A stretch of 64,000 nt of DNA from Phaeosaccion multiseriatum. Taxonomy: Eukaryota; Protista; Ochrophyta, other classes. Numbering within the stretch: the first letter of the stretch is position 1; each line of letters starts with the position of its first letter. The DNA is taken from NCBI GenBank assembly GCA_965112735.1, contig OZ218959.1, forward strand, positions 3,224,001-3,288,000. Reading direction: 5' to 3'. This document shows, piece after piece, positions 1 to 64,000 of this stretch. A program made the position numbers and the translations under genes. The notes under the pieces are model-generated. The model searched no databases. It was not told the DNA's origin and saw only the letters and a list, made by a program, of their open reading frames with translations.

Positions 1-3000
1 AGGGGAGGGGGCGTGTGAGTAGGGAGGGGAGGGAGCTTGAAGCGGAGGGCAGGAGGAGAAGAAAGACCTTGAGCAGGGGAGTGCAGGTGAGTGTGTGTGT
101 GTGTGAGTGAGTGAGACAGAGGTGACAAGCACGCGCCTAGCTGGTGGAAGGCAGGGAGGGAGGGAAGGAAGGAGGGAGGGAGGGAAGGAGGGGGAGAGGG
201 AAGAGCGGGAGGGAGGACTATCTATTCTTTTTGTCTGTCTGTCTGTCTGTCTGCCTGTCTTTCTGTCGTACTACCTGTCCGTCGTAGGGCAAGTCCAAAC
301 GCAAAACAAACCATGTCCGCCCCTCTCCTTCCGCTGCCATCCCCCCTCCAACCCCCATGCTAAGCTTCAGTTGCTCCTTCCCTCACCTCTATCACTGTAT
401 CACCAACTGCTGGGGCTCCTCTGCAGGCCTTGCGGACGTGGTGCGCAGGCAGCAGATGGCGACAGGCAGACAGAGCTTCACGCGAGAAGCACCAACACCT
501 CCTCTTCCCTCCCTCACTGCACTCGTATGGGCAACAGCAGAGACAAGAGCAGCAGTCATATGGACGGCAGGAGGAGGCGCATGGACAGTTGGTGATACAG
601 CAGCAGTATGAGCAGTTGGTGCTACAGCATGAGCAGTCGTATGGGCAGAGGCAAGCAATCACAATGAGGCCCTCTCCGGAGGGGCAGAGGCGACGACAAA
701 GGCACGCGCTGTGTATGTGGGGGGCGGCGATGGAGAGGAGGATAGCGGCAAACCACAAGATTCAGCGTGTGTGTAGACATCTGCAGCAGCGGTATATGGA
801 GAGATGGAAGGAGGCATCTGTGAGGGGGGTGGAGAGGCGGAGGGTGGAGGGTTGGAGGAGGGAGGGGCGGCTAAGGAGGGGGTGGAGGGAGTGGAGGGCT
901 GCGGTGGAGGAGGGGAGAGAGAGGGAGGCGTGGAGGAGGGGGAGGAGGAGGGCGATGCTGCACAGCGCGTGGGTGCGGTGGTGGGGGACGAAGGGGGCGG
1001 GGGGGGCGAGCGGGTTATGTGCGAGGAGGAGGAGGGAGGTGGAGGGGGAGCAGCACTGGCAGAGGAGAGCCACGGCAAGGGCAATGTTGGCTTGGAGGGT
1101 GTTTCCTGTATGGCGGCAGGGGCAGCGGCAGGTGAGAGGGAGGGGAGAGAGGGAGAGGGAGGGCGGGGGAGGCATTGGCTTTGATCTCCTTCCTTCTTCC
1201 TTCTTGTTTGTCGCGATTCTTGACAATACCTAACACGCATAGTTTCTTGTGTGTGTGTGTGCATGTGCGTGTGTATGCGTGTGTGTGTGTATGTGGATAT
1301 GCGTGTGTGTGTGTGTGTGTGTGTGTGATATGTGTGGATATGCGCGTGCGTGTGCCATGCAGCGCCGAGAGATAGCGAGCGTCTTTGCACGAAACACCCA
1401 CCTGCAGCAAGGAATAGACATATGGGAGTTGGGCATTCGAACCCAGATGGCGACAGCCCTGACTCTGGAGCGAGGCTGGAGACACCGGCGCATGGCAGGC
1501 CTGAGGCGCGGATTGGAGAGGGTCAGGGAGGAGGTGGGGAGGAGGAGGAGGAGGAGGGAGGGGGGGCAGCAGTGGCGAGACTGGCGACGTCGGAAAGGGC
1601 TGCTTCGGATGCTGCTGCTGCTACGCATGAGGGGAGGAGGGGAGGGGGGGCACGACAGAAGAGTGACTATCATGACAGAGCAGCGTGGAGAGAGAGAGGA
1701 GGAGAGAGAGGGAGGCGGCGACATCTTGTTTTGTACTCAGAGCGGTCCAATTCGTTGGGAGGGTGGGGGCAGTTCGAGTCCGGGCGGTCATGGGAGGGAG
1801 GAGGGGGAGTGGATGTCGCCATCTGTGGGGACGAGAAGGGGGGGGGTGGGGGAGGGGGGAGGCAGCAGAAGCAGCAGCATCAGCAGAGCAAGAGGAAGAG
1901 GGATCCGGGAGAGCTCAGGGGTGCTCCAGGGGGGCTCAGGGCTGTGCCAGTTGGGGGAGGAGAGCGGGTATCACCACCAGGGGGGGCATGGGGGGGGGGG
2001 GGGAGGAGTGTGGGAGGGGGGCGCTTTGGGGGAGGCGTTGGGCCTTGCAGGGGAGTGGGCCGTGCAGCGAGGGGGGGAGAAGGCGCTGCAGGCCTGGAAG
2101 GGGAGGGGGAGGGAGGCGAGGGAAAGGAGGGGCAGGAGGGAGAGCGCCGAGTGGCACTGGCGGTAAGTGCGGGGGGGGTGGGGTGTTGTCTTGTTGGGTG
2201 ATGACTCACTCACTGACTCACACATTCACTCCCTCGCTCACTCACTCGCTCACTCATTCATTTTACTCACTCACTCACTCACTCACTCACTCACTAACTC
2301 ACTCATTCATTTTACTTACTCACTCACTCACTCACTAACTCACTCACTCACTCACTCACTCACTCACTCGCTCTCTCCCTCCCTCACTCCCTCCCTCCCT
2401 CCCTCCCTCCCCTCCCTCCTTTCCCTCCCTCCCCTCCCCCCCCCCCCTCCTTTCCCTCCCTCAGGCTGCGAGGTGGGAAAGAAGGCCTGTCCTTGTGGCT
2501 GGGGCGATGTCGGACCCTCAAGAGAAGGGCGGCGCTGTCCAGTGCCATCGCAGAGAGGCGCAGCCAGCGGATGGCCCGAGGGGCACTGCAACAGGCGAGT
2601 GAGGAGTGAGGAGGTGTCAGGACAGAGGGGGCGGCGAGGGGGTGAGGGAGGGCAGAGCGGAGGCATATGGGCAGAGCAGCGATGAGGCGTATGGGCAGAG
2701 CCGATAAGTGTCGACAAGTGTCGGCGCTCTTGTCCTCTCTTCTGCCTGCCTCTGTGTCTCTCTGTCCCATCCTCACTCTCAACACGTGCCTCCATCCCCT
2801 GCCATCCCTTGCCTCCTCCACTGCCATCCCCTGCCATCCCCTGCCATCCTCTGCCATCCCCTGCCATCCCCTGCCATCCCTTGCCATCCCCTGCCATCCC
2901 CTGCCATCTTCCACTGCCATGTTCGATTGTCACCCCACAGTGGCGAGAGTGGGTGCGTGCGTGTCAGTCGGAGGTCCGCTTAAGGCTGCAGCAAGGGGCC

Positions 3001-5778
3001 TTCGACGCGCTGCTTCAGCACAGGTATGTAGTCCATATGCCTGTCTTGATAATGCACATATGCCTGTCTTTCTAGTGTCCATATGCCTGTCTTGATAATG
3101 CCCATATGCCTGTCTTGATAATGCCCATATGCCTATCTTGATAATGCCCATATGCCTGTCTTGATAATGCCCATATGCCTGTCCTGATGTATGTCCATAT
3201 GCCTGTCTTGATAGTGCCCATATGCCTATCTTGATAATGCCCATATGCCTGTCTTTATAGTGTCCATATGCCTGTCTTGATAATGCCCATATGCCTGTCC
3301 TGATGTATGTCCATATGCCTGTCTTGATAGTGCCCATATGCCTATCTTGATAATGCCCATATGCCTGTCTTGATTATGCCCATATGCCTGCCTTGCTAAT
3401 AACCATATGCCTATCTTCGAGCGAAATGTCTGGCTACTGCCCCATATGCCTGCCAATGCTGCTATATGAATGAACGCTGAAAGGGACGAACCTAAGGAAG
3501 TTAACACCCTTTTCCCTCTCCCTCTCCCAAGCCTCCCTTCCTGCCTCCCTTACTCCCTTTCTCGCTCCACCCCCCCCCTCCCTCTCTTCCTCCCTCCCCA
3601 TCCACTGCCATCCATCCCCCCTGTAACTGTATCGTAACTGCAAATGTAACTATATCAAATCCACCAAAGCTCCTCCCGCAAGGCCCAAGCTGCCCTGGTG
3701 AGGGCTCTGCTGCTGCGCCGCTCCTTCGCCGCGCTGTTGACTGCCATCCGAAGAGCGAGGCACACACGGAAGGCAGGGGAGAGCGTGGCCAAGAGGGGAA
3801 GAACCAACATGCTGAGGTGTGTCAAGGGAGGGGAAAGAGGGAAGGAGTGGGGAAGGGAAGAAGGAGGGAGGGAGGGAGGGGGGGAGGGATGGATGGAAGG
3901 AGGGAAGGAGGAAAGAAGGAAGAGAGAGGAAGGAAGGAGGGAGGGAGGGAGGGAGGGAGGGAAGGAGGAAAGAAGGAAGAGAGAGGAAGGAGGGAGGGAG
4001 GGAGGGAGGGAGGGAGGGAGGGATGGATGGAAGGAGGGAAGGAGGAAAGAAGGAAGAGAGAGGAAGGAGGAAGGGAGGGAGGGAGGGAGGGATGGAAGGA
4101 GGGATGTATGCCTGCCTCCCTGCCTATATGCCTGCATCCCTGCCCTACCCACTGCGGCTGTGCTGTATCACCAACTGGCTGGCTGCTGTATCACCAACTG
4201 GCTGTGCTGTATCACCAACTGGCTGTACTGTATCACCAACTGTCTGTGTTGTGTCACCAACTGGCTGTACTGTATCACCAACTGGCTGTACTGTATCACC
4301 AACTGGCTGTGCTGTATCACCGAACACAGAGCGGCTTGGAGCTGTTGGGGGGCGGCCCTTGATGAGCGCAGACTCGAGGGTCAGGCCGCACACTGGAGAG
4401 AGGAAAGGATGCACACAGGTGGGGAAGGGGGGAAGGGGGGGAGGGGGGGGTGCGATAATGACGGACGGGCGAGGAGCGAGGGCACACACACACACACACA
4501 CATTCACATGCACACACGCGCCCGTAAACACTCACACACACACCCCAAAACCCTCCCCGCTCCCCGATTGTTTCTTGGTTCCTTCCCTCCCTCCCTCCCT
4601 CCCTCCCTCCCTCCCTCCCTCCCTCCCTCCCTCCCTCCCTCCCTCCCTCCCTCCCTCCCTCCCTCCCTCCCTCCCTCCCTCCCTCCCTCCCTTCCCCCCT
4701 TCCTTCCTTCCTTCTTAGCCGCCTCTGCTTGTCTGTCGGTGTGGGCGGGCAAGACTCTCGCGTCCGCAGCCGAGCGCCGCAGACAAGCATCAGCACATAC
4801 TCTCTTCTCCTCCTCAGAGCGTCGCCAGCAAGTGGGGCTGTTGGTCGTACGGAAGCTCACGCTGAGAAGAGAGGGCATGGCATGGGAGAGGCTCGACCTG
4901 CACCGCCGATGCAAACAGAGAAGGTAGGAGGTGCACATACGTAATTCTTACGTAATTATTAGGTAGGAGGGGGGTAGGTTTTTGTTTCGGTGGTGAGGAG
5001 CGGAGGGGGGGGGTGGCGCTCTGAAGAGAGCCGATATCGTTAATATCGCTAATATCGTTAATATCGCTAATATCGTTAATATCATAGTAAGAGTGTCAAG
5101 ACGGACTTCCCTTAAGTCCCTCACCAGCGTCCCCTCCCTCCCTCCTTCCCTCCTTCCCTCCCTCCTTCCCTCCCTCCTTCCCTCCCTCCCTCCCTCCCTC
5201 CCTCCCTCCCTCCCTCTCTCCCTCCCTCCCTCCCTCCCTCCCTCTCTCCCTCTCTCCCTCCCTCCCTCCCTCCCTCCCTCCTTCCTTCCCTCCCTCCCTC
5301 CCTCCCTCCCTCCCTCCCTCTCTCCCTCCCTCCCTCCCTCCCTCCCTCCACCCCTCCACCCCTCTCTGACCAGGCGGCTCATGCTCACTACGGCTTGTGC
5401 TCAGCGCGAGGCCCTCAGGCAGCAGCAGGCTCTCCGCACATGGTGGTCATACGCAGTCGTCGCCAGGGCTCACAGACGCGCACAGAGATTCTCCCGTCAC
5501 GAGGTGAGGAGGAGGAGGAGGAGGAGGAGGAGGAGGAGGAGGAGGAGGAGGAGGAGGAGGAGCGGGAGAAAGTTCACCTCAGTTGGAGTTCACTTCAATT
5601 CTTCTTTTACTCACTCACTCACTTGGTCACGCACCTCTGCCCCCCACCGGTCAACACCCATATCCACCAACACATACACACATACGCGCGCGCACGCACG
5701 CACACACACACGTACGCACACATCCACCCACGCACACACACACACACGCACACACACACACGCACGCCCACACACACT

Positions 5779-5856
<78 letters not shown>

Positions 5857-8800
5857 AACGTACGCAGGGTATGTGGCGAGGTGTGCAGGGGCTCTCGCGT
5901 CACCACTCGAGGCAGCGCAAGGCTCGGCTGAGGTGGGGCTTCAACGCCCTTGTGGGTGCGTGGAGGACCTCCACACGCGCCCACACCGTCGGAGAGGACT
6001 TCTGGGCAGATACCGAGGTGCGCTTCCATTCCGTGGGGGGGGGGGCGGGGTGAGGGTGTTAACTACGTTCGGGGTCTTTGTTCTGTTTTGTCTGTACGCT
6101 AGGGGAGGGTTTGAAGCTCTATGATACTATTCACCCTCTCGCTCTCTCTCTCTGCCCCTCCCTCTCTCATTCCTTTCTCCCTCACTCACTCCCTCCCTCC
6201 CTCCCTCCCTCCCTCCCTCCCTCCCTCCCTCACTCCCTCCCTCACTCCCTCCCTCCCTCCCTCTCCCCGCTCTCCCTCCCTCCCTCCCTCCCTCCCTCAC
6301 TCACTCCCTCCCTCCCTCCCTCCCTCCCTCCCTCCCTCCCTCCCTCCCTCCCTCCCTCCCTCCCTCCCTCTCCCCCTCCCTCCCTCCCTCCCTCCCTCCC
6401 TCCCTCCCTCCCTCCCTCCCTCCCTCCCTCCCTCCCTCCCTCCCTCCCTCCCTCCCTCCCTCCCTCCCTCCCTCCCTCCCTCCCTCCCTCCCTCCCTCCC
6501 TCCCTCCCTCCCTCCCTCCCTCCCTCCCTCCCTCCCTCCCTCCCTCCCTCCCTCCCTCCCTCCCTCCCTCCCTCCCTCCCTCCCTCCCTCCCTCCCTCCC
6601 TCCCTCCCTCCCTCCCTCCCTCCCTCCCTCCCTCCCTCCCTCCCTCCCTCCCTCCCTCCCTCCCTCCCTCTTCCTCCCTCCCTCCCTCCCTCCCTCCCTC
6701 CCTCCCTCCCTCCCTCCCTCCCTCCCTCCCTCCCTCCCTCCCTCCCTCCCTCCCTCCCTCCCTCCCTCCCTCCCTCTCCCCGCTCTTCCTCCCTCCCTCC
6801 CTCCCTCCCTCCCTCTCTCTCCCTGCCGCTCTCTCAGCGCCCCCGCCTCCTCCGTGCCGGGCTGCACCTTTGGCGGACTCACCACCGCTTTGCTGGCAGG
6901 GGTCGACACCTTCACTGGCGCTCTCTACGGCACGAGAAGGAGAGGGCCTTGCAGAGGATTAGGAGGGGCGTGCAGGGGAGGAAGGAGAGAAGGGAGGCGA
7001 GCAAACAGGGGGACGTTCGGGTTGACGAGCATAGGCGACAGGTGAGGGTGTGTGTGGGGGGGGGGGGGTGAGGATATTAGAAGCATATGAGGGGGTGAGG
7101 ATATTAGAAGCATATGAGGGGGTGGGAGGAGGGGGGTCTCTTGTCTTCCTCTTCCTCTCGCGACGCGTCTGACGCACACGCACGCACACACGCACTCACA
7201 CACACACACACGCAACAACACGTCCCCTTCTTCCCTCCTCCCTCCCCCCCCATCCACTGCCATCCACTGCCACTACTGCCATCCACTGTCATCCACTGCC
7301 ATCCCCTGCCGTCCCCCCCCTTAAAGACCTCTTTGAGGACTGCGCTGGCGGTGTGGACAACAGAGGCTCGACAAGAGGCTCGAGAGGTAAGATTACGTAA
7401 GCGTGGCATGTTCATTACGTAAGGGTCTGGGTGTAGGGTATCTCTCCATGTCCCGCCCACCCCTTAGAAAGCCGTTTGAGACGTCACCACTTCACATTCT
7501 TCCTCGTGTGTGTGTGTGCGCGCGTATGTGTATGTGCCTGTTCATGTGCTGCGTGTGTGTGCGTGTGAGTGTGCGTGCGTGTGAGTGCGTGTGTGACTCT
7601 TACTCTGCCTTGTGTTGTCCTTCCCTTCCCTTCCCTTCCCTTCCCTTCCCTTCCCTTCCCTTCCCTTCCCTTCCCTTCCCTTCCCTTCCCTTCCCTTCCC
7701 TTCCCTTCCATTGCTCTTACCAGAGGGCCTTGAGCAAGGTCAGAGCGAATCGACTGAGTCAAAGCCCGGCACTACGGCTTCATTGCCTCCTCTGCACCGG
7801 CTGGACACGCTGGGCAGCAAGGTGCTCGGACAGAGGCAAACGGGTAGGGGAGAAGGAGATGGCGCTTCGCCACTGGAGGGAGAGAGGCGTCTCCAGGGGG
7901 GTGCGGCGCTGGCGAGAGCGGTGGGAGCGGCAGCGGAGCATCGAGGTGAATAGACACACAGAGAGAGAGAGAGAGGGGGGGAGAGAGAGAGCGAGAGAGA
8001 GAGAGAGCGAGAGAGGGGGGGGGGGGGAGATAGAGAGAGCGAGAGAGAGAGCGAGAGGGGGGGTTGGGGGAGATAGAGGAGAAGGGAACGTGCTCCTTCG
8101 TAGCTTGTTCTTGAAAACCTCCTCTCCCGGGGGGTAAGGGTGTCGGCGCTGAATCCCTGTCGTCCTCTGTCCCGTCCTCGTCATCCCTGTCCCTCCCTTG
8201 CCCTTCCAACAAAGCATCTCGGCCGCTCCATCCGGCACAAGCTCGCTCGCTCTGTGCTCGCTGAGTGGTGTGCGTGTGCGTCTACCTCGGCTCTGTTGAG
8301 CAGAAGGGGCAAGGAGGTGCAGCGGAGAGTGAGGGAATCGATCCTCAGGGCAGCGCTCCGGGCCTTTGCGCTGGTGAGGGAGAGGGGAGGGAGGGGAGGG
8401 AGGGAGGGAGGGGAGGGAGGGAGGGAGGGACAGGAGGGAGGGAGGGACAGGAGGGAGGGAGAGGGGGGAGGGGGAGGAGGGAGAGGAGGGAGGGAGGGAG
8501 AGGAGGGAGGGAGGGAGGGAGGGAGGGAGGGAGGGAAAGGCCTCCCGTCTCATATGGTCCCCCAACACCACGCCCTTTGACGGCTCATTGTCCTGCCTCC
8601 CTCCGCCCCCCTCTCTCTCCTGCTCTCCCCTCTCGCGGCAACCTGCTCTACGGCCTGGATCATCTTCATATCACCAACTGCTGCACTTGTCCCTAATCCT
8701 AATCCTAATCCTAAATGCACACAACAACTCACAGATGCACACCGCCAGACTGAGCGCTCGAGGCCTCCTGAAGCGCCGCTTCGTTCACTTGTGGAGAGAC

Positions 8801-9658
8801 GCCATGGTGAGAAGGAGACTTGACCGAGGCACCGCAAGCCGTGTTGTAGGGGCGTGGCGAACCGCAGCGAGGCGGAAAGCGGTGTGCAGAGAGGGGTGGA
8901 AGAGCGCAGTGTTGCAGGAGTGGAGTCGGGTGGGGCGTCAGCTGCGTGAAGGGAGGGAGGCGGCCGGGCATATGGGCAGGGAGAGGGAGGAGGAGAGGGC
9001 TCTGATGGCGCTCCAGGGGTGGAGCCAGGCGGCGAAGAGAAGGCGCAGAGAGAGGCAACTTGGGCAGGTGAGTGTGTGCGTCGTACGTGTCTGTGCGTGC
9101 GTGCGTGCGTGCGTGCGTGGGTGTGTGCGTGGGAGGGTACGTGCGTGCATGCGTGGGTGTGTGCGTGTGGTGGGTGCGTGGGTGGGATGGAGGGAGCCTT
9201 AGGACTGCTCAAGTGGCATGCCCGTATGCCTGCCTGCCCATATGCCTATCTGTCTAATATTCTCTTCACTTGATTCTTGATTCCTTGCCCCAACGTAAGT
9301 CAGCAACAAGAATATCTTTCGTCCTCTTCTCTCTCTGTGGTATGCTGTGTCTTATCCTCGGAGCAGGCATGCCTCCTCCAAAGGCGTCAGCGACTGGCCC
9401 TCTCTGCACTCAAAAGCGCGGCGACGGTTCGAAAGGCGGACAGGTGAGAGGCAGGGAGGAGCAGAAGCGTATGGGCAGGCTTGAGGAGAGGATGCGAGGC
9501 ATATGGGCAGAGACGCGGAGATTTGCTGGCGTATCACGCTCTCGTCATGCCCATGCCATCACGGATTCATTTGTCACTATGACTCTCTCTCTCATCCCAT
9601 CATTCTCTTCCTCTCTCTCTCTCTCCATCTCCCTCTCTCTCCCCCCCTCCCCTCTCTC

Positions 9659-9690
<32 letters not shown>

Positions 9691-12600
9691 GCTCTCTCGC
9701 TCTCTGCCCCTCTATCCGCTCCGTCCGTGCCCCCTCTTTCGATAGGGAGAGATGGAAGGCCGCGGAGGATTTCCATCGCCACCACCTGCTCCAGTCCCCA
9801 GGGGGGCGGGGAGAACCCTTTGCCTCACACCCCCGGAGGAGGGCTGGGCCTGATCCTGCCGCGACCCCGGGGGCTTGGAGGGCAAAGGCGAAAGCGGTGG
9901 TGAGCGGTCTTCGCTTGGATCTTTTCTCAACGCCGCTTGGCCAAGGGCAGAGAGAGGGACAGACCAGGGAACAGACAGGTAGTGAGCGCACGCGCCCACA
10001 CACCACGCACGTGGGCTACACACACCCACACGCGCAGCACGCAAACACGCACGCACACACGCACGCACACACAGACTCATCATGGGGCTCTACCCACTCT
10101 ACGCATGTTGGGCATATGGGATGCTCCTCCTCCTCTTCCTCCTCCTCCCCTTCGTCCTCCTCCGCCCGATGCGGCATCGCCCCGGCCTCTGTGTCTACGA
10201 TCACTCCCCTGCGTTCCTCGCTGCTGAGAGGCGGGGCAGAGGCATTGCATGGGTCAGGGGCAGGGGCATTGCATAGGACAGGGGATGTGTCCAGCGCGGC
10301 CACAAGTCCCGCCGCCGCCTTCAGAGAGAGTGCTGCTGTTGTATCGCCAACTTCTGTACCTGCTGCTGCTAGGGCGGAGGGGCACGAGTTTGGCACAAAC
10401 GTGGTGTGGCGGTGGGGACGTTGGATGAGGGGTGTGCGGGCGGGGAGGGGCTTCGAACAAGAGGTCGGTGACGGGGCGCGGCGGCGGCTGACCACGGGCA
10501 GATACCTCAGGCGGTGGAGGGGACAGGCGGGGAGGGGGAGCGCACAGCGACTGAGGCTACAGGGAGGTGGGTTTCCGGTTGGAGAGGGAAGGGAAGGGAA
10601 GGGAAGGGGAGATGGCAGTGGACGGGGGGACTGGGGGCTGGATAGGTAGGGAGGCAGAGGCTGAGCCTTTTCCTTCTTTTGGTGGGTATGGCACTCACTC
10701 ACTCAGTCCCCTCCCCTCCCCTCCCCTCCCCTCCCCTCCCCTCCCCTCCCCTCCCCTCCCCTCCCCTCCCCTCCCCTCCCCTCCCCTCCCCTCCCCTCCC
10801 CTCCCCTCCCCTCCCCTCCCCTCCCCTCCCTCGCAGCCCTCAGCCATCACCGGGCAGTGCGACAGAAGGAGGTCCTCCTTGTGTGGCAGAGCATCTCTCT
10901 TCTCAAGCGTAGGGTGCGTCTCTGCCTCCGCGAGTGGCACCACAGGGCTCGCCATCGGGCTCGCGTGGGAGCGAGTTTGGCCGCAGCGAGGGCTTGGAGG
11001 CGGAGAGTCGGCATACATCGCTTGTGGAGGAGGTGGAGGCGCTTCCATACCGAGGCCTTGAGGTAAGAAGCGAGGTTCTGAGTGAGTGCGTGCGTGCGTG
11101 AGTGAGAAAGTGAGTGAGTGAGTGAGTGAGTGGGTGGGTGGGTGGGTGGGTGGGTGGGGGATGAGTGGTTATCTCTTCTCCTCTTCTTCAATGTTCGTGA
11201 TTCCTTCTCTCTCCGACTCTCCCTCTCCCTCCCTCCCTCCCTCCCTCCCTCCCTCCCTCCCTCCCTCCCTCTCTGTGCGGCAGGCTCAAGCGCTGCCACA
11301 ACGCCGTATCTCGCCGCTCCTTGCCCCTCCTTCAGCGAACGGCACTGCGCGCCTGGCGTCAGGCCTGGCAGCAAGCCACACAAGTTAGGCATCTAGAGCG
11401 TCGACAGTTGGAGGCACAGACCCTGGAGACAGTCTTCTCGGAGTGGAGGGGGGTGGTGCAAGGAGTAGTGGAGTGGCGAAGGCGTGTGATGGAGGAGCAT
11501 GTTCTGGATGAGAAGACGCAGTGGATAAAGCTCAGGCTGACGAGGGCCGGGGTGAGGAGAGCGCTGGGCAAGTGGAGGCGATGGGCCCCTATACGGGCGG
11601 GGAGGGCGGAGCGGAGCAGAAAGGAAAGACAGGTGAGGGGAGGGGAGGAGAGGAGAGGGGAGGGGAGGGGAGGGGAGTAGAGAGGGGGAGGTTAAGGGGC
11701 TTGCGCTCTTGCACCCTGCTGCTGCGAATGTGTATCATGTTCGTCTCGCCACTCACTCACTCACTCACTCACTCACTACCTCACTCACTCACTCACTCAC
11801 TCACTCACTCACTCACTCTCTCTCTCTTCACGCCACTCACTCACTCACTCACTCACTCACTCACTCACCCACTCTCTCTCACTCGTTCTCTTCTCGCCAC
11901 TCACTCACTCACTCACTCACTCACTCTCTCACTCTCTCTCTCACACACTTACCTCTCTCCTCCCGCTGTTACAATGTACAAACTGTCACAATAGACCCTC
12001 CTCGCGCTGCGCCATTGGCGACGGGCTGCATCTGCTGCCATCGGAGACGGACACAGAGGAGGAGGAGGAGGAGAAGGGGAGCCTTCGTCTGCGGTGGTGT
12101 CACTTTCACCATCACCATCACTCGCCCCTCACACTACCTCTACTTTCCGCAGGGAGTCGGTGCCGTCAGCAGCAGTTGGTGATACAGCAAGCTTCGGCTT
12201 CGGAAGAACTCCTCCTCCCCACTCAAAGTCTTCCTCCTCCAGCAGCAGAGGAATGTTTTCCAGCCGAGGAACGTTCTCCGCCCCCCAGTCCTCCTCCAGA
12301 AGAACGTTCTCAACCCGGCCCCAGTCCCAGCCTCTGGACGCTAAGGAAGACAGCGCTAAAGGGAAGGGAAGGGGAAGGGGAGGGGTGTCTCCATATCTGT
12401 CTCCGTCTCCCTCTCTCTCTTCTTCTCCATCGGGAAAGGACTCTACCCCTGGCACACAAGGCTCACAACGCACATGGTCGAGGCGACGGGCGGTGCTGGG
12501 CAGCGCTGCTCTTATGAAAGTCATGACACCAGGTATATGGGCATGGTACAGAGAGAGGGGAACGAGCGGAGTTTTAGTTTTAGTTGCTGTGGTGGTCTGG

Positions 12601-15600
12601 GTTGGGTTGGGCTGTGCTGTGAGTAGTCGACCGACCGACAATAGACACACGAGCGGCCTTGACCTTTACGCGAGCTCTTCTCTCCCCGTCCGCTGCCACC
12701 CCTCCGCCTCTTCCCTGCCATCCTCCCCTCCTTCCTTCCTTCCTTCCTTCCTTCCTTCCTTCCTTCCTTCCTTCCTTCCTTCCTTCCTTCCTTCCTTCCT
12801 TCCTTCCTTCCTTCCTTCCTTCCTTCCTTCCTTCCTTCCTTCCTTCCTCCCCTCCTTCCTTCCTTCCTTCCTTCCCCCCTCCCCCTCCCTCCCCCACAGC
12901 CCTTCACGCAGGGTCCATGCGCCGCCGCTTCGGTGCCTCGCTGAGACGCAGCAGGACAAGGAGGAGCACAGGGAGTCGATCCTCCTCCTCCTCCACGCAG
13001 AGCGATGATAGCGATACAGAAAGCGACAGTCATAGCGACTCCGACGGCGACGGCCAGCCCCAGGAGCAGCCGCAGCAGGAGGAGGAGGAGGAGGAGGAGG
13101 AGGGACCGGCTTGGAAAAGGGCATGGACAGGCGAAAGCAAAGGGAAAGGAGGAGGAGAAAGAGGAGGGAGAGGAGGAGGAGGAGGAGGAGGAGGAGGAGG
13201 AGGAGGAGGAGGAGGAGGAGGATCTCCCTCGGCAGGAGCGTCGCTTCAGGAGGTTACCCGGCGCTTCAGCTTCGACAAGAATGGCACAAAGAATGGCGAA
13301 CAACAACGCCAGCACCACCGCGACGAGCGAGTCGAGCAGGGTGGAGGAGTAGAGCATGCGGCGAAAGGACCTACACGACTCTCTCTGTTGTCCACTCCAA
13401 AGGCCCCGAGGGGGGCCGTGCTCCCGAGGGGGGGGGCTGTCGAACGGGGCGGAGGGGGCCATCCAGTCAGTCCTCCTCCTCCTCCTCCTCCTCCTCCTCC
13501 GGTAAATCCTCTCACTCCTCCTGTCAGCCCTCTGCTTGTTGCTTCCACGCCTCACGGCAAGGAAGAGAAGGAAGGGGAGGACGGCCGTATGTATAGGTTC
13601 AGAGGCGTGCCTCCTGTGGCTGAATCACCAACTGCTGCTGCTGAGGAGGAGGAGGAGGAGGATAGCACGACAAGCAGAAGGAGCAGGAGGAGGGCGGAAG
13701 GGAGCTCCACGGCGACCACATCCCCTGGAGCTTCTCATCAACACCAGTACCGACACGACCGACACAGGCAGCCAAGAACGAGAAGGGTACCTCTCTCTGT
13801 GACGAGGGTGCCTGTCTCTGTGGTGAAGGAGCCTCTCTCTGTGGCTCCTCTGACCTTTCCAGGGGCGATGAGCGGGGCGAGCGTTGGCAGGGTGGTACGC
13901 AGGGGTCGCGGCAGTGGTCGCAAGGAGTACAAGGAAGAGAGGGAGTCAAATGACGAATATCGACGGCTCCAGCGGGCCGCCCACGCTCATCTTGAGGGGC
14001 AATGGACTCGCTACAGTACAAGTGTCAGTACTGGACTGAGTCTGACACGGACACCGAGGAGTGCGACTTCGAGTCCGAGTTCGATTCCGGGTGTGCTTGC
14101 CGTGGCCAATCGTGTGGATGACATGTTGGCTGCGGCCATGGAGAGGGCGGAGAAGCTTTGGTGGAGGTGGAGAGCGTGGAGGGGATTGCTGGGGCTCAAG
14201 CAGGAGGCGAGGAGGGGGAGGGCGGCGAGAGTCATGCAACAGGTGGGAGGAGGAGGAGGAGGGGGAGGAGGAGGAGGGGGAGGAGGAGGAGGAGGAGGAG
14301 GAGGAGGAGGAGGAGGAGGAGGAGGAGGAGGAGGAGGAGGAGGAGGAGGAGGAGGAGGAGGAGGAAGAGGAAGAGGAGGAGGAGGAGGAGGAGGAGGAGG
14401 AGGGAGGAGGAGGGATAGGAGGACGAGGAGGAGGAGGAGGAGGAGGAGGAGGAGGAGGAGGAGGAGGAGGAGGAGGTTTGCTTCTTGTTGCTGGGCTTCA
14501 CTACCACACGATATCAGTCTCCTAAAAGAGTCTGACATTTGTTTGACGCTGACACTAACCACGTCCTCAATTGCGGCCTTCGTTCGCTTCTTCTTGCGCC
14601 ACTTCCTATCTGCATGGGTTGGCTGTGTGTGTGATGTGTGTTGCCTTTGCCTTTGCATTTGCGTTTGCTTCCACTTGTCTTGTCTTGCAAAAGCGGAAGG
14701 CAGGACAGGCCCTTGTGTTCTGGGGCGTGTGGGCGGCGTGCAGAAGGAGCGGCAGCGTTGTAAGGAGGGCCAAGCGAGTGAAAGGTAAGTTCAGTTGCTT
14801 GGGCATCACAAGCGAAATTGGGCATCAGAGCACTGCCCAACTTTGACAAGTTGTGACGTTTGAGGGGCAAATGTCCCAGTCTTCTTCTTGTTGTACATGT
14901 AGCACTCTTTCTGCCCCTCTTTCTTCCTCTCTTCTCTGTCTCCCTCTCCCTCCGTCTCTTTCTCTCCCTCTCTCTCTCCCTCGCCCTTCCCTCCTCCGTC
15001 TCCACCTCATTCCTTCGCCCCTCCGCCCGTCCTTGCCTCCAACCCCCCCCTCCTCCTCTCTCCTTCCTCACTCCCTCATCCCCCCAGACCGCCGCGCAAT
15101 TCTCGACCTGTGGAGGGAGGCCACCCTCATGCGGCAGCTCGATCGCACCAGCCGATCTCGAGCTCTTCGGTCCTCCTTGCCTGCCTTCCGGCGCTGGAGA
15201 GGCCGGATCGAGGCGAGGAGAGAGGCCGGCAGTCTCGTTCGGACGGCGTTGCTGAGAAGGGCTCTGAGCAGCCTTCGCTCGCTGTGCAGGTACGTACGGA
15301 GGAGTTGTGCAGCAAGTAGTAAGTCAATGGGTAGTAAGTAGTAAGTCAATGGGTTGATGAAGTGTTAGTCAATGGGTCTGTGGAGCTGTGTAGTGCATAT
15401 TAATCGAGTCTAAGGAGGGTTGACGTATACTTGCCTTCTCTGTCTGCTGACTTACTGACCGCCCTCTCTTTGCTGTCTTACTTTACTACTTCACTAACCT
15501 GCGACTAGGCGGAGACAAGACGCTCGTTTGTCGCTGAGTCGAGTATGCAGTGCCATCCGTATCTCAGACTACGAGCCGAGCCTGCTAAGGGCGTGCCTCA

Positions 15601-16212
15601 GAGCGTGGAGGGGCAAGGCGGCCGTCGACAGGGCCGCGAAGCACCAACGGCCGCACCTCTTGCTGACCCGGGGGTGGGGGAGGTGGAGGCGCCTTCACAC
15701 CGCTCGACTGCTCCAGGCGGAGAGTCGACGGGCCGCCATCGGTAAGGACGACTTAGCGTGGGGGTGAGGGTGAGGGTGAGGGTGAGGTCGAGGGTAAGGG
15801 TGAGGGTGAGGGTGGGGGCTGAGGGTCAGCGGGAGGGTATATGGGTGAGAAGGGGAAGACTGAGACTAGTTCACACAAGCAAGTATCTTCCCTCTCCTGC
15901 TGCTCTGCTCAGCGCTCGGTGAGGGTTGATGGCCATCCAATGATTTGCTTGCATCGCTTACGTGGTATCGCCTCCCCCCCCCCCCCCCCTCTCTCTCTCC
16001 CTCTCTCTCGTCTCTCTGCCGCTCTGCATCTCTCTGTGACTCTTCCTCCCCCATGCAATGTGCCATCCATCTTGTGCCATCAATAATACTCTTCATACAA
16101 CGCAGGTATGTACAGAGCGAGGCTTGCCCAGCGCTGCTTTCACGCTTGGTCGGCATGGGCTATGCTCAGAGACTCACAGAGGGACAAGTACCAACAGAGC
16201 ACCAACAGGTGA
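1..16212 (+). CDS. Sfi1-like centrin-binding repeat protein (very large, about 24 exons in window, 5' end upstream of the window)
   Basis: Phase-consistent exon chain: 1-86, 427-1131, 1363-2162, 2465-2594 (GC donor), 2941-3023, 3670-3816, 4330-4418, 4719-4923, 5374-5503, 5868-6017, 6838-7041, 7327-7386, 7724-7945, 8215-8373, 8735-9067, 9367-9443, ~9746-10566, ~10836-11062, 11284-11632, 11995-12532, ~12912-14242, 14694-14783, 15088-15289, 15509-15741, 16106-16212 (TGA). The product is Arg/Trp-rich and helical, with dozens of 'A..h....ll...f..W(r)' units (e.g. [53 protein letters not shown]) matching the Sfi1 repeat consensus. Confidence 0.7.
2790..2920 (+). repeat. 10-bp minisatellite (CCATCCCCTG)n in intron
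   Basis: Direct tandem repeat just upstream of the acceptor at 2940. Confidence 0.95.
3033..3451 (+). repeat. 23-bp minisatellite (CCCATATGCCTGTCTTGATAATG)n, about 17 copies, intronic
   Basis: Tandem array starting a few bases after the 5' donor at 3024. Confidence 0.95.
4160..4322 (+). repeat. 21-bp minisatellite (GCTGTATCACCAACTGGCTGT)n, about 8 copies, intronic
   Basis: Tandem array ending just before the acceptor at 4329. Confidence 0.95.
6180..6810 (+). repeat. (CCCT)n microsatellite, about 630 bp, intronic
   Basis: Direct inspection; source of the spurious PPSL/REGG ORFs. Confidence 0.97.
14247..14475 (+). repeat. (GGA)n microsatellite at the 5' end of an intron
   Basis: Direct inspection, follows the donor at 14243. 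Confidence 0.95.
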
Positions 16213-17937
16213 AGATGGAGGGCTGACAGAGACGAGCAGAGAATGAGAGGGGCCATCACAGAGAACGAAAGGGGGCTACGGGCCAAGTACCAACAGAGCA
16301 CCAACAGTTGAAGATGGGGCAATGGCAGACGAGAGTCCAGGGACGACTGGGGAGCCAGCACTAATCACGAGGCTCCTCACTACAATAGGGTTGTAGACAA
16401 TGAAGCGTAGACATGTCAAGGCGTCAAGGCTTTCGCAGGAGCTTTGAGCAAACAGTATAGAGATAGGCTTCGCTTGTGCGAGGCGGAAAGGAAGAATCCC
16501 ATGGCCCACACTCAATGGTGGTACGTGATTTGTGCGTCATAGTGGGTCAACGGGGGGCAAAAAGGGGTTCAAAGGCAGTCAAACGTGGTCAAAGTTAGAG
16601 TCAAGTGGCGTTAAAACAGGGCGTCAAAGCAAAGTGCCTTTCAACCGCGAAGAAATCGCACTACGGAGGTCGACTTTCGTCTCGATTTTGGTGTAAGTCG
16701 AAGGTGAGCATTCACTGATCATCTGAAAGTCGACTTAGTGATGGGGATGATCTTTTTATGTGCGAAAGTTGACCTCGACATCAGCTGGAACCCCCCAAAC
16801 CGGCCAGAAACAGCACTCGTCACAGGGTTCTGCCGGCAGAAACGGGAAACAGGAAAACACATCAAGAGTGGAGTCTGTTGCGCACGCTGTGTGGAGCACG
16901 TAGGGGTAGGGGAGGCGCCGCTTGGTTATAGGGTATGCATGGGTTATGCACTCCCACGTTCTGGGCATGTGGGCACAGAAACACAAATACACAAGATACA
17001 AAAATATGAATTTTAGTACAGTGGTCGACGGTAAAGAAGCGAAGGGTGCCACGAGACCCCGGGGGGTAGTCAGATTGTATAAGCCGGCAGGGAATGAATC
17101 ACAGTTGTCGGCATTATATCACCACCCTATTCGAGAGAACAAGAACTAATTTCGCAAAAACAAAAAAAGTAAGTGCGACAGAGGAGAGAAAAAGGCAAGA
17201 AGAAAGAGCAGCAGGAGAGAGGGAGAAGACAAAAGGTGGGTACCAAGATGTGGAAAGAAAGACGGCCTTCCGCTGGGTCGTCAATCGAAAATCGCGGGGA
17301 GAGATGCATGTCAGCAGCCAGGGGAAGATCCGAGGCCCGCGTATTTCCGCGTTCCCGCATTCTTTCCTTTGTGTCTAGGGAGAGTTGATAGGGGCTGCCT
17401 GTGCTAAAAGCAAGAGCTGCATGATCCCTCCTCATACAACTCGTCTCCCTTGGCGTTGTGACTTGAACTTGCCACACATCACTCGACTCGCTCATTCACC
17501 CCTCCAACGTTGGACCTGGTACAGTTGTACCGTCGTACGTCACCGAGAGCAAAGCCAACAGACGAGGCTCACACCAGGCCTGTGGCCAGGATGTTTCAGG
17601 TGCGGTGATTAGCACGGAAGGTAGAAAGGGGGTAAGGGGGAGGGGGGGTGAATGGCTGCCCAAGCAAGCAATGACCAGGTGGGGAGGGGCGGCGAGCGAG
17701 CATTTGGAGCTAGCGAGGGGGACAGCCATCCACGATGGCAATCTCTGAACGTTACTTGTTGCTCGCTACTCCTCCGGGAATTCTCAAGCTCCTGAAGACT
17801 CTTCCCTGCCTGGCGAGCCTGAGCCCTACTGACCTTGAATTCCCCTCCGCCCCTGCCTTCCCCTGCTGTTCCTGACTTGCCCCGCCCGCCCACTCCCTTC
17901 GTTCTATCTACCACCTCTCCGGCCCCTTGAACAATAC

Positions 17938-19736
17938 ATAAAGACATCTTGGAGGTGGGGGCTGCTGCTGGCGCTGTTGGCGCTCAGTGGAGAGCACTTT
18001 CTTCCGGTCCGAGGCCAAAAAGGTCAGTAGCAGGCTTGCTTGACAAGCTTAAATTTAAGCGAGCGAACAGGCAGGCAGCAGCGTTCCTGCGTGTTGAGCA
18101 CCGCAGTACTCAACTCCCCTCCCCTTTCTTTGAGCGAGCGGATTGGCTGAAGCAACCTTCTCACCCCCTTTTCCCAGCGCTGAGGCTGTCCCCTCTCACT
18201 TTGGTAGGAGCTGCGCAGCCTGAGGGCCACTCCCCCCCCCCCGATGCTTGCGAATCATCATTGGGCTTCTCTATTCCCTCTCTCTCACTTTTTTGGAATC
18301 CTGTCTGCCCCGCCCTTCCCCCCCCCCCCCCCCGGCCCTGCCGCCCCAACACACCATCCGGCATGCTCCTCGCAATGGTGGGCCAGGCACTCCATGTAAG
18401 TAAAGAACGAATTCGCAAGCTGCTGCTCTCTCATCCTCTCCCCTTGGCAGAAGCTGCGCACGGTCCACTTGCTCACAACCACCACCCCCTGAGCCTTCTT
18501 CTTTATTCCCTCTCTCTCCCTGATTTGGAGTTCTTTCTGCCCCGCCCTTAGCTACTATTCCCCGCCCCCCCCCCCGGCCCCGCCGCCCCAACACACCATT
18601 CGGCGTGCTCCTCGCCATCATGTGCCAGCCCCTCCATGTAAGTAAAGAACGAATTCGCAAGCTGCTGCTCTCTCATCCTCTCCCCTTAGCAGAAGCTGTG
18701 CACGGCCGGTCCTCTCGCTCACCTCCTCCTCCTCCTCCTCCTCCTCCTCCTCCTCCTCCTCCTCCTCCTCCTCCTCCTCCTCCTCCTCCTCCTCCTCCTC
18801 CTCCTCCTCCTCCTCCTCCTCCTCCTCCTCCTCCTCCTCCTCCTCCTCCTCCTCCTCCTCCTTCTCTCACCTCTTCACCTTACTTGCAATCCGTATGCCT
18901 CCACTTCCCACCTTATCCGCCCCCGCGACTTACCTGCTGGACTGCTAACGCCGCGGTTGTTCTTCCCCCCGTTCTATTATGCACCTGTGGGTGTATGTAT
19001 ACCTGCCCGCTCGGCTCGGCTGACTGGGCGGCGCTCTTCTCGGACTGTACCCGCCCTTCTCCTCGGCTGTGGTGCTTGCTAAGTGCCGGAAAAGTGAGTA
19101 TTGTGTGCTTCCTAGGGCCTCAGCCACGTAAGGCCCGCCCAATGACCTCACTTTTCCCTCCATCCTCTTCCCTTCCACGCTTTGCCTCGCTGCCGCTGCC
19201 CTGACCCTGACAGGAGCGTTGTGATCACAGTGCAACCGGACACGTTCCTCAACCTCGCAGAAGTTACCTGCTATGGCGGTGCTCTTGCGCTCATTGAGCC
19301 TCTCGCGGCGGATCTTAGCTCCGTTTATTTTTCTCCTATCTCTTTGGAGTCCTTCCCTGGCTCTCAATGCACGGACGGAGATGAAACTACTCTTTGTATC
19401 GCCGACCCCGATACAGCCGGCGCCACCCTCACCCTGGACCTTCCTGACGAAGCTATTTCCTACTGCACGGTGGTTAATCGTCCCACCGACAACCAGATTT
19501 TTCTCGATCGGATCAACGACGCGACCTTCACCATCCTCGCCGCGGACGGCACAATCGAGTATGCTGCCACCTTTCCCAACGTGGCACAACAAACCTACAC
19601 CTTTTGTACGTGCCCTCAGAAGACGAATAGAGGATGGCTGCTTTCAGCCCCTCCCTGTCCGATGTCCTCCTTCCTACCCAGCGCTCAGTCGTGTTGTCGT
19701 GTGCTCCCCCCCCCCCCCCACTCCTCCTCCTCCTCC

Positions 19737-19799
<63 letters not shown>

Positions 19800-22700
19800 A
19801 TTCTGGTGTGCTGCTCGTTCCACGGGCGGCTCACTGCTGCCTGGTGTGTTCGCTCACCCGCATGTGTGCTTCCACGGCTCGGCGGATGGCCACTGACGGC
19901 CCTGCCTTTACCACTGTGCACTCCTCTGCCCATCGTAGTTGTTGGCAAGTAAGTACCCCCTCTGTGAAACTGATGGGAATAGTACTGGAGCTCCCTATGG
20001 ACCTTCCCTTTCTTCTCATTTTATTGGGCCCCTCCTCCTGCTGCCTACGCGAGCCGCAGATGACGTCATCACTAACGCACGTTGCGATCCCCCCGTCTTG
20101 CCTGTCGCTGCCTTCCTCCTCGCCCCCCCCCCTCGCTGATCTCACCCCTTTGCCCTTGCAGACGCGTCGTGATCGAAGTCGAGCAGGGCAAGACCATCAA
20201 TCTCGCAGAAGTCGCATGTTACGATGGCAACAGTGTCAAGATTCCGCGAAGAGACATCACCTTGAGCTCCCTCTTCAGGCCCAGGTATCCTGCCTCTCTA
20301 TGCGACGACGGCAACGTCTACACCTTCTGTCACTCCGACGGAGGGGCAGCAGAACCAGGCATCCTCACTCTCTACCTTTCTGGCGGTCGTGACCAAGTCG
20401 TTGCGTACTGCGAGGTCACCAACCGCCGTAGCAGTTGCTGCAAGAACCGCATCGACGGCGCCAGCTTCAAGATCCTTGACGCGGACGACAATGAGCTGTA
20501 CTCAAGCGTCTTTGTCGGAGCAGAAAACTCCTACACCTTCGGTACGTACACGTGGCTGCCTGCGTCATGCTCCCGCGGGGTGGGAGGGGGGGGAGTAGAG
20601 GGCGATCAATACTTGTCAGCTGCCATGGTGGAGCTGCTCCTCGATCATTTCCCCACCGTAAATCTCGAAGCCCTCCCCCTCCCCCGCCCGCCCCACACAC
20701 TTACCCTTACGTGCTGCTCACGTCCTGTCCCCCCCGTTGGGCTGCTCACTGCTGCCTGCCCTGTTCGCCCGCATGTGTGCTTCCACGGGTCGGCGTATGG
20801 GCACTGACGGCCTTTGGACCATTGTGCATCCTGCTGCTCTCCTATGCCTATTGTAGATACTGGCAAGTAAGTACCCCCTCCTCTGTGAAACTCATGTGAA
20901 CAGCCAGAGCTCCTTATGAACCTTCCTTTGTTCCTCACTTCATTGGGCCCCTCCTCCTGCTGCCTACGCGAAGCGCAGATGACGTCATCACTAACGCACG
21001 TTGCGATCCCCCCGTCTTGCCTGTCGCTGCCCTTCCTCCTCGCCCCCCCCCTCGCTGATCTCACCCCTTTGCCCTTGCAGACGCGTCGTGATCGAAGTCG
21101 AGCAGGGCAAGGCCATCAATCTCGCAGAAGTCGCATGTTACGATGGCAACAGTGTCAAGATTCCGCGAAGAGACATCACCTTGAGTTCCCTCTTCAGGTT
21201 CAGGTATCCTGCCTCTCTATGCGACGACGGCAATGACGGCACCTTCTGTTACTCCGACGCAAGCGCAGCAGAACCAGGCATCCTCACTCTATACCTTTCT
21301 GGCGGTCGTGACCAAGTCGTTGCGTACTGCGAGGTCACCAACCGTAACGGTTGCTGCAAGGACCGCATCGACGGCGCCAGCTTCAAGATCCTTGACGTGG
21401 ACGACAATGAGCTGTACTCAAGCGTCTTTGTCGGAGCAGAAGACTCCTACGCCTTCTGTACGTTGGGGCGGGGAGAGGGAGATTTGTATTTCATGCTTTT
21501 GACTGCCGCTCTTCCTCTTCTCGTTTTGCTCTATTCAGCCGTCAGTCCTGTTGTCGGACGTGGAGCAATGCTGCCCCTCGCTCTCCCCACCTTCATCTGG
21601 ACTGCGTGTGTCTCAGACTCAATCTCAGCCCTGTGCCCCTCCTGCTCCGTTATCGGCGTGCCCATGGGATGCTCACTCCCCACTTGCCGGCAGCTTGCTT
21701 CTCACTTCCCTTTGTTCTCTTTTGCCGCTCCGCGCCTTTTGCCCACCTCCTTCTCCTGTCCCTACCACGACTTAAAAGACATTCCGCGGACTGTATGCGT
21801 GACGGGCGGTGGAGTCTACAACGCCTTCTCCAGTACGTGCACCTGCCCTTCTGTGAACCCTGTCAGTCCAGTTGTGTGTGGGGGACAGGCCTGCCAGGTG
21901 GGTGCGGTTGCGGCTTTCACCAGCGCTTCTCACCAAGTATTTGCTTGACTCGCCCCCATGCATTTCCCGCGCTCTTTGCCACTCCAGCCAGGCTCTCTCT
22001 ACACCAACAGCCTGCTGGCTACCTGCCACTCTTCCTCTATCCCCTTTTTCTGCCTGACCTGTTGAGAGCTGCTGCCCCCCTCCTTGGAAGAGGGACTGGA
22101 CAGTGTCAACGCCGTACCATACCAATCTCTTTTTTCCGAGGAAGTGGGCACATGACTGACTTTTGTTCCACCGCCCCACTTGACCGCGTTGCGCTGTGCT
22201 GCCTCCCTTCTTCCCTGCCACAAACCGATCACCTTCCCTCATGCCACGGTCATGACTCACCAAAACATCGGCAACGATTGGCTCGCTGGGCCGCACCACG
22301 AACGTGCCCCCTGCCTGTGCCCCCTACTACCTAACGCTCGTCCTCACGGCGGCCTGTGGTTGGCTCCCTCGCCCCCTCATTCTGCTCACGCTGCGGCTCT
22401 TCACACGACCCTTCGTATTCTCTTCTTATGGTGGCATTGCTTCTTCGACGTCACAGGGCATCACATTTGAGGTGAGTGTTAACTATCGTTCGTTCCGTCC
22501 ACCGTTTGAACTCACACGCCAGGCAGGGGCTGAGAAGTGTTTCTGAGTGTGGCCTCCGCCGCTTGTTGATTGACGTTTGAGACTCGCCTTTCATTGTATT
22601 AGGGCGGGGCGGCTGCGTTCTTTGCGACAGCGTTAGCGCCTGCCTGATCGTCGGGCCAGTTTAAGCCTGTGCCGTCGCTGTCGGCCAGGGCCCCCCTTCT

Positions 22701-25231
22701 TCCCCTCACCTGCGGCTGCTTTCATACTGATACATCATATCGACTGTGCTCACTCCGCCCCCCTCTCTCGCTTGTCCCCACCTCACAATGCTGCCCATCC
22801 TGAAGAACTGCGCTGTTGACTGCACGGGAAGCAATAGCTGCGAGGTGAGTCCGTTTTGGGATGGGGGGGTCGACGTCACGCACTCATCAACGGGAACGGG
22901 GCGCTGCACTGCTTCTCGACCCTCTCGCGCCCCCTCCTTCCACCCCACTTTCTCTCGTGCTGTGTTTTGTTCGATTGGTCTCCTCGCTGTGTGTGTGGTC
23001 ATCGTGTCTCGTGGCCTCCTTTCTGTTGGTCACTTCCGCTCCTCGCTCCTGTGCGTTTCTCGCCTCCTTGCGAGCAAGCCTTGTACTCCTGGGCCATCTC
23101 CCTGTCTCTTGGCGTGTCCGTGACAACAAAGCGAAAGTGGACGGGGCCGAATGTATTCTCCTGTTCGTCCTCTCGAAAGCGCTCTCCCAGTACTTGATTT
23201 CTTTAGTATGTGACCTCCCTCACCCCAACCGCCTTTACCTCTGCAGAATGCTATCCTGTTTGATTCCTACGCAAGTTGCGGCATCACTGCCTGCAGTAAT
23301 CTTCAGGTGTGTGTCATAAATGAGAGGGGGTGGGGGAAAGCCAAGCACAGGCCACCGCCGGCCCTGGCTGGATGTCTATGCGGCTTTTCTTATGTCCGCG
23401 ACTCTGCTGTCTCCTCCGTCGCTTTCTGTCATGCCTCGTTCCGCTGTGAACAACAGGTCGGGGACGAAACGTCATGCTGCGTGGGACTAGGGTGGTAAGT
23501 GATCGCAGCAAAGTGTCCGTCCTTTGCCTCTTGCGGCTCGGGAGGGCCGTACCAGGTGCTGGCCAAGCACTCCTCTTGACTGAGGCCCGCCCTCCCCTGC
23601 GCACTTCCTCACACTCCTCCCATTGAATCTCACCCCCCCCTCCTTTGTGCGGTCCTGCTTGTTTGCGCTCTGCCATGCCGCCTCCATGTTTCCCGTGGTG
23701 AACCCTGCCCGTGCGACTTCAATCGTGCCAAAAAGCCCCTTTCCTGCCTATCCTGCGGACCCTGGGTCCGACATTCCTGCTGATGATGTTGTTGACGGAA
23801 GGTGTCGAGGTAAGGACGAAGTGCATCGCGCGGGCGGCGTAGACCCTTTCTTGCATACTGAGCACCTCCGAGTGGTCATCGCCTCCCTCGATGCTCATTG
23901 CTTGCCTCTGTAGACTGACAATGTGCTCTATGTTTTGTCTGCTGGACCTGGCTGGGCTTCCCTTCCATCTCCCCCTCCTACCGCGGCGACATACGGTGAT
24001 GGTTGCCCTGTTGCGACAAATAGACTCTGACGACGACTTGATTCCGAACGAATACGACATGTGAGTGCCCTCAACTAAGGAGATCGTCGAGGGGGAATGA
24101 ATGAGTACTTGCGTGCGTGTGCCCCGTCGCTCTCTCTCTCTGTCTGGCTTCTCTTTGGTCTTAGCTACAGCCTCGTCAACCCCCCCCAGCCAGTCATGCT
24201 TCACTTCAAATGAAAGTGAAGGACCAATTGATGATGTTGTGTGCATGTGCCCTTGCTTAGCCTTAGCTATCTATCATGTACCGCGTACGAGATCCCTCCC
24301 TGTGCCCTTCCTTTGACCTGCCCCAGCCCCTGCTTGTAGAGGTTGTCCGTGTATGCGGGCGTACGACTCAGTTGGCTCCTTCCTGTGTGCAGCCAAATGG
24401 CCTGTCTCAGGCCTGTACCTTCCTTCTGCGGAAGACAAATTCCTTACCATGCATGTACTCCCTTCTCTCTGGCCCCTCTGCTCCTTGCGTTCCTTGCAGC
24501 TGCCCCTTCACATTCAACCCGAGCCAAGATATGTTGTGTCCATGACTGTGAAGGTGAGGAAGGGGCTGCCGTAGAAGAAAAGAACTTCAAACCGGGCGGG
24601 TGGAGGAGGTGCGAGCCTTGTCAAGGGGCGCTCCAACTAGAGCACGCAAGCTCCACTGGGGGATTAGTAGAGCTGACTGTAGTGGCACCAAAGAGGGTCG
24701 GATGTGTGATATGCATGGTTCTGGGTTAGCTCCTTCCTTTCTGAGATCTGACTCCGCACCCTTTCTCATGCACGCTCGTGGCCTCTCTTTTGCGCTTGTG
24801 CTGTGCACGCTCTTTCTTTTTTGGGCCTCTTGGCGCACCGCCAGCCCTTGGCCCCGCGGTGCAGTGTTGGCTAGCTAGATATCGACATTTGACATGCAGA
24901 CACCACACCACACCACACCACACCACACGACACCACACCACCGGCTGTAGCTAGGTAAAGTGAACATTGCTTGTGCTTGTGGGTGAGCTGCGTGGTCTGG
25001 GTGTGCCCCCCCCCCGTGCATATCTCCAATGCTGCGTGACCTGCGTGAACACCCCGCTCGCCTCTTTGCAGAGAGAGTCCACACTGACTACATCCCTCCC
25101 TCCCTCCCCTCCTTGCTTTTGCTTGCTCCTCGCAGCTGCCCGGACACACCCAACGCCCTCCAGGAGGATTTCGACGAAGACGGAGTGGCAGACCTCTGTG
25201 ACAAGTAAGGAGCGAGGTTTACAAGTGTGTG

Positions 25232-25288
<57 letters not shown>

Positions 25289-25355
25289 GTGTGTGTGCGT
25301 GTGTGTGTGCGTGTGTGTATGTGTGTGCGTGTGTGTGTGCGTGTGTGCGTGTGTG

Positions 25356-25387
<32 letters not shown>

Positions 25388-25663
25388 CGTGCGTGTGTGT
25401 GTGTATCCCCCAGCGCGCCTCTCTCTGTCTGTTCTTCGGTTTTGGCGTCGCTCGTCAGTGCCCTCGCTGCTCCACTTGAAATGAAAGCGGAGGACCATTA
25501 TTGCTGAATGCCGTGCCTTCATACCCGGCCATGGCCCACCTCGTACTCCCCCCTTCTTTGTGCTCCTGGCAGTACGGACCAGCTGGACTCAGATGATGAT
25601 AGAGTAGGAGATACATGTCAAGGTGATAGAAATCACAGGGGCCGGGCGGTGCCTGTATCGTAG
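17938..25663 (+). CDS. Secreted modular lectin-like protein: signal peptide, 3 circularly permuted F-type lectin (fucolectin/discoidin-like) domains, Cys-rich repeats, thrombospondin type-3 repeats
   Basis: Phase-consistent exons: 17938-18022 ([28 protein letters not shown], first codon ATA), 18387-18395, 18629-18637, 19084-19093, 19214-19605, 19939-19948, 20162-20541, 20857-20866, 21081-21457, 21779-21897, 22457-22471, 22806-22844, 23247-23306, 23457-23494, 23736-23809, 24024-24060 ([12 protein letters not shown]), then either 24500-24545 ([14 protein letters not shown]) or 25136-25204 ([22 protein letters not shown]) plus 25573-25663 ([15 protein letters not shown]...*). Lectin motifs: NLAEV.CY, LSS....PAS.C.DG...TFCHS, V.NR..CC..RI. 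Confidence 0.72.
18320..18705 (+). repeat. Tandem duplication (about 140 bp x2), each copy carrying a 9-nt micro-exon with its splice sites
   Basis: ~18320-18462 vs ~18563-18704 are near-identical (…ccag|xxxCTCCAT|gtaagtaaagaacgaattcgcaagctgctgc…). Confidence 0.9.
19830..21463 (+). repeat. Recent tandem duplication, period about 918 bp (intron + micro-exon + intron + lectin exon)
   Basis: ~19830-20547 vs ~20745-21463 are highly similar, including intron sequence. Confidence 0.93.
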
Positions 25664-27015
25664 CTAGCGTCGTTCATTCTCACAACCCTCCTCTCCCCCC
25701 CCTTCCTCCCATCTCCACAACACTCGGAGTAGGTCTTCCGTAACTACCCTCGCCGTGGTGGGCGGTTCTCGGAGGACTAGCGGTGGCTGGTTTATCAACA
25801 AGCGCCCTAGCTATCTCCATTCGTCCGTTCGATTCGGAATCGGACCTGGTGGGTGGTGATTCCGCCTATGAGGGGGGGCAGCTGCGGGAGTAGTTTAGTA
25901 GAAGTAGGAGAGTAGATTAGAAGGGAGAGGGGTTTGGCAATGTGTGAGACAATTAGTACATTTGTGTGTGTGACTCTGGTTTGGCGGCGTTCATCTGTTG
26001 AGTAGCTAAGGATGAATGTTGGTGACTAGTAGCGCTGTTGGTGAACCGTGTCTACGACCGTAGCTGCAAGCGCAACGCTAGGGTGGGTGATGTACTTTGT
26101 TTCGATGGGGTTGGCTGGTTGGGCTGGGTGGTTTCTTTGCTTTCATATATTTGATTTAGTAGGTTGGTAGAGCGTGTTGAGCCTTGGTTGCTGGTTGCCT
26201 CCACACAGAGTGTCGCGGCGAGGGGGGATCTGTGGTGGAGCTGGGAAGGGCTCACTTACGTAAATACCGTGTAGGGCATATATAATGTACGGTAACATAA
26301 GGGCGGGTGACGGATCTGAGGGGCCGCGGCGGGCCCCCTTCCTCACTCCTGAACCCGTTAGACCAATTGGAAAGCTTCCTTTTACACAAGGAAGCTTCCG
26401 TGGTCTCTGGGTAAGGCTAGCGCCTTTGCTCTTTCACCAGAATAGCATTATTGTTATCACTTCTCGCAACTCTCCTCCTTCTATCGGTAGTGCTCAGCTT
26501 GGGGGTTTATCTCCCCCTATCTCCAGCAAAGGGAGGTAGGTCTACCACAGCGGGTTCTCAATCGTGCTGGCCGTGTCCAGTCACTGAACCGCTGCGCAGA
26601 GAGTTGGGGGGGCATGCGTGGTTCATTGTTATTTCTGTACCTATGACGTCACGGCGCTGCTGTATGTTGTACTGCAGCCGGAATTATGGAGTGGCTGGCT
26701 GCCAATGACTGACTGGGGTGGAACATGGGACGTGGAAACAAGGAGAATTCATTCGGCAGACGTCACATCACAAGACGGTGATTCATCTCTCTAGTCGTGG
26801 GATAGTCGAAAGAGGTGGAGAGCGGTCGAAGAAGACGAGAGACAGGAGGAGAGAGAGATAGAGAAGTGAGCGATAAAGAGAGATCGACAAAGATCGAGTG
26901 AGGTCGACAGAGGTCGAGCGCGGTTGAGGGGGGTCGAGCGAGGTCGAGGGAGGTGGGGCAGTGCCCAGGCAGGGAGGGAGAGGGAGAGAGAGAGAGGGAG
27001 AAAGACATTTTTCCG

Positions 27016-28275
27016 TCATACATTTTGATGCTCTGCTCCTTCCCGTTGGTCCTCTTGCTGTCCTCCCCCCCCCCCCTTTTCCTTTCCCTCTCCCGCTCGC
27101 TGTTCTTCCTGGTCCTGATAGCTCGTCATCCACCCGATTATGTCAATAAACTCCGGGAAGGTGACGGAGGTGTTCTGGTCTGCGGCGCAGAGGTTTTGGA
27201 TGAGCGCCTCGTACTCATGAGCCCCCATTTCGAGCCCAATGCTGTGCAGCACCTGCTGCAGAGGGCTTTGTGTGTTGCCCCCCTTGGCCCTGCACGCCAC
27301 GAGACCGCACTTGTCTTCATCGAAGGCGTCAAAGCCTTGCTTGAGGATGGCAAACTCCTCCTCGGAGAAGGCCCGCTCTGACTGCCCCAGGCGGATGGCC
27401 CTCTGGTTCCTAATACTCGCCGCCGCGAAGCTCAGCACGGCCTTGGCACTCGCCATGTGCAGGGAGGGGAGCGTGAAGCTCTCGTCCGGCACGTGTTCCA
27501 ACACAAGGTCCGCCGGCAAGTCCTTGTACTCTCCGCAGCGGGGAGCATCGTCCACCCACTCTCCCTCGTATCTTCCGAGTGGAGAAGTAGAGGTACCTGC
27601 CCGGTCCTTCCTTCTTGTCGTGCATGTAGTGGTGGCCCTCGTGCATGTCACCATTGGGCATCTTCATGGCCCCAATGCCGTGCCGTGCCCCTGCTACCCA
27701 AGCGCCCTCGTAAATGGAGCCGTCGGCGAACACCATTTTGCCGTTTCCGTCCCTCTTGTTGGCCTTCCACTGACCCTCGTAGACCGGCCCCCGTCCTTGT
27801 AGGCTAGTACAGCACCCCCATGCCCTCGCTCCCTCTTGTCCTTGACTTGACCCAATCCCCGGCATACTGCTTCCGCAGCTTGTTGTGCTTCTTATCTTTA
27901 ATCCAAAGCGTCCCCTTGCCTTCCCTCGCATTCCCCCCCCATTCCCCCTCAGACTTGCTACCCCCCGCCCAAGTCATTGTGCCGTAGGCACTAGACTACC
28001 CAATCTTCTCCTTGGCTGCTTGGCTGCTTTAACCAATTCCCTTTGTACACATCCCCAGTGCGGTACGGCTGCTTCGTACTGGACTTAAAGAAGCGGATGT
28101 CGGTCGCATTGGCCTGGCTCCGCAGAACACTGTACATTGACGCCCTCGGCCCGCTCTTTTGCGCGATGCGGGAGCGCATGACGTCGCGGGCAGCGTCGTG
28201 CTACCCATTCTCGCTGCGGCAGCCAGGGCTTTCGGCCACACAGGGCCTACAGGGGGGAAGTGGTGCCCCCTCCAT
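27016..28275 (-). pseudogene. MORN3-like MORN-repeat protein with C-terminal EF-hand pair; intronless, multiple frameshifts and a stop
   Basis: MORN repeats are split across frames: AQKSGPRASMY..GDVYKGNW / YGTMTWAGGSKSEGEWGGNAREGKGTLWIKDKKHNKLRKQYAGDWVK / YEGQWKANKRDGNGKMVFADGSIYEGAWVAGARHGIG..KKEGPGRYLY / YEGEWVDDAPRCGEY..LPSL; EF-hand-like FDAFDEDKCGLV and VTFPEFIDII. No splice signals at the breaks. Confidence 0.72.
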
Positions 28276-28808
28276 AGTAGAACATGACAGAGAGGGGAAT
28301 AAGGGAGGGAGGGAGGGACAGGAGAGAGGACAAGTTGGAAAAAGAAGGAAGAGAAAAACGTTACAGAATTAACAACTGCCAAAATTCTTGTTGGCTTGAC
28401 AGATAGCTCTTATGGAGCCGCGGTGGTACTTGGTAGAGGGGGGGGCATAGACTCTATAGTGCTACAATGCAAAAGGTGGGCAAGGAGGATGCCGTCACGA
28501 GCAAAGCAGCGCGAGAGGTGAGCAGAACTTGATCCCACCTTGCTCTCTGCCAGAGCCCTCAAGCCCGCTCTCTCTCCCTGTCTGTTTAAGCCCTCTCTGT
28601 CTCCATGTCTGCTCAAAATCCCCCCCCCCTCTCCCTGTCTTCTTAATCCCCCTCTCTCTCCCTGTCTTCTTAACCCCCCTCTCAACGCCTGCTCAAGCCC
28701 TTTCTCTCCTCTCTTTCTCTCTTCTCTCTCCCTCTCCTCTGTTCTCGCCCTCTCTCTCACCGTCTGCTGTATCTCCGGTCGGTTCCAACTCCGACGACTG
28801 ATCTATGT

Positions 28809-30889
28809 ATGGTGCCTTTCAACAAGGCGGCCGAGAAGCTGGTGCCTGTCCCGCGCAGGCCTGGCCAGCTGCCTAACAAGGTCGAGCACCTCGATAATCT
28901 ATTCGACATGGTCGCTGCGAACTGGAAGACGTACATGGGAGAGAAGCCCACAGGAGACAAGCTCGTACTGATCACTGCTGTGTACAGGCAGGCTGTCAGA
29001 GGGGACTGTAAGGTGCCAGAGGGGTGAGTCCACATCGAAAGGGGTGGGCTTTGCAGTGAGCACTCCAGAGTTCCAGAGACAAAAGACTCATTGCCTGTTG
29101 CGCTCCTGTGCTCCGATCCGCCCCTCAGGGAATGGAGCACTCTGTTCGAAAAGCGCCTGCTGGAGAAGTGGCGCTCGTACAAGGGACACGACCCATCCAC
29201 CATGAAGCGGAGGTTCCTCAAGTTGCTCAGAGAGGTCAACCCAAGGTCCGTCGTGGGGCAGTGAGCTCAGCCGTGGCTGGTAGGAGGTCAATATCTCAGC
29301 CCCGTGTTTGACCTACCTCTCAGCCCTCCTCACCCTCTCTCGCTCCCTCTTCTGGCTCTCCTCCTCTTGGCTCGCTCGCTCCTCCCTTCCAGGCTCCTGA
29401 TTTGCCGGCCCTACACGATGGTGCCCTGGGGCTTCCCCAAGGTCAAGGGGAGGAGAGGCTTTCCTGACGATCTCATCTGTCCATACGCAAACTCCAGTAA
29501 GGTGGGAGCTGCATAGGACAGGCATGGAAGGGTGGGCAGGGGGAAGGAGGGAGGGAGGGATGGAGGGAGGGGGCTGTGGAGTTGGTTAGAGACCTTCCAC
29601 CCTTTGGATAACCTCTAACTTGCATGTTGGCTGTCGTCTGCGGCGTCCCGCTCCTCCTTCCAGGGCTGCCCTCGTCCTCTCCTCGACCGCTTCGGAAGGG
29701 ACTTGGAGACTGAACTCAACGACAGTCCCGACATTGCGGTACGTTGACGCCGGTGGCTGGCATCCTTCCACCTCCACACAGCACCGTCCCACTGCCCAGC
29801 CAAGCTCGTTTGGCAGCATGACCTCATCTTCAGCAAGTCTGTGGGTATGAGCCCCCGCCTTACGTTACAATCAACGCCATGTGTGTGCGGGTGTATATGC
29901 GTGGGTTTGGGTACAGGACTTTGTAAAGCTGAAGGAGTGGATGGACCATGTGGTGGCTCACCAGCGCTGCTCGCTGGGCCTTCACATCCCGATCACCTCT
30001 GAGCAGGTAGGGAGGTGGGGAGGGAGGGAGGAGGGAGGGAGGGAGGTGGGTGGGAGGGAGGTGGGGAGGGAGGCAGGGAGGGAGGTGGGGAGGGAGGGAG
30101 GGAGGGAGGGAGGGAGGGAGGGAGGGAGGGAGGGAGGGAGGGAGGGAGGGAGGGAGGGAGGTGGGGAGGGAGGGAGGTGGGGAGGGAGGGAGGGAGGGAG
30201 GGAGGGAGGGAGGGAGGGAGGGAGGGAGGGAGGGAGGGAGGGAGGGAGGGAGGGAGGGAGGGAGGGAGGGAGGGAGGGAGGGAGGGAGGGAGGGAGGGAG
30301 GGAGGGAGGAAGGGAGGGAGGGAGGGAGGGGAAGGAGAGGATGCCTCTCACTCACATCACCCTTCGGAGAGTCACAGCGCCCCTCGGGGAGCGTCCGAGT
30401 GACCCTCTGGGAGCGAAGGTGGGCGCCTGTCAAGCTTTGCCTGACAAGCTGTGCTCTGTGTGTGCCCCGCATCAACTCCTTGTCCTCTCTGCGTCCTTCT
30501 CTCTGTGCCCTCTTACTCTCGCGACGGCAAAGGCTAAGAAGTTCGTGAGCTTTTACGCCCGCCCCGAGTGCGGGGGCTTCAAGGCATACGACCCGAGCTC
30601 CAGGGGGGTCAATCGCGTATTCAAAAAGGCTCTGACGAAGCAGGTGAGCTCTCCTGCGCTCCTCTCTCACGAACGAAAGAAGAAGACAGCAGAAGACCTA
30701 CATATGAGTTTCCCCCGGAGTAAGCTGCAGACTCTATAGATGCCCTCATTCGCCTCGAATATGCTCCTTACCGGTCCACAGATTAGCTGTCTTGTACTGA
30801 CGTGTTAATTGTGTGTAAACTGCCCACTCCTCCTCCTCCTCCTCCTCCTCCTCCTCCTCCTCCTCCTCCTCCTCCTCCTCCTCCTCCTC

Positions 30890-30923
<34 letters not shown>

Positions 30924-33900
30924 TCCTCCTCCTCCTCCTCCTCCTCCTCCTCCTCCTCACAACTAATCCACTGCGCTTCACTCCCCTCTCTGTTCGCCCC
31001 CGCTGTTCGCCTCTCCCCCCTCCCTTCTCCTGCTCCTCCCCCTCCTCATCCTCATCCTCATCCACCTCCTCCTTCTCCTCCACTTCCCCCCTGTATCACC
31101 AACTGCTGCAGTTCCTGCACCTGGTCGACCTCCAAACTCGCCGCAGCTTGGCGCCTTCGAAGGTGCATAGAGACACAGTGAGGGAGCAGAAGGAAAAGGT
31201 CATGAGCATGCAGCTCTACTACGGTGGTAAGAAAGCTTACGCAAGCGCTCGATTGTCATCCCTCTCTCCCTCTCTGTTCTCTCCCTCCCTCCCTCCCTCC
31301 TTCTCTCCCTCTCTGTTCTCACTCCCTCCCTCCCTCCATCTCTCTCTCCCTCTCTGTTCTCCCTCTCCCTCTCCCTCTCTGTTCTCACTCCCCTCTCTTT
31401 CCCTCTCTCTCCCTCTTCCCCTCTCTCCCTCTCCCCCCCCCTTCTCTCTCTCCCTCTCCCCGCCCCCTTCTCTCTCTACCTCTCAATCTCGTGCAGCTCT
31501 CACTGGTGAAGACTTCAAACACGAGGCCCCATGTACACGCAACAATCAGCACTGCAACGAGAGACGCATCGCTGAGGCAGGAAACCATATGCACCCTGTC
31601 GTCATAGACAAGCCGGTCAGTCAGTCAGTTAGTCAGTCAGTCAGTCAGTCAGTCAGTTAGTCAGTCAGTCAGTCAGTCAGTCAGTCAGTTAGTCAGTCAG
31701 TCAGTCAGTCAGTCAGTTAGTCAGTCAGCCAGTCAGTCAGTCAGTCAGTCAATCAGTCAGTTAGTCAGTCAGTCAGCTAGTCAGTCAGTTAGTCAGTCAG
31801 TCTACTCACTCACTCACTCACTCACTCTCTCACTCTCTCACCCCTCTAGATTTACGCTTGTGACCTTTTCCCTCGCCCCTCCTTGCCTCCCCCCTGCGTC
31901 TGCTTCCCCTCTCACATGAATATCGACACCAATGTATCGACATCAATATCGACACCAATATCGACATCAATAACGACATCAATAACGACATCGACATCGA
32001 CATCGACATCGACATCGACATCGACATGGATGCAGGAAATCGCCCTGTCCGACTTCGACGGCGCGAGGGACCTTCGTGAGGAGTGCGAGCGCCTTGGGGT
32101 GCTTCCCTCTACGGGGGCCGTTCGGGGCCTCAAAGACCGAACTCTGCAGCTGCAGCTCAAGGTTGCTGACTTCCACCGACGGAGAATGCTCGAATACGAG
32201 GCGATCCGCAGGCAGAAGGTATGGATAGCGTATAGAGTAGAGAGGGCAGAGGGTATGGATAGGGTATAGAGTTGGGAGGGCAGAAGGTATGGATAGGGCA
32301 TAAAGTAGAGAGGGCAGAAGGTATGGATAGGGTATAGAGTAGAGAGGGCAGAAGGTATGGATAGGGTATAAAGTAGCGAAGTATAGGGTATGGAGTAGAG
32401 AGGGCAGAAGGTATGGATAGGGTATGGAGTAGAGAGGACAGAAGGTATGGGTAGGGTATAGAGTAGAGAGGGCAGAAGGTATGGATAGGGTACGGAGTAG
32501 AGGGGCAGAAGGTATGGATAGGGTATGGAGTAGAGAGGACAGAAGGTATGGATAGGGTATAGAGTAGAGAGGGCAGAAGGTATGGATAGGGTATAAAGTA
32601 GAGAGGTATAGGGTAAAGAGTAGAGACGGCAGAAGGTATGGATAGAGTATGGAGTATAGAGGGCAGAAGGTATGGATAGGGTATAAAGTAGAGAGGTATA
32701 GGGTAAAGAGTAGAGAGGGCAGAAGGTATGGATAGGGTATGGAGTAGAGAGGGCAGAAGGTATGGATAGGGTATAAAGTAGAGGGGTATAGGGAACAGAG
32801 AAGAGAGGGCAGAAGGTATGGATAGGGTATGGAGTAGAGAGGGCAGAAGGTATGGGTAGGGTATGGAGTAGAGAGGGCAGAAGGTATGGGTAGGGTATAG
32901 AGTAGAGAGGGCAGAAGGTATGGGTAGGGTATAAAGTAGAGAGGTATAGGGTAAAGAGTAGAGACGGCAGAAGGTATGGATAGAGTATGGAGTAGAGAGG
33001 GCAGAAGGTATGGATAGGGTATAAAGTAGAGAGGTATAGGGAACAGAGAAGAGAGGGCAGAAGGTATGGATAGGGTATAGAGTTGAGAGGGCAGAAGGTA
33101 TGGATAGGGTATAAAGTAGAGAGGGCAGAAGGTATGGACAGGGTATAAAGTAGAGAGGTATAGGGAACAGGGAAGAGAGGGCAGAACGTATGGATAGGAT
33201 ATAGAGTAGAGAGGTATAGGGTAAAGAGTAGAGAGGGCGAGAGGGCGAGAGGGTGAGGGGCTTGTATTGACTTCACGGACCACTAAAGGTAGCTTTGGGC
33301 TGGGGTGCGTCTGGGATGAAGGGAGGGGGGGGGGGGGGTGAGAGAAGCAGGCAGGCAGGCAGGGAGGCAGGCAGGGAGGGAGAGAGAGGGTCACTCGTCT
33401 GCAATCGGGCTAATTCTCTCTTGTGCATGCATTCCTCCCTAACCCAAATATCTCCTCTCCCTCCCTCCCTCCCTCCCTCCCTCCCTCCTCCTCTTGAACG
33501 ATCGACCCCTTCGATCTGTCCTCAGTGGCGAGAAGAGCGCTTACCTTCTCAATTGCGAGCCCTCAGCTCCTTCTCTGCCTCCCAATTGGACGAGCAGCTC
33601 CACGGTTACATCGATGACAAGAACCTTGACCTTGTGTGCCGAGTGGTGGAGAGGGGCGCCCCTCCGGACAGTGAGTCACCAAGGACAGGTCAGTGGGTCC
33701 GTAGTACGTCAGTGGGTGGGTGGGGGTGGGGGTGGGGGTGAGTGAGTGGGTTGGTGGGTGGGTGGGTAAGTGAGTGAGTGAGTGGGTGGGTGGGTGAGTG
33801 GGTAATGGGTTGAATTGGTTGCTTCGAAAGGGCGGAGAAAAACACCACGAATGTGCAGCAGTTCGAAGGGACGGACATGACTCACGCGGCCAAGGCGATT

Positions 33901-36900
33901 TGTGCGCCACTCGCACTCAAGCGGCTTGACTTGATGCACTCCACTGGCGACAGGCAATGAGGCGTGTATGTATAGTTTTATTACAAAGAGGTCCTCAAGA
34001 GGATTGACTTCATGTACACGTGCGTGCGTGCGTGCGTGCGTGCGTTGGTGTGGTTGCTTACGTGCTGTGCCCCCTTAGTACTCTTCTCCCTCTCTCTCTG
34101 TGTACTTCTCTATCTCTCTCTCGTCTCTCTCTCTTCTCCTCTCTCTCTCTCTGTCCCTCTCTCTTCTGTCCCTCTCTTCTCTCTATCTGTCTCTCAATGT
34201 CTCAATCTCTCTCTCTCGTTAGGCGTGTTCCCTCTGCTCCTTGCTGTTCTGGAGCGGTCCAAAAGACACGTACGAAGGCTGCTGAAGGAGAGATGTGCAG
34301 GGCAGGAGGAGGGGGGCGGAGTGGACATCAACCACGCCAACAAGTGAGTTACGTATGCCTCGGCTGATCATTACGTATGCCTTGGCTGATAATTACGTAT
34401 GCCTTGGCTGATAATTACTTATGCCTCGGCTGATAGTTACGTATGCCTCGGCTGACAATGGACTTGCTGGATTTCTCCTCTGTACTGCCTCGTTCTTGGC
34501 GCCCTCTCAATCCCCAATGCAACCCTCTCACCCCCCCAGTCCTTTTTCAGCCCCCTGCCCTCCTCCCTTCCCTTCCCCCTCCCTTCCTCCAACCCCGCCT
34601 CGACCCCATGTTCCGTGGTGGAAGGTTCGGAATGTCGGCTCTGATGTGGGCCGTCAAGAGGAACGACTTCGTCATGGCGCAGGTAAGGGGAAGGAACAAT
34701 TCGCGCAACAGAATCAACTCGCGGAAGAATTTGCGGAACAATTCGCGCAACCGAATCAACTCGCGGAACAATGGGATCTTTCCATCCTCCATAGCACAAG
34801 AGACTCCCCTCCCTCCACAGCAAACCTCTCCCCCTGTTCCCTCCTTACCCCCCCCCTCTCCGGCCCTCCCTCTCCCTCTCCCTCTCCCTCCTCCCCTCCC
34901 TCTCTCTTTCTCCCTCTCTCTCTCTCTCTCTCTCTCCAATGTATGCATATCTCTAGCTGCTGCTGGACAAGGGCGCCGCAGTGGACAAGGAGGGATCAAC
35001 TGGGTGGACGGCCGTTTCTGTGGCCGCGAGGAGTATGAGAACGGACATGATCGACGCCATTTGTGACGCCGTGCTCAAGAGGGACAAGCTCAGGTAATAT
35101 ACTATGTAACACACGCAAACCCCACAGAGCATGCATCCACTGCTATCCATCCACTACCATCCACTACCATTCACTGCCATCCACAGCAACAGAGCCCCTC
35201 ACGCTGCCTCTCTGCTCCCATTGCTTTCTCTCAGAGACATTACTCCCTCCCTCTCTCTCTCTCCCCTCGGCATCTCTCTCTTCTCCATCCCCTCACGTCC
35301 CTCCCACTCCCTCCCTCCTCACGCACCCCCAACCCCACCAACCTAGGGGCCCAATGTTTCTCGACAAGGTCCTGAACCACCGCAGCAACATTCGCGGCGG
35401 CCTCACTGCTCTCATGACCGCAGCAAGGGCCCGAGGAGAGGGGATGGTGAGGCACCTCCTCAGGCTCGGGGCTAAACCCGGTGTCAAGGATCACCAAGGG
35501 GACACCGCCTCCGACCATGCTCTACAGGTAAGTGAGAAGCTATCCCGAGGGGGGTTGCGAGTCAGTCCCGGGTGGGGCGCGAGTCATGGGGGGGGTTATG
35601 GTCCATCATCATCATCTTCATCGTCGTCATCATTACCATCATCATCATCATCATCATCATCATCGTCGTCGTCATCATCATCATCATCATCATCATCGTC
35701 ATCATTACCATCATCATCATCATCTTCATCATCATCATCATCATCATCATCATCGTCGTCATCATCGTCGTCATCATTACCATCACCAACACCATGACAA
35801 CCGTTACTACCACCATCAGCGGGGGTTCGAGCAACCCTCACTCACTCAGTCCTGCCAAAAACTTGCACGACAGTTACAACAGGCAGTCAAACAGCACAAC
35901 AAGACTCTCCGTTTGTCCCATGCCGTGACATTCCTCTACTCAGTACCTCACGCCCCGTTCCTCCTCGCGCTCCTCACTCGCAAGAACCCTACGCTCCTCC
36001 TCCCTTCTCTCATCCCCCATCCCCGGCACTCGACCCCCCTGCCCTCTGCATACAGAGCGGGTGGCTCGATCTTGGCAACTGGCTGCGTACAACCCGCGCG
36101 GTGGGTAAGGAGGGCATCTACACGTACGACGATGTGCAAGGAGAGCGCCATCTTGCACAGCAGGGGAGCAACTTTGACAAGGCCGTGAAGACAGGAGAGG
36201 TGGGTGAGAGGATGGGATGGGGGTGTGGGCAGGGTGGGGAGGGAGGATGCGAAGGAGGAAAGAGTGGGCAGGGCATAAAGTAGTGAGGGATGGCGGCCCC
36301 CTTCAGGCTGCTGGGTGGGCCCAGTTAGCATCGGCAGGGGCAGATGCAGGGGGTCTGTTCCAAGGGGAGGAAGCACGGTGCCTCGCCACACGGGGTGCTC
36401 ACAACAGGGTGTCAGGACGACGGCTCACCTCACCACACTGGGTGTCAGGACGACGGCTCACCTCACCACACTGGGTGTCTGTGCGTCCCGTGACGAATCG
36501 TCTACTCACACACACACGCGCGCGCGCGCACACACATACACACACACACATACACACACACCACACACACACACACATACACACACGCGCACACACACAC
36601 ACACTCACACTCACAAACACACACACGCACACACACACACACACGCACACACACACACACACACACACTCACACAAACACACACACGCACACACACACAC
36701 ACACACACAGGCTGGCCAAGACCCGGGCGGAGTCTCCAGGGCAGCGGAAATTGTCAGAGAGGGCAAGGTGAGTGAAGGAAGAGAGGGGAGGGATAGAGAA
36801 GCCATGCCTCCCCTCCATAACGGATACACGATTCTTCTTTACGTTTCTTGCTCCGGCGCTGACCTGCAGGATTTACTATCTCCCTGGTCCTCTCCTTTGT

Positions 36901-39900
36901 TCGAACAGGTATGCCCTGACCAGGAGACTTCCACCGGGCACACAGCGCTGCTCACCAGCGTGTTTCAGGTCAGTCAGTAAGTCAGCAAGAATCAGTAAGT
37001 CAGCAAAGAGTATATACAATGCTACTGCTGCTGCACCACCACCTGCTGCGGCAGTATCACCAACGGCTGCTAATGGCTCACTGCTGCCCTTGCTTCTACT
37101 GCGATGTGGTGCTTCCTACCCCCCCCCCCCCCCCCCACCCCCCCCACCCACCCCAGGGATGCCTCTCCACCGTGTTGTCCCTCATCGAGGAAGGCGCAGA
37201 CGTGAGCTACGCCAACCGTAACGGCCGCACCCCCTTGATGGCAGCAGCGGTGGCAGGGCACGAGGGGATGGTACTCGAGCTACTCGAGGCGGGGGCGGAG
37301 GCGAAGACCGTGGACATCGACGGGCGGACGGCATCTTCCTATGCAGAGGTAATGTGTTTCTGGTGTCTTTCTTCTGTTGTTGAGACTAGTACAACCTGCG
37401 ACTCATTTCCCCTTCCCTCCCTCCGTCCCTCCCTCCGTCCCTCCCTCCGTCCCTCCCTCCCCGTCCACCCCCTCCGCTCTCCCTCCCTCCCCATCTCCTC
37501 CCCTCCCCTCCCTCCCTCCCTTTGCAGGACAACGGCCACAGTGCAATCAGCGCCATCCTTGCCGTGGCCGCTCTGCATGGCAATCACGCGGCTCTGCTCC
37601 ACGCGGAGGAGAAGGAAAAGCAGCAGGACGGCGAGGAGGAGAAGGAGGCAAGAGACCGGGCGATAGAGAGAATGAGTAAGTCCAAAGTCCACATTCTCAT
37701 TGTATGAGGAAGCAATTGGCCACTTCTTTAGCTTATTCCTCACCACTGCCATCTACTGCCATCCACTGCTATCTAATGCCATCCACTGCCATCTACTGCC
37801 ATCCACTGCCATCCACTGCCATCACTGCCATCCCGTCCCTTCCCCCAAGCCGGGGTGTCGCTGGACGTGCCCGAGGAGATGCTCACAGCATGGATGAGAG
37901 GTCTTCGTGCTTCCGACCTTGCCTCAGCCTCGATGGGCTCCTCCTGGGAGGTAGGTAGCAGTCTCACGGGCCGCTTCTTCTCACACTCTCTGGAGATGAG
38001 AGAGGCAGCGGCATTGGAGCAAGGGGCGTCGTCCTCGGAGTGGGTGGCGGGGGGTATGTCATCAGGGGCAGCCGTTGGTGATACGGTGGGAGCGGGGAAC
38101 AACCCTGCAGCTGCTGAGCTGCTCCTTGCGAAGATGCAGCGCGACAAAGGCGGGAAGGTGAGGGAGAGAGGGGGGGTGAGGGAGTGAGGGAGGGATGGAG
38201 GGAGGGATGGAGGGAGGGAGGGAGGGAGGGATGGAGGGACGGACGGACGGACGGAGTGAGGGAGGGAGGGAGGGAGGGAGGGAGGGAGGGAGGGAGGGAG
38301 AGAGAGAGTGAGGGGGCGGTCGGGTGGGGCGGGGTCGAGAAGAAGGAAGGAATTGAAAGAAACCATGGCCCAGGGCGCCTCGAGAAGCCCATTCCCTGAG
38401 GGTGTGATGGTTTTTCTGGGGGGGTTTTCGGTTGACGGAGGATGGCGTAGTGCCCACTCCAGACGGACTGCCGATTTCACGCGCTTTCCCGAAGTCTCCG
38501 CCCTCGCCCTCTCTCTCGCTCTCGCTCTCTCTCTCTCCCTCTACGCACACTCTTTCCCTCTGTCCCTCTCTCTCTCCCCCTGTCCCCCCCTCACGCCCCC
38601 CCTCTGCCCTCCTGCTCTCCATATATGTCACTCTCTGTCGCTCTCTCCCTCTTGGCTATGTTGCTTACATTCTGCCCCCCTCTGTTTACTTACATTCTGC
38701 CCCCCTCTGTTTACTTTGTGTCCCTCAGCCCCGATGCCCGAAATGCACTCTCTACATTCCATGTCAGGTGAGTTGTGCCCTTCATCCATTATCCTGCTCG
38801 TGATTGTTTGTGCACCCCGAAGCACCAGCTCGTGACCCGATGCCCTCCCTCCCGCTTTCTGCCCTCCCCTACCATCCCCTGCCATCCCCTACCATCCTCT
38901 GCCATCCCCTGCCATCCCCTGCTCACCGCCTGCCATCCCTTGCCATCCCGTGCCATCCCCTGCCATCCCCTGCTCATCCCCTGCTCATCCCCTGCCATCC
39001 CTCTCCATCCCCTGCCATCCCCTGCCATCCCCTGCCTTCCCCTGCCATCCTCTGCCATCCTCTGCCATCCCCTGCCATCCCCTGCTCATCCCCTGCTCAT
39101 CCCCTGCCATCCCTCTCCATCGCCAACCATCCTCTGCCATCTCCTGCCATCCCCTGCCATCCCCTGTCATCCCGTGCCATCCCGTGCCATCCCCTGCCAT
39201 CCCCTGCTCTTCCCCTGCTCATCCCCTGCTCATCCCCTGCCACCCCTGTCATCCCCTGCCATCCCCTGCCATCCCGTGCCATCCCCTGTCATCCCCTGCG
39301 ATCCCCTGCCATCCTCTGCCATCCCCTGTCATCCCCTGCCATCCCCTGCCATCCCCTGCCATCCCGTGCCATCCCCTGCCATCCCCTGCCATCCCCTGCC
39401 ATCCTCTGCCATCTCTGCCATCCCCTGCCATCTCCTGCCATCCTCTGCCATCCCCTGCCATCCCCTGCCATCCCCTGCCACCCCCTGCCATCCCCTGCCA
39501 TCCCCTGCCGTCCCACACCATCCCCTGCCATCCCATATCCGAAGCATTACGCCAACGCCGAGCACCTGCTGGCTGAGGACCCCGGGGGGTCGCAGCACTG
39601 GCAGTGGCAGAGAAGACCCGTGAGCAACCGGGCAAGGAGTAGGAGGGGAGAGGAAGACTCATCTTCGGCTGGAGACGGGGACGGCATGTCATCCTCTTGT
39701 GACAGTGCCTCCGTTGGGGGGGGGCGGGCTCCACATGGACATCATCATCATCAGCAGCAGCCGCAGCAGCAGCAGGAAGATGTTGAAGGCGCCACCAGCC
39801 ACGAACTCTACAGACGCTATCGGAATAACGTGGAGTTTAGGCATAGGCCTTTGCCGGCGGCAAAGGAGAAGGAGGGATGGAGTGAGCGCGACGGGATCGA

Positions 39901-39904
39901 GTGA
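28809..39904 (+). CDS. Multidomain protein: N-terminal acyl-CoA-binding (ACBP)-like domain, SAP-like helix pair, ankyrin repeats, C-terminal CxxCx5CxH knuckle
   Basis: Phase-consistent exons: 28809-29023, 29129-29245, 29393-29501, 29664-29738, 29917-30006, 30533-30643, 31112-31226, 31497-31615, 32036-32218, 33526-33688, 34223-34343, 34625-34682, 34957-35093, 35347-35527, 36056-36199, 36711-36767, 36909-36968, 37157-37348, 37528-37675, 37850-38157, 38729-38767, 39545-39904. Motifs: [28 protein letters not shown] (ACBP-like); [53 protein letters not shown] (ankyrin). The true start may lie further upstream. Confidence 0.78.
31616..31802 (+). repeat. (GTCA)n microsatellite beginning exactly at the GT donor; (ATCGAC)n at the 3' end of the same intron (31920-32027)
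   Basis: Direct inspection. Confidence 0.93.
32211..33240 (+). repeat. 34-bp (with 22-bp sub-unit) minisatellite containing the exon/intron junction GGCAGAAG|GTATGG
   Basis: Unit GGCAGAAGGTATGGATAGGGTATAGAGTAGAGAG, more than 20 copies, the first overlapping the exon end at 32218. Confidence 0.95.
34349..34458 (+). repeat. 22-bp minisatellite (TTACGTATGCCTYGGCTGATAA) x5
   Basis: Tandem array directly after the donor at 34344. Confidence 0.93.
38870..39532 (+). repeat. 10-bp minisatellite (CCATCCCCTG)n, about 65 copies, intronic
   Basis: Direct inspection; ends just before the acceptor at 39544. Confidence 0.96.
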
Positions 39905-40893
39905 GAAGTACAGATGGAGCGAGTGCCGAGGGACCGAGTGACGGGGGGTGGTGCTCTTGTTGTTTTTTCTTGACTTCTTTCGCGCTCTCTCGCGGTTTGC
40001 AGAGGAGCTGCCACCCTCGACGATCCCCGGGGGTCCGTGTCCCAACAAGTCAGCAAGGACGTAGCTGGAGAGAGACATAGCTACACGGCCGGGCACTGGT
40101 TCACTTGCTGGGCTGCCTGGAAGGGGACCCATCTACGGAGTCACACACCCTGCAGCGCTGAGAGTGTCGCCGGTGGAGGGGCGGGGGGTGGGGGTGATGG
40201 CAGCGGATGGCGAAGTCAGGGCTTCGGAGTCCGACACCTCGCAGCGCGATTGGTTGTGTCGCTTTTGGATGGGAAGAGATGGCACCGGATGGCTCGCAGA
40301 AGCATTGCAGCCTGCCAGCACTGCCACGGGCACATGTTCCTTTGGGGCTCTCTCCGCTGCTCTGAGGCCCGCCGCCCGCCCCTCCGCCTGATAGTTAGCA
40401 TAGCCGATGGCAGGCGATGGAAGCCTCAAGACACGCTCTGGGGTGGCAGCTGATGGTCTCCCTGTCGCCAAGCGTCCGGGGCGGGGGGAAGCGACATCCG
40501 CAGCTTCGGCTCGAGCTGCAGAGAGCAGAGAGAGGAAGAGAGAGGAAGTCCTTCGGTTATTCTCTTCCAAGGCCGAAAGTCCTCACCTGCCAAATTTCCA
40601 TCTGTGAGCCCAAATCACCAACTCACGGGGCCCCAAAATAATGCTCACAACCGCACTGCAAACGAAGGGAAACAGGACTATATTATACCTACCCCCAAGA
40701 GACAGACACGGCAGAGAGTACTCACAACCAAGCAGCAAGAGGGTCACGATAGCTTCAATAGAAAACCTATGATGTGTCCACCTCAGGAGCGACGAAACGC
40801 CTGTTCTCGTGCACAATTTTGTTACGGGGCTTCCAGCACAAGGTACAAAAGAAAGAGACAAAGGGAAAAGCAGCCGAGTAGAGGCACAGAGCG

Positions 40894-41253
40894 ATGGCGG
40901 AGGAGCACGCAAGCGCGGTGGGGGAGGCATGGTCCTCGCGTTCCCCAGAGCAGAGTGATCTGTGCCTTCTGGCCCTTGTGGCGACCTCCAATATCCAAAC
41001 ATCTCTCCCACCAACTGCCACCGCTACCAACTTGGGCCCAGATGCAGCAGGGCAGGAGGGAGGAGAGCACCAGCAGCTTCCTCAGCAGCAGCTTCCTCAG
41101 CAGCAGCTACAACAGATGTTGCTGCTCGACCCTACCCACGGAGGGGGAGGAGGGCATGACTACCTCCCTGCCGCTTCGGGGGGGGCGAGAGCGCCCCCAC
41201 ACTCGTCGCATCACGAGATGCATCAGCACCAGCCCCACCACGCGCAGCAAGAG

Positions 41254-41299
<46 letters not shown>

Positions 41300-41913
41300 C
41301 CTGCATGGTGCGGGCGGGCAAACGCCAGGAGCTCCGGATTCTATGTCCCATTGAGGGGTGCACTGCGGTGCTCCCCCAAAACTCCGAATCCTCACATGTT
41401 GAGGGGGAGGTGGACTGGGAGAGGGACGACCACTGGCCTGTGGGCACAAACAGTGGGCTATCGCCCCACAACATAAAACAGCGGGTTGTGCGCTCTGCTA
41501 AGGAGAGGGCCAACTGGGCCACGCACTGGAGAATTTGCCACTCGACGGTGGACATGCCCCAATGTATTAGACCAAAAAAGAGGGCGAAGAGCCCCTCCAT
41601 CAAGGAGAGGAGGGTGCAGAAGGCCAAGCTGCACGCACGGCGGCCGATGGTGATGCAAAGATGGACCAGCATGCTGTGGGACGATATGAGGCGTAAGTAC
41701 CCTCACCGGAAGTTGAGCGGGGTGCAGGCGGAGGTGGAGGACGCGTTGACCACCATCTTCGATGGAGAGACGAAGGGCTGCTCAGCAGCGCAAGTACGGC
41801 GCATCTTGAGTCTCGTCGGGGAAAGGCGAAGCTCTGACTATGTGCAGGCGTTTCGGGAGTGCGATGAGGAGGCGCTCGCCCACGCAGCCACACAGGCTGA
41901 GCTGAAGAAGTAA
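40894..41913 (+). CDS. Intronless hypothetical protein (339 aa) with polyQ tract and possible split C2H2 zinc finger
   Basis: Clean ATG-TAA ORF with protein-like composition; CPIEGC...HWRICH; basic PKKRAK stretch; A/T-rich sequence after the stop. Confidence 0.6.
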
Positions 41914-42728
41914 AAGCAATAGTGCAAACGTCGCAAGGTTGGCAGGGCCCACTGGGGATAGCTCAGTGGCTCCGGACGGAAGTGTCTGCTTTATTTTATT
42001 ATAAAAAGGGGGCGGATGTTGTAAGCGTACTAGCAGGAGTTTAGGGGCACTTGAGACCGTTTGTGTGAGTAGAGCAGTCGGGCGTGTGGGCAGCAGCCAG
42101 AGGGGAGACTGGATGAGAAGCACCCACACAGACTGCTGGAGTAGTCACACCATAAAGGAATACAAAGTGCCCTCGAGAGAGAGAGAGACAAGATGCAAAA
42201 CAGACTTGATTGTACGGCGGACTGAACAGTCGCATCGTCCAATTGGCCATCTGTGACTGCTTGCAGTGTGACTGCTTGCTGCCATGGGGGGGGGTTGTTG
42301 CCATTTGGGGGGGGGGAGGGCTCCTCCTACATGATCTGGCCGCCTCTCTCCCTCTGTGAAAGAGAGGCTGCACAGCCCTCCTCCTCCTCCTCCTCCTCCT
42401 TCTCCTCCTCCTCCTCCTCCTCTTCTTCTTCTTCTTCTTCTTCTTCTTTTTCGTCTTCCCTTCTCCTCCTCCTACTACTACTACTCGAACGCCTGTAGTG
42501 GTCGACGCCACTGGCAAGGCCTGCTAGGGTTGCCTGTGAGTTGCGCGCACGAGAAGAGCAATTGGCGATACAGCCACCGTGGGCGCTGAAGACTACCGGG
42601 TGGACGCAGTTTCACAGTTGGCTCCTTGGCCCAGCCCGGTCTACATCTCTCATGGAGGGGGGAGCGATGCCAGGATTAGGGTGATTGCTGCTGCGGCTGG
42701 TGTTGCTACTGTATCACCAACTGCTGCG

Positions 42729-42768
<40 letters not shown>

Positions 42769-43348
42769 GTGGTGCTGCTATTGCTGCTGCTGATGCTGCT
42801 GGTGGTGGCGGTGGTGGTCATGGTGATATGGCGGCCATCGGTGCAGTGCTCTCCCCCCTCTCCCCGCTGCTGCTCTGAGGCAGGGTGCGCCGTCGCCCCG
42901 CCGCTCCTTTCGAAGCCATCGCTGCTGCTGCTGCTGATGTTGCTGCTGTATAACCAACTGCTACTGCTGCTGCTGCTGCTGCTGCCGATAGTGGAGAGAC
43001 ACCCCTCCCACACATGCTGTCCGAAAGCCTCACAGCCCTGCAGTGCATACCGGACAATCTGCATTCCCCCTTGATGTGTCACGAGTGCGTATCTCTCTCA
43101 AGGTGCTTTGCACGTGTGAGAGCAAGCCCCCGCCATACTCGCTCGACGGCGCCGCGGCTACTCGCGCTGCTGCTGCTCATGGTGAGAGTGCCGGCGATCG
43201 GTGCAGTGCTCTCCCTCCTCGCCGTGCTGCTGCCGCCGCTGCTGGTCCACTCTCCTCTCCTCTGGTAGTCCAGGCCTGGCTCTGTCTATCTTGGCTCCGC
43301 GGAGCGAGCAGTCGAGAGAGCCGAAGGAGCCGGACAAAAGCCTGCTGC

Positions 43349-44494
43349 TCAGTCCACATGTGCCCCTGACTGAGCTGCCTCATGGAGGGCTTGGGAGTGG
43401 CTCGTGTGGTGCATCAGGTCCATGGCCGGGAAGGGAAACGCGTAGTTTACTTCAAAAAGCTGATCAAGCAAGAGTGGCGGCGGGGGAAAGAGGACAGATC
43501 TTTCGCCTTGAGACTGGAGCACTCCTTACTGGCGAGTCTATCTCTCTCTCTCTATTCTTTTTATGTATGTATGTGTCTTCTCTCTGCTCTCCCATTCTCC
43601 GCATCCAACCAAGCCCTCCTTTTACCTTGTGGTGCATGGCGTGATCAGCGGTGTCGTACAGTCTCCCCACTCGAAGCGGGATGCCGGAGTGGTCCTAGCG
43701 AGAACGGCGAGAAGATGCACGTTTGCAGGCTGGTCAGGTGTGGAAGAGACAGGGAGAAGCCAATGCTCTACGATGCATGGGCAGGCAGCCAAGCAACCTC
43801 CTTCTACATCGCCTCACCAGAATCCCGCATGAACCCATCAGCGCCATGTAGAGGAGGAATACGTGCATGTGCATGCACCACAAGAAGGGGGGGGAGAAGA
43901 GGATGAGCTGGTAACCGGCCGATTCCAGCGGGTGAATGAACATGTCGTCAAAGGGCCGCGGTTGCTTATAAAAATGGTGGAACTTGTGCAGTCGCTTGTA
44001 CAAGACGGGAAGATGCATGAGCCTGGGGAGCGAGAGGGGGACAAGGGAAAGGAGGCATGGAAGGGATGGCCGATTCAACTCGGTCTCCCAAAAGGTTGGG
44101 ACCCTCTCTCTTTCCTCTTCCATCACCTGTGCCAGTAGTACTCCGTAACGCTTTGCCAGGCAACAATGACAAAGAAGTCACGCAGCATCTGTGCCATCGA
44201 ACTCGGCTCGAACGAAACCTTTGTCTTTCCCTCTGAAATTAGGTTTGCGACCTGGCCGCAAACACATGACGCCACCCAAAGGTTTATGGAGGCGTACAGG
44301 TCATGAAGAGGGTGCCTCATGCTGTTGTGACTTCTGCTGCTATTGCTTCCGGCCTTTTTAGAAGAGAAAAGGAGAGATAACCAGGGAGGAAGACCTCTCC
44401 TCTCGGGGAAGAAGAGGCGCTGCAAGATGGCATTTGAGACGGTGTGTCCAACAAATATGGTAGTGAAGCCAAGCAGGAAGCTCTCCAGCCCCAT
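43349..44494 (-). CDS. Fatty acid hydroxylase / sterol desaturase superfamily membrane di-iron enzyme
   Basis: Exons 44494-44127, 44022-43818, 43694-43626, 43459-43349; His boxes YYWHRLMH, HKFHH, DHSG, HAMHH, and NYAFPFPAMDLMHHT. Confidence 0.88.
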
Positions 44495-44645
44495 GCGGAG
44501 GACGGAGTGAGCGGGAAGGGGGGAGAGAAGAGAGGTGGCTATATATATACAAAATCAGAAGTGGAGCGCTAAGTCCGCATGTTGGCTATACGCGTTTTAC
44601 AAATGGCGATCATTTGAGCTTCCTTTTTTTTTTTTCTCTTCCCTG
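44495..44645. promoter_or_regulatory. Putative compact bidirectional promoter
   Basis: About 150 bp between divergent ATGs at 44494 (-) and 44646 (+); contains a TATATATA tract at ~44539-44548. Confidence 0.5.
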
Positions 44646-46293
44646 ATGCTCCTCCCGCTCAGGAGGAGATCGTTTCAAGTAGTCGATGCAAGAAACACCG
44701 CTCGATGTCTCACCTCTAGCCTACCGAGCAAAGGCAGGCGTCCAGTTGAGGAGCACACGACTTACTTTAGAAATCTGCTAGGCAGCGCGGGGGTGATATG
44801 CGAGGAGGAAAGGCTCGTCCCATTCAATCGAGATTGGCTCGGCAAATACGAGGGAACCTCCCCCTTGGTGCTGCAGCCACGTGATACGGACGAGGTGTCA
44901 AAGGTAAGAGAAGGGAACGATTAAGTTGAGAACCTGGGCATGGCACCAAGCGCAGCTTCCTTCACGCTCCCCTCGCCTCCTCACAATGGCCAACAACGTC
45001 CAGATCCTCTCGTATTGCAACAGACATGGCCTGCCGGTCGTCCCTCAAGGGGGAAATACGGGACTCGTCGGAGGTGGGACGCCTACAAGTAAGGGGGAAA
45101 TAGTGCTGTCCCTGTCAAGAATGAATGCGATCGAGTCCTTCGATCCAAACTCGGGCGTGCTGGTTTGCCAAAGCGGATGTATACTGCAAAATCTCCAGGA
45201 TTTTCTTGGGGACAAGGGCTTCGTCTCGCCGCTGGATTTGGGCGCCAGGGGAAGCTGTCAGATCGGGGGCAATGTTAGCACCAACGCTGGAGGGGTTCGG
45301 TTCGTCCGCCACGGCTCCCTGCACGGCTCTATCCTGGGCCTCGAAGTGGTCTTGGCGGACGGGAGAGTTCTCGACATGCTTTCTACAATGAGAAAGAACA
45401 ACACCGGCTACCCCATGTCCCATCTCTTCATCGGCGCGGAAGGCACATTGGGCGTCGTTACCAAGGTATCCATCTGTACACCCGTGGCTTCTCCTGCTGT
45501 GAATTTGGCTTTCTTGGCCCTCTCCTCCTTCTCCGACGTCGTCCGAGTAGCCTCTCTGGCCAAGAGCAAGTTGGGGGAGATTATTTCTGCGGTAGAGTTT
45601 ATCGACTCCCAGGCTGTGGCGGTCACTATCAACAGCTTTCCGGGCATCAAGTCGCCGTTTCCTTCGGGTAGCCCCGCCCTTGAGGCCCCCTGTTTTATGC
45701 TCATTGAGACGAGTGGGGCGTGTGCCGAGCACGACAATGACAAGCTGCAGGCGTTCCTGGAAAGCTCTTTTGAGACCGGGCTTGTGCAGGACGGGGTGAT
45801 TGCACAGGATGGGAGGCAGGTGGAGGACGTGTGGTCCCTTCGAGAGCATGTGTCGTCAGCAAGGAACATTACGAGCGGGGCAGGGGCACCACAGCAGCAG
45901 GGCTACTGCATCAAGTTTGACGTTTCGCTGCCTCTGGACCACTACTACGCCCTTGTACAAGAGGCCCGGCAGAAATGGACCTCAGGCTGCACTGTGTTTG
46001 GGTACGGCCACCTGGGAGACTGCAATCTTCATCTTAACATACTTGTGCCGGAGAGAGACGCAGCGCTGGAGGAGGAGATGGAGGAGTGGGTGTTCAGATG
46101 GGTCGTGGACAAGGGTGGGAGCCTGAGTGCTGAGCACGGCGTCGGACAAGGCAAGGCACGCTTTCTGACCCTTCAGCGCCCGCCCGAGGTGATTCGAACG
46201 ATGCACGTGTTGAAAGACGCTCTCGACCCCAAGGGGATCATGAACCCTTTCAAAGTCCTGCCTCCGAAAGGGCTGGAGGACAAAGAGCGATGA
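44646..46293 (+). CDS. D2HGDH: D-2-hydroxyglutarate dehydrogenase (FAD-linked oxidase), likely mitochondrial
   Basis: Exons 44646-44903 and 45004-46293; FNRDWLGKY.G, VVPQGGNTGLVGG, PLDLGARGSCQIGGNVSTNAGG, FIGAEGTLGVVT, GHLGDCNLHLN, SAEHGVG, DPKGIMNPFKVL; Arg/Ser-rich N-terminus. Confidence 0.93.
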
Positions 46294-46406
46294 CATTCAA
46301 AACCTTTTGTGTCATTAATTTTAATTTCACAATAACGTAAGCATTTTCAAAATTCATAGCAAGTATTCACAAGCGGAGGGAAGCATCACGCACTGAGGGG
46401 AATCCA

Positions 46407-54180
<7,774 letters not shown>

Positions 54181-54347
54181 GGTTTCTTTTTTTGTATTTT
54201 GCCGGGTCGGCGGGGAGGAGGGGGTGCGGGGGGGGCACAACCCTCTGGTGCCATCTGCGCTGCCTAATAGTAATAGTAGATTTGCCCGGGCAAATTGCTC
54301 TTTTTTCTTTTTTATGTTTTAGATGAGCCTGTGGGGTGGGGGATTGA

Positions 54348-55349
54348 TTAGCCTCTCGGCCCCCCACCGTTCCGGTGCGACGAAGGCGGCGGCTGCCCAA
54401 AGGGCGGGGGCTGGGGAGGGAGGTGCCGCTGCTGCATGCCTGGTGGAGGTCGAGGAGGGGGGGGCTGGTGCGGCGGAGGAGCGAGGCCCCGGGGCTGCTG
54501 GTGCTGCTGGTGAAGCTGCTGCTGGTGGTGGCGGTGCTGCTGTAGCTGGGGTCGAATGTACTGAGGCTGCTGGTGTTGGTGTTGGTGTTGGTGTTGGTGA
54601 TGGTGATGGTGGTGGTTGGGGTGGTGATGAGCCGGCTGCTGCGTGTGGTGGTGCGGGGGAGGGTGGTGCGGGGGAGGGTGGTGGGTGTGATGCATGGCGT
54701 GATGTGGATGACCTTGGGGCTGACCCTGCTGCTGCTGCTGCTGCTGCGGCGGCGGCGGCGGCGGCGCCACCCCCTGAAGATAGGCCCCTCGCCCCGGACC
54801 CAGATGGGCTGGTGGGGGGTGCGGGTGAGCCATGCCTCCGCGAGGTGGTAGCGGCACTGGCAGCATCTGTAGCGTGGAGGGGCGTGGGGCAGCGTGGTGA
54901 TGACCGGAGGCGGCGGCACCACTTCCTCCTACACCACCCGAGCCTCCCAGAAGCTCCTATGGGGAGAGAGTAGACAGAGCAGAGGGGGTTAGCGCACAGA
55001 AGAGAGGGAGAGAGGAAGAGAGAGGGAGTGAGAGTGTGCGTGTGTGTGCGTGTGTGCGTGTGTGCGCGTGTGCTAGTGTGTGCGGTTCCCAAGCTCCTGG
55101 TGATGCATGGTGTAAGGCCTTGGGTCTTGGGCAACGAGAGGCGACTTTATCTCACCTCAAGCACCTTGGAGTTGCCCAGCTGAGAGGAGGAGGGGGCCGC
55201 TGACTGACTGCTGCTGCCGAGGCCTGTCGACGAGCCGCTCCCGCCGGCTGCGGTGCCGGTCTTCATCAACTTCCTCCGCTTGTCTCGCGCCTGACTCCAC
55301 GGAGAGGGGGGGGGGGGGGGCAGAAAAGAGAAAGGAGGGAGGGAGAGAG

Positions 55350-55398
<49 letters not shown>

Positions 55399-57035
55399 GT
55401 GAGTCAGCGAGAGGGGGAAGTTTCGGTTGGAGAGAAAGAGCGACTGCGCGGGTGAACGTAGGTGGGCAGCAAAGGAGCAAAGGATCGAACAACACAAACA
55501 GTACCACAGACCTGTTTTGCCTCATACTCGTGACATGAGCCCGCGTTGAAGCGGGGCAGCAAGTGCGGCGGGTCGCAGCCTCCAGCGAAGTACGGGTGTT
55601 GCAGGGCCTTCTCGGCGGTAATTCGGCGGGCAGGGTCCAGCTCCAGCAGCCGGGACAGAAGGTCTCTGGCCTCCGGGGAGTGGCTGCAAGCACCACCCGA
55701 GCAAAGGGGAGAAGAGGGAGGTGGGGGGGAGGCGAGGCAGTTAGAAGAAGATACATAGAAGGATAGAGATAGAGATAGAAAGAAGAGAGATACATAGATA
55801 GAGACAGATAGATGAAGCAGACAGATACAACAGAGAGACAGATGGATAGATAGGGAGATAGAAAGACAGATGATGGATAGATACATAGATAGACAGATGA
55901 CAGATAAGGATAGATAGACAGGCAGATAGAGATAGAGAGACAGACAGATAGATACATAAGATAGAATGGAGAGAGACAGACAAACATCGATACAGATCAG
56001 TAAGTCTTGTGGGTGGGGTGGGGAGGGGTAGGGTACCGCTCTCTCTGACCACATGCTTGCCCCTACCGGTACTTGATACACTTACTCTTTGAAGCGCGTG
56101 TGAAGAGTGCAAGGCTTGGGCCGCTCCCTGCAGCTGAGCTCCCACTGCGGCCAGTCGGGCATCTCTGCCACCAGCGGCCAGTTGTGCTCGTTGGGTGTGC
56201 CCCGGAGGGAGAAGATGAGCTTCAGCTGGTGCTTCTCGTCCTTGCCCTGTAGCATGGGCTGCCCCTCCAGCATCTCAGCAAAGATACAACCCACGCTCCA
56301 GAGGTCAACGGCGAAGTCGTATTTGCACGTGCGCATCAGCAGCTCAGGCGGCCTGTACCACAGGGTAATGACTCGACATGTGTAGCTCTCTCGGTGGCGG
56401 GAGAACTCTCTGGCCAGGCCCCAGTCCGCGACCTTGAGGCAGTTGTCCTGCCCGATGAGCAAGTTGGCGCACTTGAGATCGCGGTGCAGCACTTTCTTGT
56501 CGTGCATGTAGGCGGTGCCGGCGAGCAGCTGGCCCAGAAAGCTCTTAATATGTGCTTCCGACAGCTTCACGTCTGGCGCCTCCAGCAGCCCGGCCAAGTC
56601 GTACTCCAAGTACTCAAGCACCATAGAGACGGCTTGCTGCTGCTTCGAGGCCCCGCTCCCGCTCCCTGCTACCGCCCCCCGCCCCTCCTTGGCCGCCTGT
56701 GCCTTCGCCGATGTCGCGCCGTGCCCCCCCCCTGCTGCTCCTCCGCTGCTTGCGGGGGGCGGCTCTGGCCTCGCATCGCCCCCCATCACAATCTCGATCA
56801 TCTGGACAATGTTGGGGTGCCGCAGCGCACTCAAAATCTTCATTTCCCGCAGGGCTGTGATGGGAAAGCCTTCGTGCTCCCTCTCCATCTTGACCATCTT
56901 GAGCGCGACATCCTTGTCCGTTCGGGCGTCCTTCGCACGCCACACCTCCCCGAAAGTACCCCTCCCCACAATCTCCAAGAGCGTGTAGTCCTTGACGCTG
57001 CGGCAGGTCCAGTTCCTCTTTCTCCAGCGAGGCAT
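54348..57035 (-). CDS. CDK9: Cyclin-dependent kinase of the CDK9/CDK12/CDKC (RNA Pol II CTD kinase) group with His/Gln/Pro-rich tail
   Basis: CRSVKDY..VGRGTFGEV, EGFPITALREMKIL, HRDLKCANLL, DWGLAR, YTCRVITLWYRPPELL; exons 57035-56086, 55683-55512, 55290-55156, 54956-54348. The CDK9 vs CDK12/13 assignment is uncertain. Confidence 0.85.
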
Positions 57036-57528
57036 GGCGATTGCCGGCCGCCCCGAAAAAATTAAAGCCTCGACTTTGTCCAAGCTCAAGCCCGCTCCCG
57101 CTGCCGCTGCTCCTGCTGCTGCTACTTCTTCTCCTTTTCCTCGTCCTCTCACGTGTACAGCTCTGCTGCGTGCCACTCTCCGCTGTTGTGCCCACCATGG
57201 GCTATCATCAAGATCCCTCCGCAGGCCGAAAAAAGCCAAAGCCAAAGCCAAGAGGCCCCTCTCGGGCGGTGGACGTGCTCGTCTGGTCCGTAAAGAAGCC
57301 CGTGAACGCAGCCCTTCCAGAAAAACAAGTGTGCAGACGAGAGGGCCAGAAGAGGAGGGAGAAGAGGAGGAGCTGAGACAAATAGAGGATATATCGATTT
57401 AATGTCGAGGTCACACCAAACTGAAACTGTAACTGTAACAAAATCACCCTCCCCCATCACGCCCCCCCCCCCCCTCTACCACAGTTCCCTTCACCCCTCT
57501 CCTTCCTGCTTGGGGTGGAGAGAGAGCC

Positions 57529-57850
57529 ATGAGAGTGTCGATGGCCCCTGCTACAACGATGGAAGATGCCGTGTCGAACCGGTTGTCCAGCATGTACGAC
57601 CCCCGCGTCCACATCGCCAAGCACCTTCAGCTGGAGAGTAGAACGGCATTCTTGGAGAGAGAGCTCCGAGGTACCTTCAAGAGTCCCATATCCTCGCTCA
57701 CCTTAATCTTGCCTTCTTACCCCCCTCTCTCCTTCAAGAGTCCCATTTCCTCCTTCACCTTAATCTTGCCTTCGTACCTCTCTCTCTCTCTCCCTCTCTC
57801 TCTCTCTCCCTCTCTCTCTCTCTCTTCTCTCTCTCTCCCTCTCTCTCTCT

Positions 57851-57900
<50 letters not shown>

Positions 57901-59825
57901 CTCTCTCCTCTCTCTCCCTGTGCTCTCAGCTCAGCATCGAGAGTACCAATTCGTTCGAAGCTCTATGCTGGACTGGAGCAAGACTAGCAGCTCTTTTGTT
58001 ACGCACGTGCAGCTTACATCCGCTCTACTGGGCAAACGCGCAACCACTGCTCCACCAGCCCCAGCAAGGCCCCGCCCTCGCCCCGGTGTGCCCGCAGATG
58101 CTGGGGACGGGCCCTGCTTCCTCACCCAGAAGGGACAAACCCCGCCGAATTCGCCGCGTTTCGACTCGCCCTCTCCAGAGAGTCTTGTAGATGCCCTGCT
58201 TCCCAAGGTGCTAGATGCGCTGAGGCCGCGCTTCCGAGAGATTGACTCCCTCTCGAAAGGGGTACGTACGCGTTTCGTTTCCGGTCTGTCTGTCTTCTTC
58301 CTCCTCCATGTACCTACCGCGAAGGCTCATCTTGAGAGCTGAAATCCTCGTTGCTAAGCTTTGCCCCCCTGCTTGCTTCCTCGCGAATAATTGTGTGTCG
58401 CTACCCCAGCTGAGTGATACCAACGCATCCGTGGAGGAGCTGCGAGCTGAACAAAGGATTGCGGCTGCCCAAGCGGCCACTTGGGGCACCTCCAAGGAGA
58501 CGGTGGACAGTCTTCACAGCTTGGTGGCATCCAGCCAACGCAAAGCGGTTGAGGCGATGCAATTGTGCAAGACTATGGGCTCACAGATCCAGCAGCAATG
58601 TGCAGCCGCCCAATACGGCTCTGCCCGCACCAACGAGACTGATACTAAGGTGAGGAGAGGACAACGCCCATGCGCCCCCCCAGGGCCAGTCACGTCCAGC
58701 AAAGAGTGTAGCAGCTCCGCATCTCGCTCACCCTTCTGCACAGAAAGGGGTGTCTCTCTGCTGTAAAGCCCCTGTGAAAACCATGCGACAGAGAGAAAAG
58801 ACCCAAACACAGCGCCTCACAGTTGTGCCTCGCTTACCTTCTACTCCACCCCACCCCACCCTCCCCTCCCTTTCTCTTTCACCTGCTGAAGTTGGTTGGA
58901 ATGGAGGGCCGTGTGGGAGCTCTGGAGTCAACCTTGGCGCACACGTACGGGGTGAGCAATGCCAACGCACACAGGCTCTCGGAGATGGAGGAGCAGCTTG
59001 AACAGAGGCAAGTGACGTGCTCTTTCTATGCTCACGAGAGTAGAGGGGAGGGGGGGGGAGGGAGGGAGGGAGGGAGGGAGGAAACAGCCGAGGGAAGACG
59101 GAGAGGGGAGGCGGGGGACTACGCCTGCACTAGGGCGAAGTGCCTCAACGTTGAGCAAGTTTCATGACTTTGCCGTTCTCGCCGTCGTGCCTGCTGCTCA
59201 ACAACTGCTGCTGTTGCTGCTGCATTCACTCAGGTGTCACGCCAAATCTCCAGGAGGAAGCTCTCAGATATATCCTCACGTGCCGACGATGGATCGAGCT
59301 ACAGCTTCTGTCGACGAAGCTGCTCCAGCGAACGGTGAGCGATACAACATCACCCATAGAGGATCAAATCCAAACTAAAAGCCAACCTTACCATTCGCTC
59401 CTTTGATTGTGCCCTGTTTCCCGCTCCAAAGAAGAGGAGTGGCGTAGAGGAGTTTCCCAGAGGATGAGGTGAGTGAGAGCGTGTGGCGCCATGGCAGGAG
59501 TAAGGCCCCGCGACATGAAGGCTTTCTTCACAGCCCATGAAGATCCCGCGTCTGACTCTCGGTGGATGGGTGTGCGGGTGTGTGTGTGCGTGCGTGCGTC
59601 TGTGGGTGGCTGCTCTCGTCTTCCTTCTCTGTCTTTCTTCTTAACTGATTACACAGGGAGCTGACCGCTAAAGACGAGGAGCTGAGCTCGGAGATTGAGC
59701 AGCTTCACTTCAAGCTGTGGCAGCACGATAGGGACAGGCAGCAATTCCTGAGGTGGTGGCCCGCGGAGTCACAAGTCTACAGCGCTCTCCAATGCGCAGC
59801 AGGGTGAGTGCAAGGGGAGTGAGTG

Positions 59826-59859
<34 letters not shown>

Positions 59860-61079
59860 AGGGGTAGAAGTGAGACACAAGGAGGGACGAGGACTTGAGT
59901 TGTGCGAGACGTTAGAGGGGCTCTCACTTCGTGCATGACACCATCCATTGAGGGACCAGTCTAAGTTTCGCCTTGCCTGCTTGCGTCAAGGGTCAAAGCG
60001 TATGGCAGAAATACGCGAGGGAAAAGGAAAATCTGTCTGTATCAAGTTCTCCGTCCGACTTTGACTCACTTTGTCTTACTCTCTCTACTCTTGCTTCGCA
60101 CCACACGATGGTGGTGTTCTTCAGGAGCGATCCAGACCCAGAAGAGATGGAGGAAGAGAAAGAGGGAGAGAAGGAGGAAGAGAAAGTGAAAGAGCAAGAG
60201 GAAGAGCAAGAGGAAGAGCAAGAGGTGGAAAAAGAGGTGGGGCAAGAGGTGGAGAAAGAGAAAGAAGGAGCCGCTGCGACAAGGCTACAGGCTGTGTATC
60301 GAGGCTTCTCTCAGAGGCGGCGGCGGGCCCAGGAGTGCGACGCGGAGAAGGACCAGGGGGGCGTCAAGGCGAGGAGAAGAAGGAGAAGGGTAAAGAGTGG
60401 CGCAACCACCACGCGATGCGCACCGCCCTCCACGGCAGTGTTGGCAGCGAGGAGGCCGCCGCTGGCGAGGAAGGAGAGCAGTGTTTGCAGTCCAGCAGCA
60501 GAGGCCAAAGCACTAGTCGCCGTGGCTGTCACCAAAGACGGCATCGACCAGCAGAGACCAGCCGAGTGTACTACTAATTCCGTCGCCGCTGCTGCTGAGA
60601 CTGGTGCTGAGACATACACTGGGCCTTTGCTAGGGTTGCTGCGGCCGAGTACAAGCACTGCCGTCGGAGTGGAGCCGAGGCGGCCCACTGTCTCCACTGC
60701 TGGCATGAGTGGACGTGAGATGAGCGCAAATCTCCTCCGTCGATGCACGAAGCGTAGGCTGTCGGGAGGAGAGGATCGTCCCCAGAGAGCCGTCTCTTCT
60801 CCCTTCCCTGAAACTGAGCTGAGCTCGCTACGCGCCTCCCGTCTCCTCCTTGTCGGACGCGCTTCTGACGACGGGGGCGGCGGCGGGGGCGGCGATGATG
60901 ATGGTGGCACTGGAGGGGGGGAAGGGGAGGGAGGGGTGGGGGACGGTCCACCCCTCTTGCGGAAGGAAGATGCGTTGCCCAAGCCGATTGTCGGAATAGG
61001 AACCGTTTCGATTCGTCTGAGCAGCGCTGGCGCATCGGGTGTGCTTGAAGGTGAATCGGAATGTCATGACTCTGCATAG
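57529..61079 (+). CDS. Hypothetical coiled-coil protein with an IQ (calmodulin-binding) motif
   Basis: Exons 57529-57670, 57930-58261, 58410-58649, 58892-59007 (GC donor), 59234-59334, 59432-59468, 59657-59803, 60125-61079, all phase-consistent; AAATRLQAVYRGFSQRRR is an IQ motif following a Glu-rich tract. Confidence 0.65.
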
Positions 61080-61855
61080 AGGGGGATGAGCCGCGAGGGT
61101 CGGAGGGGTAGAGAGGGGGAGCGGGCTACAGCTTGGAGCGGCTCCTTCCCTTCCTCGGTTGGTTGTCCCCTTACAATGCTTAGCTGTGACCCATGCGTTC
61201 GACTTATATAAACGTGCACGAGCGCTTCCAACAGATGTGATCGATCGATGTTATATACATGCACCAGTGGATTGTTGGGCGTGTCGCTCTTGTATGATTC
61301 GTACAAGCTCCTTGACAAAACAAATAGAAGTATCAAATATCCACCACTGCCCAAGGAAGCAAGTATTCCCAGACACGGTAACGGTACTCTTTGTAGACGC
61401 TCGAATCCAAGGCAATCTGTGACGCCGTTTTGACGCGTACACACCCACGCAGCGATCCACTCCACAGCGTCGTCACCGGTTGTGGTAAGTTGCCCAACGC
61501 AGACACAGGCAAGGGGCAGGGGTGACCTCAGTCCAAGGCAAGGATGGCATCAATGCCGACCCCATGAGGAGACACACATGTTGGTGGTAGCGAGCGTCGA
61601 GTCCATCTGTGAAGACGTACCCGAGTCGGCGATGTCGGCGATCACCATCAAAGATGTCCCCGAGGCCTGCTACAAAGACATGTGTCTCGTCATGGGGGCG
61701 GCACTGATGCCACCCTTGGGTCTTTTGATGCCACCCTTGGGTCTTTTGCCTTGCTCACCGTACCCTCCGCGGGCGGGGGGATATCAATATGCGTGTGCCC
61801 AGTCCAGCGGCCTTCACTTCCGAAAGCTTTATGGAATGTTTCGCCCTGGTCCCTG

Positions 61856-61956
61856 TCATCGCGGGGGAGGCTGCTGCTGCTCCTCCTCCTGCTTCTGCTC
61901 CTCCTGCTGCTGCTGTGGCTGCTTCGTCTTCTGCTTCTTCAGCTTCTGCTTCTTCA

Positions 61957-61997
<41 letters not shown>

Positions 61998-63922
61998 CGG
62001 TTGTGTTTAAGAGTGCGTGGCTTTGCCCTGGTCCCGCACGTCTGGCACACGGAACTAAATTCGCAAAATACAGACAGACACACGGAGCACACCCACGCCA
62101 CCTCCACCACCTTGCGATGGCAGAAGCAAGCGGCTGTAAAGTCCACTGTGGCCTGGCGCCTTGTCTTCAGGTACTTGCGACAGCTCCGGGAAGGGAGGAA
62201 GTTGGTAATCATCACCTGTAGCAGGCCCGTGCGCTGCGTCTGCGTGTACACACCGTCTACGAGCAGGGGCGGGAGGGGGGGGGGGAGGAGGGAGGGAGGA
62301 AGGGAGGGAGGAAGTAAGGGAGGAAGGGAGGAAGGACGAGCAGGCAGAGGGTGCAGGGCCAGTTATGTCAGGGAGTCCCTCGGGCTATGTACGACAAGAG
62401 GGACATTCCATGCGCCCGCAGCCTCTGCCAGCAGCGCCTGGCTGGGGATGGCGAAGAAGCATAGCAGCTTTACTCTCGGTCGGGATTGTCTCGCTTCACT
62501 TACCAGTGAGGTATGCGGCCTGCTGCAGGAAGGTGGAGTGCTGACCCACAACCAAGCAGTCGACCATCATCTGCAGTGGTGTGCCATTTTTTTTAGGAAA
62601 GAGTGTGGTTGGTGCCCAGAGGACGAAAGGGGAGGGTACATGTGTGTGTGAGAGAGAGAGAGAGAGAGAAAGGGGAAGAGGGAGAGAGAGAGAGGGAGAG
62701 GGGGGGGGGGGGAGAGGGTGTCATTCATTCCAACAAAGGCGCGGATTGGTGGAACAAACGAACGGGCGGAGTCCTCCAAGCACCCACCCACCCACCTGAG
62801 CCTTCTGCGCCGAGAAGATGCAGTTCATGATGGCGTTGTAGCCCTCGGGGTTGTCCTTGGCAGCCTGCACAAGGAGCACCCTCCCCTGCGTGGCCTTCAC
62901 CTCTGAGAGCTTTCGATTAGCGTAGCACAACCCCTGGATGCCATTGATGTTATGGTTAGGGTTAGGGTTGGGTCCAAAAGGGGGAGGTCCAAGAGAGGGT
63001 GGTTGTGGTGTACAAGAGAGAAGAGAGTCACGTGTGCAGCCTGCGGGTCTGGATATTCGAATATTCCAGGCTCTATCTATCTATCTCTCTACCGATCCAT
63101 CTCTATCTATGGAAGAGGAAGGCATGGCATCGTTCTCTAGTACCTGCGAGAGGGCGCCGGCCAAGGCCGAGCCTTCCGACTCCATTGCGCCAGCGGGTCC
63201 TGAAAGGGAGAGAGGGAGGGAGGGTCAGGAGGGTGTAACCTGAGGGTGTTGCCAAAACAGACCAAGGAGCGGCGGAGGAGGAGGACAGACGAGGAGTTCC
63301 CAACCCTGCACACAATACACGCACACCTCCCCCGTCCCACCTGCAGAGAGTCGGGCGGAAGCCTCCGTCGACATGGCATGCAGGCCCTCGAACACGCTTG
63401 TGTGGAATTCCTCCTTGCTCACTTCCCCGTTGGCCAGTGTGCGACCCTGCCGCTCGAAGGAGGGGTGCGGATAGAGCATGAGATGACCGCTCTCCGTGGC
63501 CGCAATGAAGCACAGGTCGTTGCGGCGGTGCATGAGTAGGTAGGACTCGATGAATAGTAGCGTCGCGTTCAGCACCTCTTCGAATGTGGAGTGTGTGCCA
63601 TGGGGCAGGTCTAGCGGGGCGGATGCCGATTGCTGCCGAGCACGAGCACGACGAGAAAGAGGAGAGGGAAAGCAGGAAGCTGCGTTTACATCTTTCGGCC
63701 TCCCTCCCTCCCTCCCTCTCTCCCTCCCTCCCCCACAACTCCCTGTCCCTCCGTTCCCCCCGCCTTCGCTCTCCCCCTCTATTGTATCTCACTCACCTCT
63801 GCAGTGAGCGTCCCAGCATCTCTTCCGTCCTGCCAAGCCCTCACCGCCGCCCTTCTCTTCCAAACCGAGACGGAGACATCTACCACGACCACTAACAGCG
63901 AAGGATCTTCATCATCCGACAT
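61856..63922 (-). CDS. GTF2H3: TFIIH subunit p34 (Tfb4)
   Basis: PSLLVVVVDVS, TFEEVLNATLLFIESYLLMHRRNDLCFIA, RVLLVQAAKD...YNAIMNCIFSAQK, LQQAAYLTG, VDFTAACFCHRK..VCSVCLSVFCEFSSVCQTCGT (C4 zinc finger); polyQ/K tail. Confidence 0.92.
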
Positions 63923-64000
63923 GCCGAGCAAGATAAGGTGTACTTATACTGTAAAAAAAAAAAGTACCCTTGTCCCGAGGTTGTAAACGAAGGGAGCAGT

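Follow-up and report, generated by a model that had tools for sequence, protein, structure and literature searches.

Do the repeated exons in the window (the whole 64,000-nt stretch of Phaeosaccion multiseriatum DNA that was analyzed) make up a genuine lectin gene, and why do the copies differ most around their predicted sugar-binding loops? We consider it likely that the locus is a real, intact, multi-exon gene of this stramenopile alga, carrying three cassettes for putative permuted F-type lectin domains and belonging to a young family that undergoes gene conversion. Reading of the genomic DNA revealed three cassettes, each composed of a 10-nt micro-exon and a 377- to 392-nt exon, all bordered by GT-AG. 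Their lengths of 402, 390, and 387 nt are all multiples of 3, and each cassette is entered and left in phase 1, so that skipping of a cassette would preserve the reading frame. The three phase-symmetric repeats, with AG and GT flanking their exons, were recovered at the positions given by an earlier sequence-only reading of this DNA. The cassettes, with two of their introns, are as follows.

19084..19093, + strand: micro-exon 1, 10 nt, TGCCGGAAAA; AG acceptor and GTGAGT donor; its presence is required by the frame
19214..19605, + strand: domain exon 1, 392 nt; open frame, GT-AG; divergent alpha-type, predicted permuted F-lectin-like domain
19606..19938, + strand: intron from domain exon 1 to micro-exon 2, holding a (TCA)21 microsatellite at 19737-19799
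19939..19948, + strand: micro-exon 2, 10 nt, TTGTTGGCAA; linker F-V-G-K; AG and GTAAGT borders
19949..20161, + strand: intron from micro-exon 2 to domain exon 2, 89% identical to 20867-21080
20162..20541, + strand: domain exon 2, 380 nt; complete predicted permuted F-lectin-like domain, with AlphaFold, structural, and profile support
20857..20866, + strand: micro-exon 3, 10 nt, ATACTGGCAA; linker D-T-G-K; AG and GTAAGT borders; unit conserved in paralogues
21081..21457, + strand: domain exon 3, 377 nt; 89 to 90% identical to domain 2 (codon alignment)

Exons of 10 nt are of extreme size. Micro-exon 1 forms part of a four-residue linker with a terminal Lys, and both the GGCAA end of micro-exon 2 and its position ∼213 to 227 nt 5′ of the domain exon are kept in paralogues. 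Moreover, an AG-N10-GTAAG unit ending in GGCAA lies ∼200 to 227 nt 5′ of 11 of the 18 paralogous domain exons, and in one paralogue the micro-exon is 13 nt long, i.e., +3. Considering the need of the frame and the conservation in paralogues, both read from DNA, we infer that the micro-exons are used as modelled. Homology among the domain exons was far above chance in tblastn comparisons (E values of 7e-71 for domains 2 and 3 and of 3e-16, at 38% identity, for domains 1 and 2), and domain exon 1 clustered with the paralogue cassettes G2 and J1.

The AlphaFold model of domain 2 (pLDDT 96.2 and pTM 0.90, residues 1 to 20 included) and a profile of 54 family sequences, run against the PDB, were compared with solved F-type lectins, including eel agglutinin AAA (1K12), striped bass FBP32 (3CQO), the S. 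pneumoniae SpX-3/fucolectin-related protein (2J22 and 2J1R), and the S. mitis lectinolysin domain (3LE0). In VIA-align, the SpX-3 fucose module (2J22) matched with a Z score of 10.1 and an rmsd of 1.7 Å over 97 residues, AAA with a Z score of 9.2 at 27% identity, and FBP32 with a Z score of 9.2, and all 50 listed matches had the galactose-binding-domain-like fold. Z scores of 9 to 10 and rmsd values of 1.7 to 2.2 Å to F-type lectins identify the predicted model as an F-type beta-jellyroll. Sequence similarity to established F-type lectins was significant at the level of the family profile (8e-21 to 3e-7), with E values of 7.9e-21 for FBP32, 4.1e-12 for AAA, 2.7e-9 for lectinolysin, and 5.8e-8 for SpX. 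F-type lectins accounted for the first five distinct sequences and for six of the first eight (7.9e-21 to 2.7e-7), with CBM32 modules appearing among them from about 1.4e-7. The profile and structural matches to FBP32, AAA, and SpX-3 bear out the F-type lectin relationship proposed previously. A single domain sequence alone gave no significant match to F-type lectins, a Foldseek search of the PDB with the domain model returned nothing significant, and none of the three domains matched a Pfam model at E ≤ 1, including PF22633 (F5_F8_type_C_2) and PF00754 (F5_F8_type_C). Weak matches to PF22633 were obtained for 7 of 19 paralogue exons (best E of 0.003), and homologues from other organisms exceeded both Pfam thresholds. 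The CBM32/NedA-like galactose-binding domains (PF22633 and PF00754) have the same superfold as the algal domain, with Z scores of 8 to 9.3, but the R-x-D-C-C-x-x-R motif and the E values put the algal family nearer to F-type lectins. On the predicted model, each large exon is one whole beta-sandwich relative of the F-type lectins. The nearest named sequence relative of the domain was from the chrysophyte Ochromonas, and the shape search also matched giant-virus clusters. F-type lectin domains are listed for diatoms, brown algae, cryptomonads, green algae, Phytophthora, and algal giant viruses (Bishnoi et al. 2015, as cited in PMC5712786), and the algal gene resembles those protist proteins, which combine one or several consecutive F-type lectin domains with other modules; tandem arrays of non-identical F-type domains occur also in FBP32 (PMC5712786).

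Unlike in the solved F-type lectins, the last two canonical strands, which normally close the fold, come first in each algal domain exon. These strands (V-V-I-E-V ... L-N-L-A-E-V-x-C-Y) precede the core, i.e., the sugar-binding three-quarters of the fold with the DG cation motif, C-H, and N-R-x-x-C-C-x-x-R; instead of the canonical closing L-T-L-C-E-V-E-V at the C terminus, each exon unit has its closing strands at the N terminus. Against single-domain lectins, profile positions 30 to 121 aligned with chain positions 11 to 106 and profile positions 10 to 29 with chain positions 130 to 149, and the structural matches aligned only model residues 22 to 126, to the first three-quarters of the target. 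Moreover, the LNLAEVxCY piece occurs solely at the start of every domain exon, single-cassette paralogues included, and the strand pair comes first and the core last in 73 of the 83 classifiable homologues. Because of the permuted strand order, exon and domain boundaries coincide. By model and alignment, the domain is a circularly permuted F-type lectin fold, new here. In the review PMC5712786, permuted strand orders go unmentioned (the string "permut" occurs 0 times), and viral F-type domains are described solely as being without a C-terminal strand. The single-domain model suggests a complete, self-contained permuted domain; the alternative would be a strand-swapped chain, the fold having been seen for a single domain only. 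The permutation was absent from the sequence-only reading.

In the predicted sugar pocket, the His of domain 2 falls on the fucose-binding His in the profile alignment to FBP32, and the motif alignment pairs its two Arg and its CC with Arg79, Arg86, and Cys82-Cys83 of AAA. The basic triad (AAA His52, Arg79, and Arg86) corresponds to His57, Arg88, and Arg96 in domain 2, the relevant residues of which are His57, Arg88/89, Cys92-Cys93, and Arg96, with Ser at the motif Asp position. Domain 3 has Tyr at the His position with both Arg and the Cys-Cys pair present, and has one residue fewer in its Arg-Cys-Cys-Arg loop, the counterpart of lectin CDR4; in domain 1, the His is replaced by Ile and both Arg are present. 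The vicinal Cys-Cys, which stacks on the sugar in AAA (Cys82-Cys83), is absent from domain 1, as it sometimes is from canonical lectin domains, e.g., the FBP32 C-domain (PMC5712786). Pocket make-ups are thus Ile/Arg/Arg without CC in domain 1, His/Arg/Arg with CC in domain 2, and Tyr/Arg/Arg with CC in domain 3. In 40 homologues from other organisms, the pocket residues are the most conserved positions (His in 34, each Arg in 38, and CC in 28 to 30), and the Asp and Gly of the DG cation motif are present in 38 and 36, respectively. Both the pocket assignment and the restriction of the His to domain 2, as read earlier from the letters, hold up.

In common with solved F-type lectins, the algal domains have the His (domain 2), N-R, the vicinal C-C (domains 2 and 3), the second Arg, and a candidate DG cation motif; the latter (h2-D-G-x) reads D-G-N after a predicted helix at residues 44 to 48, with C-D rather than small hydrophobics before it. 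Unlike in those lectins, the algal pocket has C-H and not C-x-H, the loop matching CDR2 (from the DG motif to the His) is shorter, and the His-to-Arg spacing is 30 residues, versus 26 counted in FBP32, because of a G-G insertion; moreover, domains 2 and 3 have another residue in place of the motif Asp, and sugar binding by the algal domains is a prediction. The motif H-X24-R-X-D-X4-(R/K), in which the acidic residue bridges the first Arg (PMC5712786), does not occur here, as domains 2 and 3 have no Asp (domain 3 reads N-R-N-G-C-C-K-D-R); the wider family consensus N-R-x-D-C-C-x-D-R fits the F-type motif. Due to the missing Asp and the spacing of 30, fucose binding is not assured. Module 2 would presumably bind fucose or another sugar whose axial hydroxyl is similar, and modules 1 and 3 would bind something else or nothing.

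Outside the cassettes, the following features were recorded.

17949..18022, + strand: candidate upstream exon (weak basis), with a signal-peptide-like hydrophobic stretch, ending in phase 1 before GTCAGT
21779..21897, + strand: probable next exon, 119 nt, entered in phase 1; 39-residue Cys-rich module
21586..23745, + strand: downstream shared segment of small Cys-rich exons and introns, 76 to 83% identical to other family loci
24024..25622, + strand (about 24024-24060, 25136-25204, and 25573-25622): candidate thrombospondin-type-3-like calcium-binding repeat exons, by direct reading

Translation and direct reading showed the upstream candidate to be phase-compatible with micro-exon 1; no in-frame ATG was seen in it by direct reading, and no conservation in paralogues was found. 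For the exon at 21779-21897, the acceptor is kept in paralogues and the frame runs on from domain 3; the exon is more variable among paralogues than its preceding intron, and its Cys-rich module had no match in Pfam. The shared segment ends sharply at 23746 and has 13 copies genome-wide; of the 12 copies whose surroundings were examined, 10 adjoin lectin matches at family loci and 2 are without a lectin exon. A transposon was rejected for this segment, since only 13 copies exist and mostly beside family lectin matches. The thrombospondin-type-3-like exons, with a Pfam TSP_3 E value of 0.005 that is below threshold, possibly form the 3′ part of the lectin gene. With Cys-rich and thrombospondin-3-like exons following the lectin modules, the protein would be extracellular and multivalent.

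Genome-wide, about 12 paralogous loci were detected, with one to three cassettes each, of four types in varied order; the cassette-based evolution proposed earlier agrees with this gain, loss, and re-ordering. The claim of near-identical introns fared less well. The intron at 19949-20161 differs from its counterpart in cassette 3 at 23 of 211 aligned bases (JC 0.118), with ∼95% identity over the 3′ 130 nt and ∼79% over the 5′ 80 nt, while the intron at 19606-19938 matches its counterpart at 20542-20856 over its last ∼120 to 130 nt only. The nearly identical 3′ half of the former is probably a gene-conversion tract continuing into the exon. In a four-way comparison with the paralogous locus on contig 3, 22 exon sites were locus-specific and cassette-orthology sites were mostly in the 5′ intron parts, which suggests that cassettes 2 and 3 are an older duplication homogenized by gene conversion rather than the recent duplicates previously assumed. 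Gene conversion had not figured in that reading. In addition, a mosaic pattern was found between the two delta loci, and the C-terminal third of cassette B2 resembles other cassette types. Recombination or conversion in introns and variable repeat number thus occur here, between paralogues rather than alleles.

We propose that the N-terminal part of the protein would be a three-module lectin array, each module being one phase-1/phase-1 exon preceded by a 10-nt micro-exon that would complete a four-residue x-x-G-K linker. The young family of ∼12 loci evolves via duplication, loss, and re-ordering of cassettes, with gene conversion probably acting between neighboring cassettes. Purifying selection holds the scaffold, and the loops around the predicted pocket change near-neutrally or slightly faster, the outcome being three modules with three different pocket make-ups.

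Codon alignment of domains 2 and 3 yielded 13 amino acid changes, 1 codon indel, and 3.5 to 4.5 synonymous differences (3 to 4 silent changes), in agreement with the earlier manual count and its placement of the changes at predicted sugar-binding loops. With loop classes assigned post hoc, once the differences had been seen, on the basis of fold topology and the lectin literature, 11 of the 13 changes were in predicted sugar-face (top-face) loops (P = 4e-4), and nonsynonymous changes were enriched in these loops relative to the rest (odds ratio of 14, P = 2e-5). A possible, tentative explanation is relaxed constraint or partial decay, in which one working pocket per gene suffices and the other modules drift to non-binding spacers; neutral changes would cluster in loops as loops tolerate change. 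Consistent with this, the nonsynonymous rate of the loops between domains 2 and 3 (pN of 0.129) equals that of the neighboring intron (0.128) and is indistinguishable from the synonymous rate, the His-to-Tyr change falls at a position 85% conserved family-wide, and both two-cassette delta loci have His in exactly one cassette (A2 His and A3 Tyr; B1 Ser and B2 His). Changed positions also tend to be variable columns in the wider family (entropy of 2.59 versus 2.22, P = 0.054). However, the scaffold is open and constrained in all cassettes, including 1 and 3 (omega of 0.3 to 0.4), domain 3 retains both Arg and the CC pair, and in six recent independent sister pairs the loop pN exceeded that of introns 1.5-fold (0.074 versus 0.049, P = 0.027, with post hoc classes), which is unexpected for neutrality with constrained loop sites.

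Positive selection driving the pocket loops apart for new glycan specificities, as the sequence-only reading had it, is rather doubtful. Besides the loop enrichment and the sister pairs, it would fit the many changes between domains 2 and 3 that are multi-nucleotide and in adjacent codons, with no donor among paralogues, and the 8 of 8 unique exon changes in the domain 2 lineage that are nonsynonymous. The conserved His, moreover, was replaced independently in four family cassettes; the Tyr codon context of domain 3 is unique, and the His context is common to seven paralogue cassettes. However, the whole-exon dN/dS of domains 2 and 3 was 1.0 to 1.3, showing no significant positive selection (P = 0.3 to 1.0), the loop rate is that of the intron, and the family loop omega of 1.0 to 1.5 (1.48 without the deep pair) was not significantly above 1 (P = 0.27); the loop classes were chosen after the fact, and each neutral benchmark for the selection tests is blurred by gene conversion. 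The tests gave no significant evidence of positive selection on domains 2 and 3, and the pocket loops diverge near-neutrally or marginally faster. In the adaptive case, with oyster sperm bindin as the model, the new specificities would serve to recognize prey, pathogens, mates, or self surfaces.

It is quite unlikely that the gene model is wrong or the array is a silent pseudogene, with micro-exons as chance AG...GT pairs and frames as relics. The model was drawn from DNA, the only kind of sequencing run found, with no spliced joints seen; a start codon was not found, and two or more loci of the family carry obvious damage, namely a frameshift in a cassette of locus J on contig 3 and scrambled pieces on contig 2. 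Against this stand three open exons with canonical splice sites, a micro-exon unit whose sequence, placement, and length modulo 3 are kept from locus to locus, and purifying selection on the scaffold of the paralogous family (omega of 0.36 to 0.39, P about 5e-6). An assembly artefact joining two haplotypes or collapsed paralogues in tandem as cassettes 2 and 3, a possibility raised earlier, is highly improbable: although no single short-read contig covers both cassettes and the four DNA runs came from one sample, probably the assembly's own, the depth of the junction intron at 20759-20976 is that of a single copy in each of the four (X1, 72.9 versus 77 in the flank; X2 to X4, close to the flank depth of the respective run), the flanks of the two cassette copies differ, and two cassettes in the same arrangement, with matching intron signatures, occur at a paralogous locus on contig 3.

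The closest analogue is oyster sperm bindin rather than the brown-algal LRR-ROCO genes suggested previously. Bindin of Crassostrea gigas has one to five tandem F-lectin repeats in varying number, with variation on the fucose-pocket face, some repeats without the His/Arg/Arg triad, intron recombination, and microsatellites in introns adjoining repeat exons (PMC5712786). The algal gene likewise has tandem F-lectin repeats, pocket-face variation, triad loss, intron recombination, and an intron microsatellite. In bindin, an intron splits each repeat, and positive selection and alternative splicing were demonstrated from cDNA and population data (PMC5712786), whereas the algal repeat is one exon with a micro-exon linker and its variation was seen between paralogous loci of one genome, from DNA. 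An unlikely but far-reaching extension is a combinatorial recognition system, in which permuted lectin cassettes would be included, skipped, or exchanged among the ∼12 loci, either in RNA or through frequent gene conversion, with pocket loops under diversifying selection for changing glycans; such glycans might be those of mating partners, prey, pathogens, or the fucose-bearing surface of the alga itself. If true, the alga would possess its own counterpart of the oyster bindin system, based on a permutation of the F-type lectin fold that had not been described before.

The window lies on contig 10 of an assembly of 67 Mb in 22 contigs and is eukaryotic DNA with a GC content of ~58%, rich in microsatellites. 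Its lectin gene carried three cassettes at 19084-21457, each opening with a 10-nt micro-exon that an intron separates from a large exon coding one F-type-lectin-like domain. The number, coordinates and phase symmetry of these cassettes had been claimed by a sequence-only reading and were confirmed by GT-AG borders and by cassette lengths of 402, 390, and 387 nt, all multiples of three and all entered and left in phase 1.

Exons of the three lectin cassettes (window positions)
19084-19093, + strand: micro-exon 1, 10 nt, AG/GT borders, predicted from frame, linker V-P-E-K
19214-19605, + strand: large exon 1 (domain 1), 392 nt, AG/GT borders
19939-19948, + strand: micro-exon 2, 10 nt, AG/GT borders, predicted from frame, linker F-V-G-K
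20162-20541, + strand: large exon 2 (domain 2), 380 nt, AG/GT borders
20857-20866, + strand: micro-exon 3, 10 nt, AG/GT borders, predicted from frame, linker D-T-G-K
21081-21457, + strand: large exon 3 (domain 3), 377 nt, AG/GT borders

The donors of the six exons were GTAAGT, GTGAGT, or GTACGT, and all acceptors were AG. Since joining one large exon directly to another would leave 1+1 nt, the micro-exon is needed for the frame, and each one codes the middle of a four-residue linker. These ten-nucleotide micro-exons, predicted to act as inter-domain linkers, are counted among what is new here. Domains 2 and 3 were 89% identical in protein sequence (E 7e-71), with 38% identity between domains 1 and 2 (E 3e-16). 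A symmetric exon that carries one whole lectin domain is ideally suited to exon shuffling.

As a textbook recognition module, F-type lectins act in fish immunity, oyster fertilization, and streptococcal toxins, and they are known from stramenopile algae. Pfam returned nothing at E ≤ 1 for any of the three domains, a single-sequence PDB search gave noise only, and a word-index protein search with domain 2, which covers proteins of 70 to 220 aa and is thus silent on longer relatives, found nothing. An exhaustive protein search retrieved 237 cluster representatives at E ≤ 1e-3, the closest at ~44% identity, the top matches of which carried PF22633 and PF00754 above threshold; named homologues came from the chrysophyte Ochromonas (MMETSP transcriptome), the dinoflagellate Alexandrium, and a fish F-lectin. 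Compared with the window, the homologous proteins had nothing in common with it outside the lectin exons, bar an unrelated low-complexity match near 51000. AlphaFold modeled the 126 residues of exon 2 as a compact beta-sandwich with a 54-sequence alignment (pLDDT 96.2, pTM 0.90), while a shallower alignment of 19 paralogues gave a pLDDT of 76. When the exon-2 model was compared with 48,161 PDB representatives by VIA-align, the matches listed were galactose-binding-domain-like folds only, led by the fucose module SpX-3 of S. pneumoniae (Z 10.1, rmsd 1.7 Å over 97 residues) and including eel agglutinin AAA (Z 9.2; 27% identity, the highest among the matches listed), FBP32 (Z 9.2), and CBM32 modules (Z 9.0 to 9.3). 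Moreover, in a search of PDB sequences with the family profile, F-type lectins ranked first (FBP32, 7.9e-21; AAA, 4.1e-12; lectinolysin, 2.7e-9; SpX, 5.8e-8), with CBM32 modules starting at about 1.4e-7. Foldseek against the PDB yielded no significant match for either AlphaFold model, the pLDDT-96 one included, in disagreement with VIA-align; a permuted strand order may have defeated its sequential 3Di alignment. The lectin assignment of the sequence-only reading was right and is now well supported by the profile and VIA-align matches to F-type lectins.

The structural matches all covered model residues 22-126 against the first three-quarters of the target, with the first two strands of the model left over; AAA, for instance, was covered at residues 2-122 of 158. 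Consistently, the family profile matched single-domain lectins in two non-collinear pieces, profile positions 30-121 on lectin chain positions 11-106 and positions 10-29 (the strand i-N-L-a-E-V-e-l-y) on positions 130-149, which form the last strand of the lectin. In the tandem lectin FBP32, the profile alignment passed from the end of domain 1 straight into domain 2. Based on these structural and split profile alignments, each exon is composed of the last two canonical strands, a linker, and the first three-quarters of the fold, in that order. An array in canonical order, closed by an exon with the last two strands, was rejected, as such an exon was absent from the window and from 11 sampled paralogue regions. 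Across the same regions, single-cassette loci included, each domain exon began with the LNLAEVxCY strand, and this strand occurred nowhere else. Among 83 classifiable homologues, the strand pair came first and the core last in 73, and the order was canonical in 10; in one complete-looking five-unit homologue, the strand pair directly followed the signal peptide and the protein ended directly after the core. In the F-type fold, the N and C termini leave the barrel next to each other, at its bottom (PMC5712786), making a permutation geometrically easy. Residues 1-20 were modeled with pLDDT values of 97 to 98, and in an Atlas shape search, residues 1-126 aligned at TM 0.84 to 0.87 to PF22633-bearing clusters of giant viruses, Planctomycetota, and Verrucomicrobiota, by an aligner that is possibly non-sequential. 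The same strands may instead form a strand-swapped chain, in which the first two strands of an exon pack on the preceding core rather than on their own. From the predicted structure and the alignments, we conclude that the exon corresponds to the domain and that the domain is a natural circular permutant of the F-type lectin fold. Sequence order and shape search suggest a wide distribution of the permuted form among protists, giant viruses, and some bacteria. No description of a circularly permuted F-type lectin or discoidin domain was found in the limited literature collection searched, and searches on F-type lectin domains of stramenopiles and diatoms gave nothing relevant beyond one review (PMC5712786). 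This permuted one-domain-per-exon architecture with micro-exon linkers is the unexpected result of the analysis.

In AAA, fucose is contacted by His52, Arg79, and Arg86, a vicinal Cys82-Cys83 disulfide stacks on the sugar, and Asp81 bridges Arg79; five top-face loops (CDR1 to CDR5) set the fine specificity of F-type lectins, and their h2-D-G-x motif holds a structural cation (PMC5712786). The family His paired with the FBP32 His in the profile alignment (C-H here, C-x-H in FBP32), and the family consensus N-R-x-D-C-C-x-D-R corresponds to the lectin R-x-D-C-C-x-x-R. The same residues were the most conserved positions in 40 homologues of other organisms: His in 34, the two Arg in 38 each, Asp at Arg+2 in 25, the two Cys in 28 and 30, and the Asp and Gly of the D-G motif in 38 and 36, respectively. 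As the sequence-only reading had it, only domain 2 keeps the His. This domain also retains both Arg and CC, but Ser replaces Asp and one extra residue is present. Domain 3 has Tyr in place of His and Gly/Asn in the Asp region; in domain 1, His is replaced by Ile and CC is absent. The codon context of the Tyr is unique to domain 3 in the family, and that of the His is common to seven other cassettes, indicating that Tyr is the derived state.

Codon alignment of domains 2 and 3 revealed 13 amino acid changes (T11A, P40F, V52D, Y53G, H57Y, G60A, G61S, S90N, S91G, N95D, A107V, N122D, and T125A), one codon indel, and 3.5 to 4.5 synonymous differences, bearing out the earlier counts and the three clusters named. 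The observation on which the sequence-only reading was built was largely right, except that its premise of a recent duplicate with near-identical introns was wrong in detail, as seen from the intron alignments and a four-way comparison. The intron between micro-exon and large exon had 23 differences over 211 aligned bases (JC 0.118), the majority of them in its 5' 80 nt, and the other intron was alignable only over its last ~120 to 130 nt. Cassettes 2 and 3 were compared with cassettes B1 and B2 of their nearest paralogue, a two-cassette locus on contig 3 (75 to 79% identical). At 22 exon sites, both cassettes within a locus agreed and the other locus differed, and at seven sites the grouping was opposite (cassette 2 with B1, cassette 3 with B2), six of which were intronic, located either in the 3' part of the upstream intron or in the 5' part of the intron following the micro-exon. 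Such a site pattern would be expected if the two loci had split after the tandem duplication and gene conversion within each locus kept the 3' half of the intron and the exon alike. In addition, the C-terminal third of B2 was that of another cassette type. Templated micro-conversion of the variant loop patches was rejected, as the main patches had no exact donor in any sampled paralogue. A haplotype mis-join of cassettes 2 and 3 is argued against by the junction piece 20759-20976, which showed single-copy depth in all four sequencing runs. These runs, all from one sample, contained 79 to 84% of the sequence words, introns included, and covered introns and intergenic DNA at even depth with no joints, indicating that they are DNA.

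With faces assigned from the DSSP string of the model, the alternating up-down barrel topology, and published CDR positions, the top-face segments ringing the predicted sugar pocket (7-12, 37-46, 51-65, 88-96, and 117-122 in domain-2 numbering) comprised 45 of 126 residues. Of the 13 substitutions, 11 were located there, as was the indel (binomial p 4e-4, for a class drawn post hoc), with 13.5 nonsynonymous differences per 105 sites versus 2 per 184 elsewhere (OR 14, p 2e-5). As the class was drawn after the differences had been seen, this clustering is supportive rather than a blind test. The Nei-Gojobori estimates for domains 2 and 3 were dN 0.056 and dS 0.042 to 0.055, giving an omega of 1.0 to 1.3 (p 0.3 to 1.0), with 1.6 in the loops and 0.30 in the scaffold (the remaining residues); the loop nonsynonymous rate of 0.129 was matched by the adjacent intron, which had diverged by 0.128. 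Family-wide rates were taken from independent sister pairs, eight for omega and six recent ones for comparison with introns. Over the eight pairs, scaffold omega was 0.36 to 0.39, significantly below 1 (p about 5e-6), indicating that the cassettes belong to functional genes, and loop omega was 1.0, or 1.48 when one saturated pair was left out (p 0.27). Over the six recent pairs, loop pN was 0.074 versus 0.049 in introns (p 0.027), and the scaffold value was 0.024 versus the same 0.049 (p 0.001). Judged by these rates, the loops evolve roughly neutrally or possibly slightly faster. The sequence-only reading had proposed adaptive diversification and had itself named as the criterion a dN/dS that exceeds the neutral or intron rate; such an excess is not established at an omega of 1.0 to 1.3 between domains 2 and 3, and the adaptive part of that interpretation, like its suggestion of cassette skipping or shuffling, is so far unproven.

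A genome search gave 26 matches at about 12 loci, and a tree of 18 cassettes revealed four types, with bootstrap values of 98 to 100 for beta, gamma, and delta. The delta type comprised cassettes 2 and 3 of the present gene (A2 and A3) with B1 and B2. The alpha type, which lacks CC, comprised cassette 1 (A1) and one cassette each from two other loci (G2 and J1) and was unsupported as a clade, with J1 falling outside A1 and G2.

Arrangement of cassette types at the family loci
Alpha-delta-delta: the gene under study
Delta-delta: another locus
Gamma-alpha: one arrangement
Alpha-beta: one arrangement, with a frameshift
Gamma-beta: three loci
Gamma alone: two loci
Beta alone: two loci

These various combinations of four types at about 12 loci indicate that cassette number and order change in evolution, as had been proposed. 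The second cassette of locus J (contig 3, 5229655-5230015) was matched in two overlapping frames, indicating a frameshift, and is probably pseudogenized. On contig 2, at 1626760-1627400, five or six lectin-exon fragments of ~70 nt (residues 62-88) on both strands lay beside one partial exon, and this scrambled relic is apparently a disrupted member of the family.

Beyond the last cassette, ~2.1 kb (21600-23740) was common to family loci at 76 to 83% identity. A transposon was rejected for this segment, which had only 13 copies genome-wide, 10 of them at family loci, two away from any detectable lectin exon (contig 16, 1872711-1874188; contig 14, 749243-751421), and a thirteenth outside this classification; so few copies, mostly at family loci, indicate that it is part of the gene. 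The two lectin-less copies are either family members after cassette loss or a sign that the segment serves other genes too.

Probable and candidate exons in the flanks (window positions)
Ending at 18022, + strand: candidate signal-peptide-like stretch, in the right phase, with no ATG
21779-21897, + strand: probable Cys-rich exon, 119 nt, continuing in phase 1 from exon 3, acceptor conserved in paralogues
After 21897 to about 25620, + strand: candidate small Cys-rich and thrombospondin-type-3-like exons, read from the sequence

In seven paralogues, the intron 21586-21778 was 86 to 97% conserved, and the Cys-rich exon 21779-21897 was visibly more variable, with amino-acid-changing differences. 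An intron more conserved than the exon following it is opposite to what is usually seen; Rfam found nothing in 17000-27000, this intron included. A strict scan for conserved splice sites in the downstream region yielded two further candidate exons only. Candidate small exons at 24024-25622 carried D-x-D-x-D-G-x-x-D-x-C, a pattern typical of thrombospondin type 3 calcium-binding repeats, and Pfam TSP_3 on 25137-25205 was below threshold (E 0.005). A (GT)n run of 180 nt (25225-25404) occupied the intron between TSP3-like exons. Upstream, a ~240-nt unit stood in two direct copies at 18180-18660, each ending in CTCCAT followed by GTAAGTAAAGAACGAATTCGCAAG, with a CAG acceptor downstream; these units, located between the candidate leader exon and micro-exon 1, may carry more small exons. 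A separate + strand gene with Arg/Leu-rich coding exons (15090-16210) ended near 16200, and ~1.7 kb of purine-rich, apparently non-coding DNA separated it from the lectin gene.

According to a review (PMC5712786), which here cites Bishnoi et al. 2015, diatoms, brown algae, cryptomonads, and Phytophthora have F-type lectin domains. By analogy, the closest functional counterpart of the present gene is oyster sperm bindin. In bindin, the number of F-lectin repeats ranges from one to five and is varied by alternative splicing; eight pocket sites are under positive selection, the triad has been lost from some repeats, the introns recombine, and microsatellites flank the repeat exons (PMC5712786). 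Long, pure microsatellites, (CCT)48 at 18722-18866 and (TCA)21 at 19737-19799, were located in the introns just upstream of cassettes 1 and 2. The two systems are alike in repeat architecture, pocket-centered variation, and intronic microsatellites, whereas selection and repeat splicing have been demonstrated in bindin only. The algal family is so young that gene conversion and the gain, loss, and re-ordering of cassettes can be traced directly in the DNA, and it thus offers a tractable test of adaptive diversification of lectin pocket loops in a unicellular alga.
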